The notes under the pieces were generated by a model. That model was not told where the DNA came from and did no database searches. It worked only from the letters and a program-made list of their open reading frames with translations. This document shows, in pieces, positions 1-64,000 of a stretch of 64,000 bases of DNA. Made by a program: the position numbers and the translations under genes. Position 1 is the first letter of the stretch. The number at the start of each line of letters is the position of its first letter. The stretch spans positions 864,001-928,000 of the forward strand of contig OY762926.1 in the NCBI GenBank assembly GCA_963666735.1, in the 5' to 3' direction. Source of the stretch: Gemmatimonadota bacterium. GTDB taxonomy: Bacteria > Gemmatimonadota > Gemmatimonadetes > Palauibacterales > Palauibacteraceae.

Positions 1-871
1 GGCGGACCTCCTCCTCGGAGCGCTCCCGCATGCGGGCCCGCGCTTCCGCCGCCGCGGCCTCCACGTCGTCCCGAAGGTTCTGGATCTGGATGGCCGTCAG
101 ATCACGGATCGCCTGTTCGTACGACCGCCTCTGGGGTCCCGTGGGAGCGAACCCGATGGGGATGGGGATCGTGACGTCGCCGAGGTGAATCCCCTGCTCC
201 GAGAATCCCCACCGCTTGCCATCGCGCTCGAAGGTCCAGTCGCGCGCGCGGCGCCGCACGTCGTCTTCAAGTTGGAGGCTGTCGAGCCAGTCGCGGAGAA
301 TCGCCCGAACCGCGCTGTCCGCCCGGGCGAACTGAACCAGCCGTTCGCCGATGAGCCGGGGGGACTGCGGGTCGAACCACAGGCGCGCGTCGCTGAAGCG
401 GAGTCGGAGCCGCGAGGCGTTGGTCCGGCCCCGCGGCCCTTCCGGCGCCGTCGGCTGACCGGCGACGATCAGGCCCGGCGCTCCGGGGAGGGGGGCTCGC
501 TCTTCCTCCGCCTCTTCTTCCTCTTCCTCCGCCTCTTCTTCCTCTTCCTCCGCCTCTTCTTCCTCCTCTTCGAGTGGCTCGGGTTCGACTTCCGGGATCT
601 CCTCCCCGGGCGGCTCCGGCCGGGGTTCCTCGGGAAGATCCTCGGGCAGGATCGGCGCGATCTCGACTACGACGAGGGCGTCGGGCGCGGGCACGGTCTC
701 GATGGGCGGGAGGGTGAAGGGAAGCGAATCCACACGGACGCCGCCCGCGACCATCAGAAGCAGGACGTGCAGGACGACGGAGGCGAGCAACCCAACCGCC
801 AGGGTCCGGCGCTGGGAACGATCGCGTTCGCGCTTCCGCTCGGCGAACCCTTCGGTTCGGGCGCGGGACAC
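1..871 (-). CDS. TonB/TolA-like single-pass membrane protein with Pro/Glu-rich linker and uncharacterised C-terminal domain (3' end runs off the window)
   Basis: Translated by hand (not in the ORF track because it runs off the edge). GTG at 871 gives MSRARTEG...TLAVGLLASVVLHVLLLMV (TM helix with S-x3-H), then PEDLPEEPRPEPP...EEEEEEAEEEEEEA linker, then a globular part (RLWFDP...DWTFERDGKRWGFSEQGIHLGDVTIPIP). No stop before position 1. Confidence 0.7.
   Translation of the reverse strand, partial: MSRARTEGFAERKRERDRSQRRTLAVGLLASVVLHVLLLMVAGGVRVDSLPFTLPPIETVPAPDALVVVEIAPILPEDLPEEPRPEPPGEEIPEVEPEPLEEEEEEAEEEEEEAEEEEEEAEEERAPLPGAPGLIVAGQPTAPEGPRGRTNASRLRLRFSDARLWFDPQSPRLIGERLVQFARADSAVRAILRDWLDSLQLEDDVRRRARDWTFERDGKRWGFSEQGIHLGDVTIPIPIGFAPTGPQRRSYEQAIRDLTAIQIQNLRDDVEAAAAEARARMRERSEEEVR
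500..562. repeat. 3 x 21-bp perfect tandem repeat (ctcttcctccgcctcttcttc) encoding a poly-Glu/Ala linker on the minus strand
   Basis: Units at 500-520, 521-541 and 542-562, read directly. Confidence 0.9.
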
Positions 872-955
872 CGGTCTACCCCCCAGCCGAGGTCCCCGGC
901 CTGGGGCGGCCGTTCGACCGGCCATCGGACCGGCCAGCCGCTCGGGGCGAGGCCC

Positions 956-2275
956 TCATGTGATCAGCTTCTTCTTCTTCGCGGCCGGGAAGAGGACATT
1001 GTTGAGGATGAGCCGATAGCCCGCGGAATGACGATGGAGATCCAGGTCCGTCGGGGCGTCGCCGATCAGGTGGCGGGGGTCTTCCGGATCGTGTCCCCCC
1101 AGGTACGTGAAGGTGCCCTCCCCGAGGCTCCCGTGGAGGTACTTCACGCGTCCGCGCGCCTCCTCCTCCGCAAGCACGGTGACGCCGGGCTGCAGGCGTT
1201 CCTTCCGAAACGTCGTCGTGAGACCGTAGAAGTCGGGCAGCACGCGTCGATGGTTCTGGGTCAGCATGGCCGGAACCGGATCGAACTTGGCGCTGAAATC
1301 GAACAGCGAGAAGCTGCCGAGATCGACCCTCCAGGGGGTGTTTACCTGGTGCCCGTCGATATCGCTGAAGGCGCTGAGCGTGGGGTCCATCACGAGCACG
1401 GCGTCGCGGAAGGCGAGCGCGTCCGCCCAACGGAGCCTGTCGCTCGCCGCGGCATCCGGCGGCGATCCATCGGCGAAGGAGGCCGCGATGTCGGTCCCCG
1501 CCGCGGCGAGGGCCAGCTCCAGCGTTTCCGTCGCCGTGCACATCGCGAACAGGAAACCGCCTCCCTCGACGTAGCTCCGGAGCCGGACCGCGACGGCCTT
1601 CTTCAGGGCGGGCACGTTCGGATACCCGAGTTCGCGCGCGATCGCCTCGTTGCGGGCGACTTCCTCCTGCAGCCAGGCCGATGAAGCGTACGACAGGTAG
1701 AACTTCGAATACTGCCCCGTGAAATCCTCGTGATGGAGGTGCAGCCAGTCGAAGTTCTCGAGTTCCCCGGACAGCACCTCCCGATCCCAGATCCGTTCGT
1801 AGGGGATCTCGGCGTACTCGAGGGCCATCGTCACGGCATCGTCCCACGGAGAACTGTTGGGCGGCGTGTAGACCGCGATCGTCGGCGCCTTTTCCAGGGG
1901 CACGGCCTCCATGTTCCGCGTCTCGATCTCGCGGCGGATCCTCGCCACATCGGCACCGTCGAGCGTCTCCACGGTCACGCCCATGAGCGCGGCTCGCCGA
2001 CGGTTGGACGATGCGTCCGACACGAGAAATGACCCGGAGCGGTAATTCAGGAGCCATTCGGCCGACTGGCTCTCCGAGAGGCTGCCGAACACGTACCCGT
2101 AGGCTTTGAGGTGGTTCTCCTGTTCGCGGTCCATGGGGACGAGAAGCTGTGCTCCGACCCCCGAGGCGCCCGCAAGCGAGGCCAGACCCGCCAGCAGGAG
2201 GCGGCGCGGGAGGGGGCATCGAACGCGGCTTCGAACCCGGCATCGAATGCCGCTTCGTTTCGTCTCGGCCTTCAT
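956..2275 (-). CDS. Secreted class-I glutamine-amidotransferase-like protein (family commonly auto-annotated 'asparagine synthetase B')
   Basis: Signal-like RRLLLAGLASLAGASGVGAQ. Family motifs LVPMD..NHLKAYG, WLLNYRSGSF, PWDDAVTMALEYAEIPY, DWLHLHHEDFTGQY, GGFLFAMC, GGHDPED, GYRLILNNVLFPAA. Confidence 0.7.
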   Translation of the reverse strand: MKAETKRSGIRCRVRSRVRCPLPRRLLLAGLASLAGASGVGAQLLVPMDREQENHLKAYGYVFGSLSESQSAEWLLNYRSGSFLVSDASSNRRRAALMGVTVETLDGADVARIRREIETRNMEAVPLEKAPTIAVYTPPNSSPWDDAVTMALEYAEIPYERIWDREVLSGELENFDWLHLHHEDFTGQYSKFYLSYASSAWLQEEVARNEAIARELGYPNVPALKKAVAVRLRSYVEGGGFLFAMCTATETLELALAAAGTDIAASFADGSPPDAAASDRLRWADALAFRDAVLVMDPTLSAFSDIDGHQVNTPWRVDLGSFSLFDFSAKFDPVPAMLTQNHRRVLPDFYGLTTTFRKERLQPGVTVLAEEEARGRVKYLHGSLGEGTFTYLGGHDPEDPRHLIGDAPTDLDLHRHSAGYRLILNNVLFPAAKKKKLIT

Positions 2276-4095
2276 CGGCCTCCTCCATCGAGTTCGGCGA
2301 GCATGCGGCGCGCGACCGGCGCAAGGGCGCTGCGGGGATACCCCACGATCAGCTGTTCCAGCCAGGACGCGGCGTCGGCGGGGGAGGACGCGCGTGCGAG
2401 ATCCAGGAGAGCGGGGGGGGCCTCGGGGCTTCCCGGGTGCCGCCGGACGATCTGGCGCCGCAGGGCGCCGGCGATGCGGGCCTGGCCGGCTGCGTCGGCC
2501 GCCTCGGCGAGGAAGCCCAGCACAACGGAACGGCCGCTCGATGCCGGGCGGGCGGCCAGGTCGCGGAGTGCCGGCCCGGGATCGAACGCCTCCGGAGCGG
2601 CGAGGAGGCCGAGCGCGGCGGCGCCCGCGATGCGGACCTCCGCCGTATCCGCCGCCTGTACGAGCGTCAGCAGCCGCAGGCGGCGCGTCCGTTCCGCCGC
2701 CCCGATTTCCGCCTCGCGGACGCTGCGGCTCGCCCGCTCCCGCGCGGAATCGCGCTGGCCCGCGTACAGCGCCAGCCGTGCCGCCGCGGCGTCGAGCCGC
2801 CCCGACGAAGCGACGCGAATCCTCTTCCGGGCGTCGGCCACCAGCGCCTCCGCCGTAGCGAGATCGCCGGCCCGCGCCTGGCCGAGCGCGAGATCCCCCC
2901 GCATCCCGGCCTCGGCAGCCGTGGAGTCCGGATACTGCCTCACATAGCGGTCAAGTACGGAGGCTGCTTCAACCAGCGAAGCGGGGTTGGCCGCGAGAAG
3001 CCCGAACAGCCGGCGCGACGCCAGTTGGTGCGGGCCGTCGCCGGAGGTGCTCTCCCGCATCAGTTCCTCGAGCGCCCGCCGCGCCGAAGCCGTATCCCCC
3101 GCGGCCAGCGCCTGCTCCCCGGACAGCGCGAGCCAGCGCAGGCGATCCACCGGCCGCGCGCTCAGGCCGGCGAGCCGCCGGGCGGACCAGGCGACCTCGC
3201 CGGGAAGCTCCGCCGCCTCCGCTTCGCGCACGTACTCGCGCAGGAACGCGGCACCCTCGGGGTCCTCCGGCATCGGCGCCGCCTCGGCCAGCGCCCGGGC
3301 CGCCTCCGCGCGCCCCAGCCGCAGCGCGACGATGGCCCCCGCCCGGGATGCTCCGTCCCGCCGGTCGGCCAGACGCCCGCGCAGCCGTTCGAAGGAAGCC
3401 GCATCGGCGGCGGACCCTTGGGCCTCGGCCGCCCGGAGGCCCGTTTCCACTTCGTCCGTCGCCGGCGGTGCGAGGGCGAGAAGCTCGACCCACGCCGCGG
3501 CCAGCCGATCTCCGTCACCCGCAGCGAGAAGGAGGTCGGCGAAGCGCGTGAGGAGTTCCCTGCCGGGGGTCGCGGCGTCGCCCAGCGTCCGGATCGCCCC
3601 CGCGGAATCCCCCACCGCAAGCTGGACATCGGCGCGGGCCAGCCGCGCCGCGGAGAGTTGGGGGGCTTCCTTCAGCCAGCGGTCGCTCACGGCGAGGGCC
3701 GAATCGAGCAGCCCCGCGCCGGTCAACCCTCGCACCCACCACAGCCGGGCGACCTCCTCGTCCGGGGCCGCGGCAACGGCGGCCTCCGCGTACGGCACGA
3801 GCGCGGCGGCCTCACCCGACTCCAGGGCCAGCTCGCCGAGCAGCGCGAGCGCGCCGGGCGACGCGGGCGCCCGCGCCAGGTGTTCGCGCAGGGCGGATGC
3901 GGCTTCCGCGGCCCGTCCGCCCGCGCGAAGGCGCTCCGCCCGCGCTACGGTGCGCTGCTCCGAGGTCGCGGATGCCTGGCCGGCCACGGCCGAGACCGTC
4001 GGCAACTGGGCGCCGCAAACACCCGCAAGGAGCACGAACGTCCGCGTCGCGCCGCAGATCCCGCCCGCGGGGAACCGGAGCCGGAGACGATCCAC
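2272..4095 (-). CDS. Tetratricopeptide-repeat (TPR) protein, probably exported
   Basis: Ala/Leu-rich helical repeats, YPDS/HPGS/YPRS TPR-cap motifs, N-terminal hydrophobic segment; overlaps the downstream gene by 4 bp. Confidence 0.7.
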   Translation of the reverse strand: MDRLRLRFPAGGICGATRTFVLLAGVCGAQLPTVSAVAGQASATSEQRTVARAERLRAGGRAAEAASALREHLARAPASPGALALLGELALESGEAAALVPYAEAAVAAAPDEEVARLWWVRGLTGAGLLDSALAVSDRWLKEAPQLSAARLARADVQLAVGDSAGAIRTLGDAATPGRELLTRFADLLLAAGDGDRLAAAWVELLALAPPATDEVETGLRAAEAQGSAADAASFERLRGRLADRRDGASRAGAIVALRLGRAEAARALAEAAPMPEDPEGAAFLREYVREAEAAELPGEVAWSARRLAGLSARPVDRLRWLALSGEQALAAGDTASARRALEELMRESTSGDGPHQLASRRLFGLLAANPASLVEAASVLDRYVRQYPDSTAAEAGMRGDLALGQARAGDLATAEALVADARKRIRVASSGRLDAAAARLALYAGQRDSARERASRSVREAEIGAAERTRRLRLLTLVQAADTAEVRIAGAAALGLLAAPEAFDPGPALRDLAARPASSGRSVVLGFLAEAADAAGQARIAGALRRQIVRRHPGSPEAPPALLDLARASSPADAASWLEQLIVGYPRSALAPVARRMLAELDGGGR

Positions 4096-4096
4096 G

Positions 4097-7000
4097 TCAG
4101 GGCTCCCGCCGGGCCGCGGCGCCTGACGGAGGCACGCGGTTCAGGCGGTCGAAGTACTCGAAGATCAGCGATCGGTAGAAGAGCGGCAGCTCCCGGAGCA
4201 GGGCTTCCGCGGGCGCCGGGTAGCGGCGTCCCCGCAGCAGCTCCGGGTCGATCGGCGGCGGGGTCCCCGGCGGAGCCGTGGCTTCGCGCGACTCCCGCTC
4301 GTTGGGGTCGAGATCCTCATCCTCGAGCGAGCGCCCCGCGTCGAGCATGCGCCGGAAGAGTTGGCGCTGTCGTTCAAGCGTCTCCTGCGTGGGCCCCTCC
4401 AACTCGAGCTGCCGTGCGAGTTCGGCCGCCTCCTCCGCCAGTTCCTCGGGACGTCCCAGCAGATCGCCCTCCGGATCTTCCAGCTCTCCGAGTTCGTCGG
4501 CGACCTCCTCCTGCCGCCGCACGATCTCCTCGCGCCGCCGCTCCTCTCCCGACGGCCGCGGGCCGGGCATGAGGAGCGAACTCGTCTCCTGCGTCACGGC
4601 CTGCTGCTGCTGAGCGAGCTGGTTCATCTGATCCGCCGCGTCCTGGCCGGCGGATTCCTGCCCGGCCGCCCGCGCCGCCTCCTCGCTCGCCAGCAGATGT
4701 CGGGCCAGCGAGTTCAGCGACTCCTGGATGCCCTCGACCTCCGCCCGAGACGGGAGACGCCGCGCGCCATCTCCCGCGAGCCGGTCCAGCAACTGATCCA
4801 TGCGTTCCGCCGCCTCGCCCGCCGCCGCCCCGGTACGCTGGTCGAGCATGGCGGCCTCGTTCCCGGCCTCGGAGAGTCGTTCGACCAGGTTCTCCAAGCC
4901 CTGACGCACGGCCCCCTGCTGCGCGCGCCAGGATGCCGGATCCGCCGTATTCTCACCCCGCGTCGCCTCCGACAGACGGCCCTCCTCCTCCGCCAGCGCG
5001 AGCGCTTCGCTGCGCGCGCGAGCCAGCGACTCGACGGCGGCCTCCCCCTGTTCCCCGCTCATCTCCCGCTGCGCCGAGCCGAGGGCGCCCGCCGCCTGTT
5101 CGAGCGCCTCCGCGGCTTCCTCCGCCGCCTGCCGCTCCGATTCGCCGACCTCGCCCGGCTCTCCGGATGGGGACGGCTCGGTTCCACTATGCGCGTCGGC
5201 CATCTTCCCGAGGGCCTCCTGCGTGCGCTCACCGGCGGCCCGGGCCGAATCCGCAGCCATCTCCCGGTCCGCCGCCTCGAGTTCCGCCTCCAGCTCGGCC
5301 AGGCGCTCCGCCAGCGCCTCGGCCTGTTCGACGAGAGACTCCTGGCCCTCCTGAAACGTCTCGGCATCCGTCTCGCCGGCGACTTCCCTCTGCTCCTGCG
5401 CCAGTTCATCCGCGTTGGCCTGCGCCGACTTCATCGCTTGTTCGAGCGCAGCCTGCTCGAGCATGCCGAGCGTCTGGTCCACCTGCTCGCGCAGATTCTC
5501 GTAATCGTTGGAGAGCTGTTCGAGCGCTTCGCGCACCGCTTCCGGATCCAGCTCGCGCAGTGCTTCCGCGAGCGCCTCGATCTGCTCCTCGAGTCCGCTC
5601 GTGGCCAGTTCCTCGTAGCGTTCGGCCAGACGCTGCAACTGCTCCCGCAGCGCGGGGTCGGAGAGCGGCGAGGCTTCGAGTTCCTCCTGAAGAGCCTGGA
5701 GCTGTTCCTCCACCCCATCGAACTCCGCCTCGGACCGCTGCGCCTCATCGAGTACGCTCCGCGCCTCTTCCGTGGCCTCGAACCGGACTTCCTCGCTGTC
5801 GTCCCCCTCGGCATCCGTCTGCCGCGCAGCGTCGGCCGCCGCCTCGGCCAACGCCTCCAGGCTCTCCTCCAGGGCCTGCGCGGCGTCGGACAAGGCCTCG
5901 GTTTGCTCCGCGCGCTGATCCCGAATCTCCGTGAAGGTCGGAACGCGAAGCAGGAAGACGTCGGAAAGCGCGGGCCCCCTGGCCGGGTGTCCGTCGAAGG
6001 CCTCGAAGCGGTAGAACAGCGTATCCCCGGGCAGGAAGGACTCCGCGCTGCGGTCGAGCAGGTGCCGGAAGACCGCGCGCGCCGCCCCGGCCGGTTCCGG
6101 GGAAAGCACCTCCCGTCGCTCCGCGCTTTCGCCGCCCAACCCTGAGCGCCAGCTGCGAACGAAGGCTCGGCGGAGCCCGATGTCGTCCTCCATGTCCACG
6201 ATGACCGGCATCACGCGCTCGTAGCCCAGGGTCGTGTCCGGGGCCGGATAGAGCAGGTGGATGCGCGGCTGAAGGTCGGGGACCACGAGCACCCGGATCG
6301 GGTCGGGGACGATGGGCGCGCCGAGCGACGATTCGGCCCGCAATTCCCACGCCCAGGCGCCGGTCCGCTCCGGAACCCACGAAACGGCGAACTGCGAACC
6401 CGCGATCTCCAGCGGGATTCGAGCTGGCGCCTCGCCGCTCTCACCGTCGCCGGACTCCCGTACGAGGGCCCCGCCATCGAGCGGGAGGTTCGTCTCCCCG
6501 CTCAACCGCAACCTCGTTCCCTGCGGCGCCACGAGCGGCGGAATCCGACCCCGGTAACGCTCCGAGGCGCGCCCGAGATAAGCCGGGAACTCGACGGTGA
6601 GCTGGAGATCCTGGACCAGAAGCGGTTCGAGGGGGCGGACAAGAAGGGTGTCGCTCGATAACCCCTCCCGGTCTTCGGCCCACACCGCCGTGAGAGAGAT
6701 GATCGGGGCGGTGCGGCCCTGCGCCGAACCGGCCGCCGATACCTCGAGGAGGGTCCGTTCGGGCGCCCGGCCCGCCGCGCGCCACACCAGGTCGACCCGG
6801 TCGCGTCCCGTAGCCGAGACGGACACCACAGCCGCTTCTCCGCGCGGTACACCGGGCGCGCCGGTGAGGCCGAGGGGCGGAAGCGGCGCGGGAAAGGCCG
6901 CACGCCACGGCGCGCCCAATGCTGCGGCGGCGGAGAACGTGGGCTGCGGGCGCAGCAGCGCGGCCACCGAGATCGCGAGCAGCATGAGCGCCACGGCGAG

Positions 7001-7462
7001 ACCCGAACGGCGAACCCGCCGCTTCCACGCCGGGCCGCTGACCGGCAGGAGCCCGCGCGGCGCGGCGTTCCCCAGCGCCTCGGATACACGCGAGCGGTGG
7101 AGCGCGGCCAATCCGGCGCCCCCAACCGCCTCCGCCCCTTCCAGCTCGATCGCGGAGCGGACATCGCCGGCCCCCAGTCCCGCCGCAACGTCCGCCTCCT
7201 CCGCCACCGCCTGCGGGCGCAGCGCGCGCCAGACGCGGCGGACGATCCACGTCAGCCCGGCGAGGCCGGCCCACAGCACGAGGGCGAGCGCGAGCGGCAC
7301 GAGCGATCCGCGGCCTTCCCGAGCGGAAACCGGGAGCAGGGATAGGACGAGAACCAGCGCACCGCCCAGCGTAACGGCTGAAGCCGCCGCCGTCCCCGCA
7401 GCGCGCGCTCGAGCCGCCGTGCACGCGGCGGCCAGCCGTTCGAAGCCGAATCCGTCACTCAT
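4097..7462 (-). CDS. DUF4175-like large membrane-anchored protein (TM helices, beta-rich middle, long acidic coiled coil)
   Basis: ATG at 7462 overlaps the rsmI stop. Hydrophobic N-terminal helices, P-A-Y-L-G and D-D-I-G-L motifs, Glu/Gln/Ala coiled coil, C-terminal FYRSLIFEYFDRL. Confidence 0.7.
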   Translation of the reverse strand: MSDGFGFERLAAACTAARARAAGTAAASAVTLGGALVLVLSLLPVSAREGRGSLVPLALALVLWAGLAGLTWIVRRVWRALRPQAVAEEADVAAGLGAGDVRSAIELEGAEAVGGAGLAALHRSRVSEALGNAAPRGLLPVSGPAWKRRVRRSGLAVALMLLAISVAALLRPQPTFSAAAALGAPWRAAFPAPLPPLGLTGAPGVPRGEAAVVSVSATGRDRVDLVWRAAGRAPERTLLEVSAAGSAQGRTAPIISLTAVWAEDREGLSSDTLLVRPLEPLLVQDLQLTVEFPAYLGRASERYRGRIPPLVAPQGTRLRLSGETNLPLDGGALVRESGDGESGEAPARIPLEIAGSQFAVSWVPERTGAWAWELRAESSLGAPIVPDPIRVLVVPDLQPRIHLLYPAPDTTLGYERVMPVIVDMEDDIGLRRAFVRSWRSGLGGESAERREVLSPEPAGAARAVFRHLLDRSAESFLPGDTLFYRFEAFDGHPARGPALSDVFLLRVPTFTEIRDQRAEQTEALSDAAQALEESLEALAEAAADAARQTDAEGDDSEEVRFEATEEARSVLDEAQRSEAEFDGVEEQLQALQEELEASPLSDPALREQLQRLAERYEELATSGLEEQIEALAEALRELDPEAVREALEQLSNDYENLREQVDQTLGMLEQAALEQAMKSAQANADELAQEQREVAGETDAETFQEGQESLVEQAEALAERLAELEAELEAADREMAADSARAAGERTQEALGKMADAHSGTEPSPSGEPGEVGESERQAAEEAAEALEQAAGALGSAQREMSGEQGEAAVESLARARSEALALAEEEGRLSEATRGENTADPASWRAQQGAVRQGLENLVERLSEAGNEAAMLDQRTGAAAGEAAERMDQLLDRLAGDGARRLPSRAEVEGIQESLNSLARHLLASEEAARAAGQESAGQDAADQMNQLAQQQQAVTQETSSLLMPGPRPSGEERRREEIVRRQEEVADELGELEDPEGDLLGRPEELAEEAAELARQLELEGPTQETLERQRQLFRRMLDAGRSLEDEDLDPNERESREATAPPGTPPPIDPELLRGRRYPAPAEALLRELPLFYRSLIFEYFDRLNRVPPSGAAARREP

Positions 7463-8316
7463 TCCGAGGGCGCCTCTTGAACCTGCAAGCTCACGCGATA
7501 GGCCTCGTTCCGGCTCAGACCGAACTCCGCAGCCAGGCGGCCGGCAATCTCGCGCCGCCGCAGGCCATCGCGCGACCAATGTCGCGCCTCCTCCATCAGG
7601 ACCGCCAGATCGGGCACTTCGTTGCCTGCCGTGTTGCCTGCCGCGCCCTCCCCGAAGACGATCGTCACCTCGCCCCTGACCTCGCGGGTCGCGAACCCGG
7701 ACGCCAGCTCGCGCACGGATCCGGCCGTGGTTTCCTCGTGCATTTTCGTCAGCTCCCTGCAGACGACGGCAGCCCGCTCCCCCAGGCCCGCTTCGGTCAG
7801 CTCACCGAGGAGGGCGACCAGCCGTCCCGGAGCCTCGAACGCAACCGCGGTGTCCACGCAGGCGCGGAGATCGTCGATCCAGGCAGAGCGTTCGCCACGG
7901 CGCCGGGGGACGAATCCGAGAAAAAGAAACCGGTCCGCCGGAAAGCCGGACACGGAGAGCGCCGCGAGCACGGCGGAAGGACCGGGAACCGCCAGCACCT
8001 CGTGCCCCGCTTCGCGGGCGGCGGCCACGGCCCGGCAGCCGGGGTCGGATACGGTCGGCGTGCCCGCGTCGGAAACCAGGGCCGCGGTGCGGCCCGCGGC
8101 GAGGGCGGCGATCAACTCCTCCACCCGCGCCCGCTCGTTGTGCATGTGCAGCGATCGCAACGGGACGTTCGCCTCCACCCGCGCGAGCAGCTTGCCCGTG
8201 CGCCGCGTGTCTTCCGCGTAGCACACGTCGACCGAACGCAGAATCCGGACCGCACGCCGCGGCATGTCGTCCAGATTGCCGATCGGCGTGCCGACCACGT
8301 AGAGCGTTCCCGTCAC
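7459..8316 (-). CDS. rsmI: 16S rRNA (cytidine1402-2'-O)-methyltransferase
   Basis: GTLYVVGTPIGNLDD, AEDTRRT, LVSDAGTP, CRELTKMHEE. Alternative start at 8373. Confidence 0.95.
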   Translation of the reverse strand: MTGTLYVVGTPIGNLDDMPRRAVRILRSVDVCYAEDTRRTGKLLARVEANVPLRSLHMHNERARVEELIAALAAGRTAALVSDAGTPTVSDPGCRAVAAAREAGHEVLAVPGPSAVLAALSVSGFPADRFLFLGFVPRRRGERSAWIDDLRACVDTAVAFEAPGRLVALLGELTEAGLGERAAVVCRELTKMHEETTAGSVRELASGFATREVRGEVTIVFGEGAAGNTAGNEVPDLAVLMEEARHWSRDGLRRREIAGRLAAEFGLSRNEAYRVSLQVQEAPSE

Positions 8317-8421
8317 GACACGCGTCCTCGTCTCCCGTTCGCCGCCCGATGCGCCCGCGCCCCCCGAAGCCACCTGGGCCGGGGGGCGCGGAGTCGGCGT
8401 GGCCCGTGGCGGCGGCGCCCC

Positions 8422-8760
8422 TCAGGCGTGCTCGAGGATCTTTCTCTCGAGAGAATCCCTGGGGTGCGCCCCCACGAGGGTGTCCACGACCTCCCCGTCC
8501 CTGAAGAAGAGGATGCTCGGGATCGAGCGCACGTTGAAGCGAAATGCGGTTTGCGGGTTCGCATCCACGTCGAGTTTTCCGATCGTGACGCGCCCCGAAT
8601 ACTCCTGCGCGAGTTCGTCGACAATCGGCCCGACGAGCCGGCACGGGCCGCACCACTCCGCCCAGAAATCCACCATCGCCAAGCCATCCGCGCCCTCGAT
8701 CTCGTCCGCGAAGTTCGCATCCGTGATCTCGACGGGCCCTCCGTTCGCAACTTCAGCCAT
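8422..8760 (-). CDS. trxA: Thioredoxin
   Basis: VDFWAEWCGPC, VRSIP. Confidence 0.95.
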   Translation of the reverse strand: MAEVANGGPVEITDANFADEIEGADGLAMVDFWAEWCGPCRLVGPIVDELAQEYSGRVTIGKLDVDANPQTAFRFNVRSIPSILFFRDGEVVDTLVGAHPRDSLERKILEHA

Positions 8761-8925
8761 TCGAATCTCCTGTTCGTGTGCCGCCCCGCCCACCCGTCCG
8801 GGAGGAACCGCTTCTCCTCACTGGCTCCGGCGTGGGGTCCGGAATACGTTCCCGCGCGCGGGCGCAGTTGAGGTTTCGTACCCCGGCGCCACCGCTCGTG
8901 TTCTCCGAAAGGGTTTCCGGCCGCA

Positions 8926-9360
8926 GTGAACCAAGGCAATCGCATTCCGGGCGCGCCCATTATCGACCACGTGGGAATCGCGGTCAACTCGCTTCCTGAA
9001 GCCGTACGGCAGTGGTCCGCCATCCTGGGCCAGCCGCCGTCCGGCGAGGAAACCGTTCCCGCGGAGGGCATTCGGGCCACCTTCCTCGGCGAGGGCGCCG
9101 GGCGGATCGAATTGCTCGCTCCCCTGACCCCGGAGTCGCCCATTGCCCGCTTCCTCGACCGGCGCGGGCCCGGCATCCACCACGTCTGCGTCCGCGTCGA
9201 CGATCTCGAGGTGGCCCTCGCGGGGGCCGAAGCGGACGGGGCGGAAGCCATCCCGCCGCGGATCCGCCGCGGCGCCGGCGGTGCCCGCATCGCGTTTCTG
9301 CATCCCCGCTCGCTGAACGGAGTTCTCCTGGAGATGCGGGAGGATCCCGAGCGAGGGTGA
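8926..9360 (+). CDS. mce: Methylmalonyl-CoA epimerase
   Basis: IDHVGIAV, IELLAP, GPGIHHVC, IAFLHP..NGVLLEM. Confidence 0.9.
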   Translation: MNQGNRIPGAPIIDHVGIAVNSLPEAVRQWSAILGQPPSGEETVPAEGIRATFLGEGAGRIELLAPLTPESPIARFLDRRGPGIHHVCVRVDDLEVALAGAEADGAEAIPPRIRRGAGGARIAFLHPRSLNGVLLEMREDPERG

Positions 9361-10172
9361 CGCAGGAGCCGGAGCCCCCCGAGCCCCCCGCAGGGTCGCC
9401 GCGCCGGTCGGAGCGCCCCCGGCCGGAGTTCTCCGTCATCGTGCCGACGCTCGATGAGGAAGCGCGGCTCGATGAGACGCTCCGGCGCGCAGAGTCCGCC
9501 CTCGGCCCGGACGCGGAAGTCATCGTGGTCGACGGAGGCAGCCGGGATCGCACGGCGGAGATCGCGGCCGCCCACGGCCGCGTGCTGTCGACGTGCCGCA
9601 ATCGCGGCGCCCAGCTCGCCGCCGGAGCCCGGGCCGCCGCCGGAGAGGTTCTCATCTTCGTGCACGCCGACACGTGGCTTCCCGATGGCGGCGCGACGGC
9701 CATCCGCACCGCGGTTCGCGGAGGCGCGGAGGCGGGCTGTTTCCGCTTCGCCCTTCAACCGCGCGCGCGCCGATGGCGCTATCGCCTGCTCGAATGGGGC
9801 GTGAACTGGCGGACGCGCCGATTCAACACCGCCACGGGCGATCAGGCCCTCTTCGCCACGCGCGACGCCTACGAGGCATGCGGCGGCTTCCGGGATCTTC
9901 CCCTCTTCGAAGACGTGACCTTCGTCCGGACCGTGCGGCGAGTCACGCAGTTTCGCCTTCTCCCCCTCGCGGCGCGTACCTCGAGCCGACGCTGGGAAGC
10001 CGGTTTCCTCGGCACGGTCGTCAGGCACTGGGCGTTGCGTGCGGCCTTCCTCGCCGGCGCGGACCCGCAGCGACTCAGCCGCTACCACCAGCGGCCTTCC
10101 GGGATCACGGAATCCGCAGTCCCTCCGTCCCGATGCGCTCCACGAACCAGCGGCTCCCATCCGAAACGGTGA
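9357..10172 (+). CDS. GT2 glycosyltransferase, TIGR04283-like
   Basis: GTG overlaps the mce stop. SVIVPTLDEE, VVDGGSRD, FVHADT, TGDQALF, GGFRDLPLFED, TSSRRW. Confidence 0.8.
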   Translation: MTQEPEPPEPPAGSPRRSERPRPEFSVIVPTLDEEARLDETLRRAESALGPDAEVIVVDGGSRDRTAEIAAAHGRVLSTCRNRGAQLAAGARAAAGEVLIFVHADTWLPDGGATAIRTAVRGGAEAGCFRFALQPRARRWRYRLLEWGVNWRTRRFNTATGDQALFATRDAYEACGGFRDLPLFEDVTFVRTVRRVTQFRLLPLAARTSSRRWEAGFLGTVVRHWALRAAFLAGADPQRLSRYHQRPSGITESAVPPSRCAPRTSGSHPKR

Positions 10173-10556
10173 TGAACGGGACGCTCACATCCCCGTTGCG
10201 CGTCCCCGTCAGATCCACCATCCAGCGCGAGGCGCCTCCGGCCGCCGAGACGGGATTCGGGCGGAGTTCGTAGGCGCGCGGCGCGAGCAGGCGCGCGAGC
10301 ACGAACATCCTCTGTTCCGTCTCGGCCCGCCCCCAGCGACGGTCTGCCGGGCCTTCATCCGTTCCGAACAGCCGAGCCATGGCAGGGTAGTCGCGCAGCC
10401 TCGCGGCATCGAGAAACCGCGCGATGGCCGCCTCCGCGGACTCCGCTCCATAGATGTCCATGCCGGGCCGCGTCCCGGCGTCTCCGCGCGACGCGCAGCC
10501 GGCGAGCGCGAAACCCGCCACGGCCGCGGCCATGACCGCGACGCGGACTCCGGGGT

Positions 10557-10560
<4 letters not shown>
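10105..10560 (-). CDS. Hypothetical lipoprotein
   Basis: Lipobox ALAGC after a hydrophobic signal; start overlaps the clpB stop. Confidence 0.7.
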
Positions 10561-13178
<2,618 letters not shown>

Positions 13179-13270
13179 CGTCTATTCGCCGCCTCGAAGT
13201 TCTTCCGTGTCGCTTCCGCGGGTGTTCGCGTCGAACCGCCGCCGTCGGGCCGCGGCCTCCCCGTTTCATG

Positions 13271-13286
13271 AGCAATCCCCGTGCCC
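13271..13286 (-). promoter_or_regulatory. Sigma54 (-24/-12) promoter upstream of clpB
   Basis: Minus strand GGGCACGGGGATTGCT is GG-N10-GC and closely matches TGGCACG-N4-TTGCW; about 90 nt before the clpB ATG. Confidence 0.7.
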
Positions 13287-13389
13287 TCCCCCTGCGCCGG
13301 GTTCGGAGACCCCTATCCGCCGGAACGGCGGGATGACCGCCGATCAGGCGGTGAACGGGACCTCCGGGGACCCTCACGCGGTGCCACTT

Positions 13390-13419
13390 CGGCAGGGGCT
13401 CCCGTGTTGACCCCTGCCG
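13390..13419. promoter_or_regulatory. Perfect 9-bp inverted repeat CGGCAGGGG-N12-CCCCTGCCG (candidate operator or enhancer)
   Basis: Read directly; lies in the divergent clpB / mla intergenic region. Confidence 0.45.
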
Positions 13420-13435
13420 GACCCGCGACTAGCGT
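13407..13435 (+). promoter_or_regulatory. Putative sigma70 promoter for the OPT-remnant/mla operon
   Basis: TTGACC-N17-TAGCGT. Confidence 0.5.
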
Positions 13436-13510
13436 CCCAGCGGTCGATCCCGCCCCATGAGGACTCGATCGTTTCCCGTGTCGGTCCCGGGACAATCTGG
13501 AGGGAAGCCC

Positions 13511-13771
13511 ATGTCGAACCCAGCAGGCGGCGGCGCGGAATCAGGCGCGCACAGGCCGTATGTCCCCGCCTCGCAATCCCTGCCCGAAATCACCGGCAAG
13601 GCGATCGTCCCCGGCATCCTCCTCGCGATCCCGTTCGCGGTCTGGCAGAGCACGGACGTGATGACCATCGCGCCGGATGGATTCGAGACGGCCGCGAGCT
13701 GGATCGGCGCGGCGGCCGCGGTCGGATTCATATTCTGGCTCTACCGCGCCTCGCTGCGCGCCTCCGAATGA
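13511..13771 (+). pseudogene. Internally deleted OPT-family oligopeptide transporter remnant (86-aa in-frame N/C fusion)
   Basis: N-part HRPYVPASQSLPEITGKAIV.GILLA resembles OPT N-termini. C-part GILLAIPFA...FWLYRA resembles OPT C-termini. The central region of roughly 550-600 aa is absent. Confidence 0.6.
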
Positions 13772-14142
13772 AGCGAGCGCGCCGGGACGGGGCGGTCATG
13801 AAGGCGATCCTGCTCGTCGCGGGCCTGGCGGCCATCGGCTGCGACGGATCCGGCGGCAGCCTGGACGAAGACACCTACGTTCAGGTCATGGCCAGGCTCA
13901 GCTGGGCCCGGGCGAAGTACGCGGACACGGCGGAGGGCGACTCGGTGCGGGCCGCGGCGCTCGACGAGCATGGCGTGACCGGGCAGCAGCTCGATGAATT
14001 CGTCACCCGGTTCGGAGACGACCCGAGACGCATGCACCGGCTGTGGGAGGCGATTCGTGTCGAGGTGGACGTGCTCGACGGCGTTCCGCGACCGGAATCG
14101 CAGTTGGAGCTACCGGACGCGGAGAGGCACGAAAGCCGTTGA
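13768..14142 (+). CDS. Hypothetical helical lipoprotein (DUF4296-like)
   Basis: Signal MKAILLVAGLAAIGC (likely start 13798); DSVRAAALDEHGVT...EF pattern. Confidence 0.6.
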   Translation: MKRARRDGAVMKAILLVAGLAAIGCDGSGGSLDEDTYVQVMARLSWARAKYADTAEGDSVRAAALDEHGVTGQQLDEFVTRFGDDPRRMHRLWEAIRVEVDVLDGVPRPESQLELPDAERHESR

Positions 14143-14924
14143 AGGCGCCGAACCTCCTCGCCGCGCCCGGCCGCTCCGCCCGCGCCGCGGCGCTCCACGC
14201 CGGAAGGGCCGGCATGCTGGGCGTCGCGACGTTTCGCGCGCTCGCCCATCCGCGCCGGTACGCGCTGGAGACGATCCAGCACGCAAGGTTCATCGGCCTC
14301 GACAGCCTCCCGCTGGTGCTGCTGATGGGCGCCCTCTCCGGTGCCGTCATGGCGCAGCAGACCATGTATCAGCTCTCCCCGGGGCTGCCGAGGGAGATCG
14401 TCGCGGGCGGCGTCGTGGGCGGCATGCTGACGGAACTGGGACCCGTCCTGACGGCGGTCGTCCTCGCGGGACGCGTCGGCGCGGCGATCGGGGCCGAACT
14501 CGGCACGATGAAGGTGACGAACCAGATCGACGCGCTGCTGACGATGGGCCGGGATCCCGTCGTGGAACTCGTGGTCCCGCGGGTCGTGGCGGGAACCCTC
14601 ATTCTGATCCCGCTCGTCATGCTCGCCAACGCGATGGGGATCTTCAGCGGCTACGTGACATCGGTCGGCATCCTCGGACTGAGTACGGGAGAGTACGTGG
14701 ATGGGGCCAAGGGATATTATCACCACGGCGCGCTGATCTTCTCGCTCGTGAAGGCGGTCGCGTACGGATTCGCGATCACGTTCATCTCGAGCCACGTGGG
14801 GCTGCGCGCGAGCGGCGGAGCGGCGGGCGTGGGCCGCACGGCGACGAGGGCGGTGGTCGCCATCATCGTCTCGATCATGGTCCTGGACACCGTACTCGGT
14901 CCGGTGTACAAGACGCTCACGTGA
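14139..14924 (+). CDS. mlaE: MlaE-family ABC permease
   Basis: ELGPVLTAVVLAGRVGAAIGAELGTMKVTNQIDAL, GGAAGVGRTAT; TTG start overlaps the upstream stop. Confidence 0.92.
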   Translation: MKAPNLLAAPGRSARAAALHAGRAGMLGVATFRALAHPRRYALETIQHARFIGLDSLPLVLLMGALSGAVMAQQTMYQLSPGLPREIVAGGVVGGMLTELGPVLTAVVLAGRVGAAIGAELGTMKVTNQIDALLTMGRDPVVELVVPRVVAGTLILIPLVMLANAMGIFSGYVTSVGILGLSTGEYVDGAKGYYHHGALIFSLVKAVAYGFAITFISSHVGLRASGGAAGVGRTATRAVVAIIVSIMVLDTVLGPVYKTLT

Positions 14925-15667
14925 TCAGGATCATCGGCGTGCACAAGTGGCTCGGGGGGCGCCCGATCCTGAGCGGGGTGGATCTCGATGTGCGGGAAGG
15001 TGAAACCCTCGCGATCATGGGGCCGTCAGGGACGGGCAAGAGCGTCCTCCTCAAACACATCGTCGGCCTCTTCGATCCGGACGCCGGAGATATCCTCGTC
15101 GACGGGATTTCGGTACCGTCGGCCGACCGCGCCGAGATGGCCGCCGTTCGCACGAGAACCGCCTACGTGTTCCAGAATTCCGCCCTCTTCGATTCCATGA
15201 CGGTGCGGGGAAACCTGCTGATGGGTCTCCCACCCGGTTTCTGTCGCGGCCGCGCCGCCAGGTGCGAGGAACTGGTCCGCGCCGCGCTCGATCACGTGAA
15301 CCTCGATCCGGAAGTGCTGACGCTCCTGCCGGCCGAACTCTCCGGAGGCATGCAGCGGCGGGTCGCCATCGCGCGCGCCATCATCGGGAAGCGCCGCTAC
15401 GTCCTGTACGATGAGCCCACCACGGGACTGGACCCCGTCAACGCGACCCGGATCAACCGCCTGATCGCGCGCGTGAGCGAGGAAGTCGATGCGACGAGTA
15501 TCGTCGTGACCCACGACGTGGAGTCCGCCTTCTTCCTGGCCGACCGCATCGCCCTCCTTTCGGACGGCGTCGTCGCGGCGGAGGGTACGCCGCAACAGCT
15601 GCGCGAGACGGACAACCGGGCCGTGCGCGAGTTTCTCGACGCGGCGCCCACGCGGGGTCCCGCGTGA
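14921..15667 (+). CDS. mlaF: MlaF-family ABC ATP-binding protein
   Basis: GPSGTGKS, FQNSALFDS, LSGGM, YDEPTTGLDP, VTHD. Confidence 0.92.
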   Translation: MIRIIGVHKWLGGRPILSGVDLDVREGETLAIMGPSGTGKSVLLKHIVGLFDPDAGDILVDGISVPSADRAEMAAVRTRTAYVFQNSALFDSMTVRGNLLMGLPPGFCRGRAARCEELVRAALDHVNLDPEVLTLLPAELSGGMQRRVAIARAIIGKRRYVLYDEPTTGLDPVNATRINRLIARVSEEVDATSIVVTHDVESAFFLADRIALLSDGVVAAEGTPQQLRETDNRAVREFLDAAPTRGPA

Positions 15668-16587
15668 GGGATCCGGGGCTCCGCGACCGCGGCGTCGAGG
15701 TCCGGGTCGGCGTATTCGTCATCCTTGCCGCAGCCGTCATCGTGGCGGGTCTGTTCTGGATATCGGGCTCGCCGTTTCGCGGCCCCACGATCCGCGTGTG
15801 GGGGATCGCGGCGAACGCGAACCGGATCGCGGCCGCATCGCCCGTTCTGCTGCGCGGCGTGGAGGTCGGCACGGTGGACGAAGTCGCGCTCGAAGCGGAG
15901 CGCGTCGTCCTCGCGATGACGCTCTCCTCGCGGGTCCAGCTGCCGGCGGACACCCGGGGCACCATCCAACCGGACGGTTTCCTGGGCCAGCAGCTCGTCG
16001 AGCTCACGCCGGGGACGAGTGCCCGAGCGCTGACGGAGGGCGATACGCTCTCCCTCGACCGCCGATCCGACCTCACGTCGCTGGCGTCGACCCTCGGGGA
16101 CGAGGTGGGCTCGCTGATCGGGGAGATGGAATCGCTGCTCGACGGCGGCCTGACCGAGAACGTCGTCTCCGGATCGGAAGCCTTCACGCTCGCGATGCGG
16201 GAACTTGCCGGGATTCTCGAGACCGAGCGCACGTCGGTCGGCAGCCTGCTCGCCAACATGGACACCCTGTCGAATCGGCTCGCGGGAATGACCGGGTCCG
16301 GGGAAGTCGAGCGCACGCTCGCCAACCTCGACACGCTCTCGTCCCGGCTCGCCGGCGCGAGCGTGGATTTCTCGACCGCCGCCCGATCCCTCGCGGAGAT
16401 CACGCGAGGGCTGGAAGGCGGCGAGGGAACGCTCGGAAAGTTCCTGCGCGAAGACGCGGTCCACGATGAACTGCTGGAGACGCTGGGGACTCTGCGCGCC
16501 GCCGGCGAGGAACTCGCCCTCCTCCTGCGGGACGTCCGCGAGCGGCCGGATCGTTACCTCACGGACCTCAAGGTCTCGGTCTTCTAG
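15664..16587 (+). CDS. mlaD: MlaD/MCE-family substrate-binding protein
   Basis: N-terminal TM (VRVGVFVI), GVEVGTV, GFLGQQLVELTPG, helical tail with GEGTLGKFL. Confidence 0.88.
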   Translation: MRDPGLRDRGVEVRVGVFVILAAAVIVAGLFWISGSPFRGPTIRVWGIAANANRIAAASPVLLRGVEVGTVDEVALEAERVVLAMTLSSRVQLPADTRGTIQPDGFLGQQLVELTPGTSARALTEGDTLSLDRRSDLTSLASTLGDEVGSLIGEMESLLDGGLTENVVSGSEAFTLAMRELAGILETERTSVGSLLANMDTLSNRLAGMTGSGEVERTLANLDTLSSRLAGASVDFSTAARSLAEITRGLEGGEGTLGKFLREDAVHDELLETLGTLRAAGEELALLLRDVRERPDRYLTDLKVSVF

Positions 16588-16590
16588 ATT

Positions 16591-17388
16591 CTAGAGCCCG
16601 GTCGGTACGTCGAAGAAGGTGTGCTCCACGTCAAAATGCTCTGCGGCGCGCGCCGCCAGAGCCCGGATGCCGAGCGTCTCCGTCCCGTAGTGGCCCGCAT
16701 AGATCACGTTGATCCCGAGCTCCATCGCTTCGTGGTACGTGTGGTGGTTCCCCTCCCCCGTGAGGAAGGTGTCGGCTCCCGCCATGGCGGCGGCCTCGAT
16801 CATCGAACCCGCGCCGCCCGTGACGATGGCGAGCCGCGACACGCGTTTCGGCCCCCCGGGGATCACGACGGGGGCTCGTCCGCAGGCGGCTTCGGCCCGA
16901 GCCGCGAGTTCGCCGCGAGACGCGTCGACCGCGCCAATGACGCCGATTCCGTCATTCCCCTTGAAGGACCCGAAAGGTTCGATGTCCCCGAGGCGGAGTT
17001 CGGCGGCGAGGAGGACGTTGTTTCCGATGCGGGGATGCGCGTCGAGCGGAAGGTGCGCCGAGTACAGCCCCATCCCGCTCTCCACGAGGCGGCGGCAGCG
17101 CTCGTACGCGGGGCCGACGAAGGGACGCAGGCCACCCCAGAACAGTCCGTGGTGGACGAGGAGAATCCCGCACCCGGCGCCGGCCGCGAGGTCGATCGTG
17201 GCCTGGCAGGCATCCGTCGCCGCACCGATGCGGACGACGGCGCGGCGCCCGTCGACCTGCAGCCCGTTCAGGGCGAAGGGGTAGTCCTCGATTCCGGCGA
17301 CGTCGAGGAAATCATCGAGCCAGACGGCAACTTCCCGGCAGTTCGGGCCGCTCCCGACCCCGGATCCCGCCACGGAGGCTACTCCCAC
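16591..17388 (-). CDS. Nif3-like dinuclear metal-centre protein (YbgI family)
   Basis: [31 protein letters not shown]. Confidence 0.92.
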
Positions 17389-18914
17389 TCGATCGTCGCG
17401 GGGGGCTTCGAGGACACATCGTAGGTCACCCGGTTCACCCCCTTCACCTCGTTGATGATGCGGTTGGAGATCCGGCCCAGCACGTCGTGGGGGAACGGGA
17501 ACCAGTCGGCCGTCATTCCGTCCAGCGACGTCACCGCGCGCAGCGCGACGACGTTCTCGTACGTGCGCGCATCCCCCATGACGCCGACCGACTGAACGGG
17601 CAGGAGGACGGCGAACGCCTGCCAGATCTCATCGTAGAGGCCCGCCTCGCGAATCTCATCGAGATAGATCGCGTCCACGTCTCGCAGCGCAGCCAGTTTC
17701 TCTCGCGTCACGTCGCCGAGAATGCGGATGGCGAGGCCGGGGCCGGGGAAGGGATGACGCCCCACGATCTCCTCCGAAAGGCCCAGCTCGCGGCCGACGG
17801 CGCGCACCTCGTCCTTGAAAAGCTCGCGAAGAGGCTCGACGAGTTCGAACGGGTGATCCGGACGGAGTCCCCCGACGTTGTGGTGGGACTTGATCATCAC
17901 CGACGGTCCCCACACGGAGACGGACTCGATCACGTCGGGGTAGAGCGTTCCCTGCACGAGGAAACGCGCGTCGCCGTGCCGGCCCGCCGCCTCCTCGAAC
18001 ACGTCGATGAAGGTGTGGCCGATGATGACCCGCTTCTCCTCGGGTTCCTCGACGCCGGCGAGGCGGTCGAGGAAGAGGTCGGCCGCGTCGACGACCTCGA
18101 GCCGCATCCCCATGTGTTCGCCGAACACCGCCTCCACCGCGTCTCGTTCACCCTTCCGCAGCAGACCCGTGTCGACGAAGATGCAGGTGAGCCGGTCTCC
18201 CACCGCCCGCTGCACGAGGGCGGCGGCCACGGAGCTGTCCACGCCGCCGGAGAGGCCGCAGATGACGTGCCCGTTCTCCACCGTCTCGCGAACCGCGGCG
18301 AGTTGGTGATCGATGATGTTCGCGGCGTTCCAGCTCATCTCGCAGCCGGCGATCTCGAACAGGAAGTTCCGCAGCATCTCTCCGCCGCGCGTCGTATGGG
18401 CGACCTCCGGGTGGAACTGCACGCCCCAGATCCGCCGTTCCTCGGACCGGATCGCGGCGATGGAGTTCTCGGTCGTCGCCGAGACCTCGAAGCCCGGAGG
18501 CAGCGCGTGGAGCGAGTCGCCGTGGCTCATCCAGACCTGGGTAGGCTCGTCATCGGCAAACCCGTGGAAGAAGGGATCCTTGGACCGCACCCTGAGTTCG
18601 GCCCGCCCGTACTCCCGGCGTTCGGCCTGCTGCACTTCGCCCCCGACAAGATCCGCGACGAGCTGCATTCCGTAGCAGATCCCGAGAATCGGGACACCCA
18701 TGTCGAGGGTCTCGGGCTGGGCCGTGGGGACGCCCTCGTCGTATACGCTCGCCGGCCCTCCGGAGAGGACGATGGCCGCCGGATCGTAGCGGCGGACCCA
18801 CGCCGGACTCCGCGTCGGCGGATGCACCTCGCAGTACACGCCCTCCTCGCGAATGCGGCGCGCGATGAGCTGCGTGAACTGGGACCCGAAATCGAAGATG
18901 AGAACGCGACTCAC
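17379..18914 (-). CDS. guaA: GMP synthase (glutamine-hydrolysing)
   Basis: [53 protein letters not shown]. Confidence 0.98.
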
Positions 18915-20224
18915 CGCACTTCCTCTCCTCTCGCTTCGCCGGGTGGCCTGGCCAGCGTCTCGATCGCGACCTCCCGTTCCTCGCCGGAGGCCATGTCGCG
19001 GACGACCGCGACGCCCCGCTCCACTTCCCGCGGCCCGAGTACGATGGTGCGACCGGCGCCCGCCTGGTGGGCGGCCTTGAACTGGCGTCCGACGCCGCGC
19101 GGCCGAAGGTCGTAGAGCACCCGCCGTCCCCGGTCGCGCAGGGAGCGGGCCAGGCCGAGCGCCAGCGGTCGCTCCCCATCCGAGACACAGACGATGTAAT
19201 CGTCCACGCGGGGAGGCGTGCCGGGCACGAGGCCACGGTCCTTGAGCAATTCCGCCAGGACCACATCCCCCATGCCGAAGCCGAGCGCCGGAAGATCCAC
19301 GCCTCCCAGCGCCTTCAGGAGGTCATCATAGCGTCCGCCCCCGCAGATCGCGCGCAGTTCACCCCGGCGATCCCAGATCTCGAACACGGTCCCCGTGTAG
19401 TAGGCAAGTCCGCGGACCAGACCCGCGTCGAACCTGACGAAGTCGGCGAAGCCCGTCGCGCCGAGGTGCGCGAACACGGTGGACAGCCGGCCGGCCGCCT
19501 CCGCGATCGCTTCGTCTCCCCGGTGCGCCGCCGCCAATTCCTCGAGCGGGAGCCGGATGGCCGCCAGCAGGCGCGTCGCCGCCTCGCGCTCCACGCCCTG
19601 TGCCGCGAGCCGCCCGCGGACCCCGTCCGCCCCTTCCTTCTCGAGCCGGTCCAGGGCGCCGAACACCGGAACATGGTCTTCGGCGGCGATTCCGTGCGCG
19701 TCGAGGAGCGCGCCGATGAGACGCCGGTCCGAAATGCGGACCACGATGTCCGCGGCCTCCAGGCCGAGTTCCCGCAGCGCGTCGATGCCCGCGCCGATGA
19801 TCTCCGAGTCGGAGAGCGGGTTCGTCTCGCCGACGATGTCCATGTTGAGCTGAAAGTGCTCGCGGAGCCGGCCGCGTTGCGGCCGTTCGTAGCGGAAGAG
19901 CTGCGGGATCGAGAACCAGCGTACCGGCTTGGCGAGTCCCCCGGCGCGGGTGGCGATCATGCGCGCGAAGGTCGGCGTCATCTCGGGCCGCAACGCTACG
20001 GCCCGGCCCCCCTTGTCCTCGAACTCGTACAGCTGGCCCACGATCTCGTCGCCCGACTTCCGCGTGTAGAGTTCGAGCGCCTCGAGCGGAGGTCCGTCGT
20101 ACTCCGTGAATCCGTAGCGGGCGCCGACCCTCCGCCAGGCCGAGAAGATGTGTCGGCGAAGGGCCAGTTCCTCGGGGAAGAAGTCTCGGAAGCCGGGCAG
20201 TCCGCGGATCTCCCCGGAACGCAC
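18911..20224 (-). CDS. hisS: Histidine--tRNA ligase
   Basis: [47 protein letters not shown] start at 20224. Confidence 0.96.
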
Positions 20225-20228
20225 TAAG

Positions 20229-20651
20229 CTAGCTCGTCGCGCAGTATTGGTCGTACGCCTGTGTAAGATCGGCCGCGATATCGCGGGCCTCGCGGCCCTC
20301 GATCTGGTGTCGCTCGAGCATGAACTGCAGCTCCCCGTCCGAGAGCAACGCGAGAGAAGGCGAAGAGGGTCGGACGCCGGCGAAATACTGCCGCGCGCGC
20401 GCCGTCGCTTCCGCATCCTGCCCGGCGAAGACCGTGACGACGCGATCGGGCTGCTTTCCGTGGCCCATGGCCATCGCGACGGCGGGTCGCGCGTTGCGCG
20501 CCGCGCAGCCGCAGACGGAGTTCACGACGACGAGCGTCTCCCCGTCGGCCCCCAGGGCTTCATCCACTTCATCGGAGGTCCGAAGCTCGCGCACGCCGAG
20601 GCGGGTGAGTTCGTCCCTCATCGGTTGTACCAGTCTGGGATCGTACAGCAT
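20229..20651 (-). CDS. BrxA/BrxB-family bacilliredoxin (YphP/YqiW, DUF1094)
   Basis: VQPMRDELT, VNSVCGCAA.NARP, TVFAGQD.EAT..AR, PSSPS, RHQIEGR. Confidence 0.92.
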   Translation of the reverse strand: MLYDPRLVQPMRDELTRLGVRELRTSDEVDEALGADGETLVVVNSVCGCAARNARPAVAMAMGHGKQPDRVVTVFAGQDAEATARARQYFAGVRPSSPSLALLSDGELQFMLERHQIEGREARDIAADLTQAYDQYCATS

Positions 20652-20653
20652 CT

Positions 20654-21964
20654 CTAGTCTCCTGTCCGTACGCCGGCGAGTTCGGGCATTTCCCGGGCCT
20701 CGCCCACGGTATATGCGGATCCCGTGACCAACAGCGTGCCGGGGCCGGCGAGCGTCAGGCCTCGCGCCACCGCTTCGGCCACGTCCCGGCACACGATCGA
20801 TTCGAAACCCCGTTCACGCGACAGCCACTCCTGCGCCCGGGACGGGTCCCATCGCCTCTCCGCGGGGGCGGCTGGTCGAGTCAGAATCATAGTGTCGCTG
20901 TCAAGCGCGAGCCGGGCCAGCGCTCTCTTCCAGTCCTTGTCGGCCAGCATGCCCACGACGGCGACGAGCGGGCGCGCGAGCGACACCTCCGTCAGCGTCT
21001 CGCACAGGACCGCGATGGCTGCCGGATTGTGCGCGATATCGAACACGCAGCCCGGGCGCCCGCCCCCCGGAGGCCGGACCTCGAAACGGCCGGGCAGGCG
21101 CGCGCGCGCGATCCCGCGGCGCGCGGAGCCTTCCTCCGGCGGATAGCCGGAACGGTCCAGCAGCAGGAGGGCAAGCGCCGCGTTGTCCGCCTGGTGCCCG
21201 CCCGGGAGGCCGGTCGCGAGCCGCAGACCGTCGGGACGCGACGCCGACACGTACCGGAAGCACGTCTCCCCGGTTCGCACCTCCACGTCCGACACTTCCG
21301 CTTCCCTTCCGAGGCGCGCAACCGGGGCCCCGACGCCGCGCGCGACGCGCTCGAGTGCCGCGAGCGGAAGCGGGTCGATGCGGCCGAGGCAGGCCGGCGC
21401 TCCCGGCTTGAAGATTCCCCCCTTTTCCCTCGCGATCGCTTCGGTGGACTCGCCGAGCCATTCCGTGTGGTCGAGGCTGATCGGAGTGATCGCCGTGGCG
21501 GCGGGACGAAGGACGTTCGTCGCGTCGAGGCGGCCGCCGAGACCGGTTTCGACGACGGCCACTTCCACGCCGCACTCCGCGAAGCAGGTGAAGGCGAGGG
21601 CCGTGGCCGCCTCGAAGTACGTGCAGGCTTCCGTCGCTTCGCAGCCGATGACGCGGGCGGCCGCGACTTGAAGCGCCGACTCCGCCACCCGGGTTCCGTC
21701 GATCAGAAACCGTTCCCGAACGTCGTCGAGGTGCGGCGAGGTGTAGAGGCCCGTGCGCCTCCCGCCATCCTCGAGCATCGACGCCGCGAAGCACGCGGTC
21801 GACCCCTTGCCGTTCGTGCCCGCGATGTGGAGGGCGTCGAAGCGTCGTTCCGGCCGGCCCAACTCCGCCAGGAGCGCTTCAATTCTGTCGAGACCCCAGC
21901 GGATCGCGGTGACGGGACGGGAGTCGAACAGGGCCGCGACGGCGTCCCCATCCCCGTTCAGCAC
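20654..21964 (-). CDS. folC: Folylpolyglutamate/dihydrofolate synthase
   Basis: HIAGTNGKGST, YTSPHL, ETGLGGRLDATN, DIAHNP. Confidence 0.95.
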   Translation of the reverse strand: MLNGDGDAVAALFDSRPVTAIRWGLDRIEALLAELGRPERRFDALHIAGTNGKGSTACFAASMLEDGGRRTGLYTSPHLDDVRERFLIDGTRVAESALQVAAARVIGCEATEACTYFEAATALAFTCFAECGVEVAVVETGLGGRLDATNVLRPAATAITPISLDHTEWLGESTEAIAREKGGIFKPGAPACLGRIDPLPLAALERVARGVGAPVARLGREAEVSDVEVRTGETCFRYVSASRPDGLRLATGLPGGHQADNAALALLLLDRSGYPPEEGSARRGIARARLPGRFEVRPPGGGRPGCVFDIAHNPAAIAVLCETLTEVSLARPLVAVVGMLADKDWKRALARLALDSDTMILTRPAAPAERRWDPSRAQEWLSRERGFESIVCRDVAEAVARGLTLAGPGTLLVTGSAYTVGEAREMPELAGVRTGD

Positions 21965-22794
21965 ATGTGATCCAGGAGGCTCGCGAGGGCGCCGCGCATC
22001 TCTGGACGCGGGACGATGCGGTCGATCATTCCGTGCTCCTCGAGAAACTCCGCGGTCTGGAATCCCTCCGGAAGGTCCTGCCGGATGGTTTCCTTGATCA
22101 CGCGCGGGCCCGCGAAGCCGATCAAGGCGCCGGGTTCCGCGAGAATCACATCCCCCAGCATCGCGTAGGATGCCGTCACGCCGCCCGTGGTCGGGTTCGT
22201 GAGGACGCTCACGTAGGGGATGCCCGCACTCGCGAGTTGCTCGAGCGCGGCTGCCGTCTTTCCCATCTGCATGAGGGAAAGGATCCCTTCCTGCATCCGC
22301 GCCCCGCCGGACGCGGAGATGATGATGAGCGGCACCCGGCGCTCCAGCGAGCGGTCGGCGAGACGGCGGATCTTCTCGCCCACCACCGAACCCATGGACC
22401 CGCCGATGAAGCGGAAATCCATGGTCCCGAGGTGAACTTCCCTGCCTCCGATCTCACCACGCCCGGTCCGGATGGCATCCTGATCGCCGCCGCGCTGCTC
22501 CGCCTGATCGATGCGTTCGGCATAACTCCGGGAATCGACGAACCCGAGCGGGTCGGTGGAGCGCAGGTGCCCATCGTGGAGTTCGGCGAGGCCGCCGCCG
22601 TCGAGCAGCATGGCCTCGTAGGACTCCGCGGTGATGCGAAAATGATGGCCGCAGTTGGGACAGACGTGGAGATTCTCCTCCAGCCGTCCGCTGTAGAGGA
22701 TCTCGCCGCACCCGGCGCACCGATCCCACACGTCGCCCGGGAGCTCGCGCTTCTGCGAGACCAGCTTGCGCTTTGGTTTGCTGAACCAGGACAC
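21958..22794 (-). CDS. accD: Acetyl-CoA carboxylase carboxyltransferase beta subunit
   Basis: Zinc finger CAGC...CPNC, GGSMGSVVGEK, SGGARMQEG, GFAGPRVI. Confidence 0.97.
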   Translation of the reverse strand: MSWFSKPKRKLVSQKRELPGDVWDRCAGCGEILYSGRLEENLHVCPNCGHHFRITAESYEAMLLDGGGLAELHDGHLRSTDPLGFVDSRSYAERIDQAEQRGGDQDAIRTGRGEIGGREVHLGTMDFRFIGGSMGSVVGEKIRRLADRSLERRVPLIIISASGGARMQEGILSLMQMGKTAAALEQLASAGIPYVSVLTNPTTGGVTASYAMLGDVILAEPGALIGFAGPRVIKETIRQDLPEGFQTAEFLEEHGMIDRIVPRPEMRGALASLLDHMC

Positions 22795-24009
22795 TCAGGC
22801 CTCCCAGGCCACGCGCTGTACGATTCCGAAGCCCGCGTAGAGCACGAGCAGGAAGCTCCCCCCGTAGCTGAGGAGCGGCAAGGGCAGTCCGGTCACGGGC
22901 ATCATGCCGACCGTCATCCCCAGGTTCACCACGATGTGCGTCAGGAGCACCGCGAAAAGGCAGAAGGCGATCAGGCTTCCGAACGGGTCATCCATCGAGG
23001 ATGCCACCCCAAGCACGCGCCAGAGGAGGAAGGCGAAGAGCACCAGGAACAGCATCACGCCTACGAATCCGAACTCCTCCCCCACGACGGAGAAGATGAA
23101 GTCCGTATGCTGCTCCGGGAGGAAGGCGAGCCGCTTCTGCGGGCCGTTGGCGAAGCCGGCGCCGATGAGTCCGCCGGAGCCGATGGCGACCTTCGACTGG
23201 ATGAGATGCCAGCCGGCGCCGAGCGGATCGATCTCCGGATCCAGGAAGACGAGAAGCCGGTTCCGCTGATAATCGGCGAGCGAATCCCATATGCGGAGCG
23301 TGAGCGCGCCCGTGAGGACGTTCGCGAGGAGCACGACCACCGACTCCAGGATGAAGGGGCGGTGCACATACAGCGCGGCGACGACGGCGAGGAACCCGAG
23401 GCCCCAGGCGATCCAGTTGAAGCCGAGCAGGAGACTCAGTCCGGGGGACGCGACCAGGAAGATCTTGAACAGCGGGACGCCGCTCCAGAACAGCGTGGCG
23501 ATCAGGAGCGCTCCGAAGATCATGGCGCTCCCGAGGTCCGGCTGCAGCAGCACGAGCGCGAACGGGACGAGCGCGATGACGGCGGGCTTCCAGAGCTCCA
23601 GCAGCCGCTCGTACGGTCCCGGCGTGCCTCCCATGACGCGCGCCAGCATGAGGATCGTCCCCAGCTTCGCGACTTCCGCCGGCTGCAGCCGTCCGGGGCC
23701 GAGTTCGAGCCAGCTCCCGTTCGGGCCCGTGCCGACGACGAACACGAGCACGAGGAGGAGCACGGAGATCCCGTAGGCCCAAGGCGCAAGCCATTCGAGG
23801 AAGCGCAAGGAGAAGCGGGAGGTCACGGCCAACGCGACGATCGCCACGGCGAACGAGTAGAGCTGCCGAACCCAGATTCCCGTGGCCAGCGACGGCACGT
23901 CGACCTGCCCGGCCGAATAGATCATCGCGATCCCGAGCCCGGTCATGAACAGAATCAGCGCGAGGAGCGTCGGATCTCCCACGCCCGGGATTCGCAGCCG
24001 GGCAATCAT
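22795..24009 (-). CDS. rodA: Rod shape-determining SEDS protein RodA
   Basis: LQPAEVAK, LQPDLGSA, QSKVAIGSGG, PEQHTDFIFS, SYGGS; follows mrdA. Confidence 0.95.
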   Translation of the reverse strand: MIARLRIPGVGDPTLLALILFMTGLGIAMIYSAGQVDVPSLATGIWVRQLYSFAVAIVALAVTSRFSLRFLEWLAPWAYGISVLLLVLVFVVGTGPNGSWLELGPGRLQPAEVAKLGTILMLARVMGGTPGPYERLLELWKPAVIALVPFALVLLQPDLGSAMIFGALLIATLFWSGVPLFKIFLVASPGLSLLLGFNWIAWGLGFLAVVAALYVHRPFILESVVVLLANVLTGALTLRIWDSLADYQRNRLLVFLDPEIDPLGAGWHLIQSKVAIGSGGLIGAGFANGPQKRLAFLPEQHTDFIFSVVGEEFGFVGVMLFLVLFAFLLWRVLGVASSMDDPFGSLIAFCLFAVLLTHIVVNLGMTVGMMPVTGLPLPLLSYGGSFLLVLYAGFGIVQRVAWEA

Positions 24010-25844
24010 CCGCCCGCCTGCGCCGGAGGCGCTTCCGCCGGACGGACGCCGGGCGTTTCCTCGGGCGGCAGGCCGAGCGTCTCGAGGTGACGGTCCACGA
24101 TCCCGGCGGCGAGAGGCACGGCCAGCGACGGGGCCCCGTCCGGGTGCCCGTGCTCCACAATCGCCGCGATCACGATGCGCGGATCGTAGGCGGGCGCGAA
24201 CCCCACGAACCAGGAATGGGGCGGGCCGTGCGAGTTCTGGGCCGTTCCGGTTTTCCCGGCCAGAGTCCAGCGGGCCAGGCGGCTGCCGTACGCGGTGCCG
24301 CCGGGCTCATTCACGACCCGCGCCATGGCGTCGACGAGTTGGCCCCGCTGGACCTCGGGAAGATCGAGCGTCCAATCCGCGCGCTGCTGCGCGAGCATCT
24401 CATCCCGCACGAGGTGGGGTTTGACGGGGGTCCGCCCCGTCGCCAGCGCCGCGTAAAACTGAGCCATCGCCAGTGGCGACTGCGCGTTTTCGCCCTGTCC
24501 GATCGAGAGGTTCCACACGACGGCCTCGGTCCACCCCCCGGGCCCCAGCTGGGTGTCGTACCACTGTCTGGAATCCGGGAAGTCACCCGGCCTCTCGGAC
24601 GGGAGGTCGATCCCCGTCCTGCGCCCGAAGCCGAACTCCCCGACTCCCCCGAGGAGCGGGTCGAGCCCGATGCGCTGCCCCGCCTGATAGAACCAGACAT
24701 TGCACGAATGCTTGATCGCTTCGGAGAGATTCAGGCGCCCGTGCCCGCCCGACAGCCAACAGCGGAAGAAGCGGGTGGAGTACCGGAGCCCGCCCCGGCA
24801 TGCATCCGTGTGATACGTGTCGATCGTGAAGTCGCCCGTCTTCATTCCGATGGCGGACATGATGAGCTTCCAGGTGGATCCCGGCGGATAGGAAGCCATG
24901 GAGACCCGGTTCAGCAGAGGGTTGTCCGGGTGTTCGCGAAGCGAGTTCCACAGGTCGAGGGGGATGCCGCCGATGAACGCGTTGGGGTCGAAGGTCGGGT
25001 GGCTGTAGAGCAGGAGCACTTCTCCGGTGGCAGGGTCCAGCGCCACGACGCCGCCCCGCATTCCTTCGGGAAACACCGAATCCGCGTACACCTGCAGGTC
25101 GAGATCGATGCCGAGATGCAGATCATCTCCGGGCACCGGAGGCTGCGCCTGCGCGACCCCCAGATCCCGCACGATCGTACCCAGAGCGCTCACTTCCACG
25201 TAACGGATCCCGTTGCGCCCGGCCAGCCTGTGCTCGTACTGCTGCTCCAGCGCCCGCTTCCCGACCGACTGGCCGGACTCGTAGCCGGCATACTCGGGTC
25301 GCGTCAGTTCCTCCTGGCTTATCTCCCCCACGTATCCGATCATGTGCGCGACCGCGGGCCCCGCCGGATAGCGCCGGTGCGGCCTCTGATCCACGACGAT
25401 GCGCCGAAACCGGGGTCGGCGTTCCTCGATAAACGCGACCTGCTCGAAATTCGCGTTCTCACGCACGACCAGAGCCTCGCCGGGACGCGCTCGATTGCGC
25501 GACAACAACGCGGCGCGCCGCTCGGGCGTAAGTTCCAGCCGCTCCGCGAGGCGATCGAGTCCGGCCGAGATGGAGTCGCCGGGACCCGGCAGCATCGACA
25601 CATCGTAGCCGGGTATGTTGTCCGCGATAGCCCGCCCATAGCGGTCGTAGATGGTCCCGCGCGGCGCCGGAACCGTGATGGTGCGCAGCCGGTTCTCGCT
25701 CGAACGGAGCGTGTAAAACTCGGCGCTGAAGATCTGGAGACTGACGAACCCGGCGGCGACGACCGACAGGCAGAAGAAGATCGCGCCCGCCGCCCAGCGG
25801 CCTCGCTGCCTTCGGATCGAGCGGTGTCCGTTGTCGCCCTTCAC
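24006..25844 (-). CDS. mrdA: Penicillin-binding protein 2
   Basis: APRGTIYDR, PGSTWK (SxxK), SCN (SxN), KTGTAQ. Confidence 0.95.
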   Translation of the reverse strand: MKGDNGHRSIRRQRGRWAAGAIFFCLSVVAAGFVSLQIFSAEFYTLRSSENRLRTITVPAPRGTIYDRYGRAIADNIPGYDVSMLPGPGDSISAGLDRLAERLELTPERRAALLSRNRARPGEALVVRENANFEQVAFIEERRPRFRRIVVDQRPHRRYPAGPAVAHMIGYVGEISQEELTRPEYAGYESGQSVGKRALEQQYEHRLAGRNGIRYVEVSALGTIVRDLGVAQAQPPVPGDDLHLGIDLDLQVYADSVFPEGMRGGVVALDPATGEVLLLYSHPTFDPNAFIGGIPLDLWNSLREHPDNPLLNRVSMASYPPGSTWKLIMSAIGMKTGDFTIDTYHTDACRGGLRYSTRFFRCWLSGGHGRLNLSEAIKHSCNVWFYQAGQRIGLDPLLGGVGEFGFGRRTGIDLPSERPGDFPDSRQWYDTQLGPGGWTEAVVWNLSIGQGENAQSPLAMAQFYAALATGRTPVKPHLVRDEMLAQQRADWTLDLPEVQRGQLVDAMARVVNEPGGTAYGSRLARWTLAGKTGTAQNSHGPPHSWFVGFAPAYDPRIVIAAIVEHGHPDGAPSLAVPLAAGIVDRHLETLGLPPEETPGVRPAEAPPAQAGG

Positions 25845-25854
25845 ATCCTCCCCC

Positions 25855-26316
25855 TCACCTGGTGACCGCCGAAACCAGCCGTGTCGCGACCCAGCACAGC
25901 GCGGTCGTCAGCGCGGCCGATCCGACCCCATAGGCGAACAGGACGCCCGCCGACGCATCCGCGCCGACGAAGATCGCAAGCGCAGACCGCAGGAACGCCG
26001 TCCCGAAAAAGACGAAAGCCGGTGTGACCGTGTCCGAATCCGAATAGATCAACCGCCGCACCCAGCCGACGAGCGCCCCCGTCAGCGAGAAGAGTAACAT
26101 CGTGAAGCCCATCGGTCCCAGCGCAATCGACGCCTCCATGAGGCCGAGCACGCACCCGAAGCCCGCGGCCCGTCCCCATCGGAGTTGCAACGAACCCAGA
26201 ATCAATCCGCCGGCGAGGAGGTCGGGCGGAACCGGCCATCGGCTCCAGAGGGGGTGCAGGGCGAAGTGCAGGACCAGCAGCAGGGCGGCGACAAACCACT
26301 TCCCGGCCGGACTCAT
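25855..26316 (-). CDS. mreD: Rod shape-determining protein MreD
   Basis: Hydrophobic 153-aa protein with PDLL motif, located between mreC and mrdA. Confidence 0.8.
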   Translation of the reverse strand: MSPAGKWFVAALLLVLHFALHPLWSRWPVPPDLLAGGLILGSLQLRWGRAAGFGCVLGLMEASIALGPMGFTMLLFSLTGALVGWVRRLIYSDSDTVTPAFVFFGTAFLRSALAIFVGADASAGVLFAYGVGSAALTTALCWVATRLVSAVTR

Positions 26317-27218
26317 CGACGGGCCGGCGCCGTGTCGGTCGGCGCAGGCTCGGGTTCCGCCGGCGCAGACGCCGTGTCCGCCTCGATATCCGTCTCAATG
26401 TCCGCCGGCAACGCCGGCCGATGCCACACGAACACGTCCCTGACCTTTTCGGGACGCACGGAGGGCTCGACGATATAGCGCTTCATCCAGCCCGCCTCCG
26501 GCTCGCCGGCTTCGCGGATGTGCCCCACCGGAACGCCCGGCGGATAGACGCCGGCAATCCCCGTCGTGACCAGCAGCGTCCCCGCGGGGATGTCCGCCTG
26601 GAAGGGCGCGCCCTCGAGGAGGAGCACCGGTTGCCCTCCTTCCGCGCGCCACGGCCGCACGAGCCCCGATACGCCCCCCTCATCCGCCAGCACGCTGACC
26701 CGGAAGTCGGGATGGCTCCAGAATTCGCCCCGCCCCCCTCGTCCGTGAGGGGCTCTGACGACACCGACGAGCCCGATGCCGGTGAAGACGCCCACGGGGA
26801 ACTCACGGCCGCGAAAATCCGGTCCCGACAACACGAACAGGTCCGGGTTGCCGACATGGGGGCGTCCCGGGTAGACGACCGCCGGCGCGACGGAGCCCGC
26901 GGGGAGCGCCGGGAGAGGCTGTGTCGAAGACTCGTCCCGGATCGGCGCCGTGCGGTCCCGGTAGCGCAGCAGGAGTTCCGTGAGCGAGTCCCGCTCCGTC
27001 AGCAGGCCTGCGACGCGACACTCGATCTGTCCCCGCTCGGCACCGAAGCGATGGAGCAGCAGGAACGGATAGAGCGCGGTGGCGCGGACCGCGGACTCCA
27101 CCTGGCTTTGATGTGCGCTGGACAGACCCGCGGCGATACCGCTGAAGATGATGGCGAGGGAGAAGACGACGACATCGAGAAGCCTGCGACCCTGCGGCCG
27201 GACGCCCTGATAACTCAC
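26313..27218 (-). CDS. mreC: Rod shape-determining protein MreC
   Basis: N-terminal TM, GLVGVV, LVTTGIAGVYPPGVPVG; follows mreB. Confidence 0.88.
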   Translation of the reverse strand: MSYQGVRPQGRRLLDVVVFSLAIIFSGIAAGLSSAHQSQVESAVRATALYPFLLLHRFGAERGQIECRVAGLLTERDSLTELLLRYRDRTAPIRDESSTQPLPALPAGSVAPAVVYPGRPHVGNPDLFVLSGPDFRGREFPVGVFTGIGLVGVVRAPHGRGGRGEFWSHPDFRVSVLADEGGVSGLVRPWRAEGGQPVLLLEGAPFQADIPAGTLLVTTGIAGVYPPGVPVGHIREAGEPEAGWMKRYIVEPSVRPEKVRDVFVWHRPALPADIETDIEADTASAPAEPEPAPTDTAPARR

Positions 27219-27245
27219 CGGCGGCGATTCAGAAGGGGCTCGGCG

Positions 27246-28280
27246 TCAACTCGTGAGAACTCCACGATACCGCCCGAACTCATCGAGGATCTTCCCGCAC
27301 CCACGCACGACGCAGGTAAGCGGCTCCGCATCGACGTGGATCGGGAGCCCCGTCTCCTCGCCCAGCAGCGTATCCAGCCCCCGCACGAGGGCGCCGCCCC
27401 CCGTCATGACGACACCCCGATCCACGATATCGGAGGCAAGTTCCGGCGGCGTGATCTCGAGCGCCCGCCGTACCGCGGCCACGATCTGCTGGATCGGCTC
27501 CTGGAGACACTCGCGGACCTCGGCCGAATGCACCCGCACGGTCTTCGGAATGCCGGAGACGAGATCCCGCCCCTTGACCAGCATCTCCTTGTCGTCGTCC
27601 GTCGGATAGGCCGATCCGATCTGGATCTTGACGGCTTCCGCCGTCGGCTCGCCGATGAGAAGGTTGTAGTTCTTGCGGAGGAAGGAGACGATCGTCGAGT
27701 CGAGTTCGTCGCCGCCGACCCGGATCGACGTATCCGCGACCGATCCCGAAAGCGCGATGACGGCGATCTCGCTCGTTCCGCCCCCGACGTCGATGATCAT
27801 GTTGCCGGTCGGCGTCTCCACCGGCAGTCCGACGCCGACCGCCGCCGCCATCGGTTCCGCCACCATGTAGACTTCCTTGGCGCCGGCGGCATGCGCGCTG
27901 GACCGGACCGCCCGGCGTTCGAGTTCCGTGATTCCGGACGGCACGCCGACCACGACGAGCGGCCGGATCTTGAAGAACCGCGTGGTCATCACTTCCTTGA
28001 GGAAGTAGCGGATCATCATCTCCGTGATGTCCACGTCGGCGATGACCCCATCCTTCAACGGGCGAACCGCTTCGATTCCGCTCGGCGTGCGGCCGAGCAT
28101 ACGCTTGGCCGCGAGGCCGATCCCCTCGATGCGTCCCGTTTCCTTGCGCACCGCGACGACCGACGGTTCGTTGAGGACGATGCCCTCGCCTTCAACGTGT
28201 ACGAGGGTGTTCGCGGTCCCCAGATCCACTCCGATCTTGCTGATCGGCAGGAAGTTGCCCCGTAGCGACCACTTTCCCAT
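27246..28280 (-). CDS. mreB: Actin-like MreB
   Basis: GVDLGTANT, NEPSVVA, PLKDGVIAD, EPMAAA, DVGGGT, TGGGAL. Confidence 0.98.
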   Translation of the reverse strand: MGKWSLRGNFLPISKIGVDLGTANTLVHVEGEGIVLNEPSVVAVRKETGRIEGIGLAAKRMLGRTPSGIEAVRPLKDGVIADVDITEMMIRYFLKEVMTTRFFKIRPLVVVGVPSGITELERRAVRSSAHAAGAKEVYMVAEPMAAAVGVGLPVETPTGNMIIDVGGGTSEIAVIALSGSVADTSIRVGGDELDSTIVSFLRKNYNLLIGEPTAEAVKIQIGSAYPTDDDKEMLVKGRDLVSGIPKTVRVHSAEVRECLQEPIQQIVAAVRRALEITPPELASDIVDRGVVMTGGGALVRGLDTLLGEETGLPIHVDAEPLTCVVRGCGKILDEFGRYRGVLTS

Positions 28281-28464
28281 CTAGCGGGCCGCCCTTTCGG
28301 GCCGGCGCGAGAACGGTGGGCTGAAGGACACGGGTGGGACACCTCCAAGGCGGCGAATCGTACCGGAGACAGCCAGTCCGGATGAGGGACGCCGAAATGT
28401 AAACGTACTCTCGGACGTGGGAAAGTCGCCCCTCAACTCCCCGCTCGCCCCCGGTTTCCCGGGC

Positions 28465-29580
28465 TCACGCGGAGAGCGCCCGCAGGGGCGTGTATTCGAG
28501 ATCGAACGCCTGCGCCACGGCCTCGTACGTGACCCGCCCTCCCGCGATGTTGACGCCCAGTGCGAGGTCCGGATTCTCGTCGCACGCGACGGCCCAGCCT
28601 CGATTCGCCAGGTTCAGGATGTAGGGGAACGTCGCGTTCGTCAGGGCCAGGGTGGAGGTTCTCGGGACTGCCCCCGGCATGTTCGCCACGCAGTAATGGA
28701 TCACGCCGTGGACGGTGTAGGTGGGATCGTTGTGCGTGGTCGGGCGCGCGGACTCGACGCAGCCGCCCTGATCCACGGCCACATCGACGATCACGGAACC
28801 GCCCTTCATCCGCCGCAGGTCGTCGTGCCGCACGAGTTTCGGCGCCTTCCCGCCAGGTACGAGCACAGCACCGATCACGACGTCCGCGCGTGCGATCTGG
28901 TCCAGGATCGAGTGGCGGTTCGAGTAGAGCGTATCCACGTTGGCCGGCATGACCTCCGCCAGGTACCGAAGGCGCGGCAGATTGACGTCGAGAACCGTCA
29001 CGTGGGCGCCGAAGCCCGCCGCGATCGTCGCCGCGTTCGCGCCCACGACCCCTCCCCCGAGGATGACGACTTCGGCTGGAAGAACCCCGGGCACGCCGCC
29101 GAGAAGGATCCCGTACCCGCCGGTGATTCGCTCCAGGTTCCTGGCTGCCTGCTGGATCGCCATCCGCCCCGCGACTTCGGACATCGGCGTCAGGAGCGGG
29201 AGTTCGCCGGTCGGAAGCTGGACCGTCTCATAGGCGATCGCGACGCAGCCGCTCTCGAGCGTCCGGCGCGTCAGGCGTTCGTCGGCCGCGAAGTGGAAGT
29301 ATGTGAAGACGACCTGGTCGACCCGCAGCCGATCGTATTCGGCTTCGATGGGTTCCTTGACCTTCACGACGAGTTCGGCCCGATCCCATACCTCGTCCGC
29401 CGTCTCCAGCACCTGCGCGCCCGCAGCCACGTACATCTCGTCCGGAAAGCCGCTGCGCAGCCCCGCGTCGCGTTCGACGCACACCTCGTGTCCCGCCGCG
29501 ACGAGCGCGGTCGCGCCGGCCGGCACGAGGGCCACGCGGTTTTCGTCGGGCTTTATCTCCTTCGGTACGCCAACGATCAT
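28465..29580 (-). CDS. ald: Alanine dehydrogenase
   Basis: MIVGVPKEIKPDENRVAL, VKVKEP, PMSEVAGR, VDQGGC, HYCVANMPGAVPRTST. Confidence 0.96.
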   Translation of the reverse strand: MIVGVPKEIKPDENRVALVPAGATALVAAGHEVCVERDAGLRSGFPDEMYVAAGAQVLETADEVWDRAELVVKVKEPIEAEYDRLRVDQVVFTYFHFAADERLTRRTLESGCVAIAYETVQLPTGELPLLTPMSEVAGRMAIQQAARNLERITGGYGILLGGVPGVLPAEVVILGGGVVGANAATIAAGFGAHVTVLDVNLPRLRYLAEVMPANVDTLYSNRHSILDQIARADVVIGAVLVPGGKAPKLVRHDDLRRMKGGSVIVDVAVDQGGCVESARPTTHNDPTYTVHGVIHYCVANMPGAVPRTSTLALTNATFPYILNLANRGWAVACDENPDLALGVNIAGGRVTYEAVAQAFDLEYTPLRALSA

Positions 29581-29603
29581 CTTCGTTCCCTTCCAGGGGA
29601 TGC

Positions 29604-30854
29604 TCAGGTCGCGTCTGTTGCGGATCGTCCCCGGGCGGGGCCGGGCGCCAACTCGAGCGTCGCGAGCCGTTCGGGTGAGAAGTATGCGGCGGCCTCGCGA
29701 CATTGTGCGCGGTCGACCGCGTCGATTCTCCCCGCCACCTCGTCCAGGGTGCGGTACTCGTGGCCGTACAGGGCGACGCCCGCAAGCCGGTTCATTCGGC
29801 TGGCGGGCGATTCGAGCGAGATCAGGAACTGGCCCTTCAACTGGCTGCGAGTGTCGTCCAGTTCCTGCCGCGTCAATCCGTCCCGTGCCAGGAGGGCCAG
29901 TTCCTCCTGCAGCGCCTCGCGCGCATCCCCCGCGGTTTCGGGCCGGGTTCCGACGTAAGCGCCGACGTGACCGGCCTGCGCATAGAACCCGTGGAAGCTG
30001 TACACGGCGTAGGCGAGACCCCGCGTTTCGCGGATCCTCTGGAAGAGCCGTGAACTCATTCCGCCCCCGAGGGCGGTCGCGGTGACATGGACGGCGTAGC
30101 GAAGGGGGTCGCGGTACGGAACGGAGAGCCCCCCCGTCACGATGTGCGTCTGCCGGCCGCCCTCGCGCCGCATGCGCCGGAAGCCCGATTCGCCGGCCGG
30201 CGGCGGAGGGTCGGCAGCTGCGGGGGCGGGAGCCCGGTCCGGAAGCCAGCGCGCCAGACCGTCCACGAGGTCCCCGTGCTCCACCGCTCCGGCCGCCGCC
30301 ACGACGACGTTCCCCGGCCGGTACGCGCGTTCGTGCAGTGCCGCCAGCGCGGACACGGAAAGCCCTCTCACCGACTCGCGGGTGCCGAGGATCGGTTCGC
30401 CATACGGGTGCCCGCCGTAGAGCGCGCGCGCATGCTCCTCGAAGACGATGTCCTCCGGCACGTCCGCCGCGGAGGCGATCTCCTCCAGCACGACCTCGCG
30501 TTCCACGTCCAGGTCGTCTCCGGAGAGCCGCGGAAAAAAGGCGAGGTCGCACAGCACATCGAGCGCGATACCGAGAGCCGCCGCCGGCACGCGCGCCTGA
30601 AATGCGGTGAACTCGTGGGTCGTATACGCGTCCAGCGCCCCACCGAGCCGTTCCAGCTCCCAGGCGAGATCGCGCGCGGAGCGCCGGCGCGTCCCCTTGA
30701 AGACCATGTGCTCCAGCAGATGGGACGCGCCGCCGTGTTCGGCATCCTCGTGGACACGGCCCTGCCGCACCCAGAGGCCGATGGCGACGGAACGCACGGA
30801 ATCCATGCGCTCGCTGAGCACGGTGGGGCCATCCGGGAGACAGGTCCGGTACAC
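29604..30854 (-). CDS. M16-family (pitrilysin-like) zinc peptidase
   Basis: [11 protein letters not shown] (HxxEH), [19 protein letters not shown]; usual position after pnp. Confidence 0.92.
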
Positions 30855-30940
30855 CTCCCGGTCGAGCCGGCCTCCCGTTCCGGCAAGCGGCCGCAGGTCC
30901 CGAGCCGGCCCGCGCGCAGGCGGGCCGGGATGCGACGTGA

Positions 30941-33037
30941 TCAGGCGTTCTCGACGGGCGTGAGGGCGGCGCGCCGCGACAGCTTGAGACGCCCGCGGTC
31001 ATCCACGGCGAGGAGTTTCACCTTCACCTCGTCGCCGGGGCTCACCACGTCCTCCGTCTTCGAGGTGCGCCCTTCCTCGAGTTCCGAAATGTGGCACAGG
31101 CCCTCGACCCCGGGGATGATCTCGACGAAGGCGCCGAAGTCCGTCGTGTTCTTTACGACACCGCGGTAGATCCGCCCGACCTCCGGCTCCTGTACGATGC
31201 CTTCCACCATCTCGCGCGCATGCTGCGCGCCTTCGCCCGAGGGCGCCGCGATGGTAACGGTGCCCGAGTCGTCGATGTTGACCTCGGTGCCCGTCTCCTC
31301 CTGGATCATCCGGATCGTCTTCCCCTTCGGCCCGATGACCTCGCCGATCTTCTGGGGGTTGATCTGCAGCGTGACGATCCGCGGCGCGTGCGGCGACATC
31401 TCCTCTCGGGCCGCCTCGAGCTTCTCGTTCATCGCCGCGAGGATCCGCAGCCGGGCGTCGCGCGCCCGGGCCAGAGCCTCCCGCAGCGTGTCTACGGAGA
31501 GCCCGTCGGCCTTGATGTCCATCTGGACCGCCGTGATCCCGCGCTCGGTGCCGGCGATCTTGAAGTCCATGTCGCCGAGGGCGTCCTCCACGCCGAGGAT
31601 GTCGGTCAGGACCTCGACCTTGTCGCCCTCCTTGACGAGGCCCATCGCGATCCCCGCGCACGGAGCGCGCATGGGAACGCCGGCATCCATGAGGGAGAGC
31701 GATCCGCCGCAGACGGAAGCCATCGAACTCGACCCGTTCGACTCCAGGATATCGGAGACGACCCTGATCGTGTACGGAAAATCCTCGTACGCCGGGAGCA
31801 GGGCCTGGAGCGCGCGCTCGGCGAGCATGCCGTGGCCCGTTTCACGGCGGCTGGTGCCCCGGAACATCCGCACTTCGCCCGTGGCAAAGCCGGGGAAATT
31901 GTAGTGGAGCATGAAGGACTTCGAGGTTTCCTCGCGTACATCGACGGAATCGATCCGCTGCTCGTCCCGCACCGTTCCGAGCGTCGTCACCGCGAGCGCC
32001 TGCGTCTGGCCTCGCGTGAAGAGCGCCGAACCGTGCGTTCGCGGCAGGAGCCCGACGTCGCAGGTGATGTCGCGGACGTCGTTCATGCCGCGGCCATCGA
32101 TCCGCTCGCCGTCTTCGAGAATGCGGCGGCGCATGATCCCCTTCTCCAGTTTGCGCAGGGCTGCGCCGACATCGCCGGAGCAGTCCGGGTGGTCCGCCTC
32201 GAGCCGCTCCGTAAGAGCTTTGCGCAGAGCCGACAGGACGCGCCCGCGCTCCTCCTTGTCGGCAATCCTCAGCGCATCTCCGACCTGTCCGGCCGCCTGG
32301 TCCGAGACCTTGCTCACGACTTCCGGATCGGGTCCGACGGGCTCGTACTCGAACGTGTCCGGGCTTCCGGCCATCCGGACCAGCTCGCGCTGGAGCCCGA
32401 TCAACTCGACGATCGCCTTCTGTCCCACCTGCATCGCCTCGAGGAACTCGTCCTCGGTGGCCTCGAGGCAGGCGCCCTCGACCATCACGATCGAGTCCTC
32501 GGATCCGGCGACCACGATCTCCAGGTCGCACATCTCGAGGTCATCGAAGGTCGGGTTGACGAGCCATTCGCCGTCGCGGCGCGCGACGCGGACGCCGGCA
32601 ATGGGCCCGCCCCACGGGATCGGGGACAGGAGGAGCGCGGTCGAGGCGCCCAGCATGCCGATGACGTCCGCGTCGTTATCCTGGTCCGCGGAGATGATGA
32701 AGCAGACGACCTGCGTGTCGTTGCGGTAGTCCTCGGGGAACAGCGGCCTCAGCGGCCGGTCGATCTGCCGTGCCGAGATCGTCTCCTTATCGCCGGGTCG
32801 GGTTTCGCGCTTGATGAACCCGCCGGGGAACTTGCCGGCGGCGTAGGTCTTCTCGCGGTACTCGACCGTGAGAGGGAAGAAGGGGAGGTGCGTGGGCTTG
32901 CGGTCCGCCGTGGCGGTGACCAGCACCGCGGTCTCCCCGTACTGCACATAGACGGCGCCATCGGCCTGCCGGGCCATTCTGCCCGTCTCCAGGATCAGCG
33001 GACGTCCGTGGAATTCAGTTTCGATTCGGTGTGTCAT
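30941..33037 (-). CDS. pnp: Polyribonucleotide nucleotidyltransferase
   Basis: [46 protein letters not shown] and S1 domains. Confidence 0.98.
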
Positions 33038-33253
33038 TCTTTTTTTCTCTTCTTCTTTCGAGTGTGGCGCCGCGGGATTCCGCGCGCCGCGCCGGCCCTT
33101 CACCAGGCCGGACGCTCATGGTGTGCCTTCTCGGTCTTGCATCGGCTTCTTCGATTCAGGGCCCCGGCTGGCGGGATCCGGGACGGTACAAGGGAAGGAA
33201 AGCGGGAGGCCCGGCGATGCGGGCCAGCGGAGGCTGGGCAGCGGGGCGGCGCC

Positions 33254-33517
33254 TCAATGGCGTAGCCCGAGCTCCTCAATGACCGCTCGGTAGCGGTCGA
33301 GATCCGTCCGGCGAAGGTAGTTCAACAGTCGACGGCGACGGCCGACCATCTTCAGCAGTCCGCGTCGGCTGTGATGATCCTTCGGATGATCCCGGAAGTG
33401 CCCGGTCAACTCTTCGATGCGGGCCGTGAGCAGTGCGATCTGCACCGGAGCCGACCCCTGGTCGTTCTCGCGCCGCGAGAACTTTTCTATGATTCCCTGC
33501 TTTGTCGTCTTTTCCAC
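33254..33517 (-). CDS. rpsO: 30S ribosomal protein S15
   Basis: [35 protein letters not shown]. Confidence 0.98.
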
Positions 33518-33538
33518 GTCTCTCTGGTATCCCTGGAT

Positions 33539-33574
33539 CCGGCGGGGAGAACGGCACGAATCCGCCGGGCCGTT
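33539..33574 (-). promoter_or_regulatory. Structured rpsO 5' leader (candidate S15 autoregulatory element)
   Basis: Interleaved complementary pairs AACGGC/GCCGUU and CCGGCGG/CCGCCGG. Confidence 0.45.
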
Positions 33575-33590
33575 TCACATACAATCGCTA

Positions 33591-33619
33591 AAGATATAAT
33601 TGACACTCGCCGCTGTAAA
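33591..33619 (-). promoter_or_regulatory. Putative sigma70 promoter of rpsO-pnp
   Basis: TTTACA-N17-TATCTT in an AT-rich patch. Confidence 0.6.
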
Positions 33620-33657
33620 GGTGGGCCTCGCGGCTCGGGGCCGGGGCGCTCGCGCGC

Positions 33658-34779
33658 TCACCTGCCGGACGGGTTCGTCGGCGGGCAGTCGGGACCGGCG
33701 AGCGCGGGTTCGAAGATCACGGCGCGCGCGATCCCGCCTTCTTCCCGAACGCCGAACAGGAGGGCGTCATCCCCGGTCCCCCGCAGCGCCTCGTCCCGCC
33801 GGGTGCGCGCGATGAGCGCTCCGCCCGCCGGATCGATCACATCCAGGATCGTGTCGATGAGGCGGTCGAGGTCGAGCGGCGACGGCGCGGCGCCGGGGTT
33901 CGGCGTCCAGTTCTCATCGGCGACCCAGGTGGCGGTCCACAACAAGCCCCGTTCGACGCGGAGACCGATGACGACGGACGGGACCGGAGCCGTGACGGGC
34001 GCGCCGGGCCGGGGCGGTCCGGGGTCGAACCACTCCGGGTCCCCGACCAGGCGCGTGACCGGCTCGCTCCCGTCTGACGGATCCCACGCGTCGAACCCGT
34101 AGCCTCCGGCGCGGGTCGTCCACACCCTGCCCCGCCCGTCCACCGCGACGGGCGCGCGGAAGAAATTCACCATCCAGGACTCCACGGGGGTGGCGCCGAG
34201 GCCGGCTGACCGTTGTCCGCCGCCGTCGACGATCTCGGTCGTCGCGCTGAGTACGTCGTCGACCTGACCGAAACCGGACACGGCATACCGTTCACCGAGG
34301 GCGATGGCAGCGAAGTCGAGCCCGTGAAGGCTTCGGACATTCACGGTTTCGAGCGGCCGGCGATCCGCGGACAGGCGCGTGATCCTGCGATTGCCGAGGT
34401 CCAGGATCCGGAGACTTCCGTCCGGTCCCGCGCGGATCCGGCCGGGCACGCGGAACTCGCCCGGACCATCGCCCCCCCGGCCGAAACGGTCCCGGAACAC
34501 GCCCTCCGCGTCGAAGACCAGCAGTTCCCCCCGGTTCTCCACGCTCGCCACGATGTATTCGCCCTCCGTGGTTCGCGTGATCTCCGGACGGCTCCCGATC
34601 GTCCCCGGATCTCCGATGCCGCCGAGCCGAACGACTTCGCGGAGTCGGACCGCGCATTCCCCCGCTTCGTCCGCGACCGGCAGGATCGACTGGGCGGAGG
34701 ACGGTCGCGGGACCGCCGCGCACACGACCGCGGCGATGAGCCACGGATGCTTCACATGCACCGGAAGCCTGCCGGTCAT
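33658..34779 (-). CDS. Secreted 6-bladed beta-propeller-like (NHL-type) protein
   Basis: Signal peptide (..PSSAQ), VFDAEG.F...FGRGGDGPGEF, ILDLGNRRI, LDVIDP.GG blades. Confidence 0.75.
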   Translation of the reverse strand: MTGRLPVHVKHPWLIAAVVCAAVPRPSSAQSILPVADEAGECAVRLREVVRLGGIGDPGTIGSRPEITRTTEGEYIVASVENRGELLVFDAEGVFRDRFGRGGDGPGEFRVPGRIRAGPDGSLRILDLGNRRITRLSADRRPLETVNVRSLHGLDFAAIALGERYAVSGFGQVDDVLSATTEIVDGGGQRSAGLGATPVESWMVNFFRAPVAVDGRGRVWTTRAGGYGFDAWDPSDGSEPVTRLVGDPEWFDPGPPRPGAPVTAPVPSVVIGLRVERGLLWTATWVADENWTPNPGAAPSPLDLDRLIDTILDVIDPAGGALIARTRRDEALRGTGDDALLFGVREEGGIARAVIFEPALAGPDCPPTNPSGR

Positions 34780-35696
34780 CTATCCATCTTCCTCAAGTAT
34801 GCGCGGCCGTCCGCGAGGTCCCGGCGCATCTGCGCGGCGAGATCATCTCCCGACTCGAACGCCCGCACCTCCCGCAGCCGGTGGAGGACATCGACAATCA
34901 CGCGCTCTCCGTAGATGTCGCGCTCGAAATCGATGAGGAAGAGTTCGATGGCCGGCGGAGAGCCCGCGAAGGTCGGCCGGGCGCCGAGGTGCAGCAGTCC
35001 ATCGATTCGTTCGGAACCGAGCGTGGCGCGCACGACGTAGATGCCTTCCGCCGGCAGGAGCTTGTCGGGAGGGGGAGGCGTGAGGTTGGCGGTCGGAAAA
35101 CCGAGCGTCCTTCCCCGGCCCAGTCCTCGGATCACGGTCCCGCGGAACGAATACGGACGACCGAGGTCCGCGGCCGCCCCTTCCATGTGGCCCGCCGACA
35201 CGGCCTGCCGGACCCGGGTGGATGAGACGGGCGATCCGTCCGTTTCGACGCCTCCCACGACGGAGACTTCGAACCCGTGGATTCCGCCGAGCCGTTCGAG
35301 CACGGTGACATCTCCGGCACGTCCGCGCCCGAACCCGTGGTCATACCCGATCACGACCTCCGCCGGGCGGAAGCGCGGAACGATGATGTCCTCCACGAAC
35401 TTCCGGGGAGAGTAACGGGAGAATTCGAGCGTGAAGGAGACGAACGCAACGTAATCCAGGCCTGCCTGGGCGAGGATCTCCTTCTTCTCGTTCGGCAGCG
35501 TGAGAAGCGGTGGGGCGACTTCGGGACGCACGACACTCAGGGGATGCGGGTCGAAGGTGAGGAGCACCGCATGGCCGTTCCGCGCACGCGCGCGGCGCCG
35601 AACATCGCGCAGGATCTCCCGGTGTCCGAGGTGGACGCCGTCGAAGGTCCCGACGGTGACGACGGTGCCCCGAACGTGCGGGGGGAGGCCGCTCAA
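34776..35696 (-). CDS. ribF: Bifunctional riboflavin kinase/FAD synthetase
   Basis: GTFDGVHLGH, TFDPHP, GYDHGFG, VSSTRVR, GRTLGFPTAN. Confidence 0.96.
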   Translation of the reverse strand: MSGLPPHVRGTVVTVGTFDGVHLGHREILRDVRRRARARNGHAVLLTFDPHPLSVVRPEVAPPLLTLPNEKKEILAQAGLDYVAFVSFTLEFSRYSPRKFVEDIIVPRFRPAEVVIGYDHGFGRGRAGDVTVLERLGGIHGFEVSVVGGVETDGSPVSSTRVRQAVSAGHMEGAAADLGRPYSFRGTVIRGLGRGRTLGFPTANLTPPPPDKLLPAEGIYVVRATLGSERIDGLLHLGARPTFAGSPPAIELFLIDFERDIYGERVIVDVLHRLREVRAFESGDDLAAQMRRDLADGRAYLRKMDR

Positions 35697-36607
35697 GCGA
35701 CGAACACCTTCTTCGGATGGAGGCGGCCGTCACGCTCCTCGGCAATGGCGACGAGGCCGTCGGGAGCGCACAGGGCGACCGGTTCCCCGGGGGATCCCCC
35801 GGAACCGCGCGCGCGCTTCGGGGGAGACCGCACGTCTCCGCGCTCGACCGATCTTCCGTGCCGGATCTCATCCCGTTCGCGGTCGTTCAGTTCGCGCCGC
35901 CGCACCCATGGCAGCGCCGCGGCCCCGGGACGCCACGCGGGGGACGCCGCGACCACGGCTTCCGCCGCCGCGCCGGGAGATATCGCCTCGCCCACGCCGA
36001 AGGGGCCGATCGCCGTGCGGCGCAGCGCGGTGAGGTGCGCCCCCGGTCCGAGATCCCGCCCGAGATCGCGGGCCAGCGCCCGCACGTACGTGCCGGTGGA
36101 GACGCTCGCGCGGAACCGGACTCGCGGGAGATCGATGTCCGTGACCGCGATCTCGTGGATGATCACCTCGCGTGCCTCGAGTTCGGGACGCTCCCCGCGA
36201 CGGGCCAGCGCGTAGGCGCGCTCCCCGCTCGCGTGGCGCGCCGAGTAGGCGGAAGGCACCTGTCGTCCGACGCCCTCCCGGGCCGCGAAGGAAGCCCGGA
36301 TCGCCGCCGCGTCCAGCTCCCGCCACCCGGCGTCTTCCGATACGGTCTTCCCCGTGAGATCGTCCGTGTCCGTCTCCCGTCCCAACGCCATCGTCGCATC
36401 GTAGGATTTCGGCAGTCCGTGGTAGAGGTCGGCCAGCCGCGTGAACGACCCGACGAGCGACAGCAGGAGCCCCGTCGCGAAGGGGTCGAGCGTCCCGGTG
36501 TGGCCGATCCGGCGCACGCCCAGCTTCCGGCGGATCCGAAGGACGATGTCGTGCGACGTCGCTCCGGCCGGCTTGTCGACCAGGAGGAGACCGGCCTCAG
36601 TCGTCAC
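35693..36607 (-). CDS. truB: tRNA pseudouridine(55) synthase
   Basis: DKPAG.TSHD, GHTGTLDPFATG, GTYVRALARD, LRRTAIGPF. Confidence 0.96.
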   Translation of the reverse strand: MTTEAGLLLVDKPAGATSHDIVLRIRRKLGVRRIGHTGTLDPFATGLLLSLVGSFTRLADLYHGLPKSYDATMALGRETDTDDLTGKTVSEDAGWRELDAAAIRASFAAREGVGRQVPSAYSARHASGERAYALARRGERPELEAREVIIHEIAVTDIDLPRVRFRASVSTGTYVRALARDLGRDLGPGAHLTALRRTAIGPFGVGEAISPGAAAEAVVAASPAWRPGAAALPWVRRRELNDRERDEIRHGRSVERGDVRSPPKRARGSGGSPGEPVALCAPDGLVAIAEERDGRLHPKKVFVA

Positions 36608-36953
36608 GTGATCCCCAGTCCTGGCGGGTCCGGCGCAACAGTTCCTCGATCCGGCTCGCGTGCTCCGGTGTTTCGTCGGCCAGGAAGCGGAATTCCGGGA
36701 TCTTCCGCAGCCGGAGCGACCGGCCGAGTTCCCGTCGTATGAATCCCGCTGCGTGCTCCAAACCCTCGATTCCCTCCGAGACGTCCTCGTCCGAACGAAT
36801 GTACACGGTGGCAAAGGAGAGGTCCCTCGTCGCCCGCACGTCGGTCACGGTCACGCCGTCGAGACGCGGGTCCTTGAGCGATCCGAGAAGGAGGCGGGTG
36901 AGTTCGCGCCGGAACAGCTCGCCCAGTCGTTCGCTCCGGTGACGATGGCTCAC
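36597..36953 (-). CDS. rbfA: Ribosome-binding factor A
   Basis: LKDPRL, VTVTDV..TRDLS.ATVY, LRKIPEFRF..D. Confidence 0.95.
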   Translation of the reverse strand: MSHRHRSERLGELFRRELTRLLLGSLKDPRLDGVTVTDVRATRDLSFATVYIRSDEDVSEGIEGLEHAAGFIRRELGRSLRLRKIPEFRFLADETPEHASRIEELLRRTRQDWGSRDD

Positions 36954-36981
36954 GCGCTCCCCCGCGCCGGGCAGCCGGCCT

Positions 36982-37266
36982 TCACAGGAACTCGGTCTCC
37001 GACTCGACGACGTGCGCCCTCGGGTCGGATCTCAGGAAGAGGTCCACGCGTCCGAGAACGGACTCGGCGTGCCGGCGTTCGCCCGATACGACGCAGGCCG
37101 TGATCTCGGCCATCGAGGCCCGGTCGCGAAGACCGGTCTCGGCGGCGGAAACCCGGAACTTCATGATCGTGCGCTCCCGCAGGCCGCGGATCACCGAACG
37201 CTTCGCCTTGAGCGACCGGCAGCCCGGGAGGTGAAACACCCAGCGTCCTACCCCGATGACGGCCAT
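36982..37266 (-). CDS. DUF503 (YlxP-like) protein
   Basis: SLKAKRSVI, FRVSAAETG; usual position between infB and rbfA. Confidence 0.88.
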   Translation of the reverse strand: MAVIGVGRWVFHLPGCRSLKAKRSVIRGLRERTIMKFRVSAAETGLRDRASMAEITACVVSGERRHAESVLGRVDLFLRSDPRAHVVESETEFL

Positions 37267-37281
37267 GATGCCCGCCGAGGG

Positions 37282-40017
37282 TCAGCCTGCCGGTGCTCCG
37301 GAGAGGGTGCGCGCGACTTCCACCACCTCGTAGCACTCGATCACATCGCCGACCTTGATGTCGTTGTAGTTTTCGATGGAGATGCCGCACTCGTACCCGT
37401 CTCTCACCTCGCGCACATCCTCCTTGAACCGGCGCAGGCTGTCGATCCGGCCCTGATAGATCTGGATCTGGTCGCGCAGGAGACGGATCGGGAGGTTGCG
37501 CCGCATGGTGCCGGTCTGGACGTAGCAACCCGCGATCGTCCCCGCCTTCGGGACGCGGAAGAGCTCGCGGATTTCGGCCATGCCGACCGTGATCTCACGC
37601 TGCTCGGGCGCGAGCAGACCTTCGAGCGCCAGGCGAATCTCCTCGACCGCTTCGTAGATCACGTTATAGATCCGGATCTCGATCGACTCCCGTTCCGCGG
37701 CGGCCGCCGCCCCCGCATCCGGTCGAACGTGGAAACCGACAATGATCGCCCGCGAAGTCGAGGCCAGGAGAATGTCGGACTCGTTGATGCCACCCACGGC
37801 CCGGTGGATGACCTCGACGGAGACCTCGTCGGTCGACAGCCGCTCGAGACTGTCGGAGAGCGCCTGGACCGACCCGTCCGTATCGCCCTTGATGACGACG
37901 TTCAGGCGCGCGCCCTCACCCGCCTTGACCGCGGCGAAGACATCCTCGAGCCGCGTTCCGGTCGCCCTGCGGCGGATGTCCTTCTCGCGCTCCAGTTGCT
38001 GCCGCCGCGAGACGATCTCGCGGACGCGTGCCGCGGAGAGGGCGACGAGGGAGTCGCCCGCCTGCGGTACGCCCTCCATTCCGAGGACCCGCACGGGGAT
38101 CCCCGGACCGGCGCTCGTGACTTTTCGGCCCCGCTCATCCAGGAGCGCGCGGACCCGCCCGCCGTAGAGCCCGCAGACGAAATCGGCGCCGACCTCCAGC
38201 GTCCCGCGTTCCACGAGCACGGTCGCCACCGGACCCATGCCGCGATCCAGTTGCGCCTCGACGACCGTCCCGCGGGCTTCCCGGTCCGGGTTTGCCTTCA
38301 ACTCGAGAATCTCCGCCTGCAGAAGGACCTTCTCGAGAAGGTCGTCCAGCCCCTCACCCGTCTTCGCCGAGACGTTCGCGCCGAGGGTCTCGCCACCGAA
38401 GTCCTCGAGGACCACCTCGCGTGCGAGGAGCTCCCTCTTCACCCGATCCACATCCGCCGACGGGAGGTCGACCTTGTTCACGGCGACGATGATCGGCACC
38501 GACGCGTTCCGGGCGTGGCTGATCGCTTCGATCGTCTGGGGCATCACGGAGTCGTCGGCGGCCACGACGAGGATCACGATGTCCGTGACTTCCGCGCCGC
38601 GCGCCCGCATGGCCGTGAACGCCTCGTGGCCGGGCGTGTCGAGGAAGGTGATCGTCCGACCCTCCGAGAGGAGCACGTGATAGGCGCCGATGTGCTGCGT
38701 GATGCCTCCCGCCTCTCCCGCGATCACGTTCGTGCTCCGGATACGGTCGAGCAGCGACGTTTTTCCATGGTCGACGTGGCCCATCACGGTCACGATCGGC
38801 GGCCGCGGCACCAACTGGCTCTCGTCCTCCGGAAGATCTTCGTCGTCGCTCGCGAGGTCCGCCTCGAACCCCTCCTCCCGGATCGCAGTGAAGCCGGCCT
38901 CTTCGCAGATGAGTTCGATCTGACCGAAGTCGAGCCGCTGGTTGATCGTCACCATGAGGCCGAGGTTCTTGAACGCCGATGTGATGATGGCCTGCGGCGG
39001 GACCTCGATCAGGTCGGCGAGTTCCGACACGGTGAGGAACTCGTTGACTCGCACCGTCGCCTTCTCCGTGCGCTGTTCGAGTTCGCGCTGCTCGCGCTCC
39101 GCCTCGCGCTGCTGCTGCTGCGTCTCGCGACGTCGTTTTCGCGGCGAGGATTGCCCCATTGCGGCCAGCGTCTTGCGGAAATTCTGCTGGACGGCGTTTC
39201 GGTCCACGCGTCTCCGCTTCTTTCCATCTCCGCCACGGGACTTCTTGCGACCATCAACGGTGTACCCCTGGGCCGAGATTCGCACCTTGCCGCCCGGGCC
39301 CGCCGAGGCCGTGGGGCCCGCGGCCGCCGAGGCGGGCGACGGCATGTCCCGGCGGACCGGCTTCGGCCGACGCGCGGGGGGAGACGGAGCGGACGGCGCC
39401 TCCGCCTCCCCTTCCGTCGCTTCCGCTTCCGCCGCTTCCGCTTCCGTCGCTTCCGCTTCGGGCTCGGCGACTTCCGGCTCCGCCTCCGCGGCCTCGATAC
39501 CCGCTTCCGGCTCCACCGGCTCGGCCGCCTCGGGGGCGGGAGCCTCGGGCGCATCGGCGGGCTCCGGGGCAACTTCGGCTTCGGGTTCGACTTCGGCCTC
39601 CGCCTGCGGGGCCTCGGTCTCGACGGCGGGCTCGGGCTCGACCCCGGCGTCGACCTCGATCTCGGCCTGAGACTCGACAGGCGACTCGACCTCGGGCACA
39701 TCGGTGGGCGCCGCAACGTCCTCCGCCGCCTCCGGAAACGGCCCGGCGCCTTCGTCGACCTCGACGTCCGGCGTCGCGGCCGCGAGCGCCGCGGGAGCGG
39801 CCCTCCGCCGACGGCGGCGTCGCCTCACGGGGGCTGCGGTACCCGTGATCGCTTCACCCCGCCGTTCGCGTTCGAGCCGCGCGTGCAGACGCGCCACGCT
39901 CGCCGGGTCCACGCTCGACATGTGGCTGCGCACAGGCACATCCATCTCCCGCAGCAGCTGGATGAGGTGACTCGTGTCGAGTCTCAGTTCCTCCGCGACC
40001 TCGAAGACACGCTTCAT
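37282..40017 (-). CDS. infB: Translation initiation factor IF-2
   Basis: [31 protein letters not shown]; long acidic N-terminal linker. Confidence 0.98.
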
Positions 40018-40349
40018 TGTCCAGGCACCTGCCCTTCCGGATCTCGCGACCCGGAGCTGTCATCACGCCCCGAGGGCGCGCGCTCCCCTTCGAGAATCCG
40101 CTGCGCCAGCGCTGAATCCGTGACGCCGACCACGGCCACATCGTTCCGTCCGAGCGCCCGTCCGAGCGCTCTTCGACTCGCCACCGTCACACGCAACGCC
40201 CCCCGCGCCCGTGGCGTCAGGCGGCCCAGCGCGTGCCGCGATGCGTCGCCCGCGACCACGAGCAGGGCGAGCCTTCCCCTGCGTGCCGCGATGTCCACGG
40301 CCCGGGTGCCGAGAGCGACCCGGCCCGCGCGCGTCGCGATCCCGAGCAA
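40014..40349 (-). CDS. L7Ae/L30e-family RNA-binding protein (YlxQ-like)
   Basis: LLGIATRAGRVALG, LVVAGDAS, LGRALGR..VAVVGVTD; start uncertain. Confidence 0.8.
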   Translation of the reverse strand: MLGIATRAGRVALGTRAVDIAARRGRLALLVVAGDASRHALGRLTPRARGALRVTVASRRALGRALGRNDVAVVGVTDSALAQRILEGERAPSGRDDSSGSRDPEGQVPGQ

Positions 40350-40390
40350 GCTCAGCGTAGCCCTGGCCCGCGCCCCACCCCGGCCGCGCT

Positions 40391-41866
40391 TCAGGAGGTC
40401 CCCTCGCCCGAGGCCGCCGTGCTCATTGCATCGGCCGCGTCCGCAGACGCCACCTCCGCAGGCGCCGCCGCCGCGGGCAGCTCGGGAACCTCCGCCGCGG
40501 GCACCTCGGGAACCGCAGCCGCCTCCTCCGCGGACGCCTCGGCAGCCATCTTCGCAGCCGCGGCGACCTCGGCCTGCGCCTCGTCCACGACGGTCAGTTC
40601 GTCGATCAGCGCTTCCAGCGTATCGGCCTCATCCGGCCCGATCCCCGGGACCTGGAGGAAATCGCTCCGATCCATGTCGAGGAGTCCGTAGAAGCTGCTG
40701 ATCCCGGCCGCCTCGAGCGCCGCAAGCGTCGCCGGAGCGATCCCCTCGAGCTCGGAGAGCGGGAAGTCGGACATCTCGTACTCATCATCGCTTCCGAACA
40801 GGCCGGACTCCCCGCCGCGCTCCATCCAGTCACGACTGGAGTACAGGTCGATCTGCCATCCGATGAGCTGTGACGCCAACCGCACATTCTGCCCGTTTCG
40901 CCCGATCGCCAACGACAGCTGGTCCTCGTCCACGATCGCCGTAATGACGTGCCGCTCCTGATCGGAGATCACCTTGGCGACCCGGGCCGGAGCCAGCGCT
41001 CGACGGGCGAAGATCTCCGGGTCGGGGTGCCACGGGACGATGTCGATGCGTTCCCCGCTCAACTCCGACACGACCGCCTGGACGCGCGATCCCTTGAGAC
41101 CGACGCAGGCTCCGACCGGGTCGACCGATTCATCCCGGGACGCGACGGCCACCTTGGTGCGTCCGCCCGCTTCGCGGACAATCTCCTTGATGTCAACGAT
41201 ATTCTGGTAGATTTCCGGCACCTCGAGGGCGAACAACGAAGCGACGAACTGCGGATCCGCCCGCGACAGGATGAGTCGCGGACCGCGCGGCGTCTCCTCC
41301 AGCAGCTTCAGCACGGCGCGGATCGGCTCGCCCTGGCGGAAGCGTTCCCGCGGATTCTGCTCCCGCCACGGGATGATCGCTTCGGCTTCGCGAGACCGGT
41401 TCAGCATGACGACGAGTTTGCCGCGCTCGCTCGCCTGTACTTCGCCGGAAACGAGATCTCCTACCCGATCGTTGAATTCCATGCGGATCCGATCGCGTTC
41501 CCCCTCGCGGATGCGCTGGATGATCCTCTGCTTGGCGGCCATCACGGCGCTGCGCCCGAAATCCCTGAAGTCGACGGGGATTTCCATCAGGTCGCCGACC
41601 TGAAAATCGGGATCATCCCAGCGAGCCTGCTCGAGCGTCACTTCCCGGGCCGGATCCTCGACCTCTTCAACGACTTCCTTGAGGACGACGATCGAAATGT
41701 CGCCTCCATCGGTGACGTCAATTTCCGCTTCGACCGGACCGCCGAAACGACGGGCGAGCGCCGCATGGATCCCTTCGCGGATGAGATCATGCAATTCCAG
41801 CTCCGTCAGCGACTTGTTCGCCGCCATCATGCGGAAAGCCTCAACGATCGGGATCTGATCGCTCAT
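40391..41866 (-). CDS. nusA: Transcription termination/antitermination factor NusA
   Basis: FGRSAVMAAKQ, REAGGRTKVAV, DPVGACVG.KGSRV, SLAIGRNGQNVRLA. Confidence 0.98.
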   Translation of the reverse strand: MSDQIPIVEAFRMMAANKSLTELELHDLIREGIHAALARRFGGPVEAEIDVTDGGDISIVVLKEVVEEVEDPAREVTLEQARWDDPDFQVGDLMEIPVDFRDFGRSAVMAAKQRIIQRIREGERDRIRMEFNDRVGDLVSGEVQASERGKLVVMLNRSREAEAIIPWREQNPRERFRQGEPIRAVLKLLEETPRGPRLILSRADPQFVASLFALEVPEIYQNIVDIKEIVREAGGRTKVAVASRDESVDPVGACVGLKGSRVQAVVSELSGERIDIVPWHPDPEIFARRALAPARVAKVISDQERHVITAIVDEDQLSLAIGRNGQNVRLASQLIGWQIDLYSSRDWMERGGESGLFGSDDEYEMSDFPLSELEGIAPATLAALEAAGISSFYGLLDMDRSDFLQVPGIGPDEADTLEALIDELTVVDEAQAEVAAAAKMAAEASAEEAAAVPEVPAAEVPELPAAAAPAEVASADAADAMSTAASGEGTS

Positions 41867-41875
41867 TGCCTCTCT

Positions 41876-42370
41876 CTATCTCCCACGCACCCCTCCAGCC
41901 GCGTCCCAGTCGTAGACCAGGCGGGCGGAGGCCACGAGCTCCAACGGGATCTCCACACGATCCCCTTCGATCTCCAGCGCAAACGTCCCGGGAAGTCCGT
42001 CCACCGTCCCGAGCAACGTCCCCTCCAGTTTTCGGCCGCGACCGGCCAGCGGACCGTAGCCCCGCACGCGGACTCGCGACCCGGCGAAGCGGTCGTAGTC
42101 CGCGGCCTTGACCAGCGGCCGGTCCACTCCCGGCGACGACACTTCGAGCACCCAGTCTTCGGCTGCTCCATCTTCAAGCGCGCCACGCAGTTCCCTCGTC
42201 ACCGCGACGCAGTCGTCAACGGTGACGCCCGACCGCGCGAACGACGGACCCGATCGATCGATCCGGAGCCGGAGCAGCGGCCGACGACGGCCTCCGCCCC
42301 GCTCCATCTGCACGACCTCGAAGCCGAGGGCTTCGACCGCGCGTTCGATGTCCGCCGAGTCCAGCATCAC
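41876..42370 (-). CDS. rimP: Ribosome maturation factor RimP
   Basis: LRLRID, GVTVDDC, LEVSSPGVDRPL. Confidence 0.95.
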   Translation of the reverse strand: MMLDSADIERAVEALGFEVVQMERGGGRRRPLLRLRIDRSGPSFARSGVTVDDCVAVTRELRGALEDGAAEDWVLEVSSPGVDRPLVKAADYDRFAGSRVRVRGYGPLAGRGRKLEGTLLGTVDGLPGTFALEIEGDRVEIPLELVASARLVYDWDAAGGVRGR

Positions 42371-42404
42371 CGATCCTTTCGGCGAATCCGGTTCGCTCTA
42401 CTGC

Positions 42405-42438
42405 AAAAAAAAGTGGGGCCCGTACAGCTTCCCCACTT
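42405..42438 (-). terminator. Intrinsic terminator/attenuator in the rimP leader
   Basis: Minus strand AAGTGGGG-AAGCTGTACGGG-CCCCAC-TTTTTTTT, 34 nt before the rimP start. Confidence 0.75.
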
Positions 42439-42493
42439 CGAGTAACGCCATCGCCCGCCGGCCCGCGCGGACGTATGTGGTCATGCGAATCGG

Positions 42494-42522
42494 AACATAC
42501 GGCGGGGTCCGACGCGCTGCAA
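42494..42522 (-). promoter_or_regulatory. Putative sigma70 promoter of the rimP-nusA-infB operon
   Basis: TTGCAG-N17-TATGTT. Confidence 0.55.
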
Positions 42523-42552
42523 CAGCCCGTACCGCTCGCCGGCGTTTCCGGT

Positions 42553-43314
42553 TCAGTCTCTCCGCAGCCCCAGGAAGGCGGCCATCCGTCCCGCCGTGCC
42601 GCCGCTTGCGCGGTGTGAATGAAAGTCGCCGGGGACGCACGATGTGCAGAAGCGGGAACGGGAAACGGCCCCGGGTCCGACGCCGGCCGTCGCGGCCTGA
42701 GCCGCGAGGATCCCCCTCAGGTCGAGCCGTGCGCGCGTGCCGCCAAGGCCGAAAGCGGAAAGCACGGGCGTGTCGACCTCGTAGCAGCGTCCACAGATCG
42801 CGGGCCCCAGATGGACGCGGAGATCACCGACGGCTCCCGGGGATCCGCGGTCGAGGCCGCAAGCAAGCCGGGAGATCGCGCGCGGAAGGATGCCCGCCGC
42901 CGCGCCGCGCCATCCCGCGTGGACCAGTCCGACGCGCCCGAGTTCGCGGGATCACAGGTACACGGGCACGCAATCGGCCGCCGTCGCGACCAGAAGCCAC
43001 CCGGGCCCGTCGGCGAGCTGGCCGTCCACGCGACCTGCCCGGTGGACGGTGCAGGCCTCCGGATCGGGGGCGGGCGCGACCGGGATCTCCCGGAGGTCCG
43101 TGCCGTGGACCTGGGTCGGCACCGAGACGTGGCGGAAGCCCAGCTCCCGGGCCAGATCGGTGTAGACCGCGGCCACGCGCTCCGGGGAGGCCTCCGGGGC
43201 CGCGAGGTCCCCGCGCTCAGTGGTCGTGATCCCGCACACGAGGGCCGGATCGAGCGATTCCCACTGCGACAACCGCAGCAAGCCATCCTTCCGGGTCTCC
43301 GCGACCTCGGTCAT
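42553..43314 (-). pseudogene. pgeF: YfiH/PgeF (laccase-domain, polyphenol-oxidase family) gene with one in-frame TGA at 42952-42954
   Basis: One continuous frame: QVHG...TAADCVPVYL*SRELGRVGLVHAGWRG...LGPAICGRCYEV...CTSC...FHSHR...GRM. All family motifs are present on both sides of the stop. Confidence 0.8.
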
Positions 43315-44600
43315 GCGCCTTCCGGCCCCACGCGTTCGATGCGGGCACCCAGCGACGCGAGGCGTTCGTCGATGCGCTCGTAGCCGCGCTCGATCTGCCC
43401 GATGTTGTGCACGCGACTCATCCCTTCCGCCGCAAGCGCCGCGATAAGGAGCGCCATGCCGGCCCGGATATCGGGACTCTCGAGGGTCGCCCCGCGCAGC
43501 GGCGAAGGTCCCACGACGACGGCCCGGTGCGGATCGCAGAGGACGATGCGGGCGCCCATGGCGATCACCTTGTCGACGAAGAACATCCGCGATTCGAACA
43601 TCTTCTCGTGGATGAGGACGGTGCCGCGGCACTGGCTCGCGGCCACCAGCGCGATGCTGATCAGATCCGCGGGAAAGGCGGGCCAGGGTCCGTCATCGAT
43701 CTTGGGAATCTGTCCGCCGAGGTCGGGCTGGATCTCGAGTTCTCCCCCGCCGCGCACGACGAGCAGGTCGTCGCGCCACGCGAATTCAAGGCCGAGGCGC
43801 CGGAATCCGACGCGCAGGGGGTCGAAGTGGGCCGGATCCACTTCGGCGATCCCCAGCGTCGACCCCGTCGCCGCCGCAAGGCCGATCACGCTGCCGATCT
43901 CAATGTGATCCGACCCGATCCGGAACGTCCCGCCTCCGAGCGTCTCCACGCCTTCGATGACGAGCCGCGAGGTTCCGATGCCGTCGATGCGGGCGCCGAG
44001 CGTGACGAGAAAGCGGCACAGATCCTGCACGTGGGGTTCCGTGGCGGCGTTGCGCAGTTCCGTCGTGCCCGTCGCCGTCGACGCGGCGAGCACGGCGTTC
44101 TCCGTCCCGGTCACCGAGGGCTCATCGAGAAAAATGGAAGCGCCGCGGAGACCGGTAGCGCGCAGGACGTAGCGGTCTCCGACATCGACGGTCGCGCCCA
44201 GCGCGCGCAACGCGAGCATGTGGGTGTCCAGCCGGCGGCGCCCGATGAAGTCACCGCCGGGGTGCGGGAGCTGGCACGACCCCATCCGGGCGAGCAAGGG
44301 ACCGGCGAGCAGCACCGATCCGCGGATGCGGCCGGCCAGATCCGCGTCGGGGATCGCCCGCGGGTTCACGCCGGCGGCGTCGAGTTCGAGCACGCCCGGT
44401 GTCGTCCAGCCACCCTCGACGCCGAGACTGCGGAGGAGGTCAAGCAGCGTCTCCACGTCGGTGATGCGCGGGACGTTCTCGATTCGCACCGGCTCGTGCG
44501 TGAGGAGCGTGGCGGCCAGAATCGGGAGGGCGGCGTTCTTGTTGCCGGCCGGCGCGAACACGCCACTCAGCTCGTTTCCACCCTCGATCCGATAGTACAT
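43311..44600 (-). CDS. murA: UDP-N-acetylglucosamine 1-carboxyvinyltransferase
   Basis: GNKNAALPIL, PGGDFIGRRRLDTH (Asp at the position of the fosfomycin-target Cys), SVTGTEN, DIRAG, IERGYE. Confidence 0.95.
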   Translation of the reverse strand: MYYRIEGGNELSGVFAPAGNKNAALPILAATLLTHEPVRIENVPRITDVETLLDLLRSLGVEGGWTTPGVLELDAAGVNPRAIPDADLAGRIRGSVLLAGPLLARMGSCQLPHPGGDFIGRRRLDTHMLALRALGATVDVGDRYVLRATGLRGASIFLDEPSVTGTENAVLAASTATGTTELRNAATEPHVQDLCRFLVTLGARIDGIGTSRLVIEGVETLGGGTFRIGSDHIEIGSVIGLAAATGSTLGIAEVDPAHFDPLRVGFRRLGLEFAWRDDLLVVRGGGELEIQPDLGGQIPKIDDGPWPAFPADLISIALVAASQCRGTVLIHEKMFESRMFFVDKVIAMGARIVLCDPHRAVVVGPSPLRGATLESPDIRAGMALLIAALAAEGMSRVHNIGQIERGYERIDERLASLGARIERVGPEGA

Positions 44601-44695
44601 TGCGCCTCCTCCCACCCGTTCCCGCATCCGGCCTCGCCGACGCCGCGCGCCAAACTAGCCGGCGGACAAAGGGGGGCAAACGTCGCGGCAGGGAC

Positions 44696-44750
44696 GGTTG
44701 AGCCCCCGTTGAGCACCGGCTGAGCGCAGGTCGAGCGCAGGTTGAGCCCC
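44696..44750 (+). repeat. Five imperfect 11-bp direct repeats (consensus GGTTGAGCNCM)
   Basis: ggttgagcccc/cgttgagcacc/ggctgagcgca/ggtcgagcgca/ggttgagcccc. Confidence 0.85.
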
Positions 44751-44770
44751 ATGGGAACCAGACCTATACT
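44742..44770 (+). promoter_or_regulatory. Putative sigma70 promoter for the DUF948-like gene
   Basis: TTGAGC-N17-TATACT; the -35 lies inside the last 11-bp repeat. Confidence 0.65.
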
Positions 44771-44812
44771 CTCCTCCCGTAATCCTTCCGATCGTCCTCC
44801 GAGGGAGCCGCA

Positions 44813-45280
44813 GTGACCACATACGAGATCGCGGTCGTCGCCGGGATGGCGGTTTGGCTCGTCGTCGCGCTGGCGATTCTCATCGTCCTTCTGCGCGCGA
44901 TCCGCCTGTTGCGCGACACCCGGCAGCCGCTGGGACAGATCTCGGGCACGGTCACCGATTTGAGCGACCGCCTCAAGCCGGTGCTGCACAACGTCGAACA
45001 GGCGAGCGACCAGGCTCGACGCATCGCGGCCCGGCTCCGGGACGACGCGGACGGCGTGGGACAGGCGCTGAAGAGCGCGAGCGACTCCACCGGCCGCATG
45101 GTGGATCTGGTCGAGGAGCGGGTGGTGGAGGTCGCGGCGCTGCTCGCGGTCGTCCAGGAGGAGGCCGAGGAGACGTTCGTCACGACGGCCTCACTGCTGC
45201 GCGGACTCCGGCGCGGCAGGGACAATGTCTCGACCGCAAAGCGGGTGGCTCGGGCGCTGGGGGACCGCGGGGGAGAGTGA
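44813..45280 (+). CDS. DUF948/YoxC-like membrane-anchored coiled-coil protein
   Basis: GAGGGAG Shine-Dalgarno, N-terminal TM helix, then heptad helical region. Confidence 0.65.
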   Translation: MTTYEIAVVAGMAVWLVVALAILIVLLRAIRLLRDTRQPLGQISGTVTDLSDRLKPVLHNVEQASDQARRIAARLRDDADGVGQALKSASDSTGRMVDLVEERVVEVAALLAVVQEEAEETFVTTASLLRGLRRGRDNVSTAKRVARALGDRGGE

Positions 45281-45297
45281 TCGCCGCGGGCTGCTAG

Positions 45298-46942
45298 GAG
45301 CCTGCGCCGTAGAAACCGATGGTGCGGCGCGTTTCGGGTGGTTATGGTGATGGCGTGCTGTGACGGGTTCAAGTTCGGCGCGGGGAGTTGGCGATGAGTG
45401 CGAGGTCTCTACCGTACGATCCGGAGAGGATGCGGACGAGGTTCCGCCCGTACGATCCGGACCAGCGGTTGCTGCTGCCGCAGGATCTTCGCGAGTGGGT
45501 GCCGGCGGGGCATCTGGCGCACCACGTGAGCGATCTGGTGGACGCGCTGGACCTGTCGGCGTTCTACGCGCGGTACGAGGGGGACGGACGCCGTCGGAGC
45601 CCGTACGATCCGCGGATGATGGTGAAGGTTCTGCTGTACGGTTACGCGACGGGGGTGTTCTCGTCTCGGAAGCTGGCGCGGAAGCTGGAGGAGGACGTGC
45701 CGCTCAGGATGCTGGCGGCGGGGAACTTTCCGGCGCACCGGACGCTGTGCGAGTTCCGGAAGAAGAACCTGAGGGCGTTCGGTGCGTTGTTCGCCGAGGC
45801 GGTGCTTCTGGCGCGGGAGCTGGGTCTGGCGGGGCTGGGCCGGGTGGCGGTGGACGGGACGAAGGTTCGGGCGAACGCGAGCAAGCGGAAGGCGATGAGC
45901 TACGGGCGGATGGGTCCGGAGGAGGCGCGCCTGGAGGCGGAGATCGCGGAGTTGCTGGCGCGTGCGGAGGCGGCCGACGCGGAGGAGGACGAGCGGCACG
46001 GGGAGGACGTTCGGGGCGACGAGCTGCCGGAGGAGCTGAAGCGGCGGGAGGACCGGCTGGCGGCGATCCGGGCGGCGCGGGCTCGTCTGGAGGCGGAGGC
46101 GCGGGAGCGCGACGACGCGCGGGGCCGGGAGCCGGAGTGGGACCGCAACCCGAAGGGGGGGTCGCCGTACAAGCTGGCCTACGGGGAGCCGGAGGCGGAC
46201 TCGCAGACGAACTTCACGGATCCGGAGAGCCGGATCATGCGGACGAGCACGGAGGGCTACCAGCAGTGCTACAACGCGCAGGCGGTGGTCGACGGCGAGA
46301 GCCAGCTGGTGCTGGGGGCGGAGGTGACCGACAACGCGAGCGACCAGGGGCAGCTGGTGGAGCGGGTGGACGAGGTGTCCGGGCGGTTGGGGGAGACGCC
46401 GGGCGAGGTGCTGGCCGACGCGGGCTACTCGAACGAGGAGGATCTGGCGGCTCTGGATGCGCGGGGGATCGACGGCTACGTGGCGCTGGGCCGGGAGGGC
46501 AAGGGGGCCGGCAAGCCCGACCCGAAGAAGCTCCCGGCGACGGCGCGCATGGCGAAGAAGCTGGAGACTCCCCAAGGCCGGGCGGTGTATGCCAAGCGCA
46601 AGTGGATCGCCGAAGCGCCCATCGGGTGGGTCAAGGAGGCGATGGGGTTCAGGAGGTTCAGCCTCAGGGGCTTGGAGAACGTGCGCGGCGAGTGGGATCT
46701 GGTGTGTCTGGCGCTCAACGCGCGGCGCCTCCACGTCCTTCGGGCCGCGTGAGGGGCGAAATCTTCGCGCCGGAGGGCCTCCGGGGCCCGAAACGCGGCC
46801 GGATCCACCCGGAAACGGCGCCGGCGCGGCGGCTTCGCCCGCGCGACGGCGGCTCCCGCCGACAACCGGCGCCCCTCAGCCTCCGGGCGGCCGCGCTTCC
46901 CGGGATCCGCCGCCCTTCGCGACCGTTCTACCGCGCAAGCTC
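45298..46942 (+). mobile_element. IS1182-family insertion sequence, copy 1 (1645 bp)
   Basis: Terminal inverted repeats GAGCCTGCGCCGTAGAA / GAGCTTGCGCGGTAGAA (15/17 match), flanked by CTAG at 45294-45297 and 46943-46946. Confidence 0.92.
45394..46752 (+). CDS. IS1182-family DDE transposase
   Basis: DQRLLLP..LREWVP..HLA, YDPRMMVKVLLYGY..G.FSSRKL (DUF772-type), VDGTK..ANASK, NFTDPES, YNAQ, ADAGY, RKWIAE. Start could be 45388, 45394 or 45430. Confidence 0.93.
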   Translation: MSARSLPYDPERMRTRFRPYDPDQRLLLPQDLREWVPAGHLAHHVSDLVDALDLSAFYARYEGDGRRRSPYDPRMMVKVLLYGYATGVFSSRKLARKLEEDVPLRMLAAGNFPAHRTLCEFRKKNLRAFGALFAEAVLLARELGLAGLGRVAVDGTKVRANASKRKAMSYGRMGPEEARLEAEIAELLARAEAADAEEDERHGEDVRGDELPEELKRREDRLAAIRAARARLEAEARERDDARGREPEWDRNPKGGSPYKLAYGEPEADSQTNFTDPESRIMRTSTEGYQQCYNAQAVVDGESQLVLGAEVTDNASDQGQLVERVDEVSGRLGETPGEVLADAGYSNEEDLAALDARGIDGYVALGREGKGAGKPDPKKLPATARMAKKLETPQGRAVYAKRKWIAEAPIGWVKEAMGFRRFSLRGLENVRGEWDLVCLALNARRLHVLRAA

Positions 46943-49306
46943 CTAGGCCGGGCGCAATCCGGCGTACGCCACGACGACTTTCTTCCGGCCGACCGTCTCG
47001 AACGCGATGTCGGCCTTGGCCTCCCTCCCGAATCCGTGCACCTGCAGCACCTCGCCTGCTCCGAAGCGTGGATGTACTACTCTTACCCCCGGGGCCAGCG
47101 CGAGCGGCACCTGCGAGTCGTCGTAGTCATACTCGAGTTCGCCCGGAGGCGCCGACCGTCCAGCCGCGCCGGCGCCGCCGGCGCCGCCGGCGGCGCTCGA
47201 TCCACGGTGCGCCCCCCTCTGCCAGGTGAAGGAGCGGTCGGGCTCCACCGCGCCCGCCCGGCGGACCGCATCCCCGGTCCCGGACCCTCCCTTCCCTCCC
47301 GCCGGCCGGTGCCCGCCGGGCCGACGGACGTCCCGGGCATGCCGCCGACGCCAACGCGGGGCCGCAAGCCGCGGGAGCACGTGTTCCTCCGGAAGTTCAT
47401 CGATGAAGCTCGACGGGGCGGAGTGGCTCGCCATCCCCGCCCGCCAGCGGTGGTCCGCGTACGTCAGACTCAGCCGGTCCATCGCACGCGTCACCCCCAC
47501 GTAGAACAGGCGCCGTTCTTCCTCCAGTCCGCCCGGTGCCTCCATCGCCCTCGAGAGGGGAAAGAGGCCTTCCTCCAGCCCGCCCAGGAAGACCACCGGG
47601 AACTCGAGCCCCTTCGCGTTGTGCAGCGTGATCATCGTCACCGCCTCACCATCGAAGTCCGCCTCATCGAGGTCGGAACGCAGCGAAACGGACTGCAGGA
47701 ACAACTCGAGGTCCGTGGCCTCATCGTCGGGGTCCTCCACATCGTCGCGCTCGAACACCTCCGCTGCCGCGAACAGTTCGCTCACGTTCTCGAGACGGTC
47801 CGCGCCGTCCTCCTCCTCCGCCAGCGCCGCGGCCAGGCCGAAGGTCGCCACGCAGGCCTCGAGCGCTTCCCGGGCGCTGCACGCCGGGAGCGAAGCCCGC
47901 ACGTCGGCGAGTCCGTCCGCGAACCGCCTCAGGCCGCGCGCCGCCGCCCTCGGGAGGCCGTCCTCGTGCCGCGCCCGCGCCGCGACCAGGGCGAGGGGCT
48001 CGATGGCTTCGCCCGCGTCGTCGCCCGCGCGAGCGAGTTCCCCCAACCGCTCCAGGCTCTTCGCTCCGACCCCGCGCCTCGGCCACCCCACGGCACGCAG
48101 GAAGGCGACGTCGTCCGCCGGATTCACGAGGAGCCGCAGGTAGGCAACGACGTCCTTCACCTCGCGACGCTCGTAGAACGGCACGCCGCCCACGATCCGG
48201 TACGGGATGCCGGAACGCCGGAACGCCTCCTCGAAGGCCCGCGACTGGGCGTTCGTCCGGTACAGCACGGCAAACTCGTTCAGCCCCCGCATGCCGCGGC
48301 CGGCCTCGATCCGTGACGACACCCACGCCGCCTCCGCCCGCTCGTCATCGCAGCGGACGACCTCGATCGGATCGCCGGCCTCCCGCTCGGTGTGCAGCCG
48401 CTTCGGCTTCCTCGCGAGGTTCCGGCAGATCACGGCGTTCGCGACCTCGAGGATGGACCCCGTCGAGCGATAGTTGCGCTCCAGCCGCACGACGTGCGCG
48501 CCCCGGAAGTCGGCCTCGAAGTCGAGGATGTTCCGGATGTCCGCCCCGCGCCATCCGTACACGGCCTGATCGTCATCCCCCACCACACACAGGTTCCCGT
48601 GCTTCGAAGCCAGCGCCTTCACCATCCGGTACTGGGCGTGGTTCGTGTCCTGGTACTCGTCCACGAGCACGTGGGCGAAGCGCCCGGCGTGGCGATCCCT
48701 CACGCCATCCACCGTCTCCAGCAGGCGCACCGTCTCGAAGAGGAGGTCGTCGAAGTCGTAGGCGTTGCGCCGCGTGAGTTCGCGCTGGTACGCGGGATAG
48801 ACCTTCGCCACGACCTCCGCGAGCAGGTCGAAGGCCTCGGACTCGTACTCGGCGGGACCCATGAGGGCGTTCTTCGCACTGGAGATCCGGCCGCGCAGGG
48901 CTCGGGGCGCCCAGCGCCCGGGGTCGTAGCCCGCCGACTCCATCACATCCTTGAGCGTGCGGATGGAGTCATCCTCGTCATAAATCGTGAAGGCACGCGT
49001 GCGGGAGGTGTGCGGGGCCTCCATGCGAAGGATGCGCGCGGCGATCGAGTGGAACGTGCCGATCCACAGTCGCCGCGTGGAACGGCCGATGAGCCCCTCG
49101 ATCCGTTCCCGCATCTCGCCGGCGGCCTTGTTCGTGAAGGTGACGGCGAGGAGGCGCGTCGGCTCCAGCCCCTGCTCGATGAGGCGGGCGGCCCGCGCCG
49201 TGAGCACCCGTGTCTTGCCGGAGCCCGCGCCCGCAAGGATCAGCAGCGGCCCTTCGCCGTGTTCGACCGCGTCCCGCTGCTCCGGGTTGAGGCGGAGTCC
49301 CCTCAC
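46943..49306 (-). CDS. pcrA: ATP-dependent DNA helicase PcrA/UvrD
   Basis: LNPEQ, AGAGSGKT, TFTNKAA, VDEYQDTN, NYRST, LHNAKGLEF, EERRLFYVG, C-terminal Tudor-like VVHPRFG.G. Confidence 0.95.
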   Translation of the reverse strand: MRGLRLNPEQRDAVEHGEGPLLILAGAGSGKTRVLTARAARLIEQGLEPTRLLAVTFTNKAAGEMRERIEGLIGRSTRRLWIGTFHSIAARILRMEAPHTSRTRAFTIYDEDDSIRTLKDVMESAGYDPGRWAPRALRGRISSAKNALMGPAEYESEAFDLLAEVVAKVYPAYQRELTRRNAYDFDDLLFETVRLLETVDGVRDRHAGRFAHVLVDEYQDTNHAQYRMVKALASKHGNLCVVGDDDQAVYGWRGADIRNILDFEADFRGAHVVRLERNYRSTGSILEVANAVICRNLARKPKRLHTEREAGDPIEVVRCDDERAEAAWVSSRIEAGRGMRGLNEFAVLYRTNAQSRAFEEAFRRSGIPYRIVGGVPFYERREVKDVVAYLRLLVNPADDVAFLRAVGWPRRGVGAKSLERLGELARAGDDAGEAIEPLALVAARARHEDGLPRAAARGLRRFADGLADVRASLPACSAREALEACVATFGLAAALAEEEDGADRLENVSELFAAAEVFERDDVEDPDDEATDLELFLQSVSLRSDLDEADFDGEAVTMITLHNAKGLEFPVVFLGGLEEGLFPLSRAMEAPGGLEEERRLFYVGVTRAMDRLSLTYADHRWRAGMASHSAPSSFIDELPEEHVLPRLAAPRWRRRHARDVRRPGGHRPAGGKGGSGTGDAVRRAGAVEPDRSFTWQRGAHRGSSAAGGAGGAGAAGRSAPPGELEYDYDDSQVPLALAPGVRVVHPRFGAGEVLQVHGFGREAKADIAFETVGRKKVVVAYAGLRPA

Positions 49307-50532
49307 GTCCCCCGTGTCCCGGGACGGTGGCGCGGGAGTTCGATCCGGAAGCTCGCGCCCCGCCCCGTATCCTCGAGGCGGATGGAGCCATCGTGCATGT
49401 CTTCGATGATGCGCCGCACGAGGGACAGGCCGACGCCCCAGCCATGCTTCTTCGTCGTGACGCCGATGTTGAAGACCTTGTCGCGGAGCGCGGGAGGAAT
49501 CCCCGGTCCGGTGTCGAGCACCCGGAACACGGAACGCTTGCCGTTCGGGCCGAGGTAGGAGATCACGATTCGTCCGCCGTCCGGGGCCAGCGCGTCGATC
49601 GCGTTCTTGATCAGGTTCTCGAAGGCCCACTCCAGGAGCGTCGCATTGCCCAGCACCTCCGGTGACTCGGTATCCATCTCCACCGCGATCGCGATCTTGC
49701 CGGTGCGGGAGAGCGTGGGGAGGCGGGCCTCGAAGTACTGCCGGAGCTGCAGGGCCGTGGCGCGCACGGACATGGGCTCGAGCGTCGGCTTGTGCCCGAT
49801 GAGTTCGAAGCGGCGGGAGACTTTCTGCAGGCGCGTCACATCCGCCGCCATCTCGTCGATGAGGTCCGGCTGCCCCACCTCCGACCCCCGGGGGCGCGGC
49901 CGGGTCTCGAGCACCTCCAGCCAGCCTACGAGCGAACTGAGCGGAGTACCCATCTGATGCGCCGATTCCCTGGCCATGGCGGACCAGATGCGCTCCCGCT
50001 CGCTCCGGAAGGAGAGGAAGAGGAGCCAGCCGCCGCTGCCGAGGATGACGAGGAGCGAGGCCGCCTGCAGCCACGGGAACAGGCGGAGACGACTCGTGAA
50101 CTCGGGATCGCCGAAGTGGACCTGCAGGCCGGGCGCCTCGAAGGGCGGCCTCAGCGCGTCGAGTTCGGCCACGAATTCGCGCAGCGCCTGGTCGTCCGGG
50201 TCGCCGGCCGGACCGAGCGGGAAGTCGTCCGGCAGGTGCGCGGAGCTGCTCGGGTTGCCCAACGTGTCGGTGATCACGATGGGAATGCGAAGCCGCCGGA
50301 CCTGGGCGCCCACCTGCTGTGAGGCCTGATTCCAGAGTTCGTTCTGTTCCTCGACCGTGAGGTTACCCGCCGCGGCCGCCGTGCTGACCGCCATCAGCTG
50401 CCCGAGGACCGCGGCGTCGAGCCGGCGTTCCTCCGCCTGCTGACGCGAAAAGATGGCGGACGAGACGAGGACGCCCGTGGACAGAACCGCGAGCAGAAGC
50501 GCGCCGCCGCGCCGGTTCCAGAGCCGGATCAC
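49303..50532 (-). CDS. Membrane sensor histidine kinase
   Basis: Two TM helices, H-box MARESAHQMGTPLSSL, ENLIKNAIDA, DTGPGI, GWGVGLS. Confidence 0.92.
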   Translation of the reverse strand: MIRLWNRRGGALLLAVLSTGVLVSSAIFSRQQAEERRLDAAVLGQLMAVSTAAAAGNLTVEEQNELWNQASQQVGAQVRRLRIPIVITDTLGNPSSSAHLPDDFPLGPAGDPDDQALREFVAELDALRPPFEAPGLQVHFGDPEFTSRLRLFPWLQAASLLVILGSGGWLLFLSFRSERERIWSAMARESAHQMGTPLSSLVGWLEVLETRPRPRGSEVGQPDLIDEMAADVTRLQKVSRRFELIGHKPTLEPMSVRATALQLRQYFEARLPTLSRTGKIAIAVEMDTESPEVLGNATLLEWAFENLIKNAIDALAPDGGRIVISYLGPNGKRSVFRVLDTGPGIPPALRDKVFNIGVTTKKHGWGVGLSLVRRIIEDMHDGSIRLEDTGRGASFRIELPRHRPGTRGT

Positions 50533-51851
50533 CGGCAGAGCTCGAGCCGCTCGAACCCGAGATAGGGGTGAAGCACCTCCGGCAGCAGGATCCCCTCACC
50601 CTCGCGGAAGCCCGTCTCGAGCAACACCACGATGAGCCGGGCGAGGGCCAGCGCCGAACCGTTCAGCGTATGCACATGGGCGGGGCGGCCGCCGCGCTCG
50701 GGCCGGAAGCGGATGTCGGCGCGCCGCGCCTGAAAGTCCCCGTACGATGAACAGCTGGACACCTCGAGCCATGCCTCGACGCCGGGAGCCCAGATCTCCA
50801 GGTCGTACGTGATCGCGTTCGCGAATCCGAGATCTCCCAGCGGAAGCAGGATCCGGCGGTACGGGACTTCCAGAAGCTCGAGCACGCGCTCCGCGTGGCG
50901 GGTCAGAAGCTCCAGCTGCGCCTCCGACTCCCCGGGCCGGCAGATGCGGACGATCTCCACCTTGTCGAACTGATGAACCCGCAGGAGCCCGCGCGTATCG
51001 CGGCCCGCCGCACCGGCCTCACGCCGGAAGCAGGGCGTGTGCGCGACGTACGCGAGCGGCAGGTCGTCGCCGGAGAGGATCTCATCCCGGTGCAGATTCG
51101 TGAGCGGCACCTCGGCCGTCGGCACCAGGAAGAGGTCGTCGGGGTCCGTCCGGTAAGCGTCGTCCTCGAACTTGGGGATGTGCCCGGTCCCCATCATCGA
51201 TTCCCGTGAGACGACGAGGGGAGGCAGCACCTCCAGGTATCCGTGCTCGCGGACGTGGAGGTCCAGCATGAACTGAACGAGCGCACGGCTGAGACGGGCG
51301 CCGCCCCCGACGAGAAGCGGAAAGCCGGAGCCCGCGATCTTCGCCCCGCGCTCGATATCCAGCGACGGCGTCCGTCCTCCGGGCATCGCGGAGCCGCCGG
51401 GATCCGTATAGCCGTGCGTGGCCCCGAGGACCCAGTGCGGCGGCACCTCCCCCTCCCGCGGGGCGCCCCATTCCGCGACCGCCGGCCCTTCCCCTTCCTC
51501 GCCGGGCGGGACGCGGGGATCCGGAATGTTCGGGATCCGCAGGAGGTGATCGCGCAGTTCCGCCTCGGTGCGCGCGAGGTCCGCGTCGAGGGCCTTGATC
51601 CGGGCCGCGACGCGGCGCATGGCCTCGATCTCCGACGATGCGTCCTCTCCCCTGCCCTTCGCGGCGCCGATCGCCTTCGACGCCGTGTTCCGCTCGGCCT
51701 TGAGGACTTCCACTTCCCGGATCAGGCCTCGGCGGATCTCATCCGCCCGCAGCGTCTCCTCCACGAGTCCCTCCGCGTGCTCGTCGCCGCGTTTCCGCAT
51801 GGCATCGCGGACGAGTTCGGGGTCGTCGCGGAGGGTTCTGAGGTCAAGCAT
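50529..51851 (-). CDS. serS: Serine--tRNA ligase
   Basis: MLDLR, LVPTAEVP, FRREAGAAGRDTRGL.RVHQFDKVE, HTLNGSALA. Confidence 0.97.
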   Translation of the reverse strand: MLDLRTLRDDPELVRDAMRKRGDEHAEGLVEETLRADEIRRGLIREVEVLKAERNTASKAIGAAKGRGEDASSEIEAMRRVAARIKALDADLARTEAELRDHLLRIPNIPDPRVPPGEEGEGPAVAEWGAPREGEVPPHWVLGATHGYTDPGGSAMPGGRTPSLDIERGAKIAGSGFPLLVGGGARLSRALVQFMLDLHVREHGYLEVLPPLVVSRESMMGTGHIPKFEDDAYRTDPDDLFLVPTAEVPLTNLHRDEILSGDDLPLAYVAHTPCFRREAGAAGRDTRGLLRVHQFDKVEIVRICRPGESEAQLELLTRHAERVLELLEVPYRRILLPLGDLGFANAITYDLEIWAPGVEAWLEVSSCSSYGDFQARRADIRFRPERGGRPAHVHTLNGSALALARLIVVLLETGFREGEGILLPEVLHPYLGFERLELCR

Positions 51852-51884
51852 GTCGATGGAGGGCGGGATCGGCGGGACAGGGCG

Positions 51885-52457
51885 TCACAGCGAACCGTGC
51901 GTCCCCGGTTCGAGGACGACGTCTCCGCAGTTCGGGTTCACCAGGTGGCGGAAGGTGATCGTTCCCGCGTCGGGATCGATGGCGAGAACCTGCAACTTGG
52001 CATAGCGGCTGCAGGCGAGAAAATTGCTCGGGTCGACGCGACTGCGGGCGATGAGCACGTCGCCGGGCTGGACCGCGAGGGGTGCGTTCAGGGTGTACCC
52101 GTCCTCCGGTGCCTCGAGCACGGCGTCGAAGCGTTCGCCGGTTACCTGCAGGCCCGAGTCCGTTACGCTGTCCGCGACCGCCGAGAAGGGGACGAGTTCC
52201 GCCGCCCCCTCCCGGATCTGAAAGAGAAAATCCCAGTTCAGCGTCTGGTCTATGCGAGCCGGAACCGCGAGTACGATGTCGAAAGCCGGAGGGTCTTCAA
52301 GGCGACCCGTCACGTAGTCATACAGCGTGACCTCCGTCGGCGTGAGCGGAACATCGCCGAGGAAGGCATCGAACGGATCGTCGCAGGCGGTCGCCGCGAG
52401 CGCGAGGATCAGCGCTCCGAGCCGTGCGGGCAGACGGATTCGGTGTCGGGGGAGCAT
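51885..52457 (-). CDS. Hypothetical lipoprotein (possibly HmuY-like beta fold)
   Basis: Lipobox LAATAC; motifs NWDFLF and RYAKLQVLAID...TITFR. Confidence 0.6.
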   Translation of the reverse strand: MLPRHRIRLPARLGALILALAATACDDPFDAFLGDVPLTPTEVTLYDYVTGRLEDPPAFDIVLAVPARIDQTLNWDFLFQIREGAAELVPFSAVADSVTDSGLQVTGERFDAVLEAPEDGYTLNAPLAVQPGDVLIARSRVDPSNFLACSRYAKLQVLAIDPDAGTITFRHLVNPNCGDVVLEPGTHGSL

Positions 52458-52651
52458 GGCGCGAATACTGTCGCCCGGGGAGGACTCGGGCAAGAAAAAA
52501 CGCCCGGAGGAAGCGGGATCGACGGGGCGGTCCGGCAACGTGGCGCGCCGTTCGCGGCGTCCGTAGCTTGGCCGCGTCGCGGCCGGCCCGCGGCGGGAAA
52601 GAGCCCGCGCGCGCGAAGGGCGGTCCGGAGGACGGGAGGGAGGCTCTGTCG

Positions 52652-53710
52652 GTGCACCTCGAGGCGTACTGCGCGGTCCTCGCGGGCGGGATCGGCCGCC
52701 GGTTCTGGCCCGCCTCGACCCCGGCCCGTCCCAAGCAGCTCCTGCCCCTCGCCGGTCCCGACCCCCTCATCGACGATACGCTCGCTCGTGCCGTCGCCCT
52801 GGTCGGCGCCCCGCGCGTCCGGGTCGTCGCGGCCGAACGCCTGGTGGAACTCATGCGCCCGAGCCTGGATGCGGCGGGTGTCGATGCGCTCGTCGAACCG
52901 AAGGCGCGCGGAACGGGACCGGCCCTCGTCTGGGCGGCCTCGGAGATCGAGCGGGCTCAGCCGGGCACCCTGATGATCTCGATGCACGCGGACCACCGCA
53001 TCGAACCCGTCGAGGCGCTCAGGGAGACGCTGCAGTCGGCCCTCCGGGCGGCGCGGGAAGGATACCTGTGCTGCGTCGGCGTGCGGCCGGACCGCCCCGA
53101 GACCGGATTCGGGTACGTGGAGATGGGGCGAGAGACCGGGTCCGGCGCCCGGGAGGTGCGGCGCTTTGTGGAGAAGCCGGATCCCGCCGCGGCCCGAAAA
53201 TACCTGAAGTCGGGACGCTTCCTGTGGAACTCCGGCATCTTCGTGTGGCGGGCGGCCGATCTGCTCGCGGCCGCCCGACGTGGCGCGCACGAACTCGCGG
53301 CGGCGTGGCCGGCCCTCGAACGCGGCGATGCGGAGGGATTCTTCGCCCGTGCCGAGCCGGTCGCGATCGATGTCTGCGTGATGGAGCGAGCCGAGCGCGT
53401 GGCCACCGTGGAGGCGCGATTCGCCTGGGACGACCTCGGCGTGTGGAGCGCACTCCTCCGCTCCCGGGAGCTGGACGAGGCCGGGAACGCGTCGGTCGGC
53501 TCGGCCCGCCTCCTCGGCGCGGCGGACAACGTCGTGTGGACGGAGTCCCGCCGGGCCACGGTCATCGGGGTGTCGGGTCTCGTCATCGTGGAGGCAAACG
53601 GGGAACTCCTCGTGATGTCGCGCGAAGAGGCCGCCGGACTCGACGCCCGCCTGGGACAGATCGACACGGATTCCTCCTCTTCCTCTTCCTCTTCCGAACC
53701 GCCGCGTTGA
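52652..53710 (+). CDS. manC: Mannose-1-phosphate guanylyltransferase
   Basis: VLAGGIGRRFWPAS....PKQLL, EP..RGTGPA, ADH.I, PETGFGY, FVEKPD, WNSGIF, WDDLG.W. Confidence 0.9.
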   Translation: MHLEAYCAVLAGGIGRRFWPASTPARPKQLLPLAGPDPLIDDTLARAVALVGAPRVRVVAAERLVELMRPSLDAAGVDALVEPKARGTGPALVWAASEIERAQPGTLMISMHADHRIEPVEALRETLQSALRAAREGYLCCVGVRPDRPETGFGYVEMGRETGSGAREVRRFVEKPDPAAARKYLKSGRFLWNSGIFVWRAADLLAAARRGAHELAAAWPALERGDAEGFFARAEPVAIDVCVMERAERVATVEARFAWDDLGVWSALLRSRELDEAGNASVGSARLLGAADNVVWTESRRATVIGVSGLVIVEANGELLVMSREEAAGLDARLGQIDTDSSSSSSSSEPPR

Positions 53711-54903
53711 CCACGCTGGTCATGTTCGACGATGAGCGCGCGGGCGGCTGGGCGCCTTTTGCGCTCACCCGGCCGTGCGGCGAACTCGTCTTCGGCCGCT
53801 GGACGTTGCGCGAGCGGCTGGAACGGGTCGCGCGAACGCGCGTGGCCGGTCATGTGACGCGCCCCTGGCTGCACCGGTACGCGGAGCCGGGAGCGCCGCG
53901 CTGCCTGGACGCGGGCGGGCTGTCCACTCCCTGTACCGTGTGGAACGCCCGGGCCGTGCCGTCACTCGAAGCCGCGTGGAGCGACGCGCCCGCCAACCTC
54001 TGGGTCGCCGACCGGCTGGCGGGCGTCCGCCCGGGCGCCGGCGCAGAGCCGCCGCAAGCGGACTGGTTCGCCGCTCCCCGGCCCCGGCCCGGGCTGCCGG
54101 ACCACGAGGTAGCCGGGGCTTGGCTGCGTGACCCCTGGGACCTTGTGGCCGCCGGACCCGACCGGCTGGCCGCCGACCTGACGGCCGTCCCGGGCGCGGA
54201 GGCGTCGGCGCCGCCGGACGGTTGCTGGCGCCTCGGCGACGCCCCGATCCACCTGGGCGAGGGGGCGCGCGTGGAACCCGGCGTGCTATTCGATGCGCGC
54301 GAGGGCCCGATCGAACTCGGTCCCGGCGTCCAGGTCCGCTCAGGCACCCGCCTCGGCGGGCCGCTCTACGCGGGCGCCGGCTCACAACTCCTCGGCGGCC
54401 ACATCTCGCGCTTTTCCGGGGGCCCCGGCTCCCACGTGCGGGGCGAGGTCGACCACGTGACGACGCTGGGCTATTCGAACAAGGCGCACGACGGGTTTCT
54501 CGGACACGCATACCTCGGCTGCTGGGTCAACCTCGGCGCGGGCACGGTGACCAGCGATCTCAAACACACCTACGGGTCGATCCGCGTGGGGCCGCCCGGC
54601 GCGCGGCGGGACACCGGACTCCTGAAGTTCGGCTGCCTGCTCGGCGATCACGTGAAGACCGGCGTCGGCACCCGACTCGAGACCGGGGCCGTCGTCGGCG
54701 CCGGCTCGAGCCTGTTCGGCGCGGAGCCGCCGCCTCGCTGGGTGGAGCCCTTCTCGTGGGGCGGAGGCCGGAACACGGAGCCGCACCGTCGCGGTGACTT
54801 CCTTTCCACGGCCGCCCGGGTCGTCGAGCGCCGGGGACTCGAGGGGACCCCGGAGTTCCGGAACTGGCTGGGCGATGTCTGGGACGAGGCCTGCCGCTCG
54901 TGA
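53707..54903 (+). CDS. GlmU-like putative sugar nucleotidyltransferase/acyltransferase with left-handed beta-helix
   Basis: PFALTRP.GEL.FG..TLRER, hexapeptide region, SNKAHDGFLGHAYLG.WVNLGAGT..SDLK, KFGC.LGDHVKTG. Confidence 0.8.
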   Translation: MTTLVMFDDERAGGWAPFALTRPCGELVFGRWTLRERLERVARTRVAGHVTRPWLHRYAEPGAPRCLDAGGLSTPCTVWNARAVPSLEAAWSDAPANLWVADRLAGVRPGAGAEPPQADWFAAPRPRPGLPDHEVAGAWLRDPWDLVAAGPDRLAADLTAVPGAEASAPPDGCWRLGDAPIHLGEGARVEPGVLFDAREGPIELGPGVQVRSGTRLGGPLYAGAGSQLLGGHISRFSGGPGSHVRGEVDHVTTLGYSNKAHDGFLGHAYLGCWVNLGAGTVTSDLKHTYGSIRVGPPGARRDTGLLKFGCLLGDHVKTGVGTRLETGAVVGAGSSLFGAEPPPRWVEPFSWGGGRNTEPHRRGDFLSTAARVVERRGLEGTPEFRNWLGDVWDEACRS

Positions 54904-55730
54904 GCCTGTCCGTCGCGTCGCTGGGCTCGGGAAGCCGCGGCAACGCCTTTCTGGTGGAGGGCGACCGCGCCCGCGTACTCGTCGATGCGGGGTTCTCGGG
55001 GGTTCAGCTTGCCCGCCGACTCGCCGAACTCGACGTCGAGCCCGAAACCATCGACCTCGTCGTTGTCACGCACGAGCACCGGGATCACGCCGCGGGGATC
55101 GGCATCGGAGCGCGCCGCTGGGGCTGGCCCCTCGCGATGAACCCGCCCACTCGCCGCGCCTGCGCTTCTCTCCTGCGCGGGCAGGAGCGATGCGGCGACC
55201 TGCCGCTCACCGGACTCGAGGTCGGCGACCTCGCGATCGAGACCGCCCCCACCGCGCACGACGCCGCGAAACCCGTAGCCGTCACGGTCCTGCACCGACC
55301 CACGGGCCTGCGAGTGGGGATTGCGACGGATCTCGGGAGACCGACGACACCCGTCCGCGTGGCACTTCGGGAGTGCGCCTTTCTCATCATGGAAGCGAAC
55401 CACGACGAGCACCGTCTCCGGGCGGCTTCCTATCCCTGGCGAGTCAAGCAGCGGATCGGGGGTAGCCGGGGACACCTCTCCAACCGCCACGCGGCCGAGT
55501 TGGCGCGCGAGCTCGCCCACCCGGGGCTGGGAGGGATCCTGCTCGCCCACCTGAGTCACGAGTGCAACGACCGGGAACTCGCCCTGGAGAGCGTCGCGGA
55601 AGGGCTTGCGCAGACGGGATACGATGGATTACTGGACGCTGCGGCACAAGCGGAGCCCAGCCCCCGTTACGACGTGGTCGCCCTCGCGCGGGCGCGCGGC
55701 GACGCAGAGCAACTCTCGCTCCCTATCTGA
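54900..55730 (+). CDS. MBL-fold metallo-hydrolase (YycJ/WalJ-like)
   Basis: LGSGSRGN, THEHRDH, HDA..P, TDLG, EANHD, GHLSN, AHLS.ECN. Confidence 0.9.
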   Translation: MSLSVASLGSGSRGNAFLVEGDRARVLVDAGFSGVQLARRLAELDVEPETIDLVVVTHEHRDHAAGIGIGARRWGWPLAMNPPTRRACASLLRGQERCGDLPLTGLEVGDLAIETAPTAHDAAKPVAVTVLHRPTGLRVGIATDLGRPTTPVRVALRECAFLIMEANHDEHRLRAASYPWRVKQRIGGSRGHLSNRHAAELARELAHPGLGGILLAHLSHECNDRELALESVAEGLAQTGYDGLLDAAAQAEPSPRYDVVALARARGDAEQLSLPI

Positions 55731-55766
55731 CTCTCTATCTGAGTCCTTATCTGAGTCCTTATCTGA
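55724..55766. repeat. Four-copy 12-bp tandem repeat (core TATCTGA) between convergent genes
   Basis: TATCTGA at 55724, 55736, 55748 and 55760. Confidence 0.85.
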
Positions 55767-56862
55767 GAATCACCCTCAGCACATCGTTTCCCACGGCCCA
55801 CACCATGAGCGCCAGGACGAAGACCATCCCCACCGTGGTGAACCGCATGCGCGCCTCGACGCTGAGCGCCCGGCCGCGGATCGCCTCGATCCCCAGGAAG
55901 AGCAGGTGCCCCCCGTCGAGCACGGGAATCGGCAGCAGATTGAAGATGGCGAGATTGACGCTGATGATCGCCATGAAACTCAGGAGCTCCCAGAACCCCG
56001 CGCGCGCGGCGCGGCCGGAAATCTCCCCGATCAGAATGGGGCCGCCGACCTCTCGCGCCGAACTTCGTCCGGTGACCAGGTCCCCCAGGAACTGAAGGAC
56101 GGCGCCGCCCCAGTAGGTCGTGTTCGACCACCCGCGCCCGAGCGCCGCGATGGGGCCCGCTCGACCGCTCTCGGCGCCGATGGTGATCCCGACGCGCCCG
56201 ACCGTCCTCGATTCTCCCGTGAGATCCGAGTACTGCTCGACTGCCTCGGGCGTCGCGACGAAGGTGAGTTCCTCCCCTCCCCGTTCCACGACGATGTCGA
56301 TGGATTCGCCGGGCCGGCGGTCGACCCGCATCGTCACCTGGCCGGGGTCGTGCACCGCGGCGCCATCCACGCGCCGGATCAGATCGCCGGCCCGGAGGCC
56401 AGCCTCCGCGGCGGGCGACCCGGGTACGACCTCGGCGATCCGCGGCTCGAGCACGCCCCGCCCCATCGCGATCGCCGCGAAGGCGACGACCGCGAACAGC
56501 CAGTTCATGATGACGCCCGCCGAGATGGCGAAGACGCGCGCCCATAGCGGCTTGCCGTCGAAATCTCCGGGCCCGGGCCTCGCTTCGGTGCGCGCCGCCT
56601 GCTCCGGGTCGCCCCCGCCCTCGAGCGTCGAAGTCACTTCCTCGTCCGCCATCCCCGCCATCTTGACGTAGCCGCCGAGCGGGATCCATGAGAGGACATA
56701 CTCCGTTTCACCGCGCCGGAACCCCACCATCTTCGGGCCCAGGCCGATCGAAAACCGCGGCACGTCGATCCCGACGCTCTTCGCAGCGGCAAAATGCCCC
56801 AGTTCGTGCACGAAAATGAGCACGCCCAGGACAAGGATGGTTACCAGAATCGTTACGATCAC
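55759..56862 (-). CDS. rseP: RIP metalloprotease RseP
   Basis: HELGH, IPLGGYVKM, PDZ domain, NLLPIPVLDGG. Confidence 0.96.
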   Translation of the reverse strand: MIVTILVTILVLGVLIFVHELGHFAAAKSVGIDVPRFSIGLGPKMVGFRRGETEYVLSWIPLGGYVKMAGMADEEVTSTLEGGGDPEQAARTEARPGPGDFDGKPLWARVFAISAGVIMNWLFAVVAFAAIAMGRGVLEPRIAEVVPGSPAAEAGLRAGDLIRRVDGAAVHDPGQVTMRVDRRPGESIDIVVERGGEELTFVATPEAVEQYSDLTGESRTVGRVGITIGAESGRAGPIAALGRGWSNTTYWGGAVLQFLGDLVTGRSSAREVGGPILIGEISGRAARAGFWELLSFMAIISVNLAIFNLLPIPVLDGGHLLFLGIEAIRGRALSVEARMRFTTVGMVFVLALMVWAVGNDVLRVILR

Positions 56863-58025
56863 TCAGCGTCTCCCGGCTTGGGCTCCCCGTGTGGGTCGCG
56901 GGCGATGGCGCGCGCCCGGGTGTCGACGCGCCGCGCATCCTCCACCGATTCGATGGCGCGCGACGAGAACCGTTCCAGTGTACGAAGCACGAGGTCGGCG
57001 AGTTCCCTGAAGCCGACGTCCCCGGAGAGGAACCTCTCGACCGCGACCTCGTTGGCCGCATTGAAGGCCACCGGAAACTCGCCTCCCGCCTTTCCCGCCG
57101 CGACCCCCGCGCCAAAAAGGGGAAAATCCTCCTCCCGCACCGGTTCGAACTCCAGCGGGCCGTCCCGCACGGGGTCGAACCCCGTGTCCCGACGCGCGTC
57201 GTCCAGCCGGTCCGGGTACCCGAGCGCCCACAGGATCGGCACCTCCATCGAGGGCCGGCCCAGTTGGGCAAGCGAGGACCCGTCCCTGAATTCGACGAGG
57301 GAGTGGACGATCGACGTGGGATGCACGACGACCTCGATGCGCTCGTAGGGGAGGTCGAACAACGTGTGCGCCTCGATGACCTCGAGCGCCTTGTTCGCCA
57401 GCGTGGCGGAGTCGATCGTGATCTTGGCCCCCATCGACCACGTGGGATGACGCAGGGCATCGGCCGGCGTGACGGTGGCGAGTCGCCGAGCCGGCCACTC
57501 GCGGAAAGGGCCGCCCGAAGCCGTGAGCGTGACCCGCGCGACCTCCGACACCGGACGACCGGCCAGACACTGGTGGACGGCGGAGTGTTCGCTGTCCACC
57601 GGCAGAAGTTCGCCTCCTCCCCCGCGCAGCGCCCGCATCACGAGGTCTCCTCCCGCCACGAGCGATTCCTTGTTGGCGAGGGCCAGCCGCTTCCCCGCTG
57701 CAAGCGCCGCCAGCGTCGCGTCGAGTCCGGCGAACCCGACGATCGCATTGAGCACGATATCGCTCCCGGGCGACCCGGCCGCCTCCGCGAGCGCATCGGC
57801 GCCAAACCGCCACTCCCCCGCCCATTTCGGCGCGAAGCCGTCCGGGGGCGGGGCCCCGAGCACGACCAGGTCGGGATCCAGGTCGAGCGCGAGCGCGTCC
57901 AGCGCCTCCCAGCGGCGGTGCGCGGTCAGGACGGCGGCGCGAAACCGCGACGGGTGGCGGCGGATCACCTCGAGCGTGCCCGCGCCGACGGATCCCGTGG
58001 CGCCGAAGATGGCGACGTTCTTCAA
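56859..58025 (-). CDS. dxr: 1-deoxy-D-xylulose-5-phosphate reductoisomerase
   Basis: GATGSVG, LANKESLV, PVDSEH, TASGGPF, HPTWSMGAKITIDSAT..NK.LE, NAANE. Confidence 0.97.
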   Translation of the reverse strand: MKNVAIFGATGSVGAGTLEVIRRHPSRFRAAVLTAHRRWEALDALALDLDPDLVVLGAPPPDGFAPKWAGEWRFGADALAEAAGSPGSDIVLNAIVGFAGLDATLAALAAGKRLALANKESLVAGGDLVMRALRGGGGELLPVDSEHSAVHQCLAGRPVSEVARVTLTASGGPFREWPARRLATVTPADALRHPTWSMGAKITIDSATLANKALEVIEAHTLFDLPYERIEVVVHPTSIVHSLVEFRDGSSLAQLGRPSMEVPILWALGYPDRLDDARRDTGFDPVRDGPLEFEPVREEDFPLFGAGVAAGKAGGEFPVAFNAANEVAVERFLSGDVGFRELADLVLRTLERFSSRAIESVEDARRVDTRARAIARDPHGEPKPGDAE

Positions 58026-58065
58026 GCGCCGGCCTCCGGGAAACCCGGTCCGCCTCCAGCGTCCG

Positions 58066-58920
58066 TCACACGAAGAGGAAGAGGAAGAGGAACGCGGCCG
58101 GGACCGCCCACAGGACGGAGTCGAGCCGGTCGAGCATGCCCCCGTGCCCCGGAAGCAGCTGTGATGAGTCCTTCACTCCGCACTCGCGCTTGAGGGCGGA
58201 CTCCGCGAGATCCCCGACGATCGCCAGCCCCGCCACGACCAGCCCGAAGGCCAGCGTCGAAACGAGGTCCGGTGTCCAGATCTCCGGAAGAAGGAAGCGC
58301 GGATAGAGGACGGCGGCGGCGAGGCCCGCGAGCAGCGCACACACGGCTCCCGCCACCGTCTTGTTCGGGCTCAGGCGCGGCGCGAGCGGGCGTTTCCCGA
58401 GCGCTCGCCCGCCGAGGTACGCCGCGGTGTCGGCCAGCCACGTGATGACGACCGGAAAGAAGAAGATGAGCGTGCCGGCCATCCGCCCGGCGACCGCATC
58501 GCCGCCGGCCGGAAGCAGGGGCCCGCCTTCGCGCAGGGGGAGGCCCAACGCGAGCAACCCCCCCACGTAGAAGACGCCGAACGTCGTACAGGCGGCGGCC
58601 CGGATCGGGCGCTCCGAGAGGTCGACGGTCACGAGCGCGAGCGCGGGGAACGCAAGCATCAGGCTCGCCGCAAAGAATCCGCCGCCCTCGAGACCGCCCG
58701 CAAGGACGACGAACGGAAAGAGAAACGCGGCCACGGCTCCCGGCAGCGTGAGGACCCGCGTCCCGGTGCCGCGCATCATCGCCGCGAACTCCCGGTAACC
58801 GAGCGCGGCCGCCGCGCCCAGCCCGGTGACGAAGATCACCCCGCCGGCGTAGGTCACCAGCGCGCAGAGGGGGACTCCGACACCGGCGACGGCGAGTCTC
58901 TTGCGGAAGTTGGGGCTCAT
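58066..58920 (-). CDS. cdsA: Phosphatidate cytidylyltransferase
   Basis: W.ADTAAY.GG, SPNKT, GDLAES.LKR..GVKDSS.LLPGHGG.LDRLDS. Confidence 0.95.
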   Translation of the reverse strand: MSPNFRKRLAVAGVGVPLCALVTYAGGVIFVTGLGAAAALGYREFAAMMRGTGTRVLTLPGAVAAFLFPFVVLAGGLEGGGFFAASLMLAFPALALVTVDLSERPIRAAACTTFGVFYVGGLLALGLPLREGGPLLPAGGDAVAGRMAGTLIFFFPVVITWLADTAAYLGGRALGKRPLAPRLSPNKTVAGAVCALLAGLAAAVLYPRFLLPEIWTPDLVSTLAFGLVVAGLAIVGDLAESALKRECGVKDSSQLLPGHGGMLDRLDSVLWAVPAAFLFLFLFV

Positions 58921-58936
58921 GCAGGATCCGGCCGGC

Positions 58937-59692
58937 TCACGTCTTCACCAGCCCGAACCTCCGCTCCCGGCACCGGTAATCGACGAGCGCGCCGAAGAAA
59001 TGCTCCCGGGTGAAGTCGGGCCACAGCACGTCCGTCACGAAGAGTTCCGCGTACGCGAGCTGCCAGAGGAGGAAGTTGGAAATGCGCTGCTCCCCCGAGG
59101 TCCGGATCAAGAGGTCGGGATCCGGCCAGTCCCTCGTCAGAAGTTCGGCCGCGAAGAGTTCGGGGTCGATCTCCTCCGGGGCCAACTCACCCTCCAGGCA
59201 ACGCTGTGCGAGCGTGCGCGCCACCCCCGCGAGTTCCGCCCGCGACCCGTAGCTGATGGCGAGGTGCACTTCCAGCACCGTCCCGCCCTCCGTCGACGCC
59301 TCGAGTTCGGAGATCGCCTGCCGGGCCTCTTCCGGAAGCCGCAGCCGGTCGCCGAACACCGTGACCCGGACTCCGTGACCGACCAGAGCTTCGCGCTGGC
59401 TCCTCACATACTCCTGGAGGAGCGTCATCAGCGCTTCCACCTCCATGGAAGGCCGAAACCAGTTCTCATCCGAGAAGGCGTACAAAGTGAGATGGGCCAC
59501 GCCGGCCTCCACCGCCCCCTCGATCGTCTCGCGCACGGCCGTCATGCCCGCGCGGTGCCCCTCCCATCTCGGCAGGCCGCGCCGTCTGGCCCAGCGTCCG
59601 TTGCCATCCATGATGACGGCGACATGGGCCGGCACCTCCCCCCGCAGCACCGTCTCCAGGGCCGCCGTCACGCCGCTCTTCTCCCCGCTCAT
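58937..59692 (-). CDS. uppS: Undecaprenyl-diphosphate synthase
   Basis: HVAVIMDGNGRWA, YAFS.ENW.RP, PDLLIRTSGEQRISNFLLWQ.AY. Confidence 0.97.
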   Translation of the reverse strand: MSGEKSGVTAALETVLRGEVPAHVAVIMDGNGRWARRRGLPRWEGHRAGMTAVRETIEGAVEAGVAHLTLYAFSDENWFRPSMEVEALMTLLQEYVRSQREALVGHGVRVTVFGDRLRLPEEARQAISELEASTEGGTVLEVHLAISYGSRAELAGVARTLAQRCLEGELAPEEIDPELFAAELLTRDWPDPDLLIRTSGEQRISNFLLWQLAYAELFVTDVLWPDFTREHFFGALVDYRCRERRFGLVKT

Positions 59693-59741
59693 GCGGCCCA
59701 AGCTCGCCCCGCATGGGCAGGAGTGTCAAAGCGGGCCGCGA

Positions 59742-61229
59742 TCAGTCGATGCCCGTCCGGCCTCGAGCGAAGCGCCGCATGCGGGGCGCCCCGCCGAGGA
59801 ACGAGTAGGCCTCGTATCCCGCGCGTTGCATGACCTCGGCCAGATAGGCCGTTCGCACGCCCTCGGTACAGCAGAGCACGTACGTTGCGCGCCGATCGAG
59901 TTCGCCGAAGTCCCGCTCGAGTTGCGGCAGATCGCGGAGGGTCGCGCCCGGCCAGTGCCAGGCCTCGAACGCGTCGCGGGAGCGGGTATCGAGGATGATC
60001 GCTCCGCCGGGCACCTCGGCCACGTACAGGGACGCTCCGACCATCGACTCCGGACGCAGCACCCGCACATCGTGTACGGTCGCGGCGGCGACCGCCTCGG
60101 CCAGTTCCTCGAAACCCACGGCCGACTCCTGCGTCTCGGCGGCCTCCGGCGACGACGCGGTGACCGGTCGGTGCGGCACGAGGTCGCAGTACTCGCGCAC
60201 GCGGGCGGACAGGTCGTGGGTGCCGATCTCCCGCGCCCGGTCGAGGATCTCCTCCTTGTGGAATCCCAGCAGGGGCCGGAGCACCGGAAGGGAGGAGGCG
60301 TTCTCGATCGCGCGGAGATTGCTGAGCGTCTGCGAGGAGACCTGCCCGACCGACTCGCCCGTGACGATCGCCTCGGCCCCGATCCGCTCCCCGATCTCCG
60401 CAGCCGCCCGATACATCATCCGCTTGAGGACGACCTGGAGGTATGCGGGCTTGGCGCGGGCCCGCATCGCCTCGACGACCGGGCCGAACTCGAGAACATG
60501 CAGCCGGGGCCGCGTCCCGTAGCTCCAGCGGTCCGCCAGCACCTTCGTCACCTCCACGACCATCCGCTCGTACGCGCTCCCTCCGAGATTGCAGAAGACG
60601 TAGTCGAGCCGAATCCCCCGGCGAAGCGCCATCCAGGCGGCGACGGCCGAATCGAAGCCGCCGGAGATGAGGCCGAGCGCGTGCCCCTGGACTCCGAGCG
60701 GCAGGCCCGACGGTCCCGGAATCCTGTCCTCGTGGAAGAAAACCCGGTCATCGCGAACCTCGACGAACACGGTGATGTCCGGATCTCCGAGGTCGACGGT
60801 GGCCCCGGGGTTGAGGGCCGCCCCCAAGCGCTGTTGGATATCCGAGGAGGAAAACCCGTGGGAACCGGAGCGGCGCGCCCGCACCGCATAGCTCCGGCCG
60901 CGCACGGACTCGGCGAAGAGGGCCGTGCCCATGGCGACGATCGTGTCGAGGTCCGCCTCGCACTCGCCGGCCAGCACGGAACAACTGGACACGCCGAAGG
61001 TCCGCAGGAGCGGGTCGAGAAAGGCCGGATTCGGGCCCTCGATGTGGAAGCGGCTCCAGCCGGACGCGAGCACGGCGTCGATCCCCTCGGCAGCGAACGC
61101 GTCGCGCAGGTTGGCCGCGAGCCGATTCTGGAAGCGCGACCGCGTCCGGCGCGCCTTGGTCGAGAGCTCGCCGGAGAACCGTACAAGGGCCCGAACGGGC
61201 CCGGCTCCGAGTTCGTATTGCGCCGCCAT
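59742..61229 (-). CDS. thiI: tRNA 4-thiouridine(8) synthase ThiI with C-terminal rhodanese domain
   Basis: THUMP domain, GLPLGVQG, PP-loop SGGFDS, TGES.GQVSSQTL.NL, EYC, rhodanese ILDTR...YVLCCTEGVRT. Confidence 0.93.
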   Translation of the reverse strand: MAAQYELGAGPVRALVRFSGELSTKARRTRSRFQNRLAANLRDAFAAEGIDAVLASGWSRFHIEGPNPAFLDPLLRTFGVSSCSVLAGECEADLDTIVAMGTALFAESVRGRSYAVRARRSGSHGFSSSDIQQRLGAALNPGATVDLGDPDITVFVEVRDDRVFFHEDRIPGPSGLPLGVQGHALGLISGGFDSAVAAWMALRRGIRLDYVFCNLGGSAYERMVVEVTKVLADRWSYGTRPRLHVLEFGPVVEAMRARAKPAYLQVVLKRMMYRAAAEIGERIGAEAIVTGESVGQVSSQTLSNLRAIENASSLPVLRPLLGFHKEEILDRAREIGTHDLSARVREYCDLVPHRPVTASSPEAAETQESAVGFEELAEAVAAATVHDVRVLRPESMVGASLYVAEVPGGAIILDTRSRDAFEAWHWPGATLRDLPQLERDFGELDRRATYVLCCTEGVRTAYLAEVMQRAGYEAYSFLGGAPRMRRFARGRTGID

Positions 61230-61235
61230 ATCGAG

Positions 61236-61309
61236 TGGCAGGGGGGGGATTTGAACCCCCGGCCCAGGGCTTATGAGTCCCTTGCTCTACCAGGCTGAGC
61301 TACCCTGCC
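61236..61309 (-). tRNA. tRNA-Met (CAT), elongator type; CCA not encoded
   Basis: GGCAGGG acceptor pairs with CCCTGCC, discriminator A; D-arm GCTCAGCCTGGTAGAGC; anticodon loop CTCATAA; T-arm GGGGGTTCAAATCCCCC. G1-C72 is paired, so not initiator. Ile2 is not fully excluded. Confidence 0.9.
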
Positions 61310-61326
61310 ATGCTTGTGGGTCCGCT

Positions 61327-61354
61327 ATCCTACGCGTCGTGGCGCGCGGGGCAA
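61327..61354 (-). promoter_or_regulatory. Putative sigma70 promoter for tRNA-Met-thiI
   Basis: TTGCCC-N16-TAGGAT, 17 nt upstream of the tRNA. Confidence 0.45.
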
Positions 61355-61391
61355 GCCGCCCGCCCGACGCATCCGACCGGCACGACTCTAG

Positions 61392-63036
61392 GAGCTTGCG
61401 CGGTAGAACGGTCGCGAAGGGCGGCGGATCCCGGGAAGCGCGGCCGCCCGGAGGCTGAGGGGCGCCGGTTGTCGGCGGGAGCCGCCGTCGCGCGGGCGAA
61501 GCCGCCGCGCCGGCGCCGTTTCCGGGTGGATCCGGCCGCGTTTCGGGCCCCGGAGGCCCTCCGGCGCGAAGATTTCGCCCCTCACGCGGCCCGAAGGACG
61601 TGGAGGCGCCGCGCGTTGAGCGCCAGACACACCAGATCCCACTCGCCGCGCACGTTCTCCAAGCCCCTGAGGCTGAACCTCCTGAACCCCATCGCCTCCT
61701 TGACCCACCCGATGGGCGCTTCGGCGATCCACTTGCGCTTGGCATACACCGCCCGGCCCTGGGGAGTCTCCAGCTTCTTCGCCATGCGCGCCGTCGCCGG
61801 GAGCTTCTTCGGGTCGGGCTTGCCGGCCCCCTTGCCCTCCCGGCCCAGCGCCACGTAGCCGTCGATCCCCCGCGCATCCAGAGCCGCCAGATCCTCCTCG
61901 TTCGAGTAGCCCGCGTCGGCCAGCACCTCGCCCGGCGTCTCCCCCAACCGCCCGGACACCTCGTCCACCCGCTCCACCAGCTGCCCCTGGTCGCTCGCGT
62001 TGTCGGTCACCTCCGCCCCCAGCACCAGCTGGCTCTCGCCGTCGACCACCGCCTGCGCGTTGTAGCACTGCTGGTAGCCCTCCGTGCTCGTCCGCATGAT
62101 CCGGCTCTCCGGATCCGTGAAGTTCGTCTGCGAGTCCGCCTCCGGCTCCCCGTAGGCCAGCTTGTACGGCGACCCCCCCTTCGGGTTGCGGTCCCACTCC
62201 GGCTCCCGGCCCCGCGCGTCGTCGCGCTCCCGCGCCTCCGCCTCCAGACGAGCCCGCGCCGCCCGGATCGCCGCCAGCCGGTCCTCCCGCCGCTTCAGCT
62301 CCTCCGGCAGCTCGTCGCCCCGAACGTCCTCCCCGTGCCGCTCGTCCTCCTCCGCGTCGGCCGCCTCCGCACGCGCCAGCAACTCCGCGATCTCCGCCTC
62401 CAGGCGCGCCTCCTCCGGACCCATCCGCCCGTAGCTCATCGCCTTCCGCTTGCTCGCGTTCGCCCGAACCTTCGTCCCGTCCACCGCCACCCGGCCCAGC
62501 CCCGCCAGACCCAGCTCCCGCGCCAGAAGCACCGCCTCGGCGAACAACGCACCGAACGCCCTCAGGTTCTTCTTCCGGAACTCGCACAGCGTCCGGTGCG
62601 CCGGAAAGTTCCCCGCCGCCAGCATCCTGAGCGGCACGTCCTCCTCCAGCTTCCGCGCCAGCTTCCGAGACGAGAACACCCCCGTCGCGTAACCGTACAG
62701 CAGAACCTTCACCATCATCCGCGGATCGTACGGGCTCCGACGGCGTCCGTCCCCCTCGTACCGCGCGTAGAACGCCGACAGGTCCAGCGCGTCCACCAGA
62801 TCGCTCACGTGGTGCGCCAGATGCCCCGCCGGCACCCACTCGCGAAGATCCTGCGGCAGCAGCAACCGCTGGTCCGGATCGTACGGGCGGAACCTCGTCC
62901 GCATCCTCTCCGGATCGTACGGTAGAGACCTCGCACTCATCGCCAACTCCCCGCGCCGAACTTGAACCCGTCACAGCACGCCATCACCATAACCACCCGA
63001 AACGCGCCGCACCATCGGTTTCTACGGCGCAGGCTC
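61392..63036 (-). mobile_element. IS1182-family insertion sequence, copy 2 (1645 bp, inverted relative to copy 1)
   Basis: Same inverted repeats as copy 1; flanked by CTAG at 61388-61391 and 63037-63040. Confidence 0.92.
61582..62940 (-). CDS. IS1182-family DDE transposase (protein identical to copy 1)
   Basis: ORF-track translation is identical to 45388-46752. Confidence 0.93.
   Translation of the reverse strand: MSARSLPYDPERMRTRFRPYDPDQRLLLPQDLREWVPAGHLAHHVSDLVDALDLSAFYARYEGDGRRRSPYDPRMMVKVLLYGYATGVFSSRKLARKLEEDVPLRMLAAGNFPAHRTLCEFRKKNLRAFGALFAEAVLLARELGLAGLGRVAVDGTKVRANASKRKAMSYGRMGPEEARLEAEIAELLARAEAADAEEDERHGEDVRGDELPEELKRREDRLAAIRAARARLEAEARERDDARGREPEWDRNPKGGSPYKLAYGEPEADSQTNFTDPESRIMRTSTEGYQQCYNAQAVVDGESQLVLGAEVTDNASDQGQLVERVDEVSGRLGETPGEVLADAGYSNEEDLAALDARGIDGYVALGREGKGAGKPDPKKLPATARMAKKLETPQGRAVYAKRKWIAEAPIGWVKEAMGFRRFSLRGLENVRGEWDLVCLALNARRLHVLRAA

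Positions 63037-64000
<964 letters not shown>

Follow-up and report, generated by a model that had tools for sequence, protein, structure and literature searches.

Seven genes are inherited as a unit in Gemmatimonadota: a DUF4159 gene followed by three genes that we term P1, P2 and P3, together with moxR and a DUF58-batA/vWA pair located at two other sites. The seven genes probably encode a single ATP-driven envelope machine of the MoxR type, in which P3 would act as a periplasmic Cys/His enzyme held by a TPR protein, because they were lost together at separate sites while the genes flanking those sites were kept. This reading is built on joint inheritance, gene order, protein folds, conserved Cys and His residues and export-type N-termini. 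P1 to P3 lie within a window of 64,000 nucleotides (the whole stretch of DNA that was analysed), taken from contig OY762926.1 of a Gemmatimonadota bacterium.

The four minus-strand reading frames P1 to P4 reported in a first-pass annotation of this DNA were all present (Table 1), with the junctions it had described: two 4-bp ATGA overlaps (7459–7462 and 2272–2275), a 1-bp gap (4096) and an 84-bp gap (872–955). The motifs it had picked out were also found, FAMC (Cys246) and GGHDPED (His395) in P3 and ASVVLH in P4. We regard the P1–P4 genes as real because their orthologues retain gene order in dozens of genomes. L078 (Candidatus Palauibacter), the nearest of the named loci with 93% identity in P3, has an identical gene order. 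Searching with P3 gave 80 genome loci, almost all of them titled Gemmatimonadota. No promoter- or terminator-like sites were found between positions 600 and 1200, including the 84-bp gap between P3 and P4. P4 extends about 40 bases beyond the left edge of the window, for a complete length of 303 aa, and valS comes next. The surroundings of P1–P4 and the distant sites described below hold trxA, rsmI, dinG, dapL, valS, mfd, surA and the atp operon.

Table 1. Features of the P1–P4 locus, in positions of the window.
Feature	Position	Strand	Basis
P1, DUF4175-like inner-membrane protein, 1121 aa	4097..7462	-	DUF4175 matches in orthologues, AlphaFold2, Foldseek
P2, TPR scaffold with signal-like N-terminus, 607 aa	2272..4095	-	TPR_19 in orthologues, linkage to P3
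P3, predicted exported protein of class I glutamine-amidotransferase fold, 439 aa	956..2275	-	AlphaFold2 model, fold matches
P4, single-pass protein with TonB/TolA-type S-x3-H helix	1..871, crosses window edge	-	Motif, weak profile matches
rsmI, upstream flank of P1	7459..8373	-	TIGR00096 above cut-off
Cys246 codon of P3, strand-to-helix elbow, predicted nucleophile	1538..1540	-	Conservation, model secondary structure
His395 codon of P3 in GGHDP, predicted catalytic His	1091..1093	-	Conservation
His182-Glu-Asp184 of HHEDFTGQ in P3, second conserved polar site, possibly metal-binding	1724..1732	-	Conservation

Of 121 Gemmatimonadota genomes, 120 of them with low contamination and a completeness of at least 90%, P3 was detected in 107. 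The co-loss search covered all 14 P3-negative genomes and 16 positives chosen from the other 106 to span families. P1, P2, DUF4159 and batA were each found in 16/16 of these positives and DUF58 and moxR in 15/16, with one genome (G002) having no full match to either. In 12 P3-negatives, which are MAGs, the search recovered no orthologue of any of the seven genes, absence here meaning not found in those searched; the control gene surA was found in 30/30 genomes. G100, in which the contig ends inside P1, was left out of the loss count, as was G052, which had neither the four-gene block nor P4 and kept moxR, DUF58 and batA. The patterns in G052 and G002 are probably assembly gaps. Co-occurrence with MoxR, DUF58 and vWA genes had been suggested from the window itself and was borne out, these genes being lost together with P1–P3.

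The losses left the surrounding genes in place. At the first site the four-gene block was gone from between trxA/rsmI and dinG/FAH in 9/9 fetched negatives, with rsmI abutting dinG/FAH in seven, trxA abutting dinG in one and a 1.6-kb spacer in one. At the second site DUF58-batA was gone upstream of the retained mfd-surA in 12/12 genomes and present in 10/10 comparison loci, and at the third moxR was gone beside atpB in 10/10 and present in 14/14 comparison loci. The score margin for moxR was thin (392 vs 383 bits) and its orthology rests on synteny. On a rapidly built Mfd tree (25 genomes) the pattern takes 6 changes, at least 5 of them forced by well-supported branches, and the losses occurred in at least 5 independent lineages.

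Gene order around P3 was highly conserved in related genomes. P2 was upstream of P3 in 66/66 scorable genome loci, P1 in 59/60, and the DUF4159 gene directly upstream of P1 in 56/59, between rsmI and P1 in most relatives; some of the counted loci had gone into building profiles A2, A3, A5 and A6, and these within-locus counts are biased upward as a result. The DUF4159 orthologue of the source genome lies about 15 kb away (C1:848,398–849,354). A dinG gene directly followed P3 in 69/78 genome loci. The four-gene linkage claimed for the window stood in part, in that P1-P2-P3 were linked in relatives and P4 was seldom adjacent, and P1–P3 do form the linked module, predicted to be exported or membrane-anchored and with its order kept across relatives, that had been proposed. 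Among 80 metagenome loci with P3 (GC 0.27–0.73, many of them short and probably from other phyla), the P2 profile matched 31 and the P1 profile 9, and DUF4159 preceded P1 in 5/5 with sequence there. In several metagenome loci clpX lay between P2 and P3, and dnaB was upstream of P3 in 13/80; outside Gemmatimonadota P3 often did not adjoin P1 or P2. Neither moxR nor batA was found within the 80 metagenome loci, where a single distant DUF58 was seen.

The seven-gene set occupies four sites in the source genome, not one operon behind moxR. The moxR gene (C1:1,899,444; AAA_3 above cut-off) is beside the atp operon, and DUF58-batA (C1:3,610,041–3,613,020; DUF58 and BatA above cut-off, with a weak VWA_2 match in BatA) precedes mfd-surA. 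A paralogous one-piece operon (C1:1,499,526–1,514,231) encodes DUF4175, BatA-vWA, DUF58, MoxR, DUF4159, TPR and GATase1_like parts, and the closest paralogues of its moxR and DUF58 are the two genes just placed, which stand apart. Among the genomes fetched, moxR-DUF58-batA-mfd-surA was contiguous in G012 and G015 only, and metagenome loci L083 and L161 have mfd-surA-DUF4159-P1-P2-P3 without interruption; in both, surA leads into DUF4159-P1-P2-P3, L083 having mfd itself and L161 a gene of the mfd cluster. These two contiguous arrangements suggest that the seven genes derive from one ancestral cluster. A separate Bat-like locus was seen, from ORF starts, near C1:3.34 Mb of the source genome. The first-pass annotation had included neither DUF4159 nor the distant moxR and DUF58-batA genes.

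P3 is single-copy in the source genome and had no match in Pfam or NCBIfam profile searches. Searches by sequence or profile found no solved-structure relatives. Plasmids gave no relatives either, nor did viral contigs when searched with a single Spirosoma-type query. Source databases name the protein "asparagine synthetase B" in Gemmatimonadota, WOR-3 and Spirosoma, and 8000/8000 scored candidates were homologues. Asparagine synthetase B is a cytoplasmic enzyme that combines a class II (Ntn) glutaminase with an ATP-pyrophosphatase synthetase domain. This identity was rejected for P3 on the profile searches, the class I fold and the signal peptides of its orthologues, and the label on the P3 family is a misannotation of exported proteins of a different fold.

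The AlphaFold2 model of P3 (pLDDT 94.5) has a flavodoxin-like alpha/beta core (Z up to 13.1), and its mature residues ~87–393 matched class I glutamine-amidotransferase-like folds with Foldseek and VIA-align. The best fold matches reached Z 13.0–13.1 with an rmsd of ~3.2 Å over ~185 residues, and matches at Z 11–13 were to GATase1-like, ThuA, acylase and GH42 domains, the last of which we take to be non-catalytic. Residue conservation was counted in 150 distant representatives, at each position in only those covering it. Cys246, at the end of strand E199–203 (secondary structure of the mature-numbered model), was kept in 70/77 aligned representatives; His395 was kept in 44/48 and was invariant in 18 diverse sequences. 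His182 and Asp184 were each kept in 109/115 and both were invariant in alignment A4. The acid after His395 is not invariant, H-D-P-E being common but with both D and E varying, which leaves it a candidate third triad member. The fold matches and the conservation of Cys246 and His395 agree with the earlier recognition of P3 as GATase-like, with a Cys at the elbow and a His, and P3 is predicted to be a Cys/His hydrolase of class I GATase-like fold.

Export of P3 is predicted from the N-termini of its orthologues and not from the source-genome copy, whose signal h-region was below the 19-residue threshold by hydropathy. A hydrophobic core was present at the N-terminus of 43/44 parsed metagenome copies. 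A twin-arginine pattern was detected in 41/68 Gemmatimonadota P3 loci (with at least one false match and one miss), in 0/44 parsed metagenome copies and not in the source-genome copy. Extra C-terminal tails that by eye resemble type IX secretion sorting domains were present in 7/17 fetched P3 homologues.

Hydropathy predicted three transmembrane helices in P1 (residues 25–43, 55–74 and 152–171). These are followed at ~198–506 by three Ig/FN3-like beta-sandwiches and then by long helical bundles (AlphaFold2 pLDDT 83.7), and Foldseek matched the model to tandem Ig/FN3 domains. A Pfam search of the source-genome P1 gave no match, DUF4175 (PF13779) included. DUF4175 did match 5/14 Gemmatimonadota P1 orthologues (2 above cut-off) and 5/5 metagenome orthologues (4 above cut-off), and it is through these that the earlier description of P1 as DUF4175-like holds. 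P2 has one N-terminal hydrophobic stretch by hydropathy, and TPR_19 was found in 28/45 of its orthologues, which together with the predicted binding of P3 is in line with the TPR scaffold first proposed. The complex of P2 residues 40–607 with mature P3 was modelled with ESMFold2 in three runs alongside 3 controls, giving a median ipSAE of 0.79 (runs 0.00, 0.79 and 0.82, that is, one of the three at 0; best control 0.00), a partner pLDDT of at least 84 and a run agreement of at least 0%. This ipSAE mark was attained by 116/157 solved pairs and 2/215 mismatched pairs. The predicted interface is on the N-terminal domain and side sheet of P3, away from Cys246 and His395, and on P2 its conservation did not exceed that of the remaining protein (0.37 vs 0.46). 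P2 is predicted by these models to bind a side face of P3.

If the seven proteins act together, a MoxR ring and its DUF58 (VWA) adaptor would engage BatA and P1 at their cytoplasmic loops, where ATP hydrolysis in the cytoplasm would supply the remodelling. The Ig stalk and helical bundles of P1 may transmit this action into the periplasm, where P1 and P2 would position P3 and DUF4159. The latter may be a Cys-less partner of the same fold as P3; hhalign aligned the two over 17 columns only, at a probability of 10%, and in this weak match DUF4159 has an Asp where P3 has the Cys. P3 would attack an amide through Cys246 and His395, as an amide hydrolase or an acyl-transferase, and the amide bond it targets could belong to an envelope protein or to a component of the wall. 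We tentatively extend this to a seven-protein trans-envelope machine in Gemmatimonadota and related phyla in which MoxR, through BatA and a DUF4175 stalk, might activate or feed a periplasmic cysteine transamidase that covalently modifies or cross-links envelope components, a possibility that we rate as less likely than not.

It is unlikely, though it would account for part of the data, that MoxR and DUF58 are instead maturation chaperones that fold or metal-load P3 before or during export, with P3 a metal-assisted amidase acting through His182-x-Asp184 as dimethylformamidase does. The twin-arginine-type signals in Gemmatimonadota imply folding before export, and the title of one reference links MoxR1 to Tat export of RipA; the source-genome P3 and the metagenome copies are, however, without such signals, and a role confined to chaperoning would not account for the two large periplasmic membrane proteins. 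As for the metal, dimethylformamidase-like amidases bind iron through H-x-E and two Tyr ligands, and the P3 fold is matched by dimethylformamidase (6lvb) at Z 9.4 and by an acylase (8i5a) at Z 12.3. Part of the published account of dimethylformamidase gives His519 and Glu521 as the residues used (PMC7686228), and the dimethylformamidase-family members of the source genome read, by eye, VGHDEYW on an equivalent-looking strand. Against this, hhalign found no profile similarity between P3 and the dimethylformamidase family, and Cys246 and His395 are conserved in P3 as well.

A structural or regulatory complex, in which the fold of P3 serves as a binding or oligomerisation module without turnover, is more improbable again. 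Some of the best Z scores are to GH42 domains and to GATase1-like proteins whose activity is unknown, which would fit it, as would the Asp of DUF4159 at the Cys position of P3 in the weak match, but the Cys, His and H-x-D residues are ~90–95% conserved at an overall identity of ~40–50%, and the sorting-domain-like tails of some homologues fit a stand-alone enzyme. The reading of P3 as a periplasmic Cys/His enzyme of a MoxR-type machine is the one that we prefer.

P4 is a neighbour and not part of the P1–P3 system. It adjoins P3 in 1/53 of the loci holding it, with dinG between the two in 50. It was kept in 10/12 genomes that lost P1–P3 and was not found in 3/3 tested P3-positive genomes of the other class, and its profile matched 0/80 metagenome loci around P3. 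P4 resembles TonB and TolA in having a single predicted N-terminal transmembrane helix with an S-x3-H motif (ASVVLH, residues 30–35), followed by a Pro/Glu-rich linker. The motif was present in 25/29 P4 orthologues (23 by pattern and 2 read individually), and weak TolA/TonB matches covered only residues 19–125, far below cut-off. It differs from them in that none of the genome's 6 TonB_C matches is at P4, its Gemmatimonadota-specific C-terminal domain resembles only hypothetical clusters of that phylum with no named neighbour, and no exbBD or tolQR gene is found beside it. The first-pass annotation had cast P4 as the energy transducer of a proton-motive-force-coupled complex with P1–P3, acting through ExbBD/TolQR. 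The conserved S-x3-H, the 3 MotA/ExbB-family matches of the source genome, the lack of a terminator-like site in the 84-bp gap and a shared long co-directional gene string would all suit such coupling, but the double dissociation between P4 and P1–P3 largely refutes it, and the rarity of adjacency, the metagenome loci and the missing TonB_C match count against it as well, leaving it very improbable; the set co-inherited with P1–P3 is instead the MoxR set, probably ATP-driven. That the genes merely hitchhike in a conserved housekeeping string, which the neighbours listed above might suggest, is barely credible given their removal at three sites in at least 5 lineages with those neighbours retained, barring a systematic assembly artefact common to these MAGs.

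MoxR-DUF58-BatA operons are widespread, with envelope and stress phenotypes, and if the transamidase reading is true P3 would be the first catalytic output identified for these systems. Repeated co-loss defines the parts of the present variant and P3 has a recognisable active site, which makes the proposal testable with single point mutants, and the lineages that lost the seven-gene system provide a natural comparison set. No literature on the seven-gene set or P3 was found in a search covering largely open-access papers, and by title and abstract start no DUF4175 or DUF4159 paper dealt with the seven-gene system; passages from the Lipocone preprint proved unrelated.

Compared with class I GATase-like hydrolases (PuuD/SpuA, MetA, ThuA-like, GATase1_like, dimethylformamidase and beta-Phe acylase), P3 shares the fold, the Cys elbow and the late His (Z 9–13, rmsd 3–4.5 Å over ~180–220 residues at 10–16% identity). 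Unlike them it is predicted to be exported, has an extra N-terminal domain of ~85 residues and HHEDFTGQ on the oxyanion strand, and has no Pfam model. The paralogous one-piece operon has parts of the same kinds as the seven-gene set, but there the GATase-like domain is within a membrane vWA protein and P3 has no match.

The Bat and cmdA-D operons combine MoxR, DUF58, VWA and TPR parts and, in the portions of the reports consulted, have envelope or stress phenotypes and no clear function (PMC3893208, PMC5700661, PMC11834572). In Rhizobium leguminosarum the MRP-subfamily MoxR of RL3499–RL3502 (cmdA–cmdD) is required, according to the same portions, for membrane integrity and cell shape (PMC3893208, PMC5700661). 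RL3499–RL3502 is a compact single operon, whereas the seven-gene set here is found at three or four sites and includes the DUF4175-like giant, the 600-aa TPR protein and the P3 family. The operon reportedly includes DUF58 and a BatA/DUF4159 membrane protein. Among the co-lost genes there was no sign of a BatD/SH3 part. The Bat operons of Bacteroides, Riemerella, Leptospira and Borrelia and the Francisella moxR locus share MoxR, DUF58, BatA/VWA and TPR parts with it but, as described in the portions consulted, are without DUF4159, DUF4175 and P3. The seven-gene set is a new variant of the MoxR-DUF58-BatA (Bat/cmd) envelope systems.

Elsewhere in the source genome, an operon paralogous to the seven-gene system lies in a single piece and encodes a GATase1_like-vWA membrane protein together with DUF4159, MoxR, DUF58, BatA-vWA and DUF4175 proteins, as well as a 374-aa protein without a Pfam match and a TPR protein with a weak match to peptidase MA. 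Bat-like vWA/TPR genes were present at one of three further moxR-DUF58 loci, and the genome carries five moxR genes in total. A tandem pair of genes of the dimethylformamidase large-subunit family was found in none of the four other Gemmatimonadota genomes tested.

The single-pass protein P4 was single-copy and was found in 24 of the 25 tested genomes of the source's class and in 0 of 5 of the other class. A named relative of its C-terminal domain was looked for and none was found. Near-tandem repeats in the P4 linker encode a Glu-rich run (EEEEEEA units), which is longer in the window than in the 90%-identical orthologue of Candidatus Palauibacter (L078).

Locations of the features described
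Feature	Location	Strand
P4, S-x3-H protein	window 1-871; L001:13960-14871	
P4 linker repeats	window 498-570	minus
DinG-family helicase with fused N-terminal RadC-like JAB domain	L033:11326-13830	
Paralogous operon (L165)	G000:C1:1,499,526-1,514,231	
Three further moxR-DUF58 loci	G000:C1: about 532,000, 1,042,000 and 3,344,000	
Dimethylformamidase large-subunit family, tandem pair (L217, L218)	G000:C1:3,088,420-3,092,030	

A DinG-family fusion gene directly followed that of the exported amidotransferase-fold protein P3 in 69 of 78 loci, an arrangement absent from the window; the RadC-like JAB-DinG fusion was present in most Gemmatimonadota loci. Among L006-L072, most loci whose titles name Gemmatimonadales encode a P3 N-terminus of twin-arginine type, and most of the remaining loci encode one with an ordinary Sec-type signal. 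Judged by sequence, the predicted P3 export route is switched lineage-wide, at about 60-65% sequence identity. Seven P3 homologues (P0123, P0126, P0128, P0131, P0135, P0136 and P0142) end in a C-terminal tail that by eye looks like a type IX secretion sorting domain, which suggests that they are stand-alone secreted copies.
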